From Bacteroidales bacterium (GTDB lineage: Bacteria; Bacteroidota; Bacteroidia; Bacteroidales; UBA12481): a DNA stretch of 64,000 nucleotides. The DNA lies in assembly GCA_041662065.1 (NCBI GenBank), contig JBAZTE010000019.1, positions 13,631-77,630 of the forward strand, read 5' to 3'. The notes under the pieces are model-generated. The model did not search any database and had not been told where the DNA came from. It was given only the letters and a program-made list of their open reading frames with translations. The position numbers and the translations under genes are program-made. Of the stretch, positions 1 to 64,000 are shown piece after piece (positions within the stretch are counted from its first letter, which is position 1; the number at the start of each line of letters is the position of its first letter).

Positions 1-6
1 GATGGG

Positions 7-40
7 GTCCCCGCCTTCGCGGGGATGACACTTCTCCGAG
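7..40. repeat. REP-like palindromic hairpin element, copy 1 (inverted orientation)
   Basis: The sequence is GTCCCCGCCTTCGCGGGGATGAC followed by ACTTCTCCGAG. The same ~35-nt unit recurs at 20528-20566, 40319-40354, 59825-59851 and 61531-61566. Confidence 0.8.
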
Positions 41-71
41 GTAAACTTAAATCTTAAGTCATAAGACTAAT

Positions 72-92
72 TTCTGCCTTCTGCCTTCTGCC
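72..92. repeat. Tandem heptamer TTCTGCC x3, purine-rich on the minus (sense) strand just after the response-regulator stop
   Basis: ttctgccttctgccttctgcc is read directly. It belongs to the intergenic word-repeat class seen throughout the window. Confidence 0.7.
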
Positions 93-93
93 C

Positions 94-849
94 TTAAAAT
101 CCCAGCACCTCCCTTAGCCTCTTCATCCCCGCTTTGCTCGTATGAATTTTCTTACCCGATTTCATCACCAGCACTTTGGTTTCCTTGTCGTAGGGCTCAA
201 GCTGGACGATCTGGGCAATTTTGACAATATGGGAACGATGGACGCGGATGAATTCGGCCGGGTCGAGATGCTCCTCGAAATAGCCCATGGTCATCTGCTT
301 AAGGTAACGGCCGTCGCCGGTATAAATCATTACATAATCATCTTCCGCTTCAAGATATTCCACCTGGTCGATGGCCACCACCTTGATTTTCTGACCGGTT
401 TTTACGACAATCCGGTCGAGGTAAATGCCCTCGGGAAGGGTTCCACCGGCAATTTTTGAAAGGCCCGGGGCGGGACCCGACTTCTTGTTTATCCGTTCGA
501 TGGCCTTGGTGACAGCCTGGCTGAACCGTTCACGGGAATAGGGTTTCAGCAGGTAATCCACCGCATTGTATTCAAAAGCCTTAATTGCATATTCATCGAA
601 AGCGGTCGAGAATATAACCTGTGGAAAGTCGTCGAGAAGTTCCAGCAGTTCAAATCCTGAAATTTTAGGCATCTGAATATCAAGGAAAACCAGGTCGGGC
701 TTGTCCGACTGAATAGCTTTCAATCCTTCAAAACCGTTGGCACATTCGCCGGTCACCTGGATATCAGGAAATGAATCGAGATAAGAGCGTATCAATACTC
801 TTGCAGGCTCTTCATCATCAATGATCAGGGCTTTCAGTTTCGTGTTCAT
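94..849 (-). CDS. LytTR-family two-component response regulator
   Basis: The N-terminal receiver reads ALIIDDE...DLVFLDIQMP and the C-terminal half is LytTR-like (RVHRSHIV). It overlaps the upstream kinase gene by 32 nt. Confidence 0.85.
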   Translation of the reverse strand: MNTKLKALIIDDEEPARVLIRSYLDSFPDIQVTGECANGFEGLKAIQSDKPDLVFLDIQMPKISGFELLELLDDFPQVIFSTAFDEYAIKAFEYNAVDYLLKPYSRERFSQAVTKAIERINKKSGPAPGLSKIAGGTLPEGIYLDRIVVKTGQKIKVVAIDQVEYLEAEDDYVMIYTGDGRYLKQMTMGYFEEHLDPAEFIRVHRSHIVKIAQIVQLEPYDKETKVLVMKSGKKIHTSKAGMKRLREVLGF

Positions 850-1906
850 CTTTCACAAATTGCGGTATGGTCAGTTTAATGGTGAAGCGATTATCGGTCC
901 GCTCCACGGTAAGGCAATGATCACAATTAAAGGCGAGCTTCAGCCGGTTTTGGGTATTGATCAGGCCTATCCCCTTCCCTTTTCGCGGCGGGGCTTCGGG
1001 GTCGAAATCATTGCTGATCTCAACCATCAGGATTTCGGGCTTGTTGGTCATGGCTTTCAACTCAATCTTCACAGGCTCGGTACTTTCATAAACACCATGC
1101 TTTATAGCATTCTCCACCAGTGGTTGAAGGATCATGTGCGGGATGGTCATTTTAAGGCACTCCTCAGGAACAATGAAATCAAACTGCAATCGTTTGCCGA
1201 ACCTCACTTTTTCAATTTCAAGATAATAGCGGATATTTTCGAGTTCCGCCTCCAGGGTAGTGACATTATTATTCTTGTTTTCAAGAGAGTAGCGCAGAAA
1301 ACCTGATAGCCTGACCAGCATCTCACGGGCCTGCTCAGGCTGGCTGATAATCAGCGAAGAAACCGAATTCAGGCTGTTAAAAAGGAAATGGGGATTGATC
1401 TGCGATTTCAGACGTTCGATTTCAGCCTCCTTAACCTGCAGTCGAAGTGTAGATTCCTTGCTGATACGGGCCTTGCGGTCTTCGCTGTTAATATATAAAT
1501 AGTATATCAGGATAATCAAGAAATAGAAAAATAGTCCGGAAATCCCCCGCCAGGGTAAGGAGTTGATCAGAAATCCATGGTAATCGGGTTGATTAGCCCA
1601 AATGGCATTCAGGACCAGATAACCCAGTCCCATCCACACGCCCAAAACGATAATCGCGATCAGCAAATGGTTCAGCAACCGGTCGGAAATTCCCGCTTTA
1701 TTAAAATCGTAGTAACGGATCGAGTACCATAGACCCAGAGCGATCCCGGCGAAAAGAATATTGAAAACCAGGCTGTCGGATATCGCAACCCAGAGTTCCT
1801 GTCCGGAAGTCAGCCATAAAACAGCGGCATGGATACCGGCAACCAGTATCCATGCAGCAATATAAGATATTATATAAGTCCGGTTGATCAGGAACGGGTT
1901 TCTCAT
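818..1906 (-). CDS. LytS/YehU-type sensor histidine kinase
   Basis: The N-terminus is multi-TM. The H-box is NPHFLFNSLNSV and the ATPase motif is LQPLVENAIKHG. Confidence 0.85.
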   Translation of the reverse strand: MRNPFLINRTYIISYIAAWILVAGIHAAVLWLTSGQELWVAISDSLVFNILFAGIALGLWYSIRYYDFNKAGISDRLLNHLLIAIIVLGVWMGLGYLVLNAIWANQPDYHGFLINSLPWRGISGLFFYFLIILIYYLYINSEDRKARISKESTLRLQVKEAEIERLKSQINPHFLFNSLNSVSSLIISQPEQAREMLVRLSGFLRYSLENKNNNVTTLEAELENIRYYLEIEKVRFGKRLQFDFIVPEECLKMTIPHMILQPLVENAIKHGVYESTEPVKIELKAMTNKPEILMVEISNDFDPEAPPRKGKGIGLINTQNRLKLAFNCDHCLTVERTDNRFTIKLTIPQFVKDEHETESPDH

Positions 1907-1909
1907 GGG

Positions 1910-2683
1910 TCAGATTCCGTACGATTTTACTTCTCCGCCCCCAAAGATAGCCATCCCTTTGATCACCAGCATGGTGTTTTGATCATAGACCAGGTTCGGC
2001 AATCGTTCGCGCTTATCGCTGAATCCCCCGAAGATGGCCACTACTTCAACCTTGACGGTCCATCCGGCCGGAACGATCACGTTTGATCCACCGAATATGC
2101 TCATGGTATCGAGAACCTGAGGACCTTCGGCCAGTTTGGCATTCATCAGGTTGATCTTTGATCCTCCGAAAATACTTAGAATACGGCCACCCTTGAAATT
2201 TTGAGAGGTGATGATCCTGTCGCCGCCGCTGAATACAGCCACCTCATCTATAAAATCCCGGTTGTCTCCTCCCCCTTGAACGGGCCCTCTCCAATGACGC
2301 AGGTAACGGGGTGGTGCAACGATCAGATAAACTCCGAACAGGAGAAGAACTACCGGCCAGAAAGCCTGTCGCCAGTAATCCGGAAAAATAAAGTAGTGGT
2401 TGGCCAGCGAAAATGCACCGATGCCGATGAGGAAAATGCCCGGCACAATGCTGCGGTTGTTAACCAGGGAGATGATACCGATGGCGATCAGCAGCATTTG
2501 CCAGGAGAAAACGATCCGCTTAATGTCATAATCAAAAATATCGAAGACGTTTGCCAGAAGCACCACGCCTGCGAGGATCAGCAGAATACCCCAACCCCTG
2601 CGGTTGTTCATGTGCCTGCGATGGTCGAACACGGGGCTGTCATGCCTGTGTTCCCTGCGAAAATCCCGGTCCATGCGTTCCAT
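1910..2683 (-). CDS. LiaF-like membrane protein (repeated IFGG beta-rich C-terminal domain)
   Basis: TM helices are followed by four IFGG/FSGG repeats (SIFGGSK, SIFGGSN, AIFGGFS, AIFGGGE). The gene ends 3 nt before the kinase start. Confidence 0.6.
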   Translation of the reverse strand: MERMDRDFRREHRHDSPVFDHRRHMNNRRGWGILLILAGVVLLANVFDIFDYDIKRIVFSWQMLLIAIGIISLVNNRSIVPGIFLIGIGAFSLANHYFIFPDYWRQAFWPVVLLLFGVYLIVAPPRYLRHWRGPVQGGGDNRDFIDEVAVFSGGDRIITSQNFKGGRILSIFGGSKINLMNAKLAEGPQVLDTMSIFGGSNVIVPAGWTVKVEVVAIFGGFSDKRERLPNLVYDQNTMLVIKGMAIFGGGEVKSYGI

Positions 2684-2820
2684 TTTGTTGTTGTATTAGA
2701 TTATTGTTTTATGTTCATTTTAAATGACGCATCAAAGATAAGCTCATCCGGAACTGCCATTCAATGGCCGATCGGTAAAGGGAGGACAATTTACCGGCGA
2801 ATGGCGACGTAGATTTTTAA

Positions 2821-2942
2821 GAATGGCACGCGGATGACGCTGATCCCTGCGGGAGCGCGGATTTGCGCGAATCTTTTAATGTTAAAAAATCTGCGAAAAT
2901 CAGCGTTGCCGGAGGCATCCGCGTAAATCAGCGTGCCATTCT
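2821..2942. mobile_element. 122-bp MITE-like palindromic element, copy A
   Basis: Perfect 11-bp terminal inverted repeats GAATGGCACGC / GCGTGCCATTC flank an internal core TCCCTGCGGGAGCGCGGATT...ATCTTTTAAT...CGAAAATCAGC...CCGGAGG. A same-length homolog lies at 60922-61043. Confidence 0.7.
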
Positions 2943-3083
2943 CTTGGCCAGCCGTTAACTTCATAGAATCGTAACAGAATCTTGTGGCTTCGTAACATTG
3001 TAAATTGAACGACCTGTTTGCAAATGGTATGTACATAAAAAAATCACTCATCCAATTTTCGTAGATAAGTGATTGATTTTCAG

Positions 3084-3157
3084 TAGCGAGAGCCGGGAAT
3101 GATCCGGCGACCTCATGATTATGAATCATGCGCTCTAACCAGCTGAGCTACCTCGCC
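3084..3157 (-). tRNA. tRNA with CAU anticodon (elongator Met or lysidine-modified Ile2)
   Basis: The reverse complement folds as GGCGAGG-TA-GCTC-AGCTGGTTA-GAGC-G-CATGA-TTCATAA-TCATG-AGGTC-GCCGG-ATCATTC-CCGGC-TCTCGCT-A. The anticodon stem lacks the GGG/CCC run of initiator tRNAs. The T-loop is atypical (A at the usual T54 position). Confidence 0.75.
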
Positions 3158-3228
3158 ATTTTTCGAGGACGCAAATATAATAGAATTTTTTTCCGTATAT
3201 TGCCAAAATTGAAACAATTTCAAAAACG

Positions 3229-3615
3229 ATGTCGGGAAAACAAAAATATGAACTGGAGTATGTGATTAATGCCTCGCCAAAAGTTCTTTACGCGAGGTTG
3301 AGCACTCCTGGTGGTCTGTCGGAGTGGTTTGCCGATGACGTAAATATAGAGGGCTCAATCCTTACTTTCATCTGGGACAAATCAGTCCAGAAAGCCGAGC
3401 TGCTCTGTCAGAAAGAAAACCGCCTGGTCCGTTTCAGATGGTTGGATGACCCTGACCCTAAATCCTATTTTGAGTTCAGAATCACCCAGGATCCGCTGAC
3501 CAGCGACGTATCGCTGGCTATTACGGACTTCGCTGAAGAAAGCGAAATTGAAGACGCCAAAGGATTGTGGGATAAACAAATATCTCAACTTTTCAGCCAG
3601 CTGGGATCTGCCTGA
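3229..3615 (+). CDS. START/SRPBCC-like (AHSA1-type) small protein
   Basis: 128 aa. The pattern YELEYVINASPKVLYARLSTPGGLSEWFAD resembles Bacteroidota START-like domain proteins. Confidence 0.5.
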   Translation: MSGKQKYELEYVINASPKVLYARLSTPGGLSEWFADDVNIEGSILTFIWDKSVQKAELLCQKENRLVRFRWLDDPDPKSYFEFRITQDPLTSDVSLAITDFAEESEIEDAKGLWDKQISQLFSQLGSA

Positions 3616-3685
3616 TACCTCCCTGAAATACCATTGCCGGTTATTCTGCGTTTCATAGGAAAAACCCAGACAAGCACTTGTATCC

Positions 3686-5173
3686 GTGAAGAGATTGCAC
3701 AGTTATATGATCCGGTCCTATATCGGACCCCTGGTGATGACTTTCTGCCTCGCCATGATCGTGCTCATCCTGCAGTTTGTTTGGAAATATATCGATGAAC
3801 TGGTCGGCAAAGGTCTCTCTTCAGCCGTTATCACTGAACTCCTGATCGACGTATCAGCCGGCCTCATCCCCCTGGCCCTCATCCTCGCTGTACTCCTTTC
3901 GTCCATCATGACATTCGGAAACCTTGGCGAACATTCTGAACTCAGCGCACTTAAAGCATCCGGGATTTCCCTTACCCGCATCATGGCTCCCCTGTTTGTT
4001 CTGGCCCTGCTGATTACCACTGGAGCTTTCCTGTTCTCCAATTTTGTCATCCCCAAAACAAATATGAAATTCTTCACCCTCTTGCTGGATATCAGGAAAC
4101 AGAGGCCTGAATTCCTGATCAAGGAGGGTCAGTTTTATAATGGTCTTGAGGGATATAGCCTGAAAATAGGCAAAAGATCACAAACCAGCCGGATGCTCTA
4201 TGACCTGATGATTTATGACCACCGTGAGAAAATCGGCAATGTCGCCGTAACGGTGGCAGATTCTGGATATATGGTTCAAACCGAGGATAAGCGGAACCTG
4301 ATGCTCACCCTGTATAACGGATATAATTACATGGAACAGCTGGAGAACCATCGGCTTAAGAAAAACAAAGCTTTCAGGCGTGACAAATTCGGGATGCAGC
4401 AATTTCTTTTCATCCTGCCATCGAATGACCTCGACCGTACCGAGGGCGATGTATTCAAAGACAATTACAAGCGGAAGAACATGGCAGAACTTGCGAAGTA
4501 TGTTGCTGATTTCCAATCACCCATGAACAACAAGCGCGACCGGGTGATGCGCGAACTGCTTCAAACACAATATTTCAAATTCGCCGATAAGAAAGATACC
4601 CTGACGCCCTTAAATGATCACCAGAAAAAACTGTCGACCCTGCGTGTGAATGTCCAGAGCCTGTATGATTCTCTTCCGCCTTCCGAAAGGACCAAGATAA
4701 TCGATCAGGCTATGCGCCAGGCGACCGAAGCCCAGAGGATGATTAAAACGGCGGCAGAGGTATATTCAAACGATCAGTCCTGGATGTTCCGCTATCAGAT
4801 TGAATGGCACCGAAAACTTACTTTATCCATTGCCTGCCTGATTTTCTTCCTGATTGGAGCTCCGCTCGGTTCCATTATCCGAAAAGGCGGATTGGGCACT
4901 CCGGTTGTAGTGTCGACTCTGTTTTTCATTTTCTACCATATCATTTCACTTGCCGGGGAAAAATATGCTCGGGCCGGAATGATGCCGGTTTGGCTGGGCA
5001 TGTGGGGTTCAACCATCATTCTCCTTGCCATCGGTATATACCTGACCGTCAAATCAACCCGGGATTCCGCGATTCTCTCGAGCGATACTTACCTGCTTCT
5101 CATCCGGAAAATCGCTAGATTTGGACGGATTAACGGAACGGTTACGAATGAAGATCCTGCAGCTCACCAATAA
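3686..5173 (+). CDS. LptF/LptG-family LPS export permease
   Basis: The N-terminus IRSYIGPLVMTF...QFVWKYIDELVGKGL is typical of YjgP/YjgQ proteins, with a large periplasmic insert and C-terminal TMs. The track start is GTG 3686; an alternative ATG lies at 3707. Confidence 0.8.
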   Translation: MKRLHSYMIRSYIGPLVMTFCLAMIVLILQFVWKYIDELVGKGLSSAVITELLIDVSAGLIPLALILAVLLSSIMTFGNLGEHSELSALKASGISLTRIMAPLFVLALLITTGAFLFSNFVIPKTNMKFFTLLLDIRKQRPEFLIKEGQFYNGLEGYSLKIGKRSQTSRMLYDLMIYDHREKIGNVAVTVADSGYMVQTEDKRNLMLTLYNGYNYMEQLENHRLKKNKAFRRDKFGMQQFLFILPSNDLDRTEGDVFKDNYKRKNMAELAKYVADFQSPMNNKRDRVMRELLQTQYFKFADKKDTLTPLNDHQKKLSTLRVNVQSLYDSLPPSERTKIIDQAMRQATEAQRMIKTAAEVYSNDQSWMFRYQIEWHRKLTLSIACLIFFLIGAPLGSIIRKGGLGTPVVVSTLFFIFYHIISLAGEKYARAGMMPVWLGMWGSTIILLAIGIYLTVKSTRDSAILSSDTYLLLIRKIARFGRINGTVTNEDPAAHQ

Positions 5174-6356
5174 AGTCCCCTACCCTCCACGCGATGGTGG
5201 CGCAATCGCCAGCCTCACCCTGGCCAGGGAGCTCACCAGGGCCGGTCATCAGGTGACCGTACTGGCCATGAACACCTCTAAACATTTTGTCAATAAAGAC
5301 TCCACCGATGGTAAACCATCTGAAAATATTCAATGGGAAATCGTACCGGTAAATACAGATCTTCACTGGCACCATGCCCTGAAAAACCTCCTGTTCTCTA
5401 GGCTTCCGTATAATGCCGTTCGATTCCAGTCAAAAGAGTACCGGCAGAGGTTACGCAACCTGCTGACCAGCAATCAGTACGACTATATTATCCTCGATAA
5501 TCTTTATACCGGCCTCTACTTAAAAGATATCAGGGCTTGCTCAAAAGCTAAAGTGCTGCTCAGGGCACATAATATCGAACATGAGATCTGGGCGCGTACC
5601 GCAAAATCTTCAGAAGGGCTTAAGCGTCTCTATCTTACCGTATTAGCTAACCGGATCCGTCGCTTTGAACTCTCACTGATCAACCAATATGATGCCCTTA
5701 TTCCGATAACCTCCAGGGATGCAGGCTTTTTCATGAACTTTGGAAATAAAAAACCCTGTCATGTCTTAGCTCCAGGAATGGACATTTCTGATCGTTCACC
5801 TGTTAACCAGGAGACGTTCAGGCTTTCCGTTGCTCACCTGGGTGCCCTCGACTGGCTTCCCAACCAGAATGGCATCCGGTGGTTTATCCGGTCAGTCTGG
5901 CCGCTTGTAAGAAAGGAAATTCCCCATATCGAGTTTCATCTCGCCGGGCGGAATGCCCCGCGTAATTTTGAATCCCAAGTCAGCGCTCCCGGCGTGAAGT
6001 TTCATGGCGAAATTGAAGATTCTGCTTCATTTATCCATGATCATCCGATTTTCGTCGTTCCCCTGTTTGCAGGCAGCGGGATGCGGATCAAGCTGCTCGA
6101 TTATATGGCAGCCGGACGGGCCACCATCACCACCAGCATCGGAGCCGAAGGCATTCCGGTGGAATCAGGTAAAGAAACCTTTATCTCCGACCAGCCCGAA
6201 GAGTTTGCCCGGCACCTGATTGCCCTGGCCCGAAATCCCGGATTATGTGCTCAAACTGGTTTGAATGCAAGTACCTTTATAAAAAACCGGTTCGATAATC
6301 AGTTGCTGATCGGACAATTCATAGAATTTCTGAAAACCATTGATAGTAGCCGCTAA
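5148..6356 (+). CDS. Glycosyltransferase, GT-B fold (GT4-like)
   Basis: MKILQLTNKVPYPPRDGGAIA is a typical GT4 N-terminus and the C-terminal sugar-donor domain reads GSGMRIKLLDYMAAG. I prefer ATG 5148 over the track start 5121. Confidence 0.75.
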   Translation: MKILQLTNKVPYPPRDGGAIASLTLARELTRAGHQVTVLAMNTSKHFVNKDSTDGKPSENIQWEIVPVNTDLHWHHALKNLLFSRLPYNAVRFQSKEYRQRLRNLLTSNQYDYIILDNLYTGLYLKDIRACSKAKVLLRAHNIEHEIWARTAKSSEGLKRLYLTVLANRIRRFELSLINQYDALIPITSRDAGFFMNFGNKKPCHVLAPGMDISDRSPVNQETFRLSVAHLGALDWLPNQNGIRWFIRSVWPLVRKEIPHIEFHLAGRNAPRNFESQVSAPGVKFHGEIEDSASFIHDHPIFVVPLFAGSGMRIKLLDYMAAGRATITTSIGAEGIPVESGKETFISDQPEEFARHLIALARNPGLCAQTGLNASTFIKNRFDNQLLIGQFIEFLKTIDSSR

Positions 6357-7515
6357 TATCATTTTCTGGACCTGCCTCCTGGCGGTTTTTCACAGTTATG
6401 TGCTGTTTCCCATTATATTAAGGGTGACAGGTGCTTTCCGCAAATTTCCGGCGGAGTATCCTGAGACTGACGTTGAAAAACCCATGGTCAGCATTCTGCT
6501 TGCGGCATTCAATGAGGAAGCCGTTATCGAAGAAAAAATCAGGTCGGTATTCCGTACTTCCTATCCCGCCGGCCGTTTTGAACTGGTGATCGGATCGGAT
6601 CATTCGACCGACCGGACCGCTAAAATCATTGACCGGCTATCCGGGGAGTTTTCCGGCCTCCGGTTTTACAACTATATCGAAAGGCAAGGCAAGCCTAACG
6701 TGATAAACAAACTGGCCAAGGAAGCTCAAGGGGAAATCCTGATCCTGACCGATGCCAACGTCATGTTCGACGAAAACACCCTGTGCCGGATCATCGATCC
6801 GTTCATCGATCCCATAATCGGATTAGTGGATACCCAGATGATCAATATCGGAATGAAACGGGAAGGAATCTCCTACCAGGAAAAGGCCTATATCTCCCGT
6901 GAAGTTCAGATCAAATACCTGGAAAGCAGGCTTTGGGGAGCCATGATGGGGCCTTTCGGAGGTTGTTTCGCCATCCGTGCACATCTTTTCGAAACTGTAC
7001 CCGAGAATTTCCTTGTCGATGATTTCTTTCTGAACATGAAGGTTCTTGAATCAGGATATCAAGCGGTTAACAATCCCGGAGCAAGGGTTTATGAAGATGT
7101 TTCGAATGATTTATCCATTGAATTCAAACGCAAAATCCGCATAGCTACCGGCAATTTCCAAAATCTTAAAAGGTTCAGGAAGCTGTTGTCTCCTGCAAAA
7201 CCCGCCGTTTCCTTTTGTTTCCTCAGTCATAAAGTCATCCGGTGGCTGGGTCCGGTATTCCTCCTGCTTGCGCTGCTCACGTTGATCTTTTTGGCCTTCT
7301 TTTCGTTATACTATCTGGGATTGCTGATAGTTTACCTGGTGGTTTTAATCGTACCGGCTCTCGATTATCTGTTAAAAAAGCTAAATTTGCACTTTAAATT
7401 TTTGAGGTTCATCACACATTTCCTGGGAATGAACCTTGCACTGAGTATAGGAATGGTAAGATATCTGAAAGGGGTTAAAACGAATGTCTGGCAACCAACC
7501 AAACGGTATCAATAA
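6340..7515 (+). CDS. Membrane glycosyltransferase family 2
   Basis: Motifs [20 protein letters not shown] and ILTDANV (DxD-like) are flanked by N- and C-terminal TM helices. Only a TTG start preserves the N-terminal TM. Confidence 0.75.
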
Positions 7516-8758
7516 GGGACTGGATAAAATCGAAGACGCCATTGAGGCGATAAGAAAAGGTGAGATTATCATTGTAGTCGATGATGAGGACCGGGAAAAT
7601 GAAGGTGATTTCATTGCGTCCGCACAAATGACCACTGCCAAAACGATCAATTTCATGGCTCGCTTTGGTCGCGGTTTGATTTGCACTCCTCTTCCCGAAG
7701 AACGGTGCCAGGAGCTTGATCTCCCGCCCATGGTCGGTAAGAACACCTCTTTTCATGAAACAGCTTTCACGGTTTCGGTCGACTTGCTTGGTCAGGGATG
7801 CACCTCCGGCATATCGGCTCAGGACCGGGCAAAAACGGTGAATGCACTGGTCGATCCGCGGTCAAAAGCAGAGGATTTCGGCCGTCCCGGTCACATATTC
7901 CCATTGATCAGCCGTGAAAAAGGAGTAATCCGGCGCGCCGGACATACCGAAGCAGCCATCGACTTTACACGCCTGGCCGGTCTTCGGCCGGGAGGTGTCC
8001 TCGTCGAGATCATGAATGAAGACGGCAGCATGGCACGGCTTCCCGAGCTATTAGTCATTGCACAGAAATTTGATCTTAAAATAGTTACCATTAAGGACCT
8101 TATCGCGTACCGTTTGAAGCAGGAGAGCCTGATCGACAGGGGTGTACAGGTTAATCTTCCGACCGATCACGGAAATTTTGACTTGGTTGCCTACCGTCAG
8201 AAATCCAACGGAATGGAGCATGTAGCCCTGGTAAAAGGGACCTGGACCGATGATGATCCGGTTCTGGTAAGGGTTCACTCTTCATGCGTTACCGGTGATA
8301 TTTTCGGCTCGTATCGTTGCGACTGCGGTCCGCAACTGCATACCGCCATGGAGATGATCGAGCGCGAAGGAAGGGGCGCCCTTATCTATATGAACCAGGA
8401 AGGTCGGGGTATCGGGCTGTTCAACAAGATGATGGCATACAAGCTCCAGGAGGAGGGACAGGATACTGTGGAGGCCAATGTCAATCTCGGATTCGATGAA
8501 GATGAACGGGATTACGGGGTGGGCGCACAGATACTCAGGGATCTCGGAATTAAGAAAATCCGTCTGATCACCAACAACCCTAAAAAACGCGCCGGACTGG
8601 AAGGATATGGAATGCAGATCGTTGAAAATGTACCTCTGGAGATCCCGCCTAACCAGCACAATGCATTTTACCTGCAAACCAAGCGCGATAAAATGGGGCA
8701 TTTTCTACATTTGCATCTTGATCATCCTGATTCTGATCTAACCGGATTGAAAAAATGA
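7484..8758 (+). CDS. ribBA: Bifunctional 3,4-dihydroxy-2-butanone-4-phosphate synthase / GTP cyclohydrolase II
   Basis: [13 protein letters not shown] is the DHBPS motif and [23 protein letters not shown] is the GCH-II zinc motif. Confidence 0.95.
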
Positions 8759-9723
8759 CCAAAGAACTGCCGCGCATCGTCTTTATGGGAACCCCAGAAT
8801 TTGCGGTTCCATCGCTTGATGCGCTCTATCAGGCAGGATATCCGGTCGCCGGGGTGGTAACCGCCCCCGACAAGCCCGCAGGCCGAGGCTTGCAGCTCAC
8901 CCTTTCGCCGGTCAAGCGTTATGCCGAGGATAAAGGGTTGATCGTTTTACAGCCCGACAGTCTGAAAGAAGATTATTTTCTGGAGGATCTCCAGGCTTTG
9001 AACGGAGACCTTTTCATTGTCGTCGCCTTCAGGATGCTTCCCGAGGTGGTCTGGTCGATGCCGCGCCTGGGAACCGTCAACCTACATGCCTCCCTCCTGC
9101 CGCAATATCGCGGAGCAGCCCCGATAAACTGGGTATTGATCAATGGTGAAGAACAAACCGGTGTCACCACCTTCTTTATTGAAAAAGATATCGATACCGG
9201 AAATATCCTCAAGCAGTCACGCCTTGCTTTGACACCCAATACACTGGCCGGTGAATTGCACGACCAACTGATGGTTCTCGGAGCCAATTTGCTGGTTGAC
9301 ACGGTAAAAGAAATTTCCAAGGGAACTCTTCGTGCCATCCCTCAAAGCGAAATCATTAAAAAGGGTGAGCAATTGAAATCAGCTCCCAAGATCAGTCGCG
9401 ATGACGGACATATTGACTGGAAAGATCCAGCCCTCAAAATACACAACCAAATACGCGGATTATCGCCGGTACCTGGCGCCTGGACCCAATTTCTTACAGA
9501 TACCGGTTATAGTTTCGGGATGAAAATCCTGGAAACGGAGATCGACATCACCGCTCAATGGGGATATCCCGGTGAAGTTTTGTTCGAGAAACCGAATAAA
9601 ATCTGGATTCAAACCGGATCAGGTTCCCTGAGGATCAAGAAACTCCAGCAAGCCGGTAAAAAAGCCATGGTCATCGCAGAGTTTCTCCGCGGCTTCCGCG
9701 AGCAAATCCTCAGTGCCGGCTAA
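8755..9723 (+). CDS. fmt: Methionyl-tRNA formyltransferase
   Basis: Motifs [14 protein letters not shown] and [18 protein letters not shown] are present. The start forms an ATGA overlap with the ribBA stop. Confidence 0.95.
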
Positions 9724-10657
9724 CCCCCCTCAACCACACCTCCTGCCCCACCCTTAGCTGTGTTCCAGTCTTCATCCTGTTACGTTTATACAGCCACTTT
9801 AATTTGATTCCATATAACTGCGAAATCGAATACATGCTTTCACCTTTTTCCACCGTATGGAAAGTATACCCCGATTCCGCCTTGGTGCGCTTGGGCTGGA
9901 GGTAAATCAGCTGTCCGGGCTCCACCTCCAGGTTCCTCGGAATTTCGTTGTACTTCCTTATTTCCCACCGGAGCAGGTTCAGCTCCCTGCTCAGCGATTT
10001 GATATTATCACCCGGCCGGACTATGAAATAGTCGATCCGGTTTCGGTGAAATACTTTACCCTCCCGGGCAACGGCACCGGGGATGCCATGTGTAGCCGAT
10101 TTGCCGGCTAATGAATTCATCGGTACTGCCAGCGGAGGCATGTCATCAAGCAGGTAAAGCTTATAATCTTCGACCAGTTTGATGAGGATCGGTGCATACT
10201 TCGGATTGGTGGCATAACCGGCCTTTTTGAGTCCGTGGGCCCAGGCGACATAATCGGTTGGGCCAAGTTTAAAAAGTTCGGCATACCGGGGCCTGGACAT
10301 CAGGAAATTCGAATGGTCACGATACGACTGGGCGACCGAGTCATACATCCGGAAACAAGTATTATTGTCATCATCCTGGTAGGTGTAAGTTCTCCCGTAC
10401 CAGCCGGTCTGGCATTTAATTCCAAAATGATTGTTGGCGTTCACAGCCAGTTCACTGGTTCCATATCTTGATTCATGCAATGCCTGGGCCATCGTTATGC
10501 TTGCCGGGATTTTACTGTAGTACATTTCGGCAATGGCAACCTGTGAGTATTTGGCGATATAATTCCAGTAAGCAGAATCGGCTTGAGAAAGTGAGGCAAC
10601 TGACTGAATAACAAGCATCAGTACTAACAAGAGGCGAACAGGTTTTCGAAACGGCAT
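9710..10657 (-). CDS. Secreted glucosaminidase-domain peptidoglycan hydrolase with two LysM domains
   Basis: A signal peptide is followed by AQALHESRYGTSELA...NHFGIK (glucosaminidase-like). Two C-terminal LysM-like modules read YFIVRPGDNIKSLSREL and FHTVEKGESMYSISQLYG. Confidence 0.8.
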   Translation of the reverse strand: MPFRKPVRLLLVLMLVIQSVASLSQADSAYWNYIAKYSQVAIAEMYYSKIPASITMAQALHESRYGTSELAVNANNHFGIKCQTGWYGRTYTYQDDDNNTCFRMYDSVAQSYRDHSNFLMSRPRYAELFKLGPTDYVAWAHGLKKAGYATNPKYAPILIKLVEDYKLYLLDDMPPLAVPMNSLAGKSATHGIPGAVAREGKVFHRNRIDYFIVRPGDNIKSLSRELNLLRWEIRKYNEIPRNLEVEPGQLIYLQPKRTKAESGYTFHTVEKGESMYSISQLYGIKLKWLYKRNRMKTGTQLRVGQEVWLRGVSRH

Positions 10658-10693
10658 TCTTCAATTTTATTTGGGTCCCAATATAACCAAAAT

Positions 10694-10721
10694 GTAGAGA
10701 CAGATAATTATCTGTCTCTAC
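10694..10721. promoter_or_regulatory. Perfect 28-bp palindrome in a divergent promoter region
   Basis: GTAGAGACAGATAATTATCTGTCTCTAC equals its own reverse complement. It lies 37 nt upstream of the glucosaminidase ATG. Confidence 0.6.
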
Positions 10722-10796
10722 ACGCCCCCCTGCATGATGAACGGTGGCCCCTTCGCATGATGTATGTTACCTTTTCCGGACCCGGAAATTATTTTG

Positions 10797-10804
10797 TATT
10801 TTTG
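10797..10804 (+). promoter_or_regulatory. Bacteroidota-type -7 box (TATTTTTG) upstream of cdd
   Basis: This is an exact TAnnTTTG match 16 nt upstream of ATG 10820. Confidence 0.45.
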
Positions 10805-10819
10805 AGCAAATTGAAATCC

Positions 10820-11290
10820 ATGCAATCAAAGGAAATCCTGGTTCCCTACGATGAATTTACCGGTTCGGAAACACTCGACCCCGGTGTAGCCCGATTAATC
10901 AGAAAAGCGGAATTAGCCGCTGACCATGCATATGCCCCCTACTCCGGTTTTCATGTGGGCGTTACAATAGAACTTACTGATGGTCAGGTATTCACGGCCA
11001 ATAATCAGGAAAACAGCGCCTATCCTTCCGGTTTGTGTGCTGAACGTGTAGGCCTGTTTTTCGTACAGGCAAATTATCCGGAAACTGCAATCAAAAGATT
11101 GATTTTGGTGGCTAAACAAAACGGCCGGCTGACTGATGAACCGGTATACCCCTGCGGTGCCTGCCGCCAGGTCATGGTTGAATCCGTGAAACGCCAGACG
11201 GTTCCGTTTGAAATCTGGATGGTCGGAAGAGATAGGCTATTACGGGTTGACTCCCCCGACTATTTACTTCCCCTCAAATTTATTCTCTGA
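10820..11290 (+). CDS. cdd: Cytidine deaminase
   Basis: The zinc ligand motifs CAERV and PCGACRQV are present. The start is placed at ATG 10820, downstream of the -7 box. Confidence 0.85.
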   Translation: MQSKEILVPYDEFTGSETLDPGVARLIRKAELAADHAYAPYSGFHVGVTIELTDGQVFTANNQENSAYPSGLCAERVGLFFVQANYPETAIKRLILVAKQNGRLTDEPVYPCGACRQVMVESVKRQTVPFEIWMVGRDRLLRVDSPDYLLPLKFIL

Positions 11291-11976
11291 CGGACCGGTG
11301 TATCTGTTTGTGCCAGAAACTCCATCCAAAGCTGATCCTGAGGCGGTTCAGCAATGATTTCGATCTCGGCTTTCGTCACCGGGTGACAAAACCGGATTCG
11401 CCGGGCATGCAAATGAATTCCTCCATCCGGATTCGATCTGGCAAAACCATATTTCAGATCACCTTTGATCGGGCAACCGATCTTTGCCAGTTGGCAGCGG
11501 ATCTGATGATGACGGCCGGTCTGCAGGTCAACTTCGAGCAAATAGAAACTATTTGTTGTACCCACCAATTTATAGGTCAGGCGGGCTTCCTTGGCACTGC
11601 CCTTCGGTTTGGGGTAAGCATAGCTTTTATTGGTTTTCTCATCTTTCTTCAGATAATGCACCAGTTCACCCGTTTCGTTTTCGGGCCTGTTTTTCACTAC
11701 CGCCCAATAGGTTTTCTTCACCTCATGATCTTTGAACTGCTGATTCATGCGCGCTAAAGCCTTACTGGTCCTGGCAAAAATCACCGCTCCGGTCACCGGC
11801 CTGTCGAGCCGATGCACTACCCCGAGAAAAACATCGCCCGGCTTCTTATATTTTCTCTTGATATAGGCTTTCACCCGGTCGCCCAAAACCTCATCACCCG
11901 TATCATCCGACTGCACCAGATCCGCCACCTGCTTATTAATGACTATCAGATGATTATCCTCAAATAATATATCCAT
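11260..11976 (-). CDS. RluA-family pseudouridine synthase
   Basis: The catalytic motif HRLDRPVTG is present, and the N-terminus ILFEDNHLIVINK is typical. Confidence 0.85.
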   Translation of the reverse strand: MDILFEDNHLIVINKQVADLVQSDDTGDEVLGDRVKAYIKRKYKKPGDVFLGVVHRLDRPVTGAVIFARTSKALARMNQQFKDHEVKKTYWAVVKNRPENETGELVHYLKKDEKTNKSYAYPKPKGSAKEARLTYKLVGTTNSFYLLEVDLQTGRHHQIRCQLAKIGCPIKGDLKYGFARSNPDGGIHLHARRIRFCHPVTKAEIEIIAEPPQDQLWMEFLAQTDTPVRQRINLRGSK

Positions 11977-12017
11977 ATTCCCCTATCCTCTCAATTTCTT
12001 ACAACTAACAGCACTTC

Positions 12018-12833
12018 TTAATACTGTTCTTTCTCGTTCGGAAAATCCATTTTCTTCACGTCGTCGATATAAACCGAAACTGCTCCTTTGATTTCCTCGA
12101 ACAGGTTATGATACCTTCTGAGGAACCGTGGTGAGAAATCCTGGGTGATTCCGAGCATATCATGCAAAACAAGTACCTGTCCGTCACATTGTCCGCCAGC
12201 GCCGATTCCAATGGTCGGAATCTTGATTGATTCCGTCACCCGTCCGGCCAAAGCGGCAGGGATCTTCTCCAAAACGATGGAAAAGCATCCGGTTTCCTCA
12301 AGCAGCTGGGCATCGTGCATCAATTTCTCGGCCTCGGCATCTTCCTTAGCCCGAACGACATACGTCCCGAACTTATGGATGGATTGCGGAGTCAGTCCCA
12401 AGTGGCCCATCACTGGTATTCCGGCTGTCAGTATCCGCTCAACCGACTCAGCAATTTCGGCGCCACCTTCAAGTTTGACACCGCCGGCGCCAGTTTCCTT
12501 CATGATTCGGATGGCTGACTGAAGGGCCTCCTTGGAATTGCCCTGATATGTGCCAAAAGGCATATCCACAATGACCAGGGCACGTGAGATGCCCCTCACA
12601 ACGGAAGCACCGTGGTATATCATCTGGTCGAGTGTAATCGGGAGGGTGGTTTCATAACCGGCCATTACATTAGAAGCGGAATCCCCAACTAAAACCACAT
12701 CGATCTCGGTGCTGTCCAAAATCCTGGCAATTGAAAAATCATAGGCCGTGATCATGGCTATTTTATCACCCCTCATCTTCATTTCCTGAAGAACGTGAGT
12801 CGTAACCCTTTTTATCTGCTGATGAACTGACAT
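12018..12833 (-). CDS. panB: 3-methyl-2-oxobutanoate hydroxymethyltransferase
   Basis: MITAYDF...LVGDSASNV...VKLEGG matches the PanB pattern at full length. Confidence 0.9.
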
Positions 12834-12885
12834 TTTGAGCGGCTTAATTATTCAGTGAATTCAGTATTTTTACTTCAGCAAAGGT

Positions 12886-13911
12886 ATGATTATTTTGAGC
12901 ATACGCCGGACCATAGCATTTTCGGTTATTTTGGCGGGACTGGGTTCCTGCAGTAACGACATTGAGGTGATGGCACCCTATAAAGCCATCCCGGTTGTTT
13001 ACTGCATACTGAACCAGAACGATTCCACGCACTATGTGAGGCTGGAAAAATCTTTTATGGGGGCGGCAGATGCCTATGAAATGGCTCGGGAAACAGACTC
13101 CATCTATTATCCGGAGGCCAGTGTTTTTCTGGAAAGATGGGCAGACGGTCAACGAAAAGAGCAGTTGGTTATGGAACGCAACATATATCCGGTGAGGGAC
13201 AGCGGAATTTTCTCCAATAATCCCAATTATGTTTATTCTTCAACGACTAAGCTCAAGAGTAACAGCGAATACCGGCTGAATATCCTGGTCCCTTCGATCA
13301 ACACGGCAATCAGTGCCGTGACTCATACGGTCAGCGAATTCAAGATCATCAGGCCCGAAGCCTATAAAAAGAACCTTGCCTTTTCGAGCTACGATAATTA
13401 TCAGACACTTGAGTGGATTTCAGCGCCTTATACCCGTATTTATCATCTGGTGATCCGGTTTCATTATCTTGAAGTGACCCACCAGGATACCGTCAACAAA
13501 ACGGCCGACTGGAATATCGGGGATTATATCTCCCAATTTGGCAGTGGTGGTGAAGTAATGACAGCCGATATTCTGCAACGCAACTTTTACAAGTGGCTGG
13601 GAAATAAACTTGTAAAACCGGCCGCCGATGTTCAGCGCCTGGCCAACAAAAAGGCAATCGATTTTATTTTCACCGTTGGCGGCGAAGAGCTGTTTACCTA
13701 TATGGAAGTTTACAAGGCGGATAACGGCATTTTGAAGGAAAAACCCGTCTTCACCAATATTGTCAATGGTATCGGCCTGTTTTCATCACGATATGAGCAG
13801 TCGGTCGCCGGAAAATCCTTATCGGATCATTCCATTGACTCGATCGCCTACGGCATGTATACCAAAAACCTGCAATTCGCCGACAGCCAGAACGACTACT
13901 ATTATAACTGA
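12886..13911 (+). CDS. Hypothetical lipoprotein, paralog of 51433-52443
   Basis: The lipobox reads LAGLGSC. The N-terminal block [18 protein letters not shown] aligns with PVVYCLLDPADSIQYIRL in the paralog, and the lengths are similar. Confidence 0.5.
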
Positions 13912-14003
13912 TTCCAGCTCAGTTTCTGTCGTTTTGTCACAGTTACCCGATTGGCACAATGCTTGAACAAAAGGGAAAACTAATAATTGATATCCCTACA
14001 ACC

Positions 14004-15920
14004 ATGGGTAAAATAATAGGAATAGATCTCGGAACCACCAATTCGTGTGTGGCCGTAATGGAAGGGAATGAACCAGTAGTTATTCCCAACAGCGAAGGTA
14101 AAAGAACCACGCCTTCTGTGGTAGGCTTTATTGAAAATGGCGAACGCAAGGTTGGCGATCCTGCTAAAAGACAGGCTATTACCAATCCTACTAAAACCAT
14201 TTCCTCCATTAAAAGGTTTATGGGTGAAAAGTATACCAGTCTCGATAAAGAGATCCGGCGGGTACCCTTTCATGTGCAGCAGGGTGAAAATGACACACCA
14301 CGTGTAGTGATTGACGATCGCAAATATTCCCCTCAGGAAATATCAGCCATGGTTCTTCAAAAGATGAAGAAAACCGCTGAAGACTATCTGGGACAGGAAG
14401 TTACCGATGCGGTTATTACCGTACCGGCGTATTTCAACGATTCACAGCGCCAGGCAACCAAGGAAGCAGGCGAGATAGCCGGTCTCAATGTGCGCAGGAT
14501 CATCAATGAACCAACTGCTGCAGCTCTGGCATACGGACTGGACAAGAAGGGCAAAGACATGACCGTTGCGGTATTCGACCTCGGCGGCGGTACTTTTGAT
14601 ATTTCCATCCTGGATTTGGGTGATGGAGTTTTTGAAGTTAAATCAACCAACGGTGACACCCACCTTGGTGGTGATGATTTCGACCAGATGGTTATCGACT
14701 GGCTTGCAGAAGATTTCCTGAAAGAAGAAGGCCTTGATCTTCGCAAAGATCCGATGGCACTTCAAAGATTAAAGGAAGCTGCAGAAAAAGCTAAAATTGA
14801 GCTTTCCAGCTCCACCTCAACGGAAATCAACCTTCCGTATATCATGCCGGTGAACGGTATTCCGAAACATCTCGTTAAAACCCTCACCCGTGCTAAATTC
14901 GAGCAGCTGTGCGACAAGTTGATTCAGTCGACCGTCGAACCCTGCCGGAAGGCCCTCAAGGATGCCGGTATTACCACGGCCAAGATTGATGAGGTTATCC
15001 TCGTAGGCGGATCGACGCGTATTCCGGCCATTCAGAAAATCGTGGAAGATTTCTTCGGGAAAGCCCCGTCAAAAGGAGTCAACCCGGACGAGGTTGTTGC
15101 CGTTGGTGCCGCAATTCAGGGCGGTGTCCTGAGTGGCGAAGTTCACGATGTGTTGCTCCTCGATGTCACTCCGTTATCCTTGGGGATCGAAACCCTTGGC
15201 GGTGTTTTCACCAAGCTCATCGAATCGAATACCACCATCCCGACAAAGAAAACCGAAACATTTACCACTGCAGCTGACAGTCAGCCATCAGTGGAAATCC
15301 ATATCCTGCAGGGTGAACGAACAATGGCAGCACAGAACCGCACCATTGGCCGTTTCCATCTCGACGGGCTGCCGCCGGCACCAAGAGGGATTCCGCAGAT
15401 TGAAGTCACTTTTGATATCGATGCCAACGGTATCCTTCATGTATCCGCCAAAGACAAAGGAACCGGACGCGAGCAGAAAATCCGCATTGAAGCCTCTTCG
15501 GGATTAACCGATGCTGAAATCAAGCGGATGAGGGATGAGGCTCAGCAATTTGCTGATGATGATAAAAAAGCCCGCGAAAGAATTGACAAACTCAATCATG
15601 CTGACACGTTGATTTTCCAGACGGAAAAACAGCTGAAAGAATTTGGCGACAAACTCCCTGCTGATAAACGTCCGAAAATTGAAGATGCCCTTGCTAAGCT
15701 TAAGGAAGCTCATAAAGCTCAGGATATTGATGCCATTGATAAAGCAACTGCCGAACTCAATATGGTTTTCCAGGCCGCCTCCGAAGAAATGTACAAGCAG
15801 GGTCAGCAAGCCGGACCCGATCCGGGTGCCGAGCAGCAGCAGGGCCCGGGAGCCGATCAGGGAGCTGACAAAGCTAAAGATCAGGACGTTACAGATGTTG
15901 ATTTTGAAGAAGTAAAATAA
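14004..15920 (+). CDS. dnaK: Chaperone DnaK (Hsp70)
   Basis: [22 protein letters not shown] and an acidic C-terminal tail are present. The start is set at the conserved MGKIIGID. Confidence 0.97.
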
Positions 15921-15925
15921 ATCCT

Positions 15926-15958
15926 GAACACCGGAACTTTTTTGAAGGTCCGGTGTTC
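15926..15958 (+). terminator. Hairpin after dnaK (10-bp stem, no clear U-tract)
   Basis: The stem GAACACCGGA pairs with TCCGGTGTTC across a 13-nt loop. Confidence 0.5.
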
Positions 15959-15984
15959 AAAACACAAATTTAAAATTATAGACT

Positions 15985-16617
15985 ATGGATACCTTAATAG
16001 GAAAGAAAGCACCCCTGTTCTCGGCCGATGCAGTGATCAGCGGCAACGATTTTACCGAAGGATTTTCGCTTGAGCAGTACATCGGGAAAAAAGACGTCGT
16101 ATTCTTCTTTTATCCTCTTGATTTCACCTTCGTTTGCCCAACCGAACTGATTGCATTTCAGGAGAAACTGGCTGAATTCGACAAGCGTGGTGTAGCAGTA
16201 GTGGCCTGTTCGGTGGATTCGAAATATTCACACTGGGCCTGGTTGAACACCGAGCTTAAGAATGGCGGGATAAAGGGAGTGAAATACCCTATTGTTGCTG
16301 ATCTGACAAAGACCATTGCTTACAATTACGGCGTTTTGGCCGGGGATTACGATTATGATGAAGACGGAAACCTGGCTTTCAACGGAGTTGCCCAGGCATT
16401 CCGGGGTCTGTTCCTGATTGATAAAAAAGGGGTGATCCGTCACAGCGTGGTTAACGACTTCCCATTGGGACGCAGCGTGGATGAAGCATTGCGCATGGTT
16501 GACGCCCTCCATCATTTTGAAGAATATGGGGAGGTTTGTCCTGCCAACTGGCACCAGGGTGACAAAGCCATGAAAGAAACCGCTGAAAGCGTAGCAGCCT
16601 ATCTGGGTTCAAAATAA
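15985..16617 (+). CDS. 2-Cys peroxiredoxin (AhpC/Tsa family)
   Basis: The peroxidatic Cys motif is FTFVCPTE and the resolving Cys lies in EVCPANW. Confidence 0.9.
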   Translation: MDTLIGKKAPLFSADAVISGNDFTEGFSLEQYIGKKDVVFFFYPLDFTFVCPTELIAFQEKLAEFDKRGVAVVACSVDSKYSHWAWLNTELKNGGIKGVKYPIVADLTKTIAYNYGVLAGDYDYDEDGNLAFNGVAQAFRGLFLIDKKGVIRHSVVNDFPLGRSVDEALRMVDALHHFEEYGEVCPANWHQGDKAMKETAESVAAYLGSK

Positions 16618-16649
16618 GAACTTAAAGCATCAATTGAAATAATCTTGGC

Positions 16650-16690
16650 AAGGGTTGCGTTCAAATGAGCGCAACCCTTTGTATTTTTGT
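16650..16690 (+). terminator. Rho-independent terminator after the peroxiredoxin gene
   Basis: The 10-bp stem AAGGGTTGCG / CGCAACCCTT is followed by TGTATTTTTGT. Confidence 0.75.
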
Positions 16691-17500
16691 ATGGAATCTC
16701 GTTTTATGTGTAAATTACTTATCATCCTGATGTTTGTGTTCAGCTTGCCGCTGAAAGGGCAAAATGATACCCTTAACCGTCTGAACAGCCGTGGAGAAAA
16801 AACCGGTTACTGGATATCCTATGACCAGAACAGGGCAAAGATTTATGAAGGGTTTTTCAAGGATGGAAAGCCTGCCGGCAAGCTAATCCGCTTTCATCCC
16901 AACGGCAAAACCCGTGCGGAATTGAACTATTTGACCGACGGACTTCAGGTGGAAGCTAGGTTATTTGATACAGACGGAAGACTGAGGGCAGAAGGAACCT
17001 ATCAGAATCAATTAAAAGAAGGACTGTGGTCATTCTATTCTGAAAAAGAGAAGCCCGTTTTCCGCATCAATTATACTGGAGGAAAAGTTCATGGCGAAGC
17101 GCTCCGGTTCGATGCCGAAGGTGAACTCATGGAACAAACCAACTGGGTGAATAACACCATGAACGGCCTTCAGACCATTTTCTTTCCTGACCGGAAACCA
17201 CAGGCAAAAATCACCTACCGGAACGGTGTTATGGATGGTCCCTACCAGTTGCTTTTCGAAAACGGGATACCGGAAGTACAGGGATTTTACGCTGACGGGC
17301 TCAAAACCGGTAAATGGATTTACAATCTTCAGAACGGAAATACAGATTATCAGCTTAATTATAAAAAAGGAAAATTGCTCAATCCCGATATGCTTGATGC
17401 ACGCCAGCGCGAATCATTCGACCGGTATGAAAAGAACCGGAAATTGCTGAAGGATCCGCAGAATTTTCTCAACAATCCTGAGGAATTGATGATCAGATAA
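16691..17500 (+). CDS. MORN-variant repeat protein (YwqK-like)
   Basis: Repeated G-x-W-x-x-Y/F modules are present (GYWISYD, GLWSFYS, GKWIYN). The start must follow the terminator, at ATG 16691 or 16706. Confidence 0.6.
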   Translation: MESRFMCKLLIILMFVFSLPLKGQNDTLNRLNSRGEKTGYWISYDQNRAKIYEGFFKDGKPAGKLIRFHPNGKTRAELNYLTDGLQVEARLFDTDGRLRAEGTYQNQLKEGLWSFYSEKEKPVFRINYTGGKVHGEALRFDAEGELMEQTNWVNNTMNGLQTIFFPDRKPQAKITYRNGVMDGPYQLLFENGIPEVQGFYADGLKTGKWIYNLQNGNTDYQLNYKKGKLLNPDMLDARQRESFDRYEKNRKLLKDPQNFLNNPEELMIR

Positions 17501-17533
17501 GTATATATTCACATACTTTTAAATTAGCCCGAT

Positions 17534-19207
17534 ATGAAAAAAGCAGGTTTGCTGATTATCATGGTTCTCCTGAGCATACAAGCCAGACCGCAAACGGCGC
17601 CGGGAAAATACTGGGTCCAATTCACCGATAAAATAAATACTCCCTTTACCATTAGCCAGCCGGGAGATTTTTTATCCGATCGCGCACTTCAGAGAAGGGC
17701 CAGATATAATATCTCAATCACCGAACAGGATTTGCCGGTTGATCCCGCTTACCCTGATTCTTTGGCAAGAATGGGCGTTACGGTGCTGAACCGGTCGAAA
17801 TGGTTTAATGCAGTGACGATCGCCACCTCAGATACTGCTGTTCTGAGTCAAATCAGGCAATTGAGCTTCGTCAGGCAACTGAAGTCAGTAAGGACGATTA
17901 AAACTTCACAATCGAAAAACGACAAATTCTCATCAGAATTTCTTTCTCTATCGCGATCGACCAACCAGACTGACACTACCGTTTTGCAATATGGGCAAGC
18001 TTCGCGTCAGACGGGCATGCTGAATGGCCATATACTTCACAATCAGGGCTTTCAGGGAGAAGGGATGATTATTGCCATTTTAGATGCCGGTTTTAGAAAT
18101 GCAAATACCAATCATGTGTTCGACAGCCTTTGGATCCATAATCAGGTGCTGGGAAACTGGGATTTTGTCAGCAACAAACCCATGGCTTTTGATGAGCATA
18201 ACCATGGGGCCCAGGTGATGTCAATCATGGGCGGAAACCTGCCCAGCCAGTTTGTCGGGTCAGCGCCGAAAGCATCTTATTTTCTTTTACGTACCGAGGA
18301 TGCCGGATCCGAATATCCTGTCGAGGAAGACAATTGGGTATCAGGAGCTGAATATGCAGACAGTGCCGGTGCGGACCTGATTAATTCTTCCCTTGGGTAT
18401 TCCATTTTTGATAATCCAGCCATGAATCATACGTATGCGGAAATGGATGGAAATACCACCCGCGTAACGATTGCCGCCGATATTGCGTGCAGTAAAGGAA
18501 TACTCGTGGTTTCAAGCGCTGGAAATGAAGGTTCGACCGCCTGGCATTATATAACAGCACCTGCGGATGCTGATAGTATCCTGACCATTGGTGCTGTCGA
18601 CTCATTGGGCCGGTATGCCTATTTCAGTTCGACAGGTCCCACGTATGACCGCCGCATCAAACCTGACGTTTCCGGTCAGGGACTATATACTGCCCTGGTC
18701 AATACCGATGGCAATGTGATACGCGGAAGCGGGACTTCGTTCAGCTCACCCCTGATTTGCGGACTGACCGCCTGTCTGTGGCAGGCCAACCGGTCGCTGA
18801 GCCCGATGGAAATCATCCGGGCCCTTCAGGAGAGCGCCTCACAATCAATTAACCCTGATTCGCTTCTTGGATACGGGTTGCCCAATTTTGGAAAAGCATT
18901 GTTCCTCATCCAGGGGATCGATCCGATAAAACTCGATAGTGAATCACTGTTCCGGGTTTATCCCAATCCGTTTACCGACCGGCTGGTGGTGGATTTCTAT
19001 TCTCATGACCGGCAGGATATTTCGATCGAATTGATGAATTCTGTCGGAACATTATTGTATGTCAAGCCGGTCGAAGTCGGCTATACTTCCATTAACAGAA
19101 TAGAAATCTATGAGTTCGAGAACCTTTCCGATGGTGTATATTTTCTGAGAATAAATACCAAAAAGGCCCGTCATGGTCAGCGGATCGTAAAAATCTCGGG
19201 AAAATAA
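17534..19207 (+). CDS. S8 subtilisin-family serine peptidase with T9SS C-terminal sorting domain
   Basis: The catalytic triad motifs are AILDAGF, HGAQVMS and GTSFSSP. The C-terminal ~85 aa run from VYPNPFTDRLVV to YFLRINT. Confidence 0.85.
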   Translation: MKKAGLLIIMVLLSIQARPQTAPGKYWVQFTDKINTPFTISQPGDFLSDRALQRRARYNISITEQDLPVDPAYPDSLARMGVTVLNRSKWFNAVTIATSDTAVLSQIRQLSFVRQLKSVRTIKTSQSKNDKFSSEFLSLSRSTNQTDTTVLQYGQASRQTGMLNGHILHNQGFQGEGMIIAILDAGFRNANTNHVFDSLWIHNQVLGNWDFVSNKPMAFDEHNHGAQVMSIMGGNLPSQFVGSAPKASYFLLRTEDAGSEYPVEEDNWVSGAEYADSAGADLINSSLGYSIFDNPAMNHTYAEMDGNTTRVTIAADIACSKGILVVSSAGNEGSTAWHYITAPADADSILTIGAVDSLGRYAYFSSTGPTYDRRIKPDVSGQGLYTALVNTDGNVIRGSGTSFSSPLICGLTACLWQANRSLSPMEIIRALQESASQSINPDSLLGYGLPNFGKALFLIQGIDPIKLDSESLFRVYPNPFTDRLVVDFYSHDRQDISIELMNSVGTLLYVKPVEVGYTSINRIEIYEFENLSDGVYFLRINTKKARHGQRIVKISGK

Positions 19208-19217
19208 CATTTCCATC

Positions 19218-20471
19218 ATGGCGGATCAGGAACCCCTGGGACTTTTTGAATTGAACCGGTTGATCCGTCTCAGGATTCAGTCGGGATTTCCGGAACCTTT
19301 ATGGGTCATGGCCGAAATCAGCGATTTTTCAGTCAACCGCAATGGACATTGCTATCTCGAGCTGATCGAAAAGGAAGCGGAGGGTGAAAAGATTCTGGCC
19401 CGCATGAAGGCTACCATCTGGTCTTCCTCCTATCGGGTGCTCAAACCTTTTTTTGAATCCACCACCGGCCAGGAACTCATGCCCGGAATCAAAATCTTGG
19501 TTAGGGCTGATGTCGAGTTTCACGAACTATACTCTATCAGTCTAAATATCAGGGATATTGAACCCACCTTTACCATAGGCGACCTGGCCCGGAAGCGTCA
19601 GATGATTATCAGGCGATTGGAGGAAGCCGGTGTATTTGACATGAACAAGGAACTTGAAATGCCACTGGTTCCTCAGAAAATTGCCATTATATCCTCTGCC
19701 ACAGCGGCCGGCTACGGGGATTTTCAGGACCAGCTTATCAGAAATCAGTCCGGTTACATCTTTTATATGCACCTTTTCCCTGCCGTCATGCAAGGCGAAG
19801 ATACAGCCTCTTCCATTATTCAGGCGCTTGATGATATTGCCGGTTACGGTGACTTTTTTGATACGGTCGTTATCATCCGCGGAGGGGGATCAAAGCTGGA
19901 TCTCAGCAGTTTCGATCATTATGAACTTGGGTTAAACGTGGCCCAGTTCCCATTGCCCGTCATCACCGGTATCGGGCATGAGCAGGATGATTCGATCATT
20001 GACCTGGTGGCTCACACCCGCTGTAAAACTCCCACGGCCGTTGCTGAATTTCTGATCGGGCGGATTGAAGAATTTGAGGTCCGTCTTGATGAAGCGGTGG
20101 GATCTACCGTGGAGATCATCAGTTCATTGCTTACCGGCGAAAAAGCAAGAATTTCCAGGATACTGGAAGGCATGCGCCTGCGGGTGAAAGGTTATACGGA
20201 TTACCGTCACCTGGCTCTCACACAAGTACTTACCCGGTCAAAAACTTCAGTTGCCCAGTATTTCAGGATTAAAAAGGATTCATTGGCGCGGATTGAACAG
20301 ATTTCCATTTTAAAAGATCCGGTCAACATCCTCAAAATGGGATACTCCATTACCTTTAAGAATGGCAAGCCGGTTAAATCAGTCAATCAGGTAATCAGGG
20401 GCGACATTATTGTAACGCAATTAGCTGATGGGCAGATCGGTTCTATTGTAAACAATGAAGTAAAAATTTAG
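19218..20471 (+). CDS. xseA: Exodeoxyribonuclease VII large subunit
   Basis: The N-terminal OB-fold reads GHCYLELIE and the catalytic core reads RGGGSKLDLSSFD and GIGHEQD. Confidence 0.85.
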   Translation: MADQEPLGLFELNRLIRLRIQSGFPEPLWVMAEISDFSVNRNGHCYLELIEKEAEGEKILARMKATIWSSSYRVLKPFFESTTGQELMPGIKILVRADVEFHELYSISLNIRDIEPTFTIGDLARKRQMIIRRLEEAGVFDMNKELEMPLVPQKIAIISSATAAGYGDFQDQLIRNQSGYIFYMHLFPAVMQGEDTASSIIQALDDIAGYGDFFDTVVIIRGGGSKLDLSSFDHYELGLNVAQFPLPVITGIGHEQDDSIIDLVAHTRCKTPTAVAEFLIGRIEEFEVRLDEAVGSTVEIISSLLTGEKARISRILEGMRLRVKGYTDYRHLALTQVLTRSKTSVAQYFRIKKDSLARIEQISILKDPVNILKMGYSITFKNGKPVKSVNQVIRGDIIVTQLADGQIGSIVNNEVKI

Positions 20472-20520
20472 AGATTCGAGGACCAATTTTAAATTTTGAA
20501 ATGAAAGGACCAAGTGACCC
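20471..20520. repeat. Word repeat with core GAGATTCGAGGACCAATT (forward)
   Basis: An identical 18-mer lies at 23897-23914. Reverse-complement copies with 1 mismatch lie at 53018-53035 and 53083-53100. Confidence 0.8.
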
Positions 20521-20527
20521 GCACTAC

Positions 20528-20566
20528 CCCCGGAGAATTGTCATCCCCGCGAAGGCGGGGACCCCG
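20528..20566. repeat. REP-like hairpin element, copy 2
   Basis: The sequence is CCCCGGAGAATTGTCATCCCCGCGAAGGCGGGGACCCC. Confidence 0.8.
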
Positions 20567-20631
20567 TCACGCTATACGAATCTCTGCAACAGCACTCACA
20601 CTCGGCACCTATACCTTAAACTCTGAAACCC

Positions 20632-21096
20632 ATGAACCTACGACCCCGAATGCTCTCCAAAACTGAGGAAATGGAGAAAATCATTAATGAAGCCCAAGTT
20701 TGTTATCTGGGTATGGCGGAAGAAAATCATCCCTATGTGCTGCCTATGAATTTTGCGTATGAAACAGGCGCTTTTTACATCCATGCCGCTCCTGAAGGAT
20801 ATAAACTGGAAGTTTTAAAAGCGAACCCCGATGTCTGTCTTAATATCAATACCGGAAACGAAGTTTTCCACCGGCACAAGGAAGTTGGCTGTTCCTGGGG
20901 CATGCGTTTCAAAAGTGTCAATGCCTTTGGAAAGGCCGCTTCTGTTGAGGATTATAAGGAAAAATACAGGATCATGCAACTGTTCATGTCGAAATTCTCA
21001 GGCGAAACCTATGAATTTTCTGAACCGTCGATCCGGAACGTGGCGATATTCAAAATCAGTATTGAAAAGATGACCGGTAAGGTTTACGGGTACTAA
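20632..21096 (+). CDS. Pyridoxamine 5'-phosphate oxidase-family FMN-binding protein
   Basis: 154 aa. The pattern VCYLGMAEENHPYVLPMNFAYE is typical of the PNPOx-like split barrel. Confidence 0.6.
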   Translation: MNLRPRMLSKTEEMEKIINEAQVCYLGMAEENHPYVLPMNFAYETGAFYIHAAPEGYKLEVLKANPDVCLNINTGNEVFHRHKEVGCSWGMRFKSVNAFGKAASVEDYKEKYRIMQLFMSKFSGETYEFSEPSIRNVAIFKISIEKMTGKVYGY

Positions 21097-21114
21097 TATT
21101 TAAATGTTTACGTT

Positions 21115-21315
21115 ATGGAAGACAAGGCCATATCCTATCGGAAAGCAATCGAGGAAATTGAGACCATCCTGAAAAAGATTGAGAATCAGGAACTGGATGT
21201 CGATGACCTGGGCTCAAAACTTAAAAGGGTCAACGAATTGGTAAAGGTTTGCAAGAAAAAGCTGCATACTGCCGAAAAGGAGGTAGAAAAGATTATCAAT
21301 GAAATGGATTCTTAA
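21115..21315 (+). CDS. xseB: Exodeoxyribonuclease VII small subunit
   Basis: This is a 66-aa helical protein reading SYRKAIEEIETILKKIENQELDVDDL. Confidence 0.75.
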   Translation: MEDKAISYRKAIEEIETILKKIENQELDVDDLGSKLKRVNELVKVCKKKLHTAEKEVEKIINEMDS

Positions 21316-21378
21316 CGAGTCTTAATTTTTGTTAATCCCGTTGAATGAATGCAGATTGTTGTTTTCATTAATGGAGAC

Positions 21379-21397
21379 TTTTTTATCTTTACCGCCT
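21379..21397 (+). promoter_or_regulatory. Shared 19-nt promoter-region motif TTTTTTATCTTTACCGCCT
   Basis: An identical 19-mer lies at 45343-45361. It contains TATCTTTA, a near -7 box. Confidence 0.45.
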
Positions 21398-21442
21398 AAA
21401 TAAATACTAACTGACTAATAAACTGATTAATAAAAGGAATTA

Positions 21443-22417
21443 ATGATGAAAGGTATGAACTTTATCCGTGTTGCCCTCTTAAGCATTCTCTGTTTCGTTT
21501 CGATTCAGATTTTACAGGCCCAGGATGTGAATGAAGCCAAGACAGCGTACAATACTGCCTTGCAGACCATGAAGTCTGATCCCGCAAGTGCAGTAAAATC
21601 ACTGCAGACATGTATTGATCTTTGTGATAAAATCGGAGCCCCGGGCGATTCCGTCAAGATTGCAGCACGCTCAAAGTTTGCAGAAACCTATTACAATCTG
21701 GCTCTGAACCAGGCCAGGGATAAAAAACTGGACGAAGCCCTTGTAAACTTTAAACAAGCTCAGAAATACGGTCAGGAAACCAATAACGCCGAAGTATTAA
21801 AAAGAACCATTCCTGCTATGGTCCGCATTTATTCCATGCAGGCAAATACTTTCCTATCACAGAAGGATATTGTCAATGCACAGAATACCCTGAATCTTGC
21901 GCTCCAACTCGATACCCTTAATCCAACGGTATGGCTGGTACAAACGAAGATCTATCAGGAAACCGGTAACTCTGACGGAGTACAGTCGGCGATTGCCAAA
22001 TGTCTGGCAATCAGCAAAAACCCCAATGAAACCAGGCAGGCCACACAGTCCGGGGCGAATTATTTTTTAAGTATCGGTTCAAAAGCGGTCATCGCCAACA
22101 AATTCGATGAAGCGACTGTAAGCCTTGAAAAGGCCATTTCTTATGATGATAAAAACAAAGATATCCTAACCTTCCTGGCAAAAGCCTATAACGGTGGCGC
22201 TCAATGGGACAAAGCATTGGAGACTGCCAATAAGGGTATTGCACTTGAGGAAGATGTACCTGAAAAAGAAGCTAAATTCTATTTTGAAGTTGGTCTGGCA
22301 TACAAAGGTAAGGGCGAAAAAGCCAATGCATGCAATGCATTTAAAAAAGCGATGGTTGGTCAATATCTGGAGAGTGCAAAATATGAAATCGATGTTGATC
22401 TCAAATGCGGCAAATAA
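21443..22417 (+). CDS. Secreted TPR-repeat protein
   Basis: A signal peptide is followed by repeated A/Y/L-rich 34-aa helical motifs. Confidence 0.6.
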   Translation: MMKGMNFIRVALLSILCFVSIQILQAQDVNEAKTAYNTALQTMKSDPASAVKSLQTCIDLCDKIGAPGDSVKIAARSKFAETYYNLALNQARDKKLDEALVNFKQAQKYGQETNNAEVLKRTIPAMVRIYSMQANTFLSQKDIVNAQNTLNLALQLDTLNPTVWLVQTKIYQETGNSDGVQSAIAKCLAISKNPNETRQATQSGANYFLSIGSKAVIANKFDEATVSLEKAISYDDKNKDILTFLAKAYNGGAQWDKALETANKGIALEEDVPEKEAKFYFEVGLAYKGKGEKANACNAFKKAMVGQYLESAKYEIDVDLKCGK

Positions 22418-22441
22418 CAGAGGTGACAACAAAAATATTAG

Positions 22442-22474
22442 CATCCGGGATCAAAAGTCCCGGATGTTTTTTTT
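22442..22474 (+). terminator. Rho-independent terminator
   Basis: The stem CATCCGGGA / TCCCGGATG is followed by T8. Confidence 0.8.
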
Positions 22475-22511
22475 GTACATTACCCTTCAGAATTATACGA
22501 TTGGCGGAATA

Positions 22512-23876
22512 ATGAAAAAACTGATATCTACCCTGATAGCCGTCCTGGTTGTAACGATCGCAATCAAAGCTCAGACGGTAAAGATCGCCTGTGTCGGTAA
22601 TTCAATCACTTACGGCTCTGGAATTGACGACCGGGACAAAATGTCATATCCCGCTCAGTTGCAAGGCTGGATGGGTTCCAGGTATACTGTACGCAATTTC
22701 GGCGTTTCCGGCGCCACCATGCTTCGCAACGGAGATAAACCTTACTGGAAAGAACCTGAATACGAAGAAGTTATTAAATTCGAACCCGACATTATCATTA
22801 TCAAGCTCGGGACCAACGATTCAAAGCCGCAGAACTGGAAATTTGCCAATGAATTTGAAAAGGACTATACTGATATGATAATGGCATTCAAGGCTTTGGA
22901 CTCCAAGCCCCGGGTTCTGTTAGCGCTGCCGGTACCGGTTTTTGTCCCCGAAAAATGGGGAATCAGGGATTCCATCGTGCGCGACCGGATCATACCCATC
23001 ATCAAGAATATTTCAAAGGCCACCAAATGCCAGTATATCGATCTTTATACCACTTTGCTGCCCTATAAATGGACTTTCCCGGATGATGTCCATCCTAATT
23101 CCATCGGCGCTTCCGTGATGGTGGAGCAGATATACCGTGCACTGTTTTACAAAGATAAAATGCATGGTTCCGGATATCTGAATACCGCCATCGTGCCGGC
23201 TCCCGGTGCAGAATGCCGCGGAGCTGCGGCCGGTTGGGGCGAAGGGAATGACTGGTACAGCCAGTTTGAAGCCATCAATAAAATCGGAAAAGACCGCAAG
23301 GTCGATCTGGTCCTGCTTGGCAATTCCATTACTCAGGGATGGGGGGGAGAGGGCCGGTCCGTTTGGTCAGCCGCACCTGCGATCTGGGATTCCCTGCTCA
23401 AACCCATGAATGCCGCAAATTTCGGTATTTCCGGTGACCGCACCCAGCACCTCCTCTGGCGCATTCAGAACGGGAACTTCGACAACATCAAGCCAAAGGT
23501 AATCGCAGTCGAGATTGGCGTTAATAATTTCCCTTACCATACGGCGGAAGAAATCTCCGACGGAATCCATGCCATCGTCAAGGCTTTGCAAAAGAAGGTT
23601 CCATCGGCCAGGATACTCCTGTTCGGCCCGCTGCCCACCGGATTAACCAGCATAGACCCAAGCCGTCAGAAATACCATAAGATACACCACCTGATCCATG
23701 ATCTTGATAATGATAAGAGCGTATTCTATCTCAATATGGACAAGCGTTTCATTAATGCCGACGGGTCTTTGACTGAAGGGCTGATGGCCGGTGACGGAAT
23801 ACACCTGACGGCTGAAGGTTATAAGGTTTGGGCCAGTGTGTTGGTGCCACAGGCACGGAGGCTGTTTAATAAATAG
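22512..23876 (+). CDS. Tandem-domain SGNH/GDSL hydrolase (two esterase modules)
   Basis: Two block-I motifs are present: IACVGNSITYGSG and LVLLGNSITQGWG. The signal peptide is MKKLISTLIAVLVV. The track start 22194 is rejected. Confidence 0.8.
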   Translation: MKKLISTLIAVLVVTIAIKAQTVKIACVGNSITYGSGIDDRDKMSYPAQLQGWMGSRYTVRNFGVSGATMLRNGDKPYWKEPEYEEVIKFEPDIIIIKLGTNDSKPQNWKFANEFEKDYTDMIMAFKALDSKPRVLLALPVPVFVPEKWGIRDSIVRDRIIPIIKNISKATKCQYIDLYTTLLPYKWTFPDDVHPNSIGASVMVEQIYRALFYKDKMHGSGYLNTAIVPAPGAECRGAAAGWGEGNDWYSQFEAINKIGKDRKVDLVLLGNSITQGWGGEGRSVWSAAPAIWDSLLKPMNAANFGISGDRTQHLLWRIQNGNFDNIKPKVIAVEIGVNNFPYHTAEEISDGIHAIVKALQKKVPSARILLFGPLPTGLTSIDPSRQKYHKIHHLIHDLDNDKSVFYLNMDKRFINADGSLTEGLMAGDGIHLTAEGYKVWASVLVPQARRLFNK

Positions 23877-23896
23877 AAGAAGGAAGTATAAATGTT

Positions 23897-24043
23897 GAGA
23901 TTCGAGGACCAATTCTGAATTCCGATTTAGGAGATTCAGGTGTGCCTGAAGTGTTGCACTCCCTGTCTGAACGCACACATTGTTCCGTCTCACGCTTCAC
24001 GCTTCACGTGTCACGATGAAGATTGTCACTCGTCACTCGTAAC
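23897..24043. repeat. Composite word-repeat block
   Basis: It contains GAGATTCGAGGACCAATT, then CACGCTTCACGCTTCACG (reverse complement of 42701-42718), then GTCACTCGTCACTCGT (reverse complement of 30886-30904). Confidence 0.8.
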
Positions 24044-24056
24044 TATAAGTAACATC

Positions 24057-24626
24057 ATGAAAATCAAACTATTAATACTCCTGGGTCTGATGCAGGTCAC
24101 ACTTATCGCCGGTGCGCAGGAGGCTCAGAGGCCGGTAGTGAAGCCGGTCCGGTTTTTTATCGGCATACAGCCGGGGTTTATGCCTACCTTTCCTGATCAG
24201 TGGGGCTATACGGTCTGGGACTTGAATGTAGTTCCACTCACCATGGAATATGCAATCAACCGTCACTGGGCACTCCGTTTGCACTCGATATACAATTTGG
24301 GGGTCGGATCATATAACCAGGGACCAAAGCCGTCGAACATGGGACTTGAGATTGCAGCACCCTTTTATATGTCCCTGAAAAACAGCGAAGAGGGTCACAG
24401 GGGCTTCTATCTGGCTCCCATCATCACACCGGGGTATAACCTGTTTCCAGCTTATTATACCTTTGGTTTCGGGGCTGAAGCCGGATTTTCCTTTTTGTTC
24501 GGAAATAAATGGAGCTTAAGCATTGGTGCTCAAGCCGGGATAAAATTCCAGAAAATTCCGGAGGAATCATTTATCCGGCGTATCCCCTACTCGATCCCGG
24601 CTATCTCCTTGGGAATATGGCTATAA
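24057..24626 (+). CDS. Hypothetical outer-membrane beta-barrel-like protein
   Basis: The signal peptide is MKIKLLILLGLMQVTLIAGAQE. The body has alternating aromatic/Gly-rich strands and ends in an aromatic-rich segment. Confidence 0.4.
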   Translation: MKIKLLILLGLMQVTLIAGAQEAQRPVVKPVRFFIGIQPGFMPTFPDQWGYTVWDLNVVPLTMEYAINRHWALRLHSIYNLGVGSYNQGPKPSNMGLEIAAPFYMSLKNSEEGHRGFYLAPIITPGYNLFPAYYTFGFGAEAGFSFLFGNKWSLSIGAQAGIKFQKIPEESFIRRIPYSIPAISLGIWL

Positions 24627-26987
24627 CCTGATCCTGATCCCTCCCATGAAATTGATTCCGGCCTGAGGAAAGTATCCATCCATTTTACCGCGGTTGCCTT
24701 TATAATAATAACTGTACACCCAGGCGTTGGTTTCGTATTGATGATTCAACAAATTATTAATTTGAAAAAACAGCACCAATTCCTTGACCCTTTGAGGTTT
24801 CATTGTCCAATCAAGGGAAATGTTATTGATCCAGTAAGGGTCAAGTGACCGGATCAGGTCTGAACTATTATCAATAAACTGGCGTCCAACGTACCGGCTA
24901 TCCCATACAAATCTTAAATCATTCAAAATCAACCAGCTCAGGCGGCCGCCTGAAATAATTTCCGGGGAAAAAGCCAGATTGGTCTGTCCCAGGACGGCTG
25001 TCCGTTGACCCCCGGTATCCCAGTCATCGACAAACTCGGTGAAATTGCGGATACTATTCCTGCTGAGAGTGAGGTTCAGCATAAGCTCGACCGTTTTGAA
25101 CGGGTTGATTTTTACAGAAGATTCTATACCAGTTCGGAAACTCGAAGGTATATTCACCATGATCGGCGCTCCCACGTCATTGATCTGACCGGTAAGGATC
25201 AGCTGATCCTTGTAATCCATCCAATAAAAGGTCAATCCGGCGGAAACCAGACGGGTGTCCAGCTGATAACCAGCCTCCACATCGCGGAGGATTTCCGGTT
25301 TTATTGCCTGATTGACAGGTGCATCCACAAAATTACCGCGGGTCGGCTCACGGTGGGCAATCGCGTAACTGATAAAAGATTTCTGGTTTTCAGCCATTTC
25401 ATAGGTCACGCCGAATTTCGGATTCAGGAAATGATACTGATGAGTTTGTGTAATATTTGCCTGATTGTCATCGATACCTGATATGCGGTAATTGATGGTG
25501 CGGTACTGCAAATCAGCATATAAGGAGGCTTTTGCAAGAACCTGCCAATTCATTTTAACGAACTGATTGGCATCCGTTTTAATTCCTTTGTTGAAATAAT
25601 ATTCGTGATCAGGACCGGCATCCGAAGCAAATTGGGACCAGATGACCCGGCCGAAATGATCGCCGTAATACTGATTCATTCCACCCCCGGCTGTAAGAGT
25701 CAATGCTTTACGATGGTAATTTAATGTATAAACGGCTCCGTAAAATTGATTTCTCAGCCACTTTCTTCGGACCAGGTCGCAGGATGAAATGGTGTCTGAA
25801 CCCATGATGACCGGGGCGATCAGGTAATCTGCCAAAGCTTCCTCCTCGCGGTATTGCTCATAGTATCCTGAACCGCCGGTATAATGAAGGGCCACACTGA
25901 GATCCAGATTTCTCCTTAGCTGAGAGGACCAATGCAACTGGGCATTATTTTGCAGATAATCATCCACTTCATCTTTATAGGTATAAGGATTATTGGTCCG
26001 GTTTGTGGTAAGCATTTCAGAGGGAACTCCTCCCCAGGCCTGGTATGTCCGTTCTTTTCCGGTAAAAAAAGTGGTCTTGATGATGTTCTTTTTAGAATAA
26101 TATCCGGCCGAAAGATAGGCCGAACCAAGATCTGTATAGGCGCGGTCGATAAAACCATCGGAGTGGATCTTTGTAAGCCGCACGTCCATGGTGAAATGGT
26201 CATTAATCAGACCGGTACCCGCATTGAGACTGGTTTTCCATGTGTTGAAAGATCCGGCTGACGCATTAAATTCCGCGGAGGGTGCGGATTTCATTGCCAG
26301 GGTTTGAAAATTGATGTTGGCACCGAATGCCGCTGCCCCCTGGGTGGATGATCCCACGCCTCTTTGCACCTGGATGTTTTCCGTTGAAGAAAGAATATCC
26401 GGGATATCGACCCAATATACCTCATGTGATTCGCTGTCGTTGAAAGGAACTCCATTGATAGTCACATTGATACGAGAAGCATCCGTCCCCCTGATGCGCA
26501 GGGCTGAATAGCCAACCCCGGTTCCGGCATCGGAGGTTGCCACTACGGAGGGTGAATTGAGCAGGAGGTAAGGTATATCCCGGGTCTGGTTTTCTGACCT
26601 GATCTGTTCCTGACCGATGTTGAAATAGGTTACCGGGTCCTTCGATCCGGCTCTCGTACCCCGGATAATCACCTCATCCCCCATAACAGGCGTGGCTTTC
26701 ATCTGTATAGAAATTTTCACCGGACCGGCAAGATCCAACGGGTATTCCTGCTTTTGAAAGCCAACGAAGGAAAATATCAAAGTGTATTTTCCCGGTGGAA
26801 CCGACTTGAGTAAAAAGGTCCCGTCATCCTTGGTCATCACACCCATAAAGGTATGATCGATCAATACATTAGCCCCCGCAAGGGGCTGATCCTGTTCGTC
26901 TGTAACCTTCCCGGTAATCGTTAGCTGCGCTGAAGCCGCCAAAGCAACGAAGCAGGATGCTGCAATCAGCATAATCCTTTTAATCAT
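24621..26987 (-). CDS. TonB-dependent receptor controlled by a TPP riboswitch
   Basis: The carboxypeptidase-regulatory-like N-domain reads LTITGKVTDEQDQPLAGANVLI, followed by plug and barrel regions. ATG 26987 gives the signal peptide MIKRIMLIAASCFVALAASAQ. Confidence 0.85.
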   Translation of the reverse strand: MIKRIMLIAASCFVALAASAQLTITGKVTDEQDQPLAGANVLIDHTFMGVMTKDDGTFLLKSVPPGKYTLIFSFVGFQKQEYPLDLAGPVKISIQMKATPVMGDEVIIRGTRAGSKDPVTYFNIGQEQIRSENQTRDIPYLLLNSPSVVATSDAGTGVGYSALRIRGTDASRINVTINGVPFNDSESHEVYWVDIPDILSSTENIQVQRGVGSSTQGAAAFGANINFQTLAMKSAPSAEFNASAGSFNTWKTSLNAGTGLINDHFTMDVRLTKIHSDGFIDRAYTDLGSAYLSAGYYSKKNIIKTTFFTGKERTYQAWGGVPSEMLTTNRTNNPYTYKDEVDDYLQNNAQLHWSSQLRRNLDLSVALHYTGGSGYYEQYREEEALADYLIAPVIMGSDTISSCDLVRRKWLRNQFYGAVYTLNYHRKALTLTAGGGMNQYYGDHFGRVIWSQFASDAGPDHEYYFNKGIKTDANQFVKMNWQVLAKASLYADLQYRTINYRISGIDDNQANITQTHQYHFLNPKFGVTYEMAENQKSFISYAIAHREPTRGNFVDAPVNQAIKPEILRDVEAGYQLDTRLVSAGLTFYWMDYKDQLILTGQINDVGAPIMVNIPSSFRTGIESSVKINPFKTVELMLNLTLSRNSIRNFTEFVDDWDTGGQRTAVLGQTNLAFSPEIISGGRLSWLILNDLRFVWDSRYVGRQFIDNSSDLIRSLDPYWINNISLDWTMKPQRVKELVLFFQINNLLNHQYETNAWVYSYYYKGNRGKMDGYFPQAGINFMGGIRIRL

Positions 26988-27023
26988 CGTATGTAACAAT
27001 TATAACCAGGCCATAAGTCCCCG

Positions 27024-27116
27024 TGGCCACTCTCCCTTCGCCGGCATTATCCGTATCAGGTTCTAAGGGTATGATCTCAGCCCGTAATTTTAAGGCACCC
27101 CCTTAGAGGACGGCAT
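27024..27116 (-). promoter_or_regulatory. TPP (THI-box) riboswitch
   Basis: The minus strand reads GGGGTGCC..GCTGAGATCATACCCTTAGAACCTGATACGGATAATGCCGGCGAAGGGAG. This matches the conserved GGGGUGC / CUGAGA / ACCUGAU / GGAUAAUGCC / AGGGA blocks. Confidence 0.85.
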
Positions 27117-27144
27117 AAAGATAATACATAAAATAAAAACGCAC

Positions 27145-27174
27145 CAAATGTATTTGCAACAGATTCCAAATCAA
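27145..27174 (-). promoter_or_regulatory. Bacteroidota-type promoter (-33 TTTG, 18-nt spacer, -7 TACATTTG)
   Basis: Plus-strand CAAATGTA at 27145-27152 and CAAA at 27171-27174 lie just upstream of the riboswitch. Confidence 0.55.
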
Positions 27175-27181
27175 AATGTTC

Positions 27182-27219
27182 AAAAAAAAAGCCGACCGGG
27201 AAAAAATCCCCGGCCGGCT
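27182..27219 (-). terminator. Rho-independent terminator of trx
   Basis: The minus strand reads AGCCGGCCGGGG-attttttc-CCGGTCGGCT followed by T9. Confidence 0.85.
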
Positions 27220-27251
27220 AAACCCAAACCAAACAAACCAAAATCACAAAC

Positions 27252-27626
27252 TTATTTCAAATCAACCAAATCAACTTTAAGTACTTCCGAAAATGCCTGC
27301 TTAAAGGATTCTTTCGGCATAGCGCCTTTCGCCATGGCGGGCTGTCCTTCCAAAGGAATGAACAAAATCGACGGAATACTCTGAATGGCAAACATACTCG
27401 CCAATTCCTTTTCCGCTTCGGTATCTACTTTAAATATATTGACTTTCCCGTTATACTCGGCTGCAAGATCCTCGAGCACAGGGGCAACCATCTTACAAGG
27501 TCCGCACCAATCGGCATAAAAATCAACTACAGCAGGGAGGGTTCCTTCAAATTTCCATTCGCTGTTTTTTTCGAAGTTAAATACTTTCTCTTTAAAGGTT
27601 TCCAGTGTCAGATGCTCCAGTGCCAT
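27252..27626 (-). CDS. trxA: Thioredoxin
   Basis: The WCGPCK active site is present in a 124-aa protein. Confidence 0.85.
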   Translation of the reverse strand: MALEHLTLETFKEKVFNFEKNSEWKFEGTLPAVVDFYADWCGPCKMVAPVLEDLAAEYNGKVNIFKVDTEAEKELASMFAIQSIPSILFIPLEGQPAMAKGAMPKESFKQAFSEVLKVDLVDLK

Positions 27627-27798
27627 TTTAATCCCTTCCTCTATTGTTTGTTATAAGACAATTAAATTCTTTGAATGTTTAAATCTGCAGAACAATTCGT
27701 CGGCAAATCTAGTTATTTACATTTATCTATATATCAATATCTGTGCCTTTCTCTCCGGCAGATAAAATTTGGTAATTTTGTCAGCCATATATAACGAT

Positions 27799-29262
27799 AT
27801 GTCATTTTCTCTTGTAAAAAAGCTCGACCATCCGGTTTTCAAGGTTGTTTCTGAGATTTCATCTGCCGAAGGTATTGATACTTATGTAATTGGAGGTTAC
27901 GTCAGGGATCTTATCCTGCACCGCCGATCAGAAGACATCGATATCATGGTAGTTGGAAACGGGATCGGGCTGGCCAACAAAGCCGCCGAGAAGTTAGGAA
28001 CGTCCAAAGTTCAGGTTTTTAAGAACTTCGGCACAGCCATGATTCGCTATAAGGATCTTGACATTGAATTTGTGGGGGCCAGACGGGAATCTTACACTCC
28101 TGGTTCCAGAAAACCTGACGTAGAAACCGGCACACTTGAAGATGATCAAAAGCGTCGCGACTTCACCATTAATGCGCTGGCTATCAGTCTTAACCAATCA
28201 AACTATGGAGAACTGATCGATCCTTTTCACGGATTACAGGATATGGAAGACGGAATAATCCGCACCCCACTCGACCCCGACATCACTTTTTCCGACGACC
28301 CGTTGAGAATGATGCGGGCGGTAAGGTTTGCCACCCAGTTGAAATTTCATATCGCCGAAGAAACCATTGATTCGATTATCCGTAATTGCCATCGGATTGA
28401 GATTGTATCAGCCGAAAGAATCTCTGATGAACTGAACAAGATTATTTTATCTGCCAAACCGTCAATAGGATTCAGACTATTGGATGATACCGGATTACTG
28501 AAGATCATCTTCCCGGAATTATATGCTTTAAAAGGCATTGAAGAACGGAAAGGGGTTCGCCACAAGGATAATTTCATGCACACGATAAGGGTTTTGGATA
28601 ATATCAGTCCCCACACCAATGACCTTTGGTTACGTTGGGCAACGGTGCTGCATGATATTGCCAAGCCGGTCACCAAACGTTTCGACACCCAGCTGGGGTG
28701 GACCTTTCACGGACACAATCATTTTGGTACCCGTATGGTTTCGCAGATTTTCAGACGGATGAAGCTGCCAATGAATGAAAAGATGAAGTTCGTTGAAAAG
28801 ATGGTTAACCTCCATATGAGGCCGATCGTACTCTCGCAGGAAATCGTGACTGACTCGGCCGTCAGGAGACTGTTGTATGAGGCCGGCGATGATATTGATG
28901 ACCTGATGACCTTGTGTGAAGCTGACATAACTTCAGGTATCCGGGAAAAGGTGGATCGTTACCTGCAGAATTTCCAGCTGGTCCGTCAGAAACTGGTCGA
29001 GATCGAAGAAAAGGACCGCATGAGAAATTGGCAGCCTCCGATCACCGGTGAAGAAATCATGCAGGTTTTTGGCATATCGCCCAGCCGTCCGGTCGGAGAA
29101 ATTAAAAATACCATCCGCGATGCAATCCTCGACGGCATCATCCATAATGAGCGTAATGAAGCCTGGACACTGATGATTGAAACCGGCATCAAATTGGGTT
29201 TAAGCCCGTTATCCGGATTTGAGAAGCCTATACCTGAAAAAAATCAAAAAGATGAAGACTGA
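27799..29262 (+). CDS. tRNA nucleotidyltransferase / poly(A) polymerase-family protein with HD domain
   Basis: Motifs GGYVRDLIL..DIDI and RRDFTINALA are present, and the HD region reads LHDIAKP. Confidence 0.8.
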   Translation: MSFSLVKKLDHPVFKVVSEISSAEGIDTYVIGGYVRDLILHRRSEDIDIMVVGNGIGLANKAAEKLGTSKVQVFKNFGTAMIRYKDLDIEFVGARRESYTPGSRKPDVETGTLEDDQKRRDFTINALAISLNQSNYGELIDPFHGLQDMEDGIIRTPLDPDITFSDDPLRMMRAVRFATQLKFHIAEETIDSIIRNCHRIEIVSAERISDELNKIILSAKPSIGFRLLDDTGLLKIIFPELYALKGIEERKGVRHKDNFMHTIRVLDNISPHTNDLWLRWATVLHDIAKPVTKRFDTQLGWTFHGHNHFGTRMVSQIFRRMKLPMNEKMKFVEKMVNLHMRPIVLSQEIVTDSAVRRLLYEAGDDIDDLMTLCEADITSGIREKVDRYLQNFQLVRQKLVEIEEKDRMRNWQPPITGEEIMQVFGISPSRPVGEIKNTIRDAILDGIIHNERNEAWTLMIETGIKLGLSPLSGFEKPIPEKNQKDED

Positions 29263-29815
29263 TTTCAAACCGGGTACCATGATTTATCCGGTACCGGCCG
29301 TACTGGTGAGTTGCGGTGAAACCGAAAGCGAATACAACCTGATAACCATAGCCTGGACAGGTACCATATGCACCACTCCACCCATGTGTTATATATCAGT
29401 CAGGCCTGAAAGGCACTCCTACGCGATCATTAAACGCACGGGCGAATTTGTCATCAACCTTACGACCATAGAGATGACCAAAAAGGTGGATTGGTGCGGC
29501 GTCAGATCCGGCAGGGATTTCAACAAATTCAAAGAAATGAACCTGACCCCGGGGCCTTCGAAACTGGTGAAAGCTCCGATCCTGATGGAATCGCCGGTCA
29601 ACATTGAATGCCGGGTGACCGATATCAAGGAATTGGGCAGCCACCACATGTTTATTGCTGAAGTGATTAATATCCAGGTAAATGAAAAGCTCATCAATAC
29701 CGATACGGGTAAGCTCAACATCCTGGATTCCGGTTTGGTAGCGTATGTTCACGGTAACTATTGCGTGATGGGCAAACGCATCGGGACTTTCGGGTACAGC
29801 GTGGCGAGGAAGTAA
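29252..29815 (+). CDS. Flavin reductase-like FMN-binding protein
   Basis: The ~187-aa protein reads YPVPAVLVSCGE...NLITIAWTG, typical of the flavin reductase family. Confidence 0.65.
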   Translation: MKTDFKPGTMIYPVPAVLVSCGETESEYNLITIAWTGTICTTPPMCYISVRPERHSYAIIKRTGEFVINLTTIEMTKKVDWCGVRSGRDFNKFKEMNLTPGPSKLVKAPILMESPVNIECRVTDIKELGSHHMFIAEVINIQVNEKLINTDTGKLNILDSGLVAYVHGNYCVMGKRIGTFGYSVARK

Positions 29816-29816
29816 C

Positions 29817-30869
29817 TTACCTTCTATAGTGCAGATCGAGATAAACCGGCAGGTGATCGGAATAGCCGCCCTGGTAATAATTTCCCAGATAGGTTCGCAG
29901 AGGCTGTTCCCCCATATTGGTTTTATCCTTTTCCAAAAGGTACTTGGCCTGAAAAACATGCAAATCGGCCGGACGGGCATATAATAGGCGGGCCGTATCG
30001 AGGACCGCCCCTGAAACCACCATGTGGTCCAGCAGGTTCCAAGTCCCTTTGTATTTATAAGTGCCGCCTGGAGATTTGCTTTTCAGGCCCTGGGTCAGGT
30101 CGTAGAGTCTGGCAACCTCCGGCCGGTCATAAGCCAATATTGCATTCAATCCCGATACCACGCTGAGGTCCATCGGTTCATCATTCAAATCGCCGGTGAT
30201 CAGGATTTGTGCTTTTGGACTGATCCTCAAAATGGAATCGACCCGGTATTTTACTGCCTCCGCCACCCAAAGCCTCAGTGGCCGGGTTTGGACTTCACCT
30301 GAAGATCTTGAAGGCCAATGATTGACAAAAACATGCAGTGTATCCTTTCCTCCGATAATCCCGCACGCATACAATATTTCGCGGGTTCGCACGGCGGTAT
30401 CGAATGGAAACTTTATGGGGTAAAAATGAGAATCCAATAGTTGAAAATACCCTGAGCGGTACAGAAGTGCCACGTCGATGCCCCTGGAATCAGGCGATTC
30501 ATGATGAATGACCTGATAATCCAAACCTTTTAGAATGGTTTTATTGATCAGATCATCCACTGTTTTCCTGTTTTCAACTTCGCAAAGTCCCACCAGAACG
30601 GGTAAGGTATCATTCCCCAAATCCTTGATGACCCGGGCAATATGATCGATTTTTTCCTGGTACCGCCCCTCTGTCCACTTTTTCGTGCTGCCGGGTAGAA
30701 ATTCCTCGTCGTTGATCAACGGGTCATTAATGGCATCAAACAGATTCTCGACATTGTAAAACATCACCCGGTAATGGGGATTGGGGTCGATAATACCCGA
30801 TGGTTTATCCTTATCACACGATGCAGCCAGGAGCAGGGAGGTGAAAGCCAAGAGGACGATGTATTTCAT
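29817..30869 (-). CDS. Endonuclease/exonuclease/phosphatase-family lipoprotein
   Basis: The lipobox is LLAASC. EEP-like blocks are FYNVENLFD, GLCEVEN and the terminal SDHLPV. Confidence 0.7.
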   Translation of the reverse strand: MKYIVLLAFTSLLLAASCDKDKPSGIIDPNPHYRVMFYNVENLFDAINDPLINDEEFLPGSTKKWTEGRYQEKIDHIARVIKDLGNDTLPVLVGLCEVENRKTVDDLINKTILKGLDYQVIHHESPDSRGIDVALLYRSGYFQLLDSHFYPIKFPFDTAVRTREILYACGIIGGKDTLHVFVNHWPSRSSGEVQTRPLRLWVAEAVKYRVDSILRISPKAQILITGDLNDEPMDLSVVSGLNAILAYDRPEVARLYDLTQGLKSKSPGGTYKYKGTWNLLDHMVVSGAVLDTARLLYARPADLHVFQAKYLLEKDKTNMGEQPLRTYLGNYYQGGYSDHLPVYLDLHYRR

Positions 30870-30885
30870 GTAAATTATTGATATA

Positions 30886-31047
30886 GTGACGAGTGACGAG
30901 TGACAAGAACCAAATTTTGCCGTGTACGCTTTTATTTAAACTTCTCTACTTCAGCCTTGACCCTAACTTACGCATTGAGCCTTGAGCCTTTCTTGCGCCT
31001 TGAGCCTTGAGCCTTCACCTGAGCCTTGTGCCTTGTGCCTTTTGCCT
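30886..31047. repeat. Word-repeat block (GTGACGA x3, then GAGCCTT/GTGCCTT arrays)
   Basis: It contains gtgacgagtgacgagtgac and gagccttgagcc...gccttgagccttgagccttcacctgagccttgtgccttgtgcc. It is purine-rich on the minus (sense) strand directly after the stop at 31048. Confidence 0.8.
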
Positions 31048-32508
31048 TCACTTCTCCACCCGTTCGTAGGCCCCGATATCCGGTCCTTTGTCAGCCAGGC
31101 GGTTGATGCCAAGCAAGTCGAGAGGAAAGAACTTCGAAAATTCAGGGTTCGCACGGTCCTTTGCAGGAGATAGAGTATCGAGCTGGTAATCCCTGAAGGT
31201 AAAAGTGAGAGAATCGAAGCGCGGGGAAAGGTTCTTGACGATCTCAATCCATTTCAAGGGATCACTGGTGTTCATGGTATCCACAGTCACCAGACAATGG
31301 TCAAAAACGTAATTGAATTGTCCGGGAACCGGTTTTTTGTTGATTGTATTGACAAACTCAATTTCCATCGGCCGGCTACCTGTTATAATACAATTGGCAA
31401 ACAGCGCATTGTACAGATTATAAACATATGCCGAACCATTGTACACATAGAAATTGTTCAGCAAAAGTGTGGGCTCGGTGCGGGTGCCCACTCCATAATT
31501 ATTGGAAAGGGTGCAATGATAAAATTCATAAGATCCGCCCAGCGTGAGTGCCACGCACCAGGAGCCGCAATTGGCGATCACACAGTTACTGGCAAGAATG
31601 GTTGAACTCTGGGCATAAATCCCGGCCACCGTCATATTTTCGATCCGGGTATCTGAAATGGTTAATGTTGGCTTGGAACGGTTGGCCAGCGTATCCACCT
31701 GGATTCCTTTCATGGCATTTTTTATGATGGCATGCCTGATCACATTATCCTTGCTGCCCTTAAGAAAATGAATCCCACCCAGGATATATACGGTTCCATC
31801 TTCAAATTCAATCCAGCTACCCCACTGCCCTGGGTATTCATCATACTCATGCTCAAGCCTGTCGCCCAGAAAACTGACCGGCTCCTCAAGAGTACCGCCG
31901 ACCAACAGGGTACCTTTTACCAGCATGCCCGATCGTTTATGAAAATAGATCCGGGTCCCGGGATCGATGGACAGTGTCTGCAGGCTGTCGACCAACATCG
32001 AATTATAGACCAGATAGGGTTTATCGTTGATCCATTTTTGCGTTTTAAGAATTTCGCCATTGATCAGATGCACATCCTGGCCGAAGGCGATCAGCTTCAC
32101 ATCCTGTATATTCCCGTTGGTTTGAAACACAATGGAGTCCTGTACGACGAGTGGATTATTCTGATTGGCCGGGTCGAGGGTAACCTCAACGAAAATATAG
32201 ATACTGTCATTGGCCGGAATTTCCACTTTATCCATCTCCCCGGTAATCCTTCCATTGATATTCAGGCGGAACTTTGAACCCTGGCTGCCGGCAAGGGTAA
32301 TTTTATCAACCGTAATGGGTTGAGCATGTTTATTGTAAACCCTGAAATTTTTCGTTGTGGAACCGATGGTCGTAAAAATGGTATCAAAAAGAACGGTATC
32401 CGCTGAAAACTCGAGTTTATCCTCCGGATTGATCACCGGATCCTTCCTGCAGGAAAAGAACAGAACCAGCAATAGAGTACCGGCAAAGAAAATTGATTTA
32501 AACTTCAT
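31048..32508 (-). CDS. Lipoprotein with probable right-handed beta-helix region
   Basis: The lipobox is LFFSC. An Ig-like N-domain is followed by Gly/Asn-rich repeats such as NCVIANCGSW and CTLSNNYG. Confidence 0.4.
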   Translation of the reverse strand: MKFKSIFFAGTLLLVLFFSCRKDPVINPEDKLEFSADTVLFDTIFTTIGSTTKNFRVYNKHAQPITVDKITLAGSQGSKFRLNINGRITGEMDKVEIPANDSIYIFVEVTLDPANQNNPLVVQDSIVFQTNGNIQDVKLIAFGQDVHLINGEILKTQKWINDKPYLVYNSMLVDSLQTLSIDPGTRIYFHKRSGMLVKGTLLVGGTLEEPVSFLGDRLEHEYDEYPGQWGSWIEFEDGTVYILGGIHFLKGSKDNVIRHAIIKNAMKGIQVDTLANRSKPTLTISDTRIENMTVAGIYAQSSTILASNCVIANCGSWCVALTLGGSYEFYHCTLSNNYGVGTRTEPTLLLNNFYVYNGSAYVYNLYNALFANCIITGSRPMEIEFVNTINKKPVPGQFNYVFDHCLVTVDTMNTSDPLKWIEIVKNLSPRFDSLTFTFRDYQLDTLSPAKDRANPEFSKFFPLDLLGINRLADKGPDIGAYERVEK

Positions 32509-32569
32509 GAGAAAAAAATTCCGGGTTCGGTATTATAACGGGCTTTGATCAGTTTTATGATCGGCAAAG

Positions 32570-35044
32570 TTAGTTTTTAACACATCTGATTGAGAAACTG
32601 TAGCCCTTATCATACCAATCCCTGCCAACCTGGGATTTATCTTTATGGAGACCCCTGTAAATGGCTTTTCCACTGCTATTTCCAGTCGTTGTCCAGAATC
32701 CGGCCATGGTATTGATCCCCCCGAAAACCCCGTCGGGGGTGCGATAACCTCCGGGACGGGCCGTGAAGCCGGTCAGGTTTGAGGCACCGGTGTTGGGATA
32801 TTCCCAGTAAGCAGTTCCGGTATCCTTGAGCATTCCGCCCTCATTGAGGCCGCGATACCATTCAAGTAAAGTGGTGGAGCCGTCCATACCCAGAAAAGTT
32901 TCCAGCTGACGCCATTCGAGGTCGGCGGGCAGATGCCAGCCGTTCGGACAGGCTGTCAGCGATGTATTCCAGTCATATAGCCTGCCGTAAATCGATGCGT
33001 TATCATTGCTGCTGTTGTAGGAATAGCTGCTGGATGCTGAATAATTCAGGTTTTCAGCCATCCAGATCTGGCTGCCGAGTTTAACCGTCTGATAATATTT
33101 CTCATCACGGGGATCCTGCATTTGAAGATTTGCAATGAAGGCAATAGTTACCAGGTCGGAGTTTTCAACGCATGCACTGGTGAAGGCCCACTTTATTACA
33201 TAGATCTGTCCCTGGATTCCGCTGAAACGCGATCCGGGATTATTAACATCTTCAATAACACCACTTTGCCCTGAGATAATCGACCAGGTTCCGGTAATTC
33301 CGATCCTGGGGGCATTTCCCCTTAAAAAGGTGGAAACCGAACCGTCGGATATCCTGATATCAGGGCCGGCATCTGCACTAACCTGCACCTGGTTGAGGAT
33401 TATATTAACCTCGTCGAACGATGAGCTGCAGGCTGTCGAAACGGTCCATCTCAATACATAGGAGTGGCAAAGCAGCCCTGAGAAAATGGCATGCGGATCA
33501 TTGACATCTGAGAAACTCCCGTTTCCTCCCGAGATGATGGACCACAATCCGGTGCCGTTGACCGGTGGGGTCGCATTCAGCTGAGCGTAAATCGATCCGT
33601 CGGTAAGGTTTAAATCCGCACCGGCAAAAGACACGGAAGGCTGGTCGGTAAAACTTACGTTCATCTGGTCCAATGAGCTATGGCAGAGCGTCCTGATAGT
33701 CCACCTCAGGGTATAGGTCTGACAGGGCTCGCCGGAAAACTTGCTTTTCGGGTCATTGATATCGGCGACCACCCCGCCGGTACCGGTGACAACCGTCCAG
33801 GTGCCGGTTCCCTGCAACGGAACATTGGCATCAAGCGTTACCACACGAACGGGTCCGTCGGAGGTCAGATCAGGGCCTGCTGCGGCAGTGGTAACAGCAT
33901 GATCGAATATAATGCTAACATCATCCGATTTGCTGGAACAAGGGGTGGAAATCGTCCAGCGCAGGATGTAAGTCTGGCAGAGCTGTCCTGTAAAGATCGC
34001 CCCTGGATCGGAGACACTGCTGAATCGTCCGTTCAAACCTGAAACAACCGACCAGGTTCCGGTTCCGGTTGGCGGAGCATTTGCCGCCAGGGAAGCGGTT
34101 GAACGTCCGTCGGTAAAGGATTGATCGGGCCCGGCATTGGGATTGATCAGGTACTGATCGAAGCGTATCTCGATTGTGTCGGATGAGGCGGCACAAAGAG
34201 TTGAGACGGTCCAGAGCAAATTATAGGTGCTGCAGGGTTGTCCGGTAAAGGTTGAATTAGGCAATGAAGCATCGCTGAACGAGCCGGCATTACCGGTCAG
34301 TACTCTCCAGCGCCCGTTACCATCAGCAGGTGTGGCGGCCTGGAGTACCACTGAGGTGCGGCCATCGGTAATCAGTTGGTTTCCACCTGCATCAGCCTTG
34401 CTTGGCTGATACGAGAAGGCGATTGTCACTTCATCCGACAGCGTAGTTGTTCCGTTGGTAACCGACCATCTCAAAGTATAGGCTTGACAGGCTGTGCCTG
34501 AAAATGTTGCGTTAGGATTATGAATGTCTGACAAGGCTCCGCCAGTGCCTGAAATGATCGTCCAGGTACCTTGATTATACAATGGAGCTTCGGCTTCAAG
34601 CACAAAGCTGGTTCTTGAATCGGTAAAAATGGTATCCCTCCCGGCATAAGGTGCGGTGTTACCCTGTAAATGTACCGGTACTGAAATGATATAGGGTTCA
34701 TCCTTATTATCAATCGCCTTGATCTCAACATGATAATCACCCTGGGTCATTCCAGTGGTTTGCCAGTCGAACTCATAAGGGGATTCCAAATCAGTCAGGA
34801 CCAATGAATTGGGAGAGGTAAAAACCACCTTAACCACCTCACCGTCAATATCATATGCATTAACTTTAAAATTGATTACCTGACCTACATTAAATATGAC
34901 ACTATCGGCAGGGGCAGTTTTTTCAACATAGGGCGGTTTATTCGGCAGAATATATTCGCAACCGGCAATGACAAGCAGCAGAAACAATGGAATAAGAAGT
35001 ATTGGAAGGTATGTGAAGTAGTGGCTCCGCTTTTCGTGTTTCAT
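32570..35044 (-). CDS. Large lipoprotein: Ig-like domain, six ~84-aa Cys-pair repeats and a C-terminal FISUMP (Fibrobacter succinogenes major paralogous) domain
   Basis: Six repeats fit the pattern AGPD..TDG....L.A..P..GTGTW.V.SG..G.F.....P...F.G..C.TY.LRWT.ST.C. The C-terminus runs YQTVKLGSQIWMAENLNY...CPNGWHLPADLEW...FSIRCVKN. Confidence 0.75.
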   Translation of the reverse strand: MKHEKRSHYFTYLPILLIPLFLLLVIAGCEYILPNKPPYVEKTAPADSVIFNVGQVINFKVNAYDIDGEVVKVVFTSPNSLVLTDLESPYEFDWQTTGMTQGDYHVEIKAIDNKDEPYIISVPVHLQGNTAPYAGRDTIFTDSRTSFVLEAEAPLYNQGTWTIISGTGGALSDIHNPNATFSGTACQAYTLRWSVTNGTTTLSDEVTIAFSYQPSKADAGGNQLITDGRTSVVLQAATPADGNGRWRVLTGNAGSFSDASLPNSTFTGQPCSTYNLLWTVSTLCAASSDTIEIRFDQYLINPNAGPDQSFTDGRSTASLAANAPPTGTGTWSVVSGLNGRFSSVSDPGAIFTGQLCQTYILRWTISTPCSSKSDDVSIIFDHAVTTAAAGPDLTSDGPVRVVTLDANVPLQGTGTWTVVTGTGGVVADINDPKSKFSGEPCQTYTLRWTIRTLCHSSLDQMNVSFTDQPSVSFAGADLNLTDGSIYAQLNATPPVNGTGLWSIISGGNGSFSDVNDPHAIFSGLLCHSYVLRWTVSTACSSSFDEVNIILNQVQVSADAGPDIRISDGSVSTFLRGNAPRIGITGTWSIISGQSGVIEDVNNPGSRFSGIQGQIYVIKWAFTSACVENSDLVTIAFIANLQMQDPRDEKYYQTVKLGSQIWMAENLNYSASSSYSYNSSNDNASIYGRLYDWNTSLTACPNGWHLPADLEWRQLETFLGMDGSTTLLEWYRGLNEGGMLKDTGTAYWEYPNTGASNLTGFTARPGGYRTPDGVFGGINTMAGFWTTTGNSSGKAIYRGLHKDKSQVGRDWYDKGYSFSIRCVKN

Positions 35045-35116
35045 AGATATAACTTGGCTTAATAGTATAAAATTAACGCATCTTCACTGAAAAAATGATG
35101 CATCGCCCGAATTTTC

Positions 35117-35124
35117 TATTTTTG
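35117..35124 (+). promoter_or_regulatory. -7 box TATTTTTG upstream of the amidohydrolase gene
   Basis: This is an exact TAnnTTTG match 26 nt upstream of ATG 35150. Confidence 0.45.
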
Positions 35125-35149
35125 TTAACAACTACAACCATTCCGAAAA

Positions 35150-36796
35150 ATGAAAAACCCGATCATTATGGCTGTTCTGCTAGCGTCTGTGGTAAATCAA
35201 TCCTGCCAGAGGAAGGAAACCGCTGATTTTATTGTTAAAAACTCGGTGGTATACTCCGTTGACTCCAATTTCAGCATTGCCGGAAGTTTTGCCGTTAAGG
35301 ACGGCAGATTTGCCGCTGTTGGCACTGACCGGGAAATTGAAATAAAATGGATTTCCGATAAGATATATGATTTAGGTGGCAAATCTGTTTACCCGGGATT
35401 TTATGATGCCCATTGCCATTTCGACGGCTATGCCGCAAGTCTGAGAAAAGCGGATCTGAGAGGAACTACCAGTTTTGCTGAAATATGCGACCGGTTGGTT
35501 GAAAACCAGAAGGTTAATCCTACCGAATGGGTCCAGGGACGGGGTTGGGATCAGAATGACTGGGTAGTTAAAGAATTTCCCGACCGTTCGGATCTTGATA
35601 AGATTTTCCCTGAAAAACCGGTATACCTGACCCGGATTGACGGACATGCTGCGGCAGTCAATACGGCCGCCCTGAAGCTTGCCGGTATTGAAGAGAGCAC
35701 TTCCATCAAAGGAGGGGAGATTATCAAGAAAAATGGCAGGATTACGGGTGTGCTCGTTGACAATGCCATGGATCTGGTTTCCAGACTGGTTCCTGATATG
35801 TCGGAAACCGAAGAGGCCGCTGCACTTTTACAAGCCCAAAAGAATTGCTTTGCGGTCGGACTAACAACCGTTGCAGATGCCGGGATCGGTACTGGAACCG
35901 TTCAGCTCATGGACCGTCTTCAGAAGGATGGTCAGCTGAAAATGAGGATCTTTGCCATGCTAGCACCTACGGAACAAAACTTTAGGGAGTTCGTGGATAA
36001 GGGGATATTTAAGACAGACCGGCTCCATGTCAGGTCGGTGAAGCTTTATGCCGACGGTGCTTTGGGCTCACGGGGAGCGCTCATGCTTGAACCATACAGC
36101 GATGCACCCGAAAAATCGGGGTTACAGGTTAACGAGACCGGGTATCTTAAGGAGATGTGTCAAAAATGTTACGATGCTGGTTACCAGGTGGAGACCCACT
36201 GCATTGGCGATAGTGCCAACAGACTGATACTGACCATTTACAAGGATATTCTTAAAACTAAGAATGACCGCCGCTGGCGGATTGAGCATGCGCAAATCAT
36301 TCATCCGGATGACTTCCGGTTATTCGGCGAATACAGTGTTATTCCCTCGGTTCAATCCACGCATGCCACTTCCGATATGTATTGGGCCGGCGACCGTGTG
36401 GGACCGGTCAGGATCAAAGGGGCTTATGCCTATAAACAGCTGATGCAGGAGAATGGATGGATACCAAACGGCTCGGATTTTCCGATCGAGCAGATCAATC
36501 CGCTGTTCGGTTTTTTTGCCGGGTTTGCCCGGATGGATCCATCCGGCTACCCTGAAGGGGGTTGGATGATGGAAAATGCCTTATCGCGTGAAGAAAGTTT
36601 GAAAGCGATGACCATCTGGGCTGCTAAATCCTGCTTTGAAGAAAAGGAACGGGGCAGCATCGAACCGGGAAAAATGGCGGATTTTGTTGTGCTTGATCAA
36701 AACATTATGAAAATAGAACCGCTTAACGTACCAAAGACTAAAGTATTGGAAACCTGGATCGGCGGAGAAAAAGTTTTTGCCGCTGGAGAACGATAA
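35150..36796 (+). CDS. Amidohydrolase-family (YtcJ-like) metal-dependent hydrolase, lipoprotein
   Basis: PGFYDAHCHF is the HxH metal motif, IDGHAA follows, and the late motif is ETHCIGD..EHAQ. Confidence 0.75.
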   Translation: MKNPIIMAVLLASVVNQSCQRKETADFIVKNSVVYSVDSNFSIAGSFAVKDGRFAAVGTDREIEIKWISDKIYDLGGKSVYPGFYDAHCHFDGYAASLRKADLRGTTSFAEICDRLVENQKVNPTEWVQGRGWDQNDWVVKEFPDRSDLDKIFPEKPVYLTRIDGHAAAVNTAALKLAGIEESTSIKGGEIIKKNGRITGVLVDNAMDLVSRLVPDMSETEEAAALLQAQKNCFAVGLTTVADAGIGTGTVQLMDRLQKDGQLKMRIFAMLAPTEQNFREFVDKGIFKTDRLHVRSVKLYADGALGSRGALMLEPYSDAPEKSGLQVNETGYLKEMCQKCYDAGYQVETHCIGDSANRLILTIYKDILKTKNDRRWRIEHAQIIHPDDFRLFGEYSVIPSVQSTHATSDMYWAGDRVGPVRIKGAYAYKQLMQENGWIPNGSDFPIEQINPLFGFFAGFARMDPSGYPEGGWMMENALSREESLKAMTIWAAKSCFEEKERGSIEPGKMADFVVLDQNIMKIEPLNVPKTKVLETWIGGEKVFAAGER

Positions 36797-36803
36797 GATT
36801 GTT

Positions 36804-37187
36804 ATGAAAATCATTTTATTACTGGCGGGAGGCGCCATCGGAACCCTTGCCCGTTATGCGCTGTCCGGATTCACACATAAAGTGTATTTGGGAACCTTCC
36901 CCATGGGCACCCTGATGGTAAATCTACTGGGCTCATTAGTCATAGGGTTCCTTTGGGGAATTTCGGAAAGCAGGAATATTTCACCCAATTACCGATCATT
37001 TGCTTTCATCGGCCTTCTTGGTGGTTTTACCACCTTTTCAACTTATGCGCTCGAAAGCATGAACCTGCTCAGGGATAATGAGATCAGGCAGGCTCTTACT
37101 AATATTCTCGCAACCAACCTATTGGGACTTGTCTTAGTTTTTGCGGGATTTTTCCTGGCCAAAGGACTGATCAATCAAATCAAATAA
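36804..37187 (+). CDS. crcB: Fluoride channel CrcB
   Basis: The protein has about 4 TMs, GGAIGTLARY at the N-terminus and GGFTTFSTY in the middle. Confidence 0.85.
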   Translation: MKIILLLAGGAIGTLARYALSGFTHKVYLGTFPMGTLMVNLLGSLVIGFLWGISESRNISPNYRSFAFIGLLGGFTTFSTYALESMNLLRDNEIRQALTNILATNLLGLVLVFAGFFLAKGLINQIK

Positions 37188-37190
37188 AAA

Positions 37191-37532
37191 ATGAAACTGC
37201 CGGAACAAGGGAAATTGCTGCGGATCTTCATTGGTGAGGGTGATTCCTATAAAGGAAAGCCCCTGTATGAAGCCATTGTGCTCAAGGCCAGGGAGCTGAA
37301 TCTCGCAGGGGCTACGGTATTGAAGGGGGTCATGGGTTTCGGTGCGAACAGCCGGCTTCATACCTCCAAGGTTCTCCGTTTGTCGGAGGACATGCCGCTG
37401 ATCATTGAAATTGTGGATACGGAAGAAAAACTGGAACGGATCATGCCGTTCCTCGAAGAGACGGTTACCGAGGGACTCATCACTATTGAAGCGGCTAAAG
37501 TGATCATTTACAGGCATAAATCAATTTCCTGA
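37191..37532 (+). CDS. DUF190 (PII-like) protein commonly paired with crcB
   Basis: The 113-aa protein reads LRIFIGEGD...PLYEAIV...GATVLKG..GFG. Confidence 0.7.
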   Translation: MKLPEQGKLLRIFIGEGDSYKGKPLYEAIVLKARELNLAGATVLKGVMGFGANSRLHTSKVLRLSEDMPLIIEIVDTEEKLERIMPFLEETVTEGLITIEAAKVIIYRHKSIS

Positions 37533-37535
37533 GCC

Positions 37536-39215
37536 ATGAAAACGATTAAATTGATTGCGGGATTTTTCCTCCTCTTTCTGGTGGGATTTACGTTTCCGGC
37601 CGAGAAGGATTTCAAAATATCCATTTTTGATGAACTCTCCCCAATCTATCCGGATTCCAGGATAGACAAGCAGGTAACGTCCTACACCGTAGACGTTTGC
37701 AAAGGAAGCATTGCAGCCATACATATCCTCATGACCGACCTGATCCCAATGGAACCGGTGAGGTTTGCCCTCACCGCCAAAGGGTTACTCGATAAATTCT
37801 ATGCGAATTGGTACTTCATGATTGATGTTCCGGTGACAGAAAATACAGGACTTGAAGGCTGGACCGAAAAATCTAACGGTCAGCCGAATCCGTACGTCAT
37901 ACGTAAAGCCCCGTTCCGGATTTTTGAAGCTTTTGATCCGGTTCAAACCGGTTATATTCCAATCACCTCCACTCAGGCCTTGCGCATGGAAATACCCATC
38001 GGGAAGGATTTTCCGACAGGGAAGCAACTGTTTACCATTCACATCAGTTCAAAAGGCCAGGTAAAAAAGCTGGAATTGACTGTGAATGTTTATCCGGTTG
38101 AAATACCCCCGGTGAACCAGGCACATCTCAATTATGTCAACTGGCTGAATATTGGGAATATATGCAAGGACCATGAGGTTGAGTTATGGTCGGAACCTTT
38201 TTGGGGTATGCTCAGGAAATATGCCCAGATGATGGCCAAAGGCCGGCAGAACACTTTTTGGTTCATCTGGAGTGATTTTTTCCGTTTTAATCCGGACGGC
38301 ACCGTAGCTGAGTTTTACGACCAAAGGCTTGAACGATACATTAATACCTTTCTTCTTGAAGGATTGACAACCATTCAGGGGGCACCATTTGCACGACGCC
38401 GCGACTGGTCGTCGGACGCCTTTCTGGTGGCGGTTCCAACATCTGATAACCATGAGATACCGGCCGTTTCAGAGGAGGGCCGGAAAATAATCCGCTCCAT
38501 GGCAAGGCCAATTATCGACCTGATGAATAAGAAAGAATGGGAGGAGAGGTGGTACCAGGGAATTTTTGATGAACCCACCGACGAATACGTCGACCGGTAT
38601 AAGGCAACTGCAGATTTTTTGAGAACCATGAAACCAGATCTGCGCATATTGGAAGCCACCATGACGGTAAGCCTTGCCGGTACGGTCAACTGCTGGTGCC
38701 CTCAGGTCCAGGAATTTCAGAAAAACATCTCATTCTTTGAACAGAGGCAAGCGGCCGGCGACGCGGTATGGGTGTATACCTGCCTGATGCCGGGCGGGCC
38801 GTGGATCAACCGCCTGATCGACCAGGAGCGCCTTCGGCAGGTGTATGTCGGCTGGGCCTGTGCAAAATATGACCTGCAGGGGTTTTTGCATTGGGGATTT
38901 AACATGCATAGCGGCAAGCCCTATGAAGAACTGGTCAGGATGCATGGCGGTCCAAACAATTTCTTACCTGCCGGGGATTCGCATATTGTTTATCCGGGTA
39001 AGAAGGGGCCTTTGTCGAGCCAGCGTTTTGAAGCCCACCGGATCGGAATGGAAGATTACGAATTATTATATCTGCTGAAAAAGCAACAACCAGAACTCGC
39101 CAACCAATTAATCAACAAGCTTTTTCAAGCATTTGACCAGTATGATAAAGACATCAGGGATTACCGGAGCGTAAAAAAGGAAGTGCTTGGCGCCCTTTAC
39201 GGCAGGACCATATAA
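37536..39215 (+). CDS. DUF4091-like secreted glycoside-hydrolase-like protein
   Basis: A signal peptide is present, and the size and overall pattern match my recollection of DUF4091 proteins. No search was run. Confidence 0.45.
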   Translation: MKTIKLIAGFFLLFLVGFTFPAEKDFKISIFDELSPIYPDSRIDKQVTSYTVDVCKGSIAAIHILMTDLIPMEPVRFALTAKGLLDKFYANWYFMIDVPVTENTGLEGWTEKSNGQPNPYVIRKAPFRIFEAFDPVQTGYIPITSTQALRMEIPIGKDFPTGKQLFTIHISSKGQVKKLELTVNVYPVEIPPVNQAHLNYVNWLNIGNICKDHEVELWSEPFWGMLRKYAQMMAKGRQNTFWFIWSDFFRFNPDGTVAEFYDQRLERYINTFLLEGLTTIQGAPFARRRDWSSDAFLVAVPTSDNHEIPAVSEEGRKIIRSMARPIIDLMNKKEWEERWYQGIFDEPTDEYVDRYKATADFLRTMKPDLRILEATMTVSLAGTVNCWCPQVQEFQKNISFFEQRQAAGDAVWVYTCLMPGGPWINRLIDQERLRQVYVGWACAKYDLQGFLHWGFNMHSGKPYEELVRMHGGPNNFLPAGDSHIVYPGKKGPLSSQRFEAHRIGMEDYELLYLLKKQQPELANQLINKLFQAFDQYDKDIRDYRSVKKEVLGALYGRTI

Positions 39216-39217
39216 CT

Positions 39218-40279
39218 ATGACATCAAAAAAGTTCAAACCCGATTATCACCACATTCTCGACGTACTGAACAACAAAAGGCCGGCTCGCTTACCTCTGTA
39301 CGAACATGCCATTGATCCGCCCTTTATCCGCAAGGCAACCGGAAATAATTTTACGCTACAGGGTAACCATGTGAAAGACTTTGAGGATTATTACCATACC
39401 ATCAGCCAGTTCTGGCTCGACATGACTTATGACTCATTTGCTTATGAAGCAGCCATTTGCGAGTTATTACCGGGTCATGGTGCGATAAACGGAGGCATGG
39501 CCGGTCCGATTCAAACCCGGGCCGACTTTGAGCGTTACCCGTTTGATGAGTTTCCTGAATTATTCTGGAGAACTTATTCGCCTCATCTCGATGCCATCAG
39601 GAATATCCTGCCCCCGGGCATGAAAGTGTGGGGCGGATGCGGTTATGGGATTTTCGAAACCAGTGAAGACCTGGTTGGATTTGAGAACCTTGCGGTGATG
39701 CAATATCTTGATCCGGAACTATTTGCAGATCTGTACCTGAGAATCGGAGACCTGTTTGCCACGTTATGGACCGAGATGGTTAAACGCTACCCGGATATTT
39801 TCGTTTTTTTCAGGATGGGTGATGATATCGGATTCAAGACCTCCACTTTTTTTGAGCCCGATGTCATCAGGCAGCATCTGATTCCCCAGTACCAAAGGGT
39901 TATCGACATTGTACACAGGGCCGGCAAGAAGTTTTTGCTTCATAGCTGCGGGAATATTTTCACGGTGATGGATGACCTGATTGCCGCCGGGATAGATGCC
40001 AAACACTCCAACGAGGACCAGATTGCCGCTTTCGACACCTGGATCTCCCTTTATTCCGGTCGCATCGGTCTGATGGGAGGTATCGATGTGAATGATCTTT
40101 GCCTGAATTCATATGACGACCTGGTGAAAATGGTTGTCGAAAAAGGAACTCGTTTTCGGAACAGCGGCCGCGGATTCGGTTTGGGATCGGGGAATTCGAT
40201 AGCGGGGTACGTACCCGTGGAGGGGTTCATGGCGATAGTTGAGGGGGCGAGGAGGATTCGTGAGGACGGGAGGACGTGA
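39218..40279 (+). CDS. Uroporphyrinogen decarboxylase (URO-D)-family protein (MtaA/CmuA-like)
   Basis: LHSCGNIFTVMDDLIAAGIDAKHSNED is typical of the URO-D/methyltransferase TIM barrel. The stop codon lies inside a GAGGACG word array. Confidence 0.6.
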   Translation: MTSKKFKPDYHHILDVLNNKRPARLPLYEHAIDPPFIRKATGNNFTLQGNHVKDFEDYYHTISQFWLDMTYDSFAYEAAICELLPGHGAINGGMAGPIQTRADFERYPFDEFPELFWRTYSPHLDAIRNILPPGMKVWGGCGYGIFETSEDLVGFENLAVMQYLDPELFADLYLRIGDLFATLWTEMVKRYPDIFVFFRMGDDIGFKTSTFFEPDVIRQHLIPQYQRVIDIVHRAGKKFLLHSCGNIFTVMDDLIAAGIDAKHSNEDQIAAFDTWISLYSGRIGLMGGIDVNDLCLNSYDDLVKMVVEKGTRFRNSGRGFGLGSGNSIAGYVPVEGFMAIVEGARRIREDGRT

Positions 40280-40289
40280 GGACGGGAGC
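40249..40289. repeat. Word repeat (GAGGACG-type)
   Basis: The sequence is gaggaggattcgtgaggacgggaggacgtgaggacgggagc. Confidence 0.75.
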
Positions 40290-40318
40290 TCTCATTGGCA
40301 CCTCGTTAGAGGGAAGCG

Positions 40319-40354
40319 GTCCCCGCGTTCGCGGGGATGACACTTCTCCGGGGG
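40319..40354. repeat. REP-like hairpin element, copy 3 (inverted orientation)
   Basis: The sequence is GTCCCCGCGTTCGCGGGGATGACACTTCTCCGGGGG. Confidence 0.8.
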
Positions 40355-40381
40355 TAATTATTTTTAATAATCAATACATGC

Positions 40382-42634
40382 ATGAAAAAAATGATGTTTA
40401 TTAAATACTTGACTGTTTGCGCTTTGGCAATAGGATTTACCGGTGGGCAGGCACAGGAGAGCAATATACTGGAAAAAACGGCGGCGTATAATGTGGTATG
40501 GAATACGCCCAGCGTGAATTCGTTAGGATCAATGCCGATCGGGAATGGCGACATTGGAATGAATGTGTGGGTGGAGGGAAATGGCGATCTTTATTTATAT
40601 CTGTCAAAGACCGATGCTTGGAGTGAGAACGGACAGTTGCTGAAGCTCGGAAAAATCAGGATCAACCTGGATCCCAGTCCATTTACTACCGGCAAGCCAT
40701 TCAGGCAGGAATTGAAGCTGACCGAAGGGAAGATCATGATCACAGCAGGAAAACCAGCTGAGCAGGTTGAGATCGGCATCCGGATCGATGCCAATCATCC
40801 GGTTGGAGAAATTAATATCACTTCTAGAAAGCCGGTCAAAGTAAAAGTCGAACTTCAATCATGGAGAACCGAAAAGCGTGCCATGACAAATAAAGATGAG
40901 CTTTTCAGCGTATACGGTCTGGAGGCGGGCAGCGAGCAGCCAATTTATCAGGAAGCGGATCACTTCATTCCGGCCAGCGGCAACCGCATCACCTGGTATC
41001 ACCGCAACGACCGGTCGGTTTGGAAAGAGAACCTCCAGTTACAAGCCCTCGGCGAATTTGCTGACCGGTCGACCGATCCTTTGTTTTACCGGACCTTTGG
41101 AGCCACTATTGAAGGAACCGGATTAATCTCCGGATCGGCAACCGTTTTAGCCAGTCAGGGAAAGATATCTGCCTGTACTTTATCTGTTTACCCATTGACA
41201 TCAGCAACAGTTACAGAGCAAAACTGGGTGAACCAATTGAACTATGGGATAGAGAGAATCAAATCAATACCCTCAGAAATGAGGATCAGGTCTCACCTGG
41301 AGTGGTGGAATAATTTCTGGAACCGGTCCTACATTTTCCTTTCCTCGCCCGATCCAAAATTCAGTGATCAAACTAAAACCATCACACAAGGCTATATCCT
41401 TCAGCGGTTTATCAACGCATGCGGTGGCCGTGGACAGTCACCCATCAAGTTCAACGGTTCGATTTTTACCGTAGACACTTATGCCCGGAAGGAATCGAAA
41501 GGTTTTGATGCTGACTTCCGCAGGTGGGGTGGTCCGTTCTGGTTCCAGAATACACGCCTGCCCTATTGGTCGATGCTTGAATCAGGGGATTTCGAGATGA
41601 TGAAACCTCTGTTTGCGATGTACCTCAGGGCGTTGCCAATCAGGCAGTTTGCAACAAAAAAATATTATGGACATGCGGGGGCTTTCTATCCCGAAACGAT
41701 GAATTTCTGGGGCACCTGGACCAATGTCAACTATGGAACCGATCGCAAAGGGATGCCTGACGGTCTGACCGAGAATACCTATATTAGGTATTACTGGACA
41801 GGCGGACTGGAGCTATCACTCATGATGATTGATTATTATGAGTTTACCCGTTCGGAGGTCTTTGCGAAAGACACGTTGTTGCCCTTTGTTACTGAGATAC
41901 TTGAATTCTTCGACAAGCATTGGAGAAGGGATATTGACGGCAAGATTCTTTTTACTCCGGCACAGGCTTTGGAAACTTACCAGACGGTCGTCAATCCGAC
42001 TCCGGATATTGCGGGGTTGCGGTTTGTGACCTGCAAGATGCTGGAAATGAAAGGTATTAAGATCAGCCCAGAGAAACGCAAGCAATGGGAATCCCTTTTA
42101 TCTGCTATACCGGAAATTCCTTTGAGGATAATTAACGGTGACAAGGTGATCGCACCAGCGGCTTTGGCGGCCCAGGAAGCCAATATCGAAAATCCCGGAT
42201 TGTATGCCGTTTTCCCGTTTCGGGTTTATGGTGTTGGAAAGCCCGATATTGATCTTGGCATCAGCACTTTTGTCACGAGAAAATTTCGCTCGAACATCGG
42301 GTGGCAGCACAGTTCTATCCAGGCCGCCTACCTGGGTCTGGCTCGCGAAGCTTCCGAACTGTTGCTGGATAAATTCAGCAACCACGATCCTGAATGCCGC
42401 TTCCCGGCCTTCTGGGGTCCGAATTACGATTGGAGCCCCGACCAAGATCATGGTTGTGTTGCCATGATAGCGTTGCAAAGGATGCTTCTGCAATATGAAG
42501 GCGACTCAGTGACTACTTTTCCGGCCTGGCCGGAGGGGTGGGATGTTGAGTTTCGCCTCAGTGCGCCAGGCAGGTCGGTGGTTGAGGGAACATCGGTCGG
42601 GGGGAAGAAAGACGTTGAGACTTTGAGACTTTGA
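40382..42634 (+). CDS. DUF5703-like / GH95-like secreted glycoside hydrolase candidate
   Basis: The N-terminal block is YNVVWNTPSVNSLGSMPIGNGDIGMNVWVEGNGDLYLYLSKTDAWSENGQLLKLGKIRI. The stop codon lies inside the GAGACNTT array. Confidence 0.5.
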   Translation: MKKMMFIKYLTVCALAIGFTGGQAQESNILEKTAAYNVVWNTPSVNSLGSMPIGNGDIGMNVWVEGNGDLYLYLSKTDAWSENGQLLKLGKIRINLDPSPFTTGKPFRQELKLTEGKIMITAGKPAEQVEIGIRIDANHPVGEINITSRKPVKVKVELQSWRTEKRAMTNKDELFSVYGLEAGSEQPIYQEADHFIPASGNRITWYHRNDRSVWKENLQLQALGEFADRSTDPLFYRTFGATIEGTGLISGSATVLASQGKISACTLSVYPLTSATVTEQNWVNQLNYGIERIKSIPSEMRIRSHLEWWNNFWNRSYIFLSSPDPKFSDQTKTITQGYILQRFINACGGRGQSPIKFNGSIFTVDTYARKESKGFDADFRRWGGPFWFQNTRLPYWSMLESGDFEMMKPLFAMYLRALPIRQFATKKYYGHAGAFYPETMNFWGTWTNVNYGTDRKGMPDGLTENTYIRYYWTGGLELSLMMIDYYEFTRSEVFAKDTLLPFVTEILEFFDKHWRRDIDGKILFTPAQALETYQTVVNPTPDIAGLRFVTCKMLEMKGIKISPEKRKQWESLLSAIPEIPLRIINGDKVIAPAALAAQEANIENPGLYAVFPFRVYGVGKPDIDLGISTFVTRKFRSNIGWQHSSIQAAYLGLAREASELLLDKFSNHDPECRFPAFWGPNYDWSPDQDHGCVAMIALQRMLLQYEGDSVTTFPAWPEGWDVEFRLSAPGRSVVEGTSVGGKKDVETLRL

Positions 42635-42738
42635 GACGTTGAGACTTTGAGACGTTGAGACTTTGAGACGTTGAGACGATAAGACGGGGAACGAAAGAAT
42701 CGTGAAGCGTGAAGCGTGAGACGGAGGACGGAAGACGG
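42611..42738. repeat. Tandem octamer array GAGAC(G/T)TT (~8 units) followed by CGTGAAG x2 and GACGG words
   Basis: The array reads gacgttgagactttgagactttgagacgttgagactttgagacgttgagactttgagacgttgagacg. It continues cgtgaagcgtgaagcgtgagacggaggacggaagacgg. Confidence 0.9.
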
Positions 42739-42748
42739 GGGGAGATAA

Positions 42749-42772
42749 GAACGGTATTCGTTCCTTTTTTTT
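42749..42772 (+). terminator. Weak terminator-like hairpin with T8
   Basis: GAACG-gtatt-CGTTC is followed by CTTTTTTTT. The stem is only 5 bp. Confidence 0.35.
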
Positions 42773-42813
42773 ACATTGCTTTGCGAGGAGGATTCTAAAA
42801 ATTTGAATTTTTT

Positions 42814-44454
42814 ATGAAAAAAACAATTTCCGTACTCGCAATCCTGACAATCCTGATGAGTGTTCAATCATTGGGTCAGAGCTCCTGTTTTCCTGAAAAA
42901 CAATATATTCCCCATTCGCTGCCCGACTATACAAGTTACCGAGACTCCCTACCCTCCCCTGTATTTGACGAGAAGCCCTTATGGGTTGAAACGTATTGGA
43001 AAGCCTGGGAGCTGGCTTTCCGCAATTTTAATGAACCCGCGCCAGGCAGCGGGTTTGTCTCGCAATTTGCCGATGCTGCTTTCAATGAATGCATATTTCT
43101 ATGGGACATGAGCTTTATTACGATGTTCTGCAATTACGCCCATCCGATGGTTCCGGGTATCAGCGGATTAAATAATTTCTATGCCAAGCAGTACCCCGAT
43201 GGTGAGTTCAGCCGCGAGATCATCCGGAAAACCGGTGTCAACCGGTGGCCGGTGAGTGATACCGGCCGTACCCTTTACAGTGAATGGGGATGGGGCGTTC
43301 CGGGCAAAAAGGAGGTAACCTATATCGGGAGGGAGGTTCCTCAGCCAAATCCAGTGATGACGCTTGATGCATTAAACCATCCGATTGCCGCATGGGCCGA
43401 GTGGGAAAGTTACCGGATGACCGGTGATAAAGCCCGACTGGAATTGATTTGGAAACCACTCGAAAAGTACTTCCAGTCCCTGAAAAAATACCTGACCCAG
43501 GGAAACGGGCTTTACATGACCGACTGGGCCAGTATGGACAATTCGGAAAGGAACCCATATCTCGTCGGTGGCGGTACCGGGATCGACATCTCCGCCGAAA
43601 TGGTGCTGTTTGCAAATAATTTGGCCGATATCTTCGGGGAACTGGGAAACAAGGAAAAAGAGAAAATATACCTTAAAGAGGCCTCAGAATTAGCAGAGAA
43701 GATTAATCGCCTGATGTGGGATCCTGACCGGAAGTTTTATTTTGACCTGACCCTAAGAGGAGAGAGGGCACCGGTAAAAACTATTGCCGCTTTCTGGCCA
43801 CTTCTGGCAAATGTTGCCAGTAAACAACAATCTGCAGATCTGGTAACGCATCTAACCAATCCGTCAGAGTTCTGGAGGAAGAATCTGGTTCCGACACTTG
43901 CCGCAGATCAAAAGGAGTTCTCCTCTTCGGGTGATTATTGGTGCGGTGCCGTTTGGGCACCTACCAATACCATGATCATTCGCGGACTGGAGAATTATGG
44001 TTATGATTCACTGGCCCGGGTGATCGCGCTGAATCATGTAACGCTTGTTGCTGATATGTTTCGGAAAACGGGGACCATCTGGGAAAATTATGCTCCGGAT
44101 TCCCTTTCGTGCGGATACATCTCGGGAAAGAGACAGGTGATGCGTGATTTTGTCGGTTGGAGCGGGATCGGACCGATCCTGTATTTTATGGAATATGCCA
44201 TTGGAATCAAGGCCGATGGGGTAAAGAAAGAGCTGAGCTGGTCGGTCAATTCGAATCAGAAATCGGGTTGCAAAAGATACCGGTTCGGGGGGATTGTCAC
44301 CTCGCTGGTAGCGGAACCGGTGGATCAGCATACCATGAAAATCAAAGTGGAATCGAATGGAAATTACACGCTGATATTGAAGAACAAAGTATCCGGAGAG
44401 TTTAAGATAAAGGCGGGGGTGCAGGAATTCAGAGTCACGCGAGTTGCTATTTAA
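42814..44454 (+). CDS. Six-hairpin (alpha/alpha)6 glycoside hydrolase, GH63/GH37 (trehalase/MGH1)-like
   Basis: A signal peptide is followed by the blocks MWDPDRKFYFD, FWPLLA, GDYWCGAVWAPTNTMIIRGL and IWENYAPD. Confidence 0.6.
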   Translation: MKKTISVLAILTILMSVQSLGQSSCFPEKQYIPHSLPDYTSYRDSLPSPVFDEKPLWVETYWKAWELAFRNFNEPAPGSGFVSQFADAAFNECIFLWDMSFITMFCNYAHPMVPGISGLNNFYAKQYPDGEFSREIIRKTGVNRWPVSDTGRTLYSEWGWGVPGKKEVTYIGREVPQPNPVMTLDALNHPIAAWAEWESYRMTGDKARLELIWKPLEKYFQSLKKYLTQGNGLYMTDWASMDNSERNPYLVGGGTGIDISAEMVLFANNLADIFGELGNKEKEKIYLKEASELAEKINRLMWDPDRKFYFDLTLRGERAPVKTIAAFWPLLANVASKQQSADLVTHLTNPSEFWRKNLVPTLAADQKEFSSSGDYWCGAVWAPTNTMIIRGLENYGYDSLARVIALNHVTLVADMFRKTGTIWENYAPDSLSCGYISGKRQVMRDFVGWSGIGPILYFMEYAIGIKADGVKKELSWSVNSNQKSGCKRYRFGGIVTSLVAEPVDQHTMKIKVESNGNYTLILKNKVSGEFKIKAGVQEFRVTRVAI

Positions 44455-44569
44455 TTGAATAGTAGACCAATATTATATTAGCGGTGATCTCATCAGCATT
44501 GAGAATCAGGTCTTTCAATTTCTTGTCCATTCTAACCTCTTTCCCGTCCTTCAGTGCTTTGGTGATGAC

Positions 44570-44606
44570 TACAATTTTGAAATTGTACCGGATTGCAGTA
44601 CATTTG
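44570..44606 (+). promoter_or_regulatory. yefM-yoeB promoter/operator: overlapping inverted repeats and -7 box
   Basis: Inverted repeats are TACAATtttgaaATTGTA (44570-44587) and TGTACcggattgcaGTACA (44584-44602). The -7 box TACATTTG lies at 44599-44606. Confidence 0.55.
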
Positions 44607-44627
44607 TAGAAATAAAAATTAATTATC

Positions 44628-44900
44628 ATGCTTGAATTATCGGTAAATAAATTCAGGGCTAACCTTAAAGATTTTGTTGATAAGGCGATCGATGAACATC
44701 TTCCTATCCGGATCAAACGCCGGGCCGGAAAAGACTTTGTTGTGATCAGTGCGGAAGACTGGGACCGCGACCAGGAAACTTTGTACGTTTTCAGGAACAC
44801 TTCATTGATGAGCCAGGTCGCAGAATCCCTGTTGACCTATCAGAAAAAAGATGGCTATACACCAACTCAGGAGCAACTTGATGCGATCAATCGTTTTTGA
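44628..44900 (+). CDS. yefM: Type II antitoxin, Phd/YefM family
   Basis: The protein reads FRANLKDFVDKAIDEHLPIRIKRRAGKDFVVISAEDWDRDQETLY. Confidence 0.85.
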   Translation: MLELSVNKFRANLKDFVDKAIDEHLPIRIKRRAGKDFVVISAEDWDRDQETLYVFRNTSLMSQVAESLLTYQKKDGYTPTQEQLDAINRF

Positions 44901-45165
44901 AGGAAGGACCTGGAGCATTTATGAGGAATTGAGATTAAAGGATAAAGTTCTTCATAAAAACCTATGCGTAATTTTAAAGGAAATGCAGAGGGGAGATCCT
45001 GAAAACGGCGCAGGGAAACCTGAGCAATTAAAATATGAATTATCGGGATTCTGGTCCAGGAAACTATCGCAATATGACCGTTTGATTTACCGCTTCGACG
45101 ATAAAGCGATTTACATTTTTGCGATCGGCGGGCATTATGAGGAGGTGAGGAAGTTTGAGGAATGA
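44881..45165 (+). CDS. yoeB: Type II toxin, YoeB/Txe family
   Basis: GAGKPEQLKYELSGFWSRKLSQYDRLIY closely parallels E. coli YoeB [28 protein letters not shown]. It overlaps yefM by 20 nt. Confidence 0.85.
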   Translation: MRSIVFEGRTWSIYEELRLKDKVLHKNLCVILKEMQRGDPENGAGKPEQLKYELSGFWSRKLSQYDRLIYRFDDKAIYIFAIGGHYEEVRKFEE

Positions 45166-45290
45166 AGAGATTCGAATGCAGAGTTCCGAATGCCGAAATT
45201 ACAGATCCAAGGATTGATGAAGAAGAAAATGCAACTTTTAGTTGACCTGAATCTCCAACACGGAATTCGGAATTCTGAATTGGTATTTCA
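45141..45290. repeat. Word-repeat block (GAGGA/GAGATTCGAA/GAATTCGGAATTCTGAATTGG)
   Basis: It reads gaggaggtgaggaagtttgaggaatgaagagattcgaatgcagagttccgaatgcc...cggaattcggaattctgaattgg and is related to 53008-53028. Confidence 0.7.
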
Positions 45291-45342
45291 ACTTTCTTAC
45301 TTCTATAAGGAAGGCATTTAAGTGTCCCAACCCTACCCCATA

Positions 45343-45361
45343 TTTTTTATCTTTACCGCCT
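45343..45361 (+). promoter_or_regulatory. Second copy of the 19-nt motif TTTTTTATCTTTACCGCCT
   Basis: It is identical to 21379-21397 and lies 14 nt upstream of ATG 45376. Confidence 0.45.
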
Positions 45362-45375
45362 GATAAATTTTCAGG

Positions 45376-47856
45376 ATGGGCTTGTCATACAAAAGATTTT
45401 TGATTGGTATTGTGGTGATTATGGCCGGAATCATTGCCAAAGGGCAAGATTACGATAGCCTGAGGCTCGCACAATTGCCAAAATTATTGATGCCTGACAA
45501 CCTGAAAACTACCGGATTGCCTTATAAACTGGATAATTCCAGGACCAAATATTTCCCTGCCATATTTACCCAGTTCGGATACAGCTGCAACCAGGCAGCT
45601 TCCATTTCGGTTGGCTTCACTTATGAGCTGAATGCCTTAAGGAACGTCGATGCCTATTATCCGGAGAACCGGCTTCCGGCCTTCTTTACCTGGAACATGA
45701 TGAACCAGGGCAAGTTCGAAACCGGTGTTTCCTATTTCGAAAGCTGGGATATGGTCCATGCCATCGGTTGCCCGAACTGGGTGGATTATGGAAGTTCCTT
45801 TATCAATGAAACCCGTTGGATGAGCGGTTACTACCGGTATTACCACGGGATGCAGAACCGCGTTGAAGAAACTTATTCAATTGATGTCAGTTCTGAAGAG
45901 GGCTTGCAAACCTTAAAACACTGGCTGTATGACCATCTTGGTGATTACCAGCCGGGTGGTGTGGCCTATTTCCAGCTGGCGACACTCGACCTGCAATTCT
46001 GGCCATTGCCCCCGGGTACTGAAGATGCAGGTAAAATCATGATTCCCTGGTTCGGCTATGCGGTTGGGCACGCCATGACTTTTGTGGGGTATAATGATTC
46101 CGTGAGATTCGACTTCAACCGCGATGGCAGCTATACCAACGATCTGGATACCAATGGCGACGGGAAGGTCACGATGGCCGACTGGGAGATCGGGGCACTG
46201 ATCTGTGTCAACACCTATGGCCCCGAATGGGGAACCGACGGTCGTGCCTATGTCCCTTATCGGTTACTGCCCCTGACACCAGAACAAGGCGGGATCTGGC
46301 AGAAATCGGTTATGGTGGCCAAACCAAACAAATCCTATAAACCACTGCTCACTTTGCGAGCCCGGGTAAGGTATCCCGACCGGTCAAAACTCCGGATCAC
46401 CGCAGGAGTTTCGCAGGATCCAGCCGCAACCGAACCCCAATTCATCCTTGATCAGCCGGTCTTTCATTACCAGGGTGGAGCGCTGCCTATGCAGGGCGTC
46501 GGACCATCGGATCCAGAACTAATTGAGATCGGGATCGATGCAACCCCTCTACTGAGTCACGTTGAGACTGGTAAACCAGCCACATTCTTTCTGGTGGTAT
46601 GTGAGCAGGATCCGGACGCGAAAAGTAGCGGAACGATTGAATATTTTTCGTTTAATGAGTACCGTGATACCGAATTGGAGCACAATGGCAATCAGCGCAA
46701 TGTAAGTATCGACAAACCATTTCTTGCGCTTCCGGTTGTGTTGACCCCTGAATTCAATGGCCCCGTTGTGGTAACTTCGGAATTACCAATCGCTGCAGCC
46801 GGCGAGGAATATCAATTAACCCTTGATGCTTCAGGCGGCACCCCACCCTATAAATGGCTCCCGGCGAACAATAGATATAGTGAAAGTGAATTTGCAGCTC
46901 CTTTGACGGCCCTCACCGAAACGAGAATCCTGCCCGACAATGGCAACTATGAAAAGAAAACCGTGTCGCTGCCCTTTGATTTTTTATATGGCGGAAAGAA
47001 TTACCGGGAAATAACTATTACCGGAACAGGTGGTATAGTATTGGTCCAGAATGAATTGCATATTCCTTATGGCATTGAGTTGCGTGAACTTCTCGGGCTC
47101 AATCAGGCGATCTATCCTTTTTACAGCACCGAGCTGCAATATACCGAAGGAACTGATGGTGTATTTTATGAGGCGCACAAAGTGGATGTTACCATTTATT
47201 GGAACGCATCCATTATTCGTGACAGCATAATATCGGACGTGAATTTCGCGGTCAGGTTATTTGCTAACGGAACGATTGAATTTTTATACGGAGATGTCCT
47301 TAACAGCACCTCGTCACCGTGGCTGGTTGGCCTTACCGGCGGTTCAAAGAGTCAATCTCTCTATCCTGCCATTAATGCGACAGGGATAAAATCCGGCTTG
47401 AATTTGCGCTTCCAACCCTTTATGATGCCGGCCGGAATTCAGATCAGCCGGGAGGGAGTTTTGACCTGTAAACCTCTTGAGTATGGTAAAACATGGACCG
47501 TTCCGGTATGCGTAGAGGATAATCAGGGGCTTCAGGCAACGCGTGAACTAAGTTTGTCGACCGGTCCCTCGAAAAAGCAAGACGATAGCATCATTACCCC
47601 GAAAGTCCGTATCTTTCCCAATCCCGTTGCGGACAAGGTCCAAATTCAAATTACCGGTGACCGGAGCGGAACTATCCTAATCAATATCATCGATTTATCC
47701 GGCAAAACACTGTTAACCGAAACAAATATCTTACAGCCTGGAAGCCAAGTTGTCACTATTGAAACGACCAGTGAACTGGTTCCCGGAATCTATATCCTGG
47801 AAATCACCGGTGCAACAACTTTCCGGTCGAAAATCTATTTCAGCGAATCGAAATGA
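45376..47856 (+). CDS. Papain-like (C1-like) cysteine peptidase candidate with T9SS C-terminal sorting domain
   Basis: The candidate nucleophile region is FGYSCNQAAS and the His region is GHAMTFVGYND. The C-terminal ~85 aa run RIFPNPVADKVQIQ...IYILEITG. Confidence 0.5.
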   Translation: MGLSYKRFLIGIVVIMAGIIAKGQDYDSLRLAQLPKLLMPDNLKTTGLPYKLDNSRTKYFPAIFTQFGYSCNQAASISVGFTYELNALRNVDAYYPENRLPAFFTWNMMNQGKFETGVSYFESWDMVHAIGCPNWVDYGSSFINETRWMSGYYRYYHGMQNRVEETYSIDVSSEEGLQTLKHWLYDHLGDYQPGGVAYFQLATLDLQFWPLPPGTEDAGKIMIPWFGYAVGHAMTFVGYNDSVRFDFNRDGSYTNDLDTNGDGKVTMADWEIGALICVNTYGPEWGTDGRAYVPYRLLPLTPEQGGIWQKSVMVAKPNKSYKPLLTLRARVRYPDRSKLRITAGVSQDPAATEPQFILDQPVFHYQGGALPMQGVGPSDPELIEIGIDATPLLSHVETGKPATFFLVVCEQDPDAKSSGTIEYFSFNEYRDTELEHNGNQRNVSIDKPFLALPVVLTPEFNGPVVVTSELPIAAAGEEYQLTLDASGGTPPYKWLPANNRYSESEFAAPLTALTETRILPDNGNYEKKTVSLPFDFLYGGKNYREITITGTGGIVLVQNELHIPYGIELRELLGLNQAIYPFYSTELQYTEGTDGVFYEAHKVDVTIYWNASIIRDSIISDVNFAVRLFANGTIEFLYGDVLNSTSSPWLVGLTGGSKSQSLYPAINATGIKSGLNLRFQPFMMPAGIQISREGVLTCKPLEYGKTWTVPVCVEDNQGLQATRELSLSTGPSKKQDDSIITPKVRIFPNPVADKVQIQITGDRSGTILINIIDLSGKTLLTETNILQPGSQVVTIETTSELVPGIYILEITGATTFRSKIYFSESK

Positions 47857-48566
47857 AACTATCAGTGATTATTCCTGCCTATAACGAGCAGGCGACCATT
47901 TATGGCATTCTCAAGCGGGTTAGTTCGGTGGAACTGATACAGGGCATTGAAAAGGAACTGGTGGTGGTTAATGATTGCTCAAAAGATGGTACTGAAACGG
48001 AACTCTTCCGTTTCCAGTCCGATCATCCGGAGATCCAGGTCAACTATCAGAAGCATGAGGTGAACCGGGGCAAAGGAGCGGCCATCCACACCGGGATTAT
48101 CATCGCTCAGGGCGATTTTATCATCATCCAGGATGCCGACCTGGAATATGATCCCAGGGAATTCAACCTGCTGTTGCAGCCGATTCTCGACGGATTTGCC
48201 GATGTGGTATACGGAAGCCGGTTTAGCGGGGGCAAGCCCCACCGGGTCCTGTTTTTCTTTCATACGATCGGAAACCGGTTTCTTACCTTCCTCTCTAACT
48301 TGCTGACCAATATCAACATATCAGATATGGAGACTTGCTATAAACTTTTCAGGTCGGAGGTAATCAAGAGCATTAAATTGAAAGAAGCCCGGTTTGGATT
48401 TGAGGCGGAGATAACGGCAAAGGTGAGCCGGATCCCCAATATCAGGATTTATGAAGCAGGAATTTCTTATTATGGAAGGACCTATGCTGAAGGAAAGAAG
48501 ATCAATTGGAAAGACGGTTTCCGGGCAATTTATTGCATCATCAAATACAATATTTTCAGTAGATGA
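47853..48566 (+). CDS. Glycosyltransferase family 2 (polyprenyl-phosphate sugar synthase-like)
   Basis: Motifs SVIIPAYNE, VVNDCSKDGT and IIQDADLEYDP are present. The start forms an ATGA overlap with the peptidase stop. Confidence 0.8.
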   Translation: MKLSVIIPAYNEQATIYGILKRVSSVELIQGIEKELVVVNDCSKDGTETELFRFQSDHPEIQVNYQKHEVNRGKGAAIHTGIIIAQGDFIIIQDADLEYDPREFNLLLQPILDGFADVVYGSRFSGGKPHRVLFFFHTIGNRFLTFLSNLLTNINISDMETCYKLFRSEVIKSIKLKEARFGFEAEITAKVSRIPNIRIYEAGISYYGRTYAEGKKINWKDGFRAIYCIIKYNIFSR

Positions 48567-49297
48567 ATGAATTTGATTTCAAGCCTGTCGATCTTGAAGG
48601 GGAAGAAACGTTAAAAACGATCGCACTCGCGGATCATTTTAACCGTTGGATGTTTGATACCATAAGGCCATACTGCACTGGCAATATCCTTGAAATCGGG
48701 AGCGGACTGGGAAATATTTCCGAATTCTTTCTTCATGCGCAGGCCAATATCTATTTGACAGATATCCGCAAAAGTTATTGCGAAGGTTTGCGACGTAAAT
48801 TCGGGAGAAACCAATCCCTGCTGGGTGTTGAAACGATGGATCTTGTGGATAAAGACTTTGATGCCAAATTCAGCAAGCACTTCAATCAATTTGATACTGT
48901 TTTTGCCTTAAATGTGGTGGAACATATTTTTGATGACCGGCAAGCCCTGATTAACTGCCATAAATTAATAAAAACCGGCGGACATCTGATCATTTTAGTA
49001 CCAGCCAACCAATGGCTGTACAACAACTTCGACAAAGAGCTGGAGCATTACCGGAGATATAATAAGAAAGGGCTGGAGAAGCTGTTTTCATTCGCAGGGT
49101 TCAGTGTTTTAGGCACCCAATATTTCAACGCGGCGGGAATGGCAGGATGGTTTATCTCGGGTAAAATACAGCATCATAAGATAATACCCGAGGGCCAGAT
49201 CCGTTTGTACAATAGACTGGTTGCCCTGTTCAGGCTGTTCGACCGTTTAATATTAAATTCATTCGGATTATCGGTCATCACGGTTGGGAAAAAATAG
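48563..49297 (+). CDS. Class I SAM-dependent methyltransferase
   Basis: ILEIGSGLGNIS is motif I. The start forms an ATGA overlap with the GT2 stop. Confidence 0.75.
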   Translation: MNEFDFKPVDLEGEETLKTIALADHFNRWMFDTIRPYCTGNILEIGSGLGNISEFFLHAQANIYLTDIRKSYCEGLRRKFGRNQSLLGVETMDLVDKDFDAKFSKHFNQFDTVFALNVVEHIFDDRQALINCHKLIKTGGHLIILVPANQWLYNNFDKELEHYRRYNKKGLEKLFSFAGFSVLGTQYFNAAGMAGWFISGKIQHHKIIPEGQIRLYNRLVALFRLFDRLILNSFGLSVITVGKK

Positions 49298-49323
49298 AAT
49301 GCTGGTAACTAATAGCAAAAAAG

Positions 49324-51234
49324 ATGAAGGTTACTTCAAAAACCCTGGGTCCGATTGTATTATTACTGGTTGCCATCGTTTTGATTGTCATTCAGTTGCT
49401 TTCGACCGGCGTGAGTGGTGAAACGGATTCCATTTTCCACTATCAGATTGCCCGGTACGCGTTCAAATATCCGGAATTCTTACTAAACCACTGGGGGAAA
49501 CCCCTATATACCATTCTTTCAGCCCCCTTTGCCCAATTCGGATTCACCGGAACCATCGTTTTCAACCTTACCTGTGGTTTACTAAGCGCCTGGTTTGCCT
49601 ACCTGATAGCCAGACGACTGGAATACCGGCATGCCTGGGTCGCCATTGTGTTCACCATTTTTACCCCGGTCTATCTGTTCATCATGTATTCGGGCCTCAC
49701 CGAAATCATATTCAGCCTGGTTTTGATTGCCGGAATATATCTATTTATCAGCAAGCGTTTTATCTGGTCTGCTGTTGTGATATCCCTGATTCCTTTTGCC
49801 CGCACCGAGGGTGTGATGTATATCATTCTGATGATCCCGGCGCTTCTCTGGATGAGACAGTATAAGGCTCTACCCTTTTTGTTGACGGGTTTCGTTGTTT
49901 TCGGCCTGGCAGGGTTGCCCCAATATCATGACCCGTTCTGGTTCTTTACCAAAATGCCTTATAATACCAGCAGTGCCGACCTTTACGGCAGCGGATCGTT
50001 CTGGACCTATTTCAAGGATATGGGCTACATTCTGAATTACCCACTGATAATCATGGTGATCGCAGGATTGGCATTCCTGCTCCTTGACCTCCGAAAAGTG
50101 GGGCGTGACTTACGGAATATCAAATATGTCACCTTATATCTATTAATTATCCCATCGATATTCGGTTTTATCCTTGCGCAGAGTTTCTTGTGGTGGAAAG
50201 GTTTGGGAATATTGGTTTCGATCCGGTTTATGGCCTGTGTACTTCCTTTGGTTGCCATCCTGGCAATCACCGGTTTTGAACGGCTGATGCTAAAAGCCAG
50301 GTTCAGCAATATTTTGACCTTTGTTTTTGGTACCTATGTTATCTTTTTAGTTGTCTATAAACCATTTACTTACCACGTAGTTCCCTCCAAAACCGCTATC
50401 AATTTTGCCGTGATGGAAAAGCTGACCACCTGGCTGAAGAGCTCTCCATATAACGACCGCCGGGTTTTATATACCGATCCCATGTATCCGTTTTACAGGG
50501 GAACCGACCCTTTTGACAGTCAGATCAATTACAAAGTATATTCTTACGAAAACAAAAAACCGGTCAACCTGCTCAACCAGGGTGAACTGCTCCTTTGGGA
50601 TCCCCAGTTTGCCGGGTTTGAAGGGCATCTTCCCCTTGATTCCCTGATGAATAATCCCAACTTCAGGCTCATCAATATTTTTACACCGGTAGAGAGCTTC
50701 ACCGTCATAGGCGGTGAGGAATACAAGCTGGCGCTTTTCATGAAAGCTCCAAGGGACACCAATGGGTTGGTTTATCAGCCGTTTTATCTGAATGATTTTG
50801 AGAGCGGACTTTCGGCTGAGGAGATGACGAAGGTAACACAGGAACATTGCATCAGCGGAAAACAGTCCATGTCCTTATCACCCTCTAATGTTTACAGTGC
50901 TTCAGCTCAAGGCAAGCTGAAATTTCTGCCAGACTCAGGTTTTGTTTCAATCAGGTCCAGCGTGCGAATTTTAAATCCCGACCCAACTGAAAAAGGCAAG
51001 ATACTATTGGTTGTCAGCATCGAAGATGCCGACCGGAAAATATACCGGTACATGGCAGTAAAAGATTCGGAAACCGACTATAAACCCGGAGAATGGTTTG
51101 ACCTGTCGCGGACGGATTTGATTGACGCAAACACCCCAGCCGGAGGCAGCTACAAGGTATATGTTTGGTACACAGGTAAAAATAAGATTTACGTGGACGA
51201 CCTGAAGCTCGAATATTTACCGGCCGGAAAGTAG
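49324..51234 (+). CDS. GT-C-type polytopic membrane glycosyltransferase (ArnT/PMT-like) with C-terminal soluble domain
   Basis: About 11 TM segments are followed by a ~250-aa non-membrane C-terminus. The first-loop acidic motif is GETDS. Confidence 0.5.
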   Translation: MKVTSKTLGPIVLLLVAIVLIVIQLLSTGVSGETDSIFHYQIARYAFKYPEFLLNHWGKPLYTILSAPFAQFGFTGTIVFNLTCGLLSAWFAYLIARRLEYRHAWVAIVFTIFTPVYLFIMYSGLTEIIFSLVLIAGIYLFISKRFIWSAVVISLIPFARTEGVMYIILMIPALLWMRQYKALPFLLTGFVVFGLAGLPQYHDPFWFFTKMPYNTSSADLYGSGSFWTYFKDMGYILNYPLIIMVIAGLAFLLLDLRKVGRDLRNIKYVTLYLLIIPSIFGFILAQSFLWWKGLGILVSIRFMACVLPLVAILAITGFERLMLKARFSNILTFVFGTYVIFLVVYKPFTYHVVPSKTAINFAVMEKLTTWLKSSPYNDRRVLYTDPMYPFYRGTDPFDSQINYKVYSYENKKPVNLLNQGELLLWDPQFAGFEGHLPLDSLMNNPNFRLINIFTPVESFTVIGGEEYKLALFMKAPRDTNGLVYQPFYLNDFESGLSAEEMTKVTQEHCISGKQSMSLSPSNVYSASAQGKLKFLPDSGFVSIRSSVRILNPDPTEKGKILLVVSIEDADRKIYRYMAVKDSETDYKPGEWFDLSRTDLIDANTPAGGSYKVYVWYTGKNKIYVDDLKLEYLPAGK

Positions 51235-51314
51235 ACTATTGATTTTAAAAATTATTAACTTTCGGCGTGCCCCCGCATAGTTAAACTTTTTTAAATTACC
51301 CACTCCGACACCTC

Positions 51315-51425
51315 CGAGGTACCCACCCCAACCCCTCCCTGAAACAGGGAGGGGCAGGAGCACCAGATTTCCCTCGGAGTGTAGCCCCTCCCTTCTTTAA
51401 CGGAGGGGTTGGGGCGGGTACCTCG
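51315..51425. repeat. Long imperfect inverted repeat (24-bp arms, 23/24 complementary) enclosing two GGAGGGG/CCCCTCC hairpins
   Basis: The arm CGAGGTACCCACCCCAACCCCTCC (51315-51338) pairs with GGAGGGGTTGGGGCGGGTACCTCG (51402-51425). Confidence 0.8.
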
Positions 51426-51432
51426 ATAATGG

Positions 51433-52443
51433 ATGAAAACTATATCTTTTCTTCTTGCACTCCTGCTCGCATTGGTCGGCTGTACCACCGAAATTGACCT
51501 GATGGTACCCGGGGACCCGGTTCCGGTGGTGTATTGTCTGCTTGATCCCGCCGATTCAATTCAATATATTAGACTCGGGCAAACCTACAGTGTTGATCCC
51601 GGCAACCCGGACCTGAAACCGACCCAGGAAAAAATCCTCGTTGATGAGGATATCCTGGTATACATGACCGCCGAGTATACCGACCGTAAACAGGATGTGT
51701 ATTATGCATCCCGGGTATATAATATTGATAAGGATTCAGGATTTTTTCCATCATCGGTCAACCAATTGTATGCGATCCGGTGCAAAATAAAAACGGATAC
51801 CCGCTATTCGCTTTACATCCATTTCAAGGAATCGAACAAGATTGTCCACGCCGAAACCCAAAGTCTGGGAACGCTTTTTTATATTATTGACCCTGAGCTG
51901 GTACAAGGTCGTACGGCTACACTTTTGCCGGGCATCGATTATTATGTCAGATTTAATCCGGTGATCCATGGGTCCATTTTTCAATCCACTATGACTTTCC
52001 GTTATGCTGAAATCCAGGAAGGGAGGTGGGCTGACCGGTCGATGGTATTACCGCAAGAATTTCTCTATGAAGATGACACCACGCTCAAATTTGCAGAACA
52101 ACGCATTTCCGGTGAGCGGTTCCTGATCGATGTTTCGAGAGCCCTCAAGCCGGATTCAACGATCCGCCGGGTTCCGCTGGGTCTCGATTTTCATATTTCT
52201 TGCGGGGGTGACGACCTGGCTTTGAAGATCAGTGCCGAAAACAACACGCAATCTTTTTCGATCCTCGAAGTGAACAGCTTCGATAATGCCTTCGGTATAT
52301 TTTCCTGTCTGACACACAAATACGTTTGGAATGTTCCCATCTCGCGCTTCACATTGGATACGCTTGCCCTTGGTCCCATGACCCGGGACCTCGGATTCCT
52401 GACTGCCAAACAAATTGATTCCATGAATTATGCAAAGTATTAG
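51433..52443 (+). CDS. Hypothetical lipoprotein, paralog of 12886-13911
   Basis: The lipobox is LALVGC and the shared block is PVPVVYCLLDPADSIQYIRL. Confidence 0.5.
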   Translation: MKTISFLLALLLALVGCTTEIDLMVPGDPVPVVYCLLDPADSIQYIRLGQTYSVDPGNPDLKPTQEKILVDEDILVYMTAEYTDRKQDVYYASRVYNIDKDSGFFPSSVNQLYAIRCKIKTDTRYSLYIHFKESNKIVHAETQSLGTLFYIIDPELVQGRTATLLPGIDYYVRFNPVIHGSIFQSTMTFRYAEIQEGRWADRSMVLPQEFLYEDDTTLKFAEQRISGERFLIDVSRALKPDSTIRRVPLGLDFHISCGGDDLALKISAENNTQSFSILEVNSFDNAFGIFSCLTHKYVWNVPISRFTLDTLALGPMTRDLGFLTAKQIDSMNYAKY

Positions 52444-52870
52444 CTTAAGAATAGTCTGTATTCTGATGATCGGAGCCATTTTCTCCTGTGATAAATTATG
52501 GCCGGGTGATGAGGAACCCCTGATTGTTGACCCTGAACCAAAAGGGATTCTCGACATGGCATTCACCTATCATGTACAGGGCATTCCTGCTGGCCGGATG
52601 AAGAAAGTTCAGCTTTCGCTGGCGTATACCGCTGAGGATCTGTATAAAGGAATTTTCTTTACTCAGGCCAATGTATCCGAACCCGTCGTTCATTACCGGT
52701 TTGAACTCCCGCCCGGCGAATATTATTATTATGCAACAGTAATCTGCCTTTGCGCGGGCGACTCATGCCTGTATTCAGGCTTTCCGGCACGAAACGGCAC
52801 CATTGCCGCCGGAGGCAAAGTAACGGTTGAGGACGGCAAAATCACCAATTATGCCACGCAGTTCCACTGA
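52430..52870 (+). CDS. Small hypothetical lipoprotein
   Basis: The lipobox is GAIFSC. It overlaps the upstream gene by 14 nt and has no recognisable domain. Confidence 0.4.
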   Translation: MQSISLRIVCILMIGAIFSCDKLWPGDEEPLIVDPEPKGILDMAFTYHVQGIPAGRMKKVQLSLAYTAEDLYKGIFFTQANVSEPVVHYRFELPPGEYYYYATVICLCAGDSCLYSGFPARNGTIAAGGKVTVEDGKITNYATQFH

Positions 52871-52915
52871 GGGGCCTACTTCGCCAGCGCCGGGTCGGAT
52901 CCACCTCACCCCCAG

Positions 52916-52965
52916 CCCCCTCTCCCGCGCTCACTCCGCTATCGCTTCGTTCACGGGAGAGGGGG
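52916..52965. repeat. 12-bp-stem hairpin CCCCCTCTCCCG / CGGGAGAGGGGG
   Basis: The arms are perfectly complementary and separated by 26 nt. Confidence 0.75.
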
Positions 52966-52984
52966 ACGCTCCGAGGCATACTTC

Positions 52985-53100
52985 GTGCATACCTGAATCT
53001 TCAACTTCAGAATTCGGAATTGGTCTTCGAATCTCTAAAATCACACTTCCTGCATATTTGAATCTCCCCGTTCAGCATTCAAAATTGGTCTTCGAATCTC
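52985..53100. repeat. Word-repeat block with two reverse-orientation copies of the GAGATTCGAGGACCAATT core
   Basis: AATTGGTCTTCGAATCTC lies at 53018-53035 and 53083-53100. The second copy overlaps the only plausible start of the next gene. Confidence 0.8.
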
Positions 53101-54830
53101 TGACTTTATTGGCACTCAGCCTTCTGTCCGCCTGCACTGACAAAGAACCACCGCCCATACCTGTGATCAAAGTCACTGTTTCGCCGGTTTCCGGTAACAC
53201 CACCCATACCTTTACTTTCGACCTTTCCAAATCGGAAAGCAAGACCAATCGCGGGGCAAAGGTATTTACACGCTGGGACTGGGATGGTAATGGCATCTGG
53301 GACACCCCGTTTACGCATTTGTTGGTTTATGAGCACCGTTACCATACTGCAGGAACCTGGAAGCCTGCCATGGAAATGTCGAACATGAACGGACTCTCCG
53401 ATACGATGAGTTTCGTATTGCAGGTTATGCAGGGATATTCACCTCCAAACCCGGCATTCAAAATAATTCCGGCAGCGGGCCATATTTATACCCGTTTCCT
53501 GCTGGATGCATCAGGCACCCGTGATGATGAGGATTCACTCGACCAGCTCACTTTCAGATGGGATTTTGAGGGAGACGGCCAATGGGATACCCAATTCGGG
53601 GATTCGGTTAAAATCTCTCTTGTATACCCGGTGGAAGGTTTTTATCAACCAAAATTCCAGGCAAAGGATCCATCGGGGTTAATCAGTTCAGCAACGGCCG
53701 ACCTCCTGATCAATTTGGTGGATAAACGCCTGGTCATGGGTTTCAGGTGCATCCCGGATTCCGTCACCCATAATACCCCGATCATTATGGATGCTTCAGC
53801 CACAAAAGATCTTGATTTTCCGGATAAGCCGATGCAGTACCGGTGGGATTGGAACAACGACCGGTTATGGGATACCGAATGGCTTTCGGATCCCGTTACC
53901 TCGCATGTTTTCAGGGAAGAGTTTTTCAATCCGGTTCATTTACAAGTACGGAGTTTTCGCGGACTGACTAACGATACGGTCATCAGGATCAGGGTGTATC
54001 ACCGGAATCAGGTCCCCAGGGCCTTCTTCACGGTGAACACGGTTGCCGGGAACATCAATACGAAATTCCGCCTGGATTGCTGGCCTACGCGGGATGTGGA
54101 GTCCTCTCCGGCACAATTGCAATACCGGTGGGACTTCGATGGGGATGGCATCTGGGATACCGATTTTTCCGATCAGGTGGTTGTGATCCAACAATTTGAA
54201 AATCCCGGTACGTATAAAACCACAGTGGAGGTTAAAGACCCTCTGGGTGAGCGGGATACGTGTTCAAAAATGATCTATGTCAGCCGGGGGTCAAATGAGA
54301 CCGGCACCTATCTCGATAAGCGCGGTGCCGGATGGGAATATTACGGGACTGTGAAGATTGGAGACCAGTGGTGGTTTACCCGGAATGTCTGTGTCCATGA
54401 TACATTGAACTATTTTCAGTTTTTCTACGATAATTCCTGGCCTTTATATTATGATTACGGCAACCTGTATCTGCTCGACTATACTTCCAGGATCTGTCCG
54501 GACGGGTGGAGGGTGCCCTCAAAGAATGACTGGGACAATCTGTTTTCCAATTACCCGGAAGAGGTTCTTTTTGACGCCCTGATGCCCGGTGGGGAATCCG
54601 ATTTCGGAGCCACCCTGGGCGGTATGGGGACCGGAAGAAAGGCCGATATTGCAGTCTATCAGAATATTGATCAGAACGGCCATTATTGGAGCACAAGCAA
54701 ACCGCTGTTTGGCGATTCACCCAGTATATGGACTATTGAGTTCGACCGCCATAACCGGACTGTTCTGAAGGGTTTTGTTACAGCTACAGGGAAGTTATTT
54801 TCGGTTCGTTGTATTAAAGATGCTGATTAA
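53085..54830 (+). CDS. Lipoprotein with four PKD-like repeats and a C-terminal FISUMP domain (start unresolved)
   Basis: The lipobox is LLSAC. Repeats fit the pattern F.LD.S.....RWD(W/F)DGDG.WDT, and the C-terminus runs YGTVKIGDQWWFTRN...CPDGWRVPSKNDW...FSVRCIKD. No in-frame ATG precedes the signal peptide, so I assume TTG 53085. Confidence 0.6.
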   Translation: MVFESLTLLALSLLSACTDKEPPPIPVIKVTVSPVSGNTTHTFTFDLSKSESKTNRGAKVFTRWDWDGNGIWDTPFTHLLVYEHRYHTAGTWKPAMEMSNMNGLSDTMSFVLQVMQGYSPPNPAFKIIPAAGHIYTRFLLDASGTRDDEDSLDQLTFRWDFEGDGQWDTQFGDSVKISLVYPVEGFYQPKFQAKDPSGLISSATADLLINLVDKRLVMGFRCIPDSVTHNTPIIMDASATKDLDFPDKPMQYRWDWNNDRLWDTEWLSDPVTSHVFREEFFNPVHLQVRSFRGLTNDTVIRIRVYHRNQVPRAFFTVNTVAGNINTKFRLDCWPTRDVESSPAQLQYRWDFDGDGIWDTDFSDQVVVIQQFENPGTYKTTVEVKDPLGERDTCSKMIYVSRGSNETGTYLDKRGAGWEYYGTVKIGDQWWFTRNVCVHDTLNYFQFFYDNSWPLYYDYGNLYLLDYTSRICPDGWRVPSKNDWDNLFSNYPEEVLFDALMPGGESDFGATLGGMGTGRKADIAVYQNIDQNGHYWSTSKPLFGDSPSIWTIEFDRHNRTVLKGFVTATGKLFSVRCIKDAD

Positions 54831-56618
54831 ATGAGGAATACTGTCAGGATATTATATCGGTTGTTTTGGAATAGCCTTATCCCAATGATCCTGGTTTCAG
54901 GGATTTTCCTGATGCCGGGGTGCAAAAGAGAGGAACCAACCGTTCCTCCATTGATTGTAGCCAGTGTGTCTCCAGCCGCTGGCAATACAACCCAGGTCTT
55001 CACTTTCGACCTCTCCAAATCGGACAGCCGGACTGACCGGGGCGACAAGGTATTTACCCGGTGGGATTGGAATGGCGATGGCAAATGGGACACCCCCTTC
55101 ACCCGCATGTTGGTTTTTGAGCACCGTTACCATGCCCCCGGCACCTGGAAAACCAGGCTGGAAATGTCGAACCTAAACGGTACGATCGACACCCTGGGTT
55201 TTGTGATTCAGGTGGAACAGGGCTATTCGCCGCCCAATCCCGTATTCAGGATATTTCCTGATGAGGGTCATATATTTACCCGATATCTGCTGGATGCCTC
55301 AGGCACCCGGGATGACGAGGATTCACTCGACCAGCTCACATTCAGGTGGGACTTTAACGGGGATGGCACCTGGGATACCCATTTTGGAGATTCAGTGACC
55401 ATTTTTCATGTTTATCCCGAAGCAGGATTTTATCAACCTAAATTACAGGTCAGGGACCCATCGGGACTGATCAGCCCTGCCTCATCAGAACTTCGGGTTA
55501 CTACAATAGATAAGAGGCTGTATGTGAGCTTCAAATGCATCCCCGATTCGGTCACGCATAACACACCGATCATCATGGATGCCTCAGCTACCACCGATCT
55601 TGATTTTCCGGACAAACCGCTTCAATACCGGTGGGATTGGGAAGACGATGATTTCTGGGATACCGATTGGCAGTCGGAGCCCATCACCTCACATGTTTTC
55701 AGGAAAGAGTACTTTCATTCGATCCGGTTGCAGGTCAGAAGTTTCCGAGGATTGACCAATGATACGGTGAAGAAAATCAGGGTATATCACCAGAATCAGG
55801 TGCCCCGGGCATCATTCTATGCGAATACGCTGACCGGGAATACAAAAACCGAGTTCAGGCTCGATTGCTGGCCAAGCCGTGACGTAGAATCCTCACCATC
55901 GGATCTTTCGTACCGTTGGGATTTTGACGGGGACGGGAACTGGGATACTGACTTTTTCACTGACCAGATGATCACCATGCACCGTTATTCCTTCCCGGGA
56001 ACCTATCATATCAGCCTGGTAGCGAAGGATCAGCTGGGTGAGCAGGATACCTGTACCCGGGTGATCCACGTGAGCAACGGCCTGAATGAAACAGGACTGT
56101 ATCAGGACAGGCGGGGCGACAGCTGGGAGTATTACGGAACCGTTCATATCGGCAACCAGTGGTGGTTTACCCGCAATATGAGCATCCATGACACCTTGCA
56201 TTACAACCAATTTTACTATAATAACTCATGGGCTAATTATTATGATTACGGAAATCTCTATGGGAGCGGGAGCATCGCGTATATCTGTCCGCCCGGCTGG
56301 CGCCTGCCCTCCAAAGAGGATTGGGACAAACTTTTTGCCAACTACCCGGAAGATCGATTGTTTGATGCGCTGATGCCCGGAGGTGAATCCGATTTCGGAT
56401 TGGTACTGGGCGGTTCGGGGAAAGGTACTACGATAGTCGACATAAAATATCAGGGCATTGACCAATATGCAGGATACTGGACATTGACCAAACCGGCCGG
56501 TGCAGGCTCAACAAGCCTCTGGATGATAGAATTCGACCTCGCAAACCGGAAAATTCTCAAGGGTTACAACAGCCCTGAAAAGAGAAAACTTTCGGTCAGG
56601 TGCGTCAAGGATGAATAA
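54831..56618 (+). CDS. Lipoprotein with four PKD-like repeats and a C-terminal FISUMP domain (tandem paralog)
   Basis: It is collinear with the previous gene. The lipobox is LMPGC and the C-terminus runs YGTVHIGNQWWFTRN...CPPGWRLPSKEDW...LSVRCVKDE. The ATG directly follows the upstream TAA. Confidence 0.8.
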   Translation: MRNTVRILYRLFWNSLIPMILVSGIFLMPGCKREEPTVPPLIVASVSPAAGNTTQVFTFDLSKSDSRTDRGDKVFTRWDWNGDGKWDTPFTRMLVFEHRYHAPGTWKTRLEMSNLNGTIDTLGFVIQVEQGYSPPNPVFRIFPDEGHIFTRYLLDASGTRDDEDSLDQLTFRWDFNGDGTWDTHFGDSVTIFHVYPEAGFYQPKLQVRDPSGLISPASSELRVTTIDKRLYVSFKCIPDSVTHNTPIIMDASATTDLDFPDKPLQYRWDWEDDDFWDTDWQSEPITSHVFRKEYFHSIRLQVRSFRGLTNDTVKKIRVYHQNQVPRASFYANTLTGNTKTEFRLDCWPSRDVESSPSDLSYRWDFDGDGNWDTDFFTDQMITMHRYSFPGTYHISLVAKDQLGEQDTCTRVIHVSNGLNETGLYQDRRGDSWEYYGTVHIGNQWWFTRNMSIHDTLHYNQFYYNNSWANYYDYGNLYGSGSIAYICPPGWRLPSKEDWDKLFANYPEDRLFDALMPGGESDFGLVLGGSGKGTTIVDIKYQGIDQYAGYWTLTKPAGAGSTSLWMIEFDLANRKILKGYNSPEKRKLSVRCVKDE

Positions 56619-57009
56619 CCAATTTTACGATCTCGAAGGAATCATTGGTGGCGCCCTGAATAGCTTCAATAACGGTTTCCGGCATTCCGGCCGACAAGGC
56701 TGACATATCAAGAAGGGCGACATAGGTCTTACCGTCTTCTTTCTCATAAACCGATATCCGGCAGGGCATCATGACAGAAACAATCCTTTCGTGATTTTTC
56801 TCAAGCATCTGGCCTGAGAAAGCCGGTTTACAAATTTCAACAACCTGCACGGGCCTGACAGTTTTGCCTGACTTGGCCAATGATTGCTGAAGATTGTGCG
56901 TGGCAGGATTTTGCCAATCCTTTTTACCAGCGGCTTCGATAATCTTTTCAACGGTTGTTGGAACATCAAATGGACTTACCTGCTCGATAATGAATTGATT
57001 TGTGGTCAT
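56605..57009 (-). CDS. DUF302-domain protein
   Basis: The 134-aa protein reads VQVVEICKP....MMPCRISVYE, as in DUF302 proteins. It is the last gene of the minus-strand operon. Confidence 0.65.
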   Translation of the reverse strand: MTTNQFIIEQVSPFDVPTTVEKIIEAAGKKDWQNPATHNLQQSLAKSGKTVRPVQVVEICKPAFSGQMLEKNHERIVSVMMPCRISVYEKEDGKTYVALLDMSALSAGMPETVIEAIQGATNDSFEIVKLVIHP

Positions 57010-57027
57010 GGTATCATGGTTTTCTGG

Positions 57028-58296
57028 TTAATCTAGTTCTTTTGCAATCACAATGGCAGCAATGGTTCCATCGGCAACAGCCGTGGTGATCTGCCTGAAT
57101 TTTTTCGAAATCACATCCCCAACAGCAAAAACTCCGGGTATACTGGTGCGCATATCTTCATCTGTTTTTATATACCCCCATTTATCAAGTTCCAGCTTAT
57201 CGTGGAACAGTGAAATATTGGGTTTCATCCCGATAAAAACAAAAACTCCATCGCTGATCAGTTTTGACCGCTTGCCGGTTTTCAGATCTTCGATTTCGGT
57301 GACCATTTTTTCACCTTCGCGGGCAAATGACCTGGGTTCAGTTTCAAAGAGCACACTGATTTTTGGATTGTCCAGCAGTTTCTCCTGAGCCTGCTTATTG
57401 GCGCTTAATTGGGCAAACTGATGGACCATGGTAATCTTGCTGGCGAATTTGCTGATGAAATCGGCTTCCTCAACCGCAGAATTACCTCCCCCGATTACAA
57501 TGACTTCCTTATCTCCGAAATATTTGGCATCGCAGGTGGCACAGTAAGAAATCCCCCTGCCTTTGAGTTCTTTTTCACCCGGAATTCCCATCAGGTTTGG
57601 TGAGGTGCCGGTGGCGATGATGATGCGCCTGGCTTTCACAGTTTCGAATTCATCGATCACCACCTCCTTGGTTTCCAGGTTTATACGGGTCACATCGACT
57701 GCCACTTTATATATGGTCCCGCACAGCTTGGTCTGCTCTGACATATTGTGTGACAGCATATAGCCAGGCTGAGGATCAATGAATCCGGGGTAATTGGATA
57801 CCTCATGGGTAGTTGAAACATGTCCTCCGGGTAAAGCTATATCGATAAGTACCGTGTTAACTTTCGACTGGCAGAGGTACAACCCGGCGGTCAGTCCTCC
57901 CGGACCGGCTCCAAGGATCAGAACATCAAATTCGGAAACCGTTGGTTTTATTTTGTCTTTGATTTCTTTTACGCGGTCCGATGGCAGCATGTTATCCAGA
58001 TGATGAATGATGTCGCTCCGCTTGATACCTCCTGTCAGCATTCCCGGAAGCTGGACTCCGTTATCAAAAAACAGCAGGGTTGGTGAGGACCGTACGCCCA
58101 GCTTTTCGGCGAGGGGCTTGTTTTGCTGCCGGAACATTTTGACAAACTTGATGTCTTTACCATACAATCCGGCCAATCCTTCAAATTTTGGGGCCAGTGC
58201 CTCACAAGGTGGGCATTCGGTCGAATAAAAATCGAGCACTACTTTCCCACCTGCCAATACTTCGCTGTCAAACTCAGCTGTTGTAATTTCTTTCAT
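57028..58296 (-). CDS. Thioredoxin-thioredoxin reductase fusion protein (N-terminal Trx fold with CPPC, C-terminal FAD/NAD(P)H TrxR with CATC)
   Basis: The Trx motif is STECPPCEAL and the FAD motif is LILGAGPGGLTAG. The redox motif is SYCATCDA, the NAD(P)H motif is VIGGGNSAVEEA, and the C-terminal motif is GVFAVGDV. Confidence 0.85.
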   Translation of the reverse strand: MKEITTAEFDSEVLAGGKVVLDFYSTECPPCEALAPKFEGLAGLYGKDIKFVKMFRQQNKPLAEKLGVRSSPTLLFFDNGVQLPGMLTGGIKRSDIIHHLDNMLPSDRVKEIKDKIKPTVSEFDVLILGAGPGGLTAGLYLCQSKVNTVLIDIALPGGHVSTTHEVSNYPGFIDPQPGYMLSHNMSEQTKLCGTIYKVAVDVTRINLETKEVVIDEFETVKARRIIIATGTSPNLMGIPGEKELKGRGISYCATCDAKYFGDKEVIVIGGGNSAVEEADFISKFASKITMVHQFAQLSANKQAQEKLLDNPKISVLFETEPRSFAREGEKMVTEIEDLKTGKRSKLISDGVFVFIGMKPNISLFHDKLELDKWGYIKTDEDMRTSIPGVFAVGDVISKKFRQITTAVADGTIAAIVIAKELD

Positions 58297-58304
58297 TTTA
58301 AATT

Positions 58305-59651
58305 TTATTTTTCTTTATCCAGATAGGCTCCAAAACCCAGCTCCAGTAATTCCTTAACCGGACGGCAATCTGTTGAACAGATGCTCCCCGTCCGATTCTT
58401 TGCCACCGATCCGCAGCCTCCGCCGCAAGCCAGCTGCAGATTGCAGTTTCGGCACTCTTCAATGGCCGTGACATCTCGGTTTTCCCATTCATCGATCAGA
58501 TCAGCCTTTCGGGTAACTTCAGGGTAAAAAGTTCCGAGGGATTCATCAGCTTTGCCAACCGTAGCGGTACATGGGAAAATATGACCGGTATAATCGAAAG
58601 CCCATTCGGTTTTGCAGGCCGGACAGCCATCGAACAGCGGATCGGGCAAGCTTCCGTTTTCAGCCAGGAATTTTGAAACGGAATAGGCTGGCTTATAGAA
58701 TTCCAGAATGTGAGGAAATTTCATTGTCAGGTTGAAAATCGACTCATAGAGTGCAATCCTGCTGAACAGCTTATCCGGCGAAGCTTGGCAATGATGAAGT
58801 TCATAGTTGCGTCCGATCTGTGTTTTAAAGAATGGGCTCACCGTCCAGCCCTTGTCAATGGCAAATCGGGCAAGGTCGGCAAGTCCGTCGATGTTTTCGC
58901 GGTCGGCGACCATGCGGAGGTTTATCGGAATGTTATGGGCCAGACAAACATCGATACCTTTGACAATTTTCTCAAAGGTTGAGCCTCCGCCTTTCAGGAA
59001 TCGGCGATTATCGTGCACTGCACCAACGCCATCCAGGGTAACTTGAATTTCACGAATCCGTCCCTCCTTTAAAATCTCCAGATACTCCTCCAGTGCATAG
59101 CCGTTGGTTACAAAACATACATCAAGTTGAAGGAAACTGGCCTGATACAGGAAGTATGAGATCAGTTCTTTCTGTTTGGACGAGTTCAGGAGGGGTTCAC
59201 CGCCAAATACGGTAATGTATGTTTTCCTGCCGGCAAATTCCTTTGTGATGTATTGAAAAAACGCATCGATAATCTCCGTACCCAAAGTCTGGTTTGGATT
59301 TGAGTACTCGTCCTGGTAGCAATAGGTACAGGCAAAATTGCAGGTATAATTGGGTACGAAAAAGAGCTGCACTTCATCCTGATCCCGTGCATCGGTAAAA
59401 TCAAGATATTTCAAACGGTACAGTCGTTTCTCCTCCTCATCTTCCAGGATATAACCCTTCTCTGTCAAATCGGCCATGAACTCCGGATTGACCAGCTTAC
59501 CGGCAACCAGATCATTCACCATCTGCCCCTCAGCCGGAGTCAGAATATCCGCATTTCCAGTCAGGATATTGACAATAAACCAATTATCCGATCCGGAGAT
59601 TTTTGAGAAGATATTATGTTTTGAAAAAATCATGGTATCAACAGGCTTCAT
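58305..59651 (-). CDS. Radical SAM enzyme with full SPASM domain and ~100-aa N-terminal extension (peptide-maturase-like)
   Basis: CNFACTYC (C104/C108/C111) is the CX3CX2C motif. The SPASM region reads CKTEWAFDYTGHIFPC (CX9GX4C), then CRNCNLQLACGGGC (CX2CX5CX3C), with further downstream Cys. Confidence 0.85.
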   Translation of the reverse strand: MKPVDTMIFSKHNIFSKISGSDNWFIVNILTGNADILTPAEGQMVNDLVAGKLVNPEFMADLTEKGYILEDEEEKRLYRLKYLDFTDARDQDEVQLFFVPNYTCNFACTYCYQDEYSNPNQTLGTEIIDAFFQYITKEFAGRKTYITVFGGEPLLNSSKQKELISYFLYQASFLQLDVCFVTNGYALEEYLEILKEGRIREIQVTLDGVGAVHDNRRFLKGGGSTFEKIVKGIDVCLAHNIPINLRMVADRENIDGLADLARFAIDKGWTVSPFFKTQIGRNYELHHCQASPDKLFSRIALYESIFNLTMKFPHILEFYKPAYSVSKFLAENGSLPDPLFDGCPACKTEWAFDYTGHIFPCTATVGKADESLGTFYPEVTRKADLIDEWENRDVTAIEECRNCNLQLACGGGCGSVAKNRTGSICSTDCRPVKELLELGFGAYLDKEK

Positions 59652-59656
59652 GCAGG

Positions 59657-59758
59657 TCAGTCATGGCAACCGGCAACTACCTTAGAGGTTTTGGCACAAC
59701 ATTGCGCCGTTTTTTTGACGGTTGTCTTTTCGTTTTTCTTTTTAATCAATGTTTTCAT
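59657..59758 (-). CDS. Unlisted 33-codon ORF, candidate precursor peptide MKTLIKKKNEKTTVKKTAQCCAKTSKVVAGCHD
   Basis: I translated it by hand from the minus strand. The ATG is at 59758-59756 and the TGA at 59659-57, 5 nt before the radical SAM ATG. It has 9 Lys in the leader-like half and Cys20, Cys21 and Cys31. It falls below the 60-aa cutoff of the ORF track. Confidence 0.55.
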   Translation of the reverse strand: MKTLIKKKNEKTTVKKTAQCCAKTSKVVAGCHD

Positions 59759-59824
59759 AATATGTTATCTGTTAAATATTTGCACTATTCTTCATTTATC
59801 TTCCTTTGCTCAGCATCCTTCTCT

Positions 59825-59851
59825 GTCATCCCTGCGAACGCGGGGATCCCC
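59825..59851. repeat. REP-like hairpin element, copy 4 (degenerate), between the methyltransferase gene and the peptide ORF
   Basis: The sequence is GTCATCCCTGCGAACGCGGGGATCCCC. Confidence 0.7.
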
Positions 59852-59854
59852 ACC

Positions 59855-60502
59855 CTATTTACCACAGCCGCATCCGGCTGCCCTTTTCCCAGCAACCGTA
59901 AAGCTTGCCACTTCGGCTTTGCCTTTCGGATAGGGGTCTGATTCTTCGATTACCTCCACCGATGTGAATCCTGCCAGGGCCAGGTGCTGCATGTAATCAG
60001 CCCGGGTTACCGCACCGGCCCAGCATTCGGCAATTGCGACGGGATCGTTCCGGTATTCATCGGGAATAGCAACGGTAGCATAGATATCACTGATGATAAA
60101 TCGTCCGCCTTTTTTCAGTATCCGATAGATTTCGTTCCAGACCACCTGTTTATCGGAGGCATGATTGAGCGTACAATTGGAAATCACGAGATCAGCCGAT
60201 TGGTCCTGCAATTCGATTTTTTCCAATTCACTTTTAACAAACATCACATTGGTCACTCCAAGTTTATCGGCATTTCTCCTGGCTTTCTCCAACATACCGT
60301 CAGCCATATCAATACCAAAAACAAAGCCTTCAGAACCCACTTTATCAGCCATGCGAAGCACATCGTTACCGCGACCGCTGCCCAGATCGACACATACCTC
60401 CCCGGGCATGGGTTCGGCATAGTTGATCGCCCCTCCGCATGAAAGGCAGCAATCGGATTCTGCCAATTGACTGTAACGATTGTTTATCTCTTTAATTTCC
60501 AT
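59855..60502 (-). CDS. ArsM-like (arsenite/thiol) SAM-dependent methyltransferase
   Basis: The N-terminal Cys cluster is SDCCLSCGG, motif I is VDLGSGRGND, and ISNCTLNH matches the conserved SNCV-type Cys. The C-terminus is AGCGCGK. Confidence 0.65.
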   Translation of the reverse strand: MEIKEINNRYSQLAESDCCLSCGGAINYAEPMPGEVCVDLGSGRGNDVLRMADKVGSEGFVFGIDMADGMLEKARRNADKLGVTNVMFVKSELEKIELQDQSADLVISNCTLNHASDKQVVWNEIYRILKKGGRFIISDIYATVAIPDEYRNDPVAIAECWAGAVTRADYMQHLALAGFTSVEVIEESDPYPKGKAEVASFTVAGKRAAGCGCGK

Positions 60503-60572
60503 ATAAAAAATTCGACTGGTTATTCTATATTAATCTAGCATCCAAAGACTTTACGGTAGTAAAGATACGGAA

Positions 60573-60812
60573 TTAACAGCTTCGGCAGGGTCGGTTTATG
60601 AAGGCCAGGCCCAGGAAGCCTCCTGAGATGATACTCAGGTACGGGTTGCTGGTTATGGCGCAGGATCCTGAAGCGCAGCCGATAAAGTGATAATACAGAT
60701 ACCCCAGGATTCCTCCTATAATGATAGCCCTGGCCGGTGTCCAGAAATAAGCTGAACCCATCAGTTCCCTGAATGTCTTTGGTTTGGCAACCACTTCGCA
60801 GTCTTTACTCAT
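60573..60812 (-). CDS. Small two-TM membrane protein with GCASGSC and CRSC motifs (DUF6132-like)
   Basis: The 79-aa protein reads GGILGYLYYHFIGCASGSCAITSNP. The family name is from memory only. Confidence 0.5.
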   Translation of the reverse strand: MSKDCEVVAKPKTFRELMGSAYFWTPARAIIIGGILGYLYYHFIGCASGSCAITSNPYLSIISGGFLGLAFINRPCRSC

Positions 60813-60834
60813 CTTTCATTATTAAGTCCAGGCA

Positions 60835-60842
60835 CAAAAGTA
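60835..60842 (-). promoter_or_regulatory. -7 box TACTTTTG for the minus-strand operon
   Basis: Plus-strand CAAAAGTA lies 22 nt upstream of ATG 60812. Confidence 0.5.
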
Positions 60843-60865
60843 CATAATCTTATTGAATAAATCGC

Positions 60866-60896
60866 TTTAGTATCACCTAAATCTTTTTAGTATCAC
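60866..60896 (-). promoter_or_regulatory. Two exact 11-nt direct repeats GTGATACTAAA (minus strand), 20-bp period, upstream of the -7 box
   Basis: Plus-strand TTTAGTATCAC occurs at 60866-60876 and 60886-60896. Confidence 0.5.
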
Positions 60897-60921
60897 TTTT
60901 GTTATTACCTTCGTGGGTCGA

Positions 60922-61043
60922 GAATGGAACGCGGATTTGCGCGGGTCCCTGCGGGAGCGCGGATTAACACGGATCTTTTAATTTAAGAAAATCAACGAAA
61001 ATCAGCTTTACCGGAGGTATCCGCGCAAATCCGCGTTCCATTC
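60922..61043. mobile_element. 122-bp MITE-like palindromic element, copy B
   Basis: The terminal inverted repeats are GAATGGAACGC / GCGTTCCATTC. The flanks extend the palindrome (CGTGGGTCGAGAA / TTCTTCACCCACG). It is roughly 80 percent identical to 2821-2942 by eye. Confidence 0.7.
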
Positions 61044-61077
61044 TTCACCCACGTCACCATGAAACATTAAGTTAATT

Positions 61078-61518
61078 ATGACCCGAATTTTTCGTGAAGG
61101 GATAACCGAAGTCGAGTTGAAATTGCTTTTTGAGAGCGATCAGGCTTGTCTGGAATTCCTTGCTGATTTAAAATGGTCGAAGGGATTTACCTGCCGGAAA
61201 TGCGGGAACGATAATTCCTGTCCCGGTAAAACACCATTTGCGCGGCGTTGCACAAAATGCAAATCCGAAGAATCTGCTACTACGGGTACCATTTTCCATC
61301 ACTGCAAATTCCCGGTCAGCAAGGCGTTTTACATTGCCTATCATGTTTGCAAAGGAAAAGAGGACATATCAACCTATGAATTCGCCCGTCGTTTGTCGCT
61401 CCGTCAAATGACCTGCTGGAACTTCAAGAATAAAACCATGACGGCACTCAGCCAGATGCCTTCCCTGACAGAGAATGAAAAGTCGGCCATCGAGCGGATG
61501 CTGAGCAGTGGGCAGTAA
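61078..61518 (+). CDS. IS1595-type transposase zinc-ribbon N-terminal domain only (no DDE domain)
   Basis: The protein reads CLEFLADLKWSKGFTCRKCG...RRCTKCKSEES. At 146 aa, the catalytic half is absent. Confidence 0.55.
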   Translation: MTRIFREGITEVELKLLFESDQACLEFLADLKWSKGFTCRKCGNDNSCPGKTPFARRCTKCKSEESATTGTIFHHCKFPVSKAFYIAYHVCKGKEDISTYEFARRLSLRQMTCWNFKNKTMTALSQMPSLTENEKSAIERMLSSGQ

Positions 61519-61530
61519 GCAGTACATTAT

Positions 61531-61566
61531 CCCCGGCAGAAGTGTCATCCCCGCGAAGGCGGGGAC
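61531..61566. repeat. REP-like hairpin element, copy 5
   Basis: The sequence is CCCCGGCAGAAGTGTCATCCCCGCGAAGGCGGGGAC. Confidence 0.8.
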
Positions 61567-61707
61567 CGCTTGACATTAGCAGAAAGTTTGCAGTGGGCTA
61601 AATCGAAAAATCGTTTCCTTTATTAACAATTTCATAACATACCGGTAATCTCCAGTTCATACGATCGGATCATTTTTGTATCGGAATTAACCAAATGTTC
61701 AGATCAT

Positions 61708-63039
61708 ATGAAATCATTAAAACTATCCTTTATTCTATTGTGTCTTTTGACGGTCTCATTTGCAGAAAGCAGATTGATGGCCCAGGTAATGGAAGAATCC
61801 AAGCCGGATACTGTATACCCCATCATTGAAAAACTGCAATCCGATGCTGCGCTGTTCAGCCGTCTGAAAATCACCGGATATATACAGTCCCAGTTTCAGA
61901 AAGCCGACACTGCCGGCATTGAATCCTTCGCAGCCGGCAATTTCCCTGCAGGTATCGACAACCGTTTTGCCGTTCGCCGCGGGCGTTTTAAGCTGGCTTA
62001 TGATCATGCTTTCTCGCAGTATGTTCTCCAGGTGGATGTTACCGAAAAGGGGGTCGGCATAAAAGATGCTTATGTAAGTTTTACCGATCCCTGGTTACAG
62101 TGCTTTGCAGTTACCGCCGGGGTTTTCGACCGCCCGTTCGGTTATGAAATCTCCTATTCTTCAAGTTCAAGGGAAAGTCCGGAACGGTCCAGGATGTTTC
62201 AGACCCTTTTCCCGGGAGAACGTGACCTTGGTGCCAAATTAACTTTCCAGCCCCCGAAAACATCGAGATTCAATTTCATTAAAATCGATGCAGGCATGTT
62301 CAACGGAAGCGGACCAAACGTAGTGGATTTCGACCGGTATAAAGACTTCATCAGTCATTTGTCTGTCATCAAGACGAATCGCAGCGAAAAACTGAAAGCC
62401 GGTATCGGATTATCCTATTATAACGGAGGATGGAGACAAGGAACGAAATACAACTATTCCATGAACGACGTTGCAGCAGGTGAAGGTAATGCTATAGCCT
62501 TTGAAATTGATTCAGTGGCCTCTGCTGTCGGGAGCAAGCTCCGCAGGGAGTATTTCGGAACCGATGCCCAGGTTTTATTCGATTCGCCATTGGGACTCAC
62601 GCAGCTTCGTGGCGAGTATATCATGGGCACCCAACCGGGCATTGCCTCCAGCTCGTCAAGTCCGGCCACCCAGCCGGGTGATGCCTACATCCGCAAGTTT
62701 AACGGAGCCTATTTCTATTGGGTGCAGAATATCCTTCAATCCAAATTCCAAACGGTGGTGAAGTATGATTTTTACGATCCAAATACCGGTGTAACCGGGG
62801 ATAACATCGGAGTAAAAATATCTGGCAAAAACAAAGCCACAAACGCAGCTGACATAAAGTATTCAACACTTGGCCTGGGTTTGGTATACAAATGGAACAG
62901 CCAGGTAAAAATAACCGCCTACTATGATATGGTGTCAAACGAGACCACCACAGCACTGAAAAATGCCAGCACCCTTAAAGATCTTTCAACGAACAGGCTC
63001 GACAACGTATTGACCCTTCGAGTTCAATATAAATTTTAA
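61708..63039 (+). CDS. Outer-membrane porin (phosphate-selective O/P-like by context)
   Basis: It has a signal peptide, beta-strand periodicity and a terminal ...LRVQYKF. It lies immediately upstream of pstS. Confidence 0.6.
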   Translation: MKSLKLSFILLCLLTVSFAESRLMAQVMEESKPDTVYPIIEKLQSDAALFSRLKITGYIQSQFQKADTAGIESFAAGNFPAGIDNRFAVRRGRFKLAYDHAFSQYVLQVDVTEKGVGIKDAYVSFTDPWLQCFAVTAGVFDRPFGYEISYSSSSRESPERSRMFQTLFPGERDLGAKLTFQPPKTSRFNFIKIDAGMFNGSGPNVVDFDRYKDFISHLSVIKTNRSEKLKAGIGLSYYNGGWRQGTKYNYSMNDVAAGEGNAIAFEIDSVASAVGSKLRREYFGTDAQVLFDSPLGLTQLRGEYIMGTQPGIASSSSSPATQPGDAYIRKFNGAYFYWVQNILQSKFQTVVKYDFYDPNTGVTGDNIGVKISGKNKATNAADIKYSTLGLGLVYKWNSQVKITAYYDMVSNETTTALKNASTLKDLSTNRLDNVLTLRVQYKF

Positions 63040-63111
63040 ATGATTCAAACCTTAACATTAGCTTAATATACCATCCATTTCATGAACGTAACTTTGCAAA
63101 ATATGAATACA

Positions 63112-63939
63112 ATGAAAAACAAAACTCTAAAAATGATGGCATTGGCACTTTTGCTGCCGGCCATGATACAGGCTCAGTCTTTCAAAATCAAAGGCAGTGA
63201 CACGGTCCTTCCCCTTTCACAGGCTGAAGCTGAAGCGTATATGAAAAAAGATTCCAAAACATCCATCGCGGTAACCGGAGGAGGTTCCGGCGTAGGATTG
63301 TCAGCAATCATCAGCGGAACCACCGATATCGCCCAAGCTTCACGTTCCATGAAAATGGATGAGAAACTCAAAATGCAGGAAGCCGGCAAAGCCTTTAAAG
63401 AGGTAATTATTGCCTATGATGCTCTTGCTGTGGTTGTAAATCCTGCTAACCCGGTGAACCAGCTGACCCGTGAACAGTTGGAAGGAATTTTCACCGGTAA
63501 AATCACCAACTGGAAAGAAGTCGGCGGAGAGGATGCCAAAATCGTAGCATACTCACGGGAGACCAGTTCCGGAACCTATGAATTCTTCAAGGATCATGTG
63601 CTGAATAAAAAGAATTTTGGCACGAATGCCTTGCTGATGCCGGCAACCGGAGCCATTACGCAGTCGGTCAGCCAGACCAGAGGCGCCATCGGATATGTAG
63701 GGCTGGCGTATGTTGAAAAAGCAGTCAAAGCGCTGAAAGTCTCTTATGATAAGGGAAAAACATATGTTGCTCCATCAGTTGCTTCAGCCATGGATAAAAC
63801 ATACCCGATCACACGCCCCCTTTACTATTACTATCTTGTTTCTATTGAAAAAACCGTTTCGCCCTATATCAATTATGTATTATCACCGGAAGGGCAAAAG
63901 GTTGTTTCGCAGACCGGATATGTACCACTCAAAAAATAA
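63112..63939 (+). CDS. pstS: Phosphate ABC transporter substrate-binding protein
   Basis: The protein reads IKGSDTVLPL...VTGGGSGVGL...SRETSSGTYEFF. The start could also be 63082 or 63103. Confidence 0.85.
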   Translation: MKNKTLKMMALALLLPAMIQAQSFKIKGSDTVLPLSQAEAEAYMKKDSKTSIAVTGGGSGVGLSAIISGTTDIAQASRSMKMDEKLKMQEAGKAFKEVIIAYDALAVVVNPANPVNQLTREQLEGIFTGKITNWKEVGGEDAKIVAYSRETSSGTYEFFKDHVLNKKNFGTNALLMPATGAITQSVSQTRGAIGYVGLAYVEKAVKALKVSYDKGKTYVAPSVASAMDKTYPITRPLYYYYLVSIEKTVSPYINYVLSPEGQKVVSQTGYVPLKK

Positions 63940-63956
63940 AGGACATCTGATAGACT

Positions 63957-64000
63957 ATGAAATTGCTCCGACGGATTACTGAAAAGATAACGCACGGGAT
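63957..64000 (+). CDS. Start of a probable pstC permease gene (truncated by the window end)
   Basis: ATG 63957 gives MKLLRRITEKITHG. The call rests on position after pstS only. Confidence 0.35.
   Translation, partial: MKLLRRITEKITHG

What the first reader, a model, noticed from the sequence alone, without database searches (positions are those of the whole stretch)
57028..58296. Thioredoxin (CPPC) fused N-terminally to a thioredoxin reductase (CATC), embedded in the rSAM operon
The sequence shows one polypeptide with a complete Trx fold (STECPPCEAL) followed by a complete low-Mr TrxR (GxGxxG FAD and NAD(P)H motifs and CATC). The domain order is the reverse of the known TrxR-Trx fusions (Mycobacterium leprae TrxR-Trx, plant NTRC). 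It is closer to the AhpF layout but with a single Trx module. Its position directly after an rSAM enzyme and a Cys peptide suggests one of three roles. It may be a dedicated reductant for the Fe-S clusters, a keeper of reduced peptide thiols, or a reductase for a disulfide or metalloid adduct.
Basis: partly seen in the sequence, partly recalled or inferred. Interest (0 to 1): 0.6.

Follow-up and report, generated by a model that had tools for sequence, protein, structure and literature searches.

The report
Fused thioredoxin–reductase tied to peptide cassette
One gene encodes a thioredoxin joined in front of its own reductase; this fused form is not rare, but this particular lineage is always found with a radical-SAM enzyme, a near-invariant cysteine peptide and an arsenite-methyltransferase-like enzyme in two bacterial phyla, so it is most likely their private disulfide reductase.

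Summary
Window 57028-58296 (minus strand) encodes one 422-aa protein: a thioredoxin (CPPC, residues 1-103), a 19-residue helical linker, and a low-Mr thioredoxin reductase (GAGPGG, GRG, CATC, GGGNSAVEE).

It is a second reductase, because the genome has a canonical TrxB and free thioredoxins elsewhere. It lacks the NADPH 2'-phosphate motif: HRRDxxR is replaced by HQF(D)xxxA, which is invariant in 239 relatives. NADH is the likely donor.

N-terminal Trx-TrxR fusions are not rare. They arose at least 8 times, and some lineages sit in unrelated contexts. This lineage is different.
- In 401 sampled Bacteroidota genomes, four carry the fusion, and they are the same four that carry the rSAM enzyme.
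- Of 80 close loci, 72 keep the rSAM gene.
- Carboxydothermus hydrogenoformans and Acetivibrio cellulolyticus (Bacillota) keep methyltransferase, peptide, rSAM and fusion together, in changed gene order. The peptide core AQCC[AS]K[TS]SKxVAGCHD is almost unchanged.

My best reading (0.6) is a self-contained reductase that keeps or recycles cysteines of the peptide and/or the ArsM-like methyltransferase. A role as Fe-S reductant is unlikely.

The scan had already noted this module (e1-5010547, e1-5010546). I rate it a new variant of a known kind, interest about 0.5.

The parts
57028..58296 (-). Whole gene for the 422-aa thioredoxin-thioredoxin reductase fusion (stop codon 57028-57030)
   Evidence: ORF and translation; Pfam PF00085 + PF07992; AlphaFold2 model with pLDDT 91.9 and pTM 0.85
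57988..58296 (-). Thioredoxin domain, residues 1-103. CPPC lies at 58204-58215 and the cis-Pro SPT at 78-86 of 58078-58086
   Evidence: PF00085 E 1.8e-18. C28, C31 and P72 are invariant in 27 diverse fusions. CPPC is present in 120 of 120 close relatives
57931..57987 (-). Linker, residues 104-122, mostly one helix (106-115)
   Evidence: DSSP on the model, with block pLDDT 87-93
57031..57930 (-). Low-Mr thioredoxin reductase module, residues 123-422. GAGPGG at 57895-57912, GRG at 57553-57561, CATC at 57532-57543, GGGNSAVEE at 57466-57492, VHQFAQLSANK (in place of VHRRDxxRAxK) at 57394-57426
   Evidence: TIGR01292 308 bits; best solved relatives are TrxRs at E 6e-69; motif positions; alignments to HRRD enzymes
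58305..59651 (-). Radical SAM/SPASM peptide-maturase-like enzyme (448 aa) directly upstream, 8-nt gap
   Evidence: PF04055. The best NCBIfam hits are rSAM/SPASM maturases, all far below their cut-offs. Present in 72 of 80 related loci
59657..59758 (-). 33-aa peptide gene, with C-terminal core AQCCAKTSKVVAGCHD
   Evidence: ORF. The core is invariant in 68 Bacteroidota loci and nearly so in C. hydrogenoformans and A. cellulolyticus
59855..60502 (-). Short ArsM-like SAM methyltransferase (215 aa). It keeps the ArsM cysteines (C22, C110, C160), an N-terminal CC pair and a C-terminal CxC tail
   Evidence: NF008823 198.7 bits, below the 263-bit cut-off; cysteine conservation and alignment to the genome's own canonical ArsM
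56605..57009 (-). DUF302 protein (134 aa), 18 nt downstream of the fusion
   Evidence: PF03625 E 1.3e-15. Present in 64 of 80 Bacteroidota loci, but not found in the Bacillota cassettes examined
60573..60812 (-). DUF6132-like two-helix membrane protein with paired cysteines; first gene of the unit in this window
   Evidence: Weak PF19628 hit; present in 42 of 80 loci

Best explanation
The gene encodes a self-contained two-step disulfide reductase that belongs to a four-gene module: ArsM-like methyltransferase, near-invariant Cys peptide, rSAM/SPASM enzyme, and the Trx-TrxR fusion.

Proposed electron path:
1. A reduced pyridine nucleotide, probably NADH because the three NADPH 2'-phosphate arginines are missing, reduces FAD.
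2. FAD reduces the CATC disulfide.
3. After the usual rotation of the nucleotide domain, CATC reduces the tethered CPPC thioredoxin domain.
4. CPPC reduces a disulfide in a client that belongs to the module.

The most likely clients are the three cysteines of the peptide (before or after rSAM tailoring) and/or the catalytic cysteine pair of the ArsM-like methyltransferase.

What is shown: the architecture, the redox motifs, the loss of the NADPH motif, the presence of a separate housekeeping system, and the tight cross-phylum gene linkage.

What is inferred: the electron path, the donor and the identity of the client.
For: - Architecture and motifs.
- The pyrophosphate motif GGGxxAxE and the Trx-binding GRG are kept. 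HRRDxxR is replaced by HQF(D)xxxA in all 120 Bacteroidota-type and nearly all 119 Bacillota-type relatives. The meaning of these motifs comes from PMC5627308.
- The AlphaFold2 model is confident (pLDDT 91.9, pTM 0.85). Its reductase part matches the flavin-reducing conformation, in which the reductase cysteines are exposed to thioredoxin (5mh4, rmsd 2.1, against 6.8 for the FO form 5mjk).
- It is a second system. The genome has a canonical TrxB over the curated cut-off, with a basic VRKNYLRA motif, and free thioredoxins.
- Linkage in this window: 8-nt and 18-nt gaps to the neighbouring genes, with no convincing terminator inside the unit.
- Linkage in close relatives: of 80 loci, 72 have the rSAM gene, 68 the peptide, 67 the methyltransferase.
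- Linkage in a phylum sample: of 401 Bacteroidota species genomes, the single-frame fusion is found in exactly the four genomes (four families) that have the rSAM enzyme.
- Linkage at lower identity: relatives at 59% and 41% identity keep the module.
- Linkage across phyla: C. hydrogenoformans and A. cellulolyticus keep all four genes in different orders.
- Metagenome loci seeded from the Bacillota protein: 7 of 7 fused loci with enough flank have all three partners. Of 41 loci scored as unfused, 38 have none; two of the three exceptions are full-length fusion-type ORFs that my script misclassified.
Against: - No client was identified and no biochemistry exists.
- Three close relatives (76-77% identity) lack the rSAM and peptide genes. 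They sit among thioredoxins, rhodanese, DUF1847, DUF2892 and DUF302, or after a methyltransferase alone (L083, L084, L086).
- Many cassette loci also carry extra thioredoxins, OsmC, a 388-aa flavoprotein and Crp/Fnr or ArsR regulators. The enzyme may therefore serve a broader thiol-stress island.
- In an anaerobe's cytoplasm thiols are reduced anyway, so the need for a private reductase is not obvious.
- NADH preference is inferred from a missing motif only.
Confidence: 0.6

Rival explanations
1. It is a general second thioredoxin system for oxidative, disulfide or reactive-sulfur stress. It is merely carried in the same accessory island as the rSAM genes and has no specific client among them.
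For: - Neighbouring loci often carry free thioredoxins (46 of 85 loci), OsmC, rhodanese, DUF2892, a 388-aa Pyr_redox_2 protein, and Crp/Fnr or ArsR regulators.
- L083 and L084 keep the fusion without the rSAM and peptide genes.
- The nearest unfused relative, P0132, lies in a Crp-linked Grx/Trx/OsmC cluster.
- Anaerobes are known to keep extra, specialised TrxRs (PMC5627308).
Against: - Exact co-occurrence with the rSAM enzyme in the phylum sample: 4 with both, 0 with only one, 397 with neither.
- The four genes stay together across two phyla despite rearranged order.
- The gap to the rSAM gene is only 8 nt.
Confidence: 0.2
2. It reduces a small molecule or metalloid species directly. Examples are a pentavalent methylated arsenic or selenium intermediate, or a peptide-metalloid adduct made by the ArsM-like methyltransferase. 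On this reading it does not reduce a protein disulfide.
For: - The methyltransferase keeps the ArsM cysteines and a CxC tail.
- It is the partner that stays when the rSAM and peptide genes are lost (L084, L086).
- Organoarsenical pathways pair ArsM with rSAM enzymes, as the NCBIfam names of the methyltransferase hits show.
Against: - The genome already has a full ars operon with a canonical ArsM elsewhere: ArsP, ArsR, ArsM at 328 bits, ArsC, Acr3.
- No arsenic transporter or arsenate reductase lies in the cassette.
- The methyltransferase scores below the ArsM cut-off.
Confidence: 0.1
3. It is the electron donor that reduces the [4Fe-4S] clusters of the neighbouring rSAM/SPASM enzyme.
For: - Immediate adjacency.
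- TrxR-fold flavoproteins that act as ferredoxin/flavodoxin reductases exist (FdR group in PMC5627308; PDB hits).
Against: - Those reductases lack the CxxC pair. Here both CATC and CPPC are invariant, which points to dithiol chemistry.
- The thioredoxin potential is far above that of radical-SAM clusters (general knowledge).
- Small ferredoxin genes lie in some cassettes and are more natural donors.
Confidence: 0.05

Closest known systems
AhpF (alkyl hydroperoxide reductase subunit F; TIGR03140; PDB 1hyu, 4o5q)
   Same: - A Trx-fold redox module sits N-terminal to a TrxR-type flavoprotein on one chain.
- It lacks the HRR motif, in line with the NADH use I recall for AhpF.
- It is the only solved architecture that aligns over both parts of the model (414-422 columns).
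- The AhpF profile aligns from residue 64 of the fusion.
   Different: - AhpF has two Trx folds (about 200 aa) and serves the peroxiredoxin AhpC.
- Here there is one classical thioredoxin (PF00085) and no peroxiredoxin neighbour.
- The score is 201.6 bits against a cut-off of 502.9.
- The domain placement differs (rmsd 14-17).
- The reductase part is closer to TrxB than to AhpF (308 against 202 bits).
NTRC of plastids and cyanobacteria (PDB 7p9d/7p9e), and the Mycobacterium leprae TrxR-Trx fusion
   Same: Natural single-chain fusions of a low-Mr TrxR with a thioredoxin. They form a self-contained reductase for a defined client.
   Different: - The domain order is reversed: there Trx is C-terminal (TrxR at residues 3-300 of 487).
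- Those enzymes use NADPH.
- C-terminal fusions form other branches of the tree.
NADH-preferring or otherwise non-NADPH low-Mr TrxRs of anaerobes (Desulfovibrio vulgaris TR3 with its own atypical thioredoxin; Thermotoga maritima TrxR; Thermosipho TrxR, PDB 7jyp)
   Same: - A second, specialised TrxR kept next to the housekeeping one.
- HRRDxxR is lost while GGGxxAxE is kept (PMC5627308).
- Paired with a non-WCGPC thioredoxin.
   Different: - Those enzymes are not fused to their thioredoxin.
- Their 2'-phosphate-region motifs differ from HQFD.
- They are not linked to rSAM or methyltransferase genes as far as described.
Thioredoxin-glutathione reductase (TGR; TIGR01438)
   Same: A redoxin (Grx) domain fused N-terminally to a thioredoxin reductase, giving an internal electron relay.
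   Different: The reductase is the high-Mr class of animals, with an interface domain and a C-terminal Sec/Cys tail. It is unrelated in origin, and the match here is weak (56 bits against 476).

Membership tests
Low-Mr thioredoxin reductase (TrxB, TIGR01292) | FAD-binding GxGxxG and GD motifs | tested here: met
   GAGPGG at 129-134 and AVGDV at 391-395; G129, G131, G393 and D394 are invariant
Low-Mr thioredoxin reductase (TrxB, TIGR01292) | Redox-active CxxC in the nucleotide domain, preceded by the Trx-binding G[R/K]G | tested here: met
   GRGISYCATC at 246-255. CATC is present in 120 of 120 Bacteroidota-type and 112 of 119 Bacillota-type relatives. The motif definition is from PMC5627308
Low-Mr thioredoxin reductase (TrxB, TIGR01292) | NADPH signature: GGGxxAxE plus VxxxHRRDx[F/L]R | tested here: not met
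   GGGNSAVEE is present, but HRRDxxR is replaced by HQFAQLS (HQFD in most relatives)
Low-Mr thioredoxin reductase (TrxB, TIGR01292) | Score over the curated equivalog cut-off | tested here: not met
   308.1 bits against 343.45. The genome's other TrxB scores 374.8
Low-Mr thioredoxin reductase (TrxB, TIGR01292) | Nucleotide-dependent reduction of thioredoxin | not testable with these tools
   Needs an enzyme assay
Thioredoxin (PF00085 / TIGR01068) | Trx fold with CxxC and cis-Pro | tested here: met
   PF00085 66.9 bits, over the 23.5-bit cut-off; C28, C31 and P72 are invariant
Thioredoxin (PF00085 / TIGR01068) | Canonical WCGPC active site and equivalog score | tested here: not met
   The active site is ECPPC. 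TIGR01068 scores 59.7 bits against a cut-off of 96.8
AhpF (TIGR03140) | N-terminal domain of two Trx folds, score over the cut-off, and an AhpC partner | tested here: not met
   One Trx fold of about 103 aa. Score 201.6 against 502.9 bits. No peroxiredoxin among the cassette genes
NTRC / M. leprae-type TrxR-Trx fusion | Thioredoxin domain C-terminal to the reductase | tested here: not met
   Here Trx occupies residues 1-103 and TrxR residues 123-422
NAD(P)H-independent TrxRs (FFTR, DTR, DvTRi) | Degenerate pyrophosphate motif as well as loss of the 2'-phosphate motif | tested here: not met
   GGGNSAVEE is intact. FFTR structures are much more distant (E 1e-20 to 1e-22) than ordinary TrxRs (E 6e-69)
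Cassette-linked CPPC-Trx/HQFD-TrxR fusion clade (defined here) | Single ORF of about 420-435 aa with CPPC/CAPC, CATC and HQFD, next to an ArsM-like methyltransferase, an AQCC...GCHD peptide and an rSAM/SPASM enzyme | tested here: met

The most novel reading that the evidence does not exclude
The four genes make and run a ribosomally encoded, rSAM-tailored cysteine peptide that works catalytically, as a thiol cofactor or metalloid/sulfur carrier for the ArsM-like methyltransferase. The Trx-TrxR fusion is its private NADH-driven reductase. This would be a peptide-based counterpart of glutathione with glutathione reductase, or of the mycofactocin system, in anaerobes of at least two phyla that have no known low-molecular-weight thiol.
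Probability: 0.2. Interest if true: 0.8.

Novelty: new variant of a known kind. Interest (0 to 1): 0.5.

Why it matters
Thioredoxin systems are textbook chemistry. Even so, the N-terminal fusion to a low-Mr reductase has, as far as the searchable literature shows, never been characterised, although it is carried by cultured bacteria such as Carboxydothermus hydrogenoformans.

This lineage has lost the NADPH signature and travels with three other genes across phyla. A peptide whose core is almost unchanged between Bacteroidota and Bacillota is not a typical antibiotic-like product. It looks like a working part.

Finding the client of this reductase would reveal what the module does. Candidates include thiol cofactor chemistry, metalloid methylation and sulfur handling in anoxic habitats. 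The enzyme is easy to test: one protein, one nucleotide, one dye assay.

Tried and rejected
- **Complex prediction.** A job with the thioredoxin domain (alignment A2) against the ArsM-like methyltransferase (A3) gave no verdict (score 0.13, mark 0.32). It counts neither for nor against binding.
- **Literature.** Searches found no paper on this cassette or on N-terminal low-Mr fusions. Tried terms: DUF302 + rSAM + TrxR; N-terminal thioredoxin fusion; ArsM + rSAM + thioredoxin; Carboxydothermus + TrxR + rSAM. DUF302 papers only link it loosely to sulfur-oxidation clusters.
- **NCBIfam.** No model exists for the peptide, DUF6132 or DUF302 proteins, even at E up to 10.
- **Split form.** I tested whether the 122-aa gene before the nearest unfused TrxR (P0126) is a split-off thioredoxin domain. 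There is no similarity (E 0.43) and no Pfam hit.
- **Short contigs.** Contexts of P0128 and P0137 were on contigs too short to judge.
- **Arsenic locus.** I considered that the cassette is the organism's arsenic detoxification locus. This is rejected as the main reading, because a full ars operon with a canonical ArsM lies elsewhere in the genome.
Full report
**What is there.**
- Residues 2-101 match Pfam Thioredoxin (E 1.8e-18).
- Residues 123-410 match Pyr_redox_2 (E 1.6e-54).
- The best NCBIfam model is thioredoxin-disulfide reductase TIGR01292 over residues 124-420. It scores 308 bits, below the curated 343-bit cut-off.
- C28, C31, P72, C252 and C255 are invariant in an alignment of 27 fusions reaching down to 32% identity.
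- An AlphaFold2 model built on that alignment is confident throughout, with mean pLDDT 91.9 and pTM 0.85. A helix at 106-115 lies in the 19-residue linker.

The only correction is the strand.

**A second, non-canonical reductase.**
The genome has another TrxB that passes the curated cut-off (375 bits). Its 2'-phosphate region is basic, VRKNYLRA. The genome also has several free thioredoxins.

In the fusion the pyrophosphate motif GGGxxAxE is intact, but VxxxHRRDxxRA reads VHQFAQLSA.
- Direct alignments to solved NADPH enzymes show HRRD opposite HQFA.
- The Thermosipho enzyme 7jyp also lacks HRR.
- The replacement is not an accident of this sequence. HQF(D/A/E) is found in all 120 Bacteroidota-type relatives and HQFD in nearly all 119 Bacillota-type relatives.
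- It marks a well-supported clade of the reductase tree (SH-aLRT 96) that also holds a few unfused enzymes.

Valette et al. (PMC5627308) define GGGxxAxE and HRRDx[F/L]R as the NADPH signatures and G[R/K]G as the thioredoxin-binding site. They describe anaerobe TrxRs that lost HRR and use NADH or other donors. Because the pyrophosphate motif is kept, I infer a pyridine nucleotide without the 2'-phosphate, that is NADH. This is inference, not measurement.

**How common is the architecture.**
It is not rare.
- Among the 140 nearest 50%-identity cluster representatives with a full reductase domain, 19 carry an N-terminal extension of at least 85 residues, most with a CxxC. Thirty carry a C-terminal one.
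- On the tree the N-terminal fusions need at least 8 origins on strongly supported branches.
- Other N-terminal fusion lineages lie in unrelated places: beside rpsB-tsf-pyrH-frr (P0130), or beside a Thioredoxin_3 protein and an RND efflux pump (P0131).
- Cultured Bacillota carry close relatives of this lineage under the ordinary name thioredoxin-disulfide reductase. Examples are Carboxydothermus hydrogenoformans, C. pertinax, C. islandicus, Carboxydocella, Acetivibrio cellulolyticus and Zhaonella formicivorans.
- No solved structure has this order. AhpF chains are the only ones that align over both parts of the model, and they do so poorly (rmsd 14-17).
- The reductase part superposes best on TrxRs in the flavin-reducing conformation (5mh4, rmsd 2.1). 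It fits the FO form of the same enzyme poorly (5mjk, rmsd 6.8). The flavin-reducing form is the state in which the reductase cysteines face thioredoxin.
- I found no paper on such a fusion in the searchable library.

**The link to the rSAM genes.**
In the window the unit on the minus strand is, in order:
1. DUF6132-like membrane protein.
2. ArsM-like methyltransferase.
3. 33-aa peptide.
4. rSAM/SPASM enzyme.
5. The fusion.
6. DUF302 protein.

The gaps are 5, 8 and 18 nt between the last four genes, and there is no convincing internal terminator.

Evidence from other genomes:
- Of 80 loci from species genomes (76-90% identical fusions, all Bacteroidota), 72 have the rSAM gene, 68 the peptide, 67 the methyltransferase and 64 DUF302. 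Four of the eight without an rSAM hit are cut within about 300 nt of the fusion's start, and a fifth (L028) has only about 800 nt upstream.
- In an even sample of 401 Bacteroidota species genomes, the rSAM enzyme (E below 1e-160) occurs in four genomes of four families. The single-frame fusion occurs in exactly the same four. They lie together in the two I fetched, and on one contig in the third.
- Six other genomes have an unfused trx gene just before trxB in the same order. These show up as matches read through a stop codon, and none of the six has the rSAM enzyme.
- Relatives at 59% (P0121) and 41% identity (P0125) keep methyltransferase, peptide, rSAM and fusion.
- In C. hydrogenoformans Z-2901 the order is methyltransferase, peptide, rSAM, DUF5714, a 47-aa four-cysteine protein, then the fusion.
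- In A. cellulolyticus CD2 the order is rSAM, methyltransferase, peptide, fusion.
- In metagenome loci seeded from the Carboxydothermus protein, all 7 fused ORFs with enough flank have all three partners, sometimes downstream of the fusion. Of 41 loci scored as unfused, 38 have none. Two of the three exceptions are full-length fusion-type ORFs that my script misclassified.

Retention through rearrangement and across phyla is the classic sign of functional coupling.

**Limits of the link.**
Three close relatives lack the rSAM and peptide genes.
- L084 has DUF6132, methyltransferase, a secreted Trx-like protein, the fusion, DUF2892 and DUF302.
- L086 has a more distant methyltransferase directly before the fusion.
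- L083 has three Trx-like genes, DUF1847, a phosphatase-like domain and rhodanese before it.

Across all loci the recurrent extra neighbours are free thioredoxins, a 388-aa flavoprotein, a membrane Fe-S protein, Crp/Fnr and ArsR regulators, DUF1847, OsmC, DUF2892 and rhodanese. The module therefore sits in a variable thiol/sulfur-redox island. The methyltransferase is at least as faithful a partner as the rSAM enzyme.

**The partners.**
- *Peptide.* Its core AQCCAKTSKxxxGCHD is invariant in 68 Bacteroidota loci. It reads AQCCSKTSKVVAGCHD in Carboxydothermus and AQCCSKSSKVVAGCHD in Acetivibrio. Such constancy suggests a working part rather than a diversifying natural product.
- *Methyltransferase.* It keeps the three ArsM cysteines that align with the genome's own canonical ArsM (C22, C110, C160), an upstream CC pair and a C-terminal CxC tail. 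It lacks about 40 N-terminal residues and scores below the ArsM cut-off.
- *Arsenic detoxification.* The canonical ars operon (ArsP, ArsR, DsbD-like, ArsM at 328 bits, rhodanese, ArsC, Acr3) lies on another contig. The cassette is therefore not the organism's ordinary arsenic detoxification locus.
- From my own knowledge, the ArsM/AS3MT catalytic cycle is proposed to form a cysteine disulfide that thioredoxin reduces. That would give the fusion a natural client, but I could not retrieve a paper to cite for it.

**Mechanism proposed.**
NADH reduces FAD. FAD reduces CATC. The nucleotide domain rotates and hands the electrons to the tethered CPPC domain. That domain then reduces a disulfide of a module component.

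Tethering raises the local concentration and insulates the flow from the housekeeping NADPH system.

1. Keeper or recycler of peptide thiols, together with reductase of the methyltransferase's cysteine pair or of a peptide-bound adduct. Combined confidence about 0.6.
2. A general stress system. About 0.2.
3. Direct metalloid or small-molecule reduction. About 0.1.
4. Fe-S cluster reductant. About 0.05. Both dithiol centres are invariant, TrxR-fold ferredoxin reductases lack them (PMC5627308), and ferredoxin genes occur in some cassettes.

A complex prediction of the Trx domain with the methyltransferase gave no verdict and is not used.

**Comparison and novelty.**
It works like AhpF (an N-terminal redoxin module on a TrxR-type flavoprotein that lacks the NADPH signature). 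It also works like NTRC (a one-chain thioredoxin system for a defined client). It is a member of neither: it has one Trx fold, no peroxiredoxin partner, scores below the cut-offs, and has the reversed order relative to NTRC.

Among unfused enzymes, the closest in kind are the NADH-type second TrxRs of anaerobes.

I file it as a new variant of a known kind: a named but uncharacterised fusion clade with an altered nucleotide site and a fixed four-gene partnership.

The scan had already noted the module from the peptide side (e1-5010547) and on this same stretch (e1-5010546, report withheld). My cross-phylum result was obtained independently and agrees with the former.

**Verdict.**
- Interest is 0.5 for the enzyme itself.
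- The module as a whole would rank higher if the peptide proves to be a catalytic thiol cofactor or carrier (probability about 0.2).

Noticed in passing
window 61078-61518 (+): This ORF has only an IS1595-type zinc ribbon and no transposase domain. It is conserved, divergently oriented, next to the cassette in 12 of 80 related loci (63-83% identity). That fits a domesticated DNA-binding regulator better than a decayed transposase.
   Followed up: partly
window 59657-59758 (-); L108:4592-4696; L110:6658-6807: The peptide's C-terminal core AQCC[AS]K[TS]SKxVAGCHD is almost identical between Bacteroidota and the Bacillota C. hydrogenoformans and A. cellulolyticus, while the leader varies. No NCBIfam model matches it.
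   Followed up: partly
G000 contig C1, about 482800-489400 (L107:1822-8369): A complete canonical ars operon lies elsewhere in the genome: ArsP permease, ArsR, an unassigned 144-aa protein, a DsbD-like membrane protein, ArsM over the cut-off, rhodanese, LMW-PTP-type ArsC, and Acr3.
   Followed up: yes
L108:6085-6973; L093:5836-5985: Bacillota-type cassettes carry two extra genes between the rSAM enzyme and the fusion: DUF5714 (230 aa) and a conserved 47-49-aa protein with four cysteines (…C..TC…GC.DC…). Neither was seen in the window.
   Followed up: no
L083:3508-5977; L084:196-5628: These are variants without the rSAM and peptide genes. The fusion sits among three Trx-like genes, a small ferredoxin, rhodanese, DUF1847, a phosphatase-like domain, DUF2892 and DUF302, behind a Crp/Fnr-type regulator. 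It looks like a reactive-sulfur or disulfide-stress island.
   Followed up: partly
G025:C3:162033-163298; G015:C108:6034-7254; G264:C1:669901-671190; G020:C1:214784-216004; G066:C57:6624-7865; G224:C32:12998-14236: Six sampled Bacteroidota genomes have an unfused trx gene immediately before trxB in the same order as the fusion (the match reads through one or two stop codons). These are plausible precursors of such fusions.
   Followed up: no
L055:1064-1414; L104:773-1141: A 116-122-aa protein family with a single conserved Cys context (…CGRMGPMC[IL]PVYG…) and no Pfam hit recurs next to these reductases. It is found in 14 loci and before the nearest unfused relative, P0126.
   Followed up: no
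window 59855-60502 (-) and L107:5554-6384: Both the cassette methyltransferase and the genome's canonical ArsM end in a short CxC(G)K/N tail. The tail is conserved in about 80% of cassette copies. It may be a mobile redox or metal-binding tail.
   Followed up: partly
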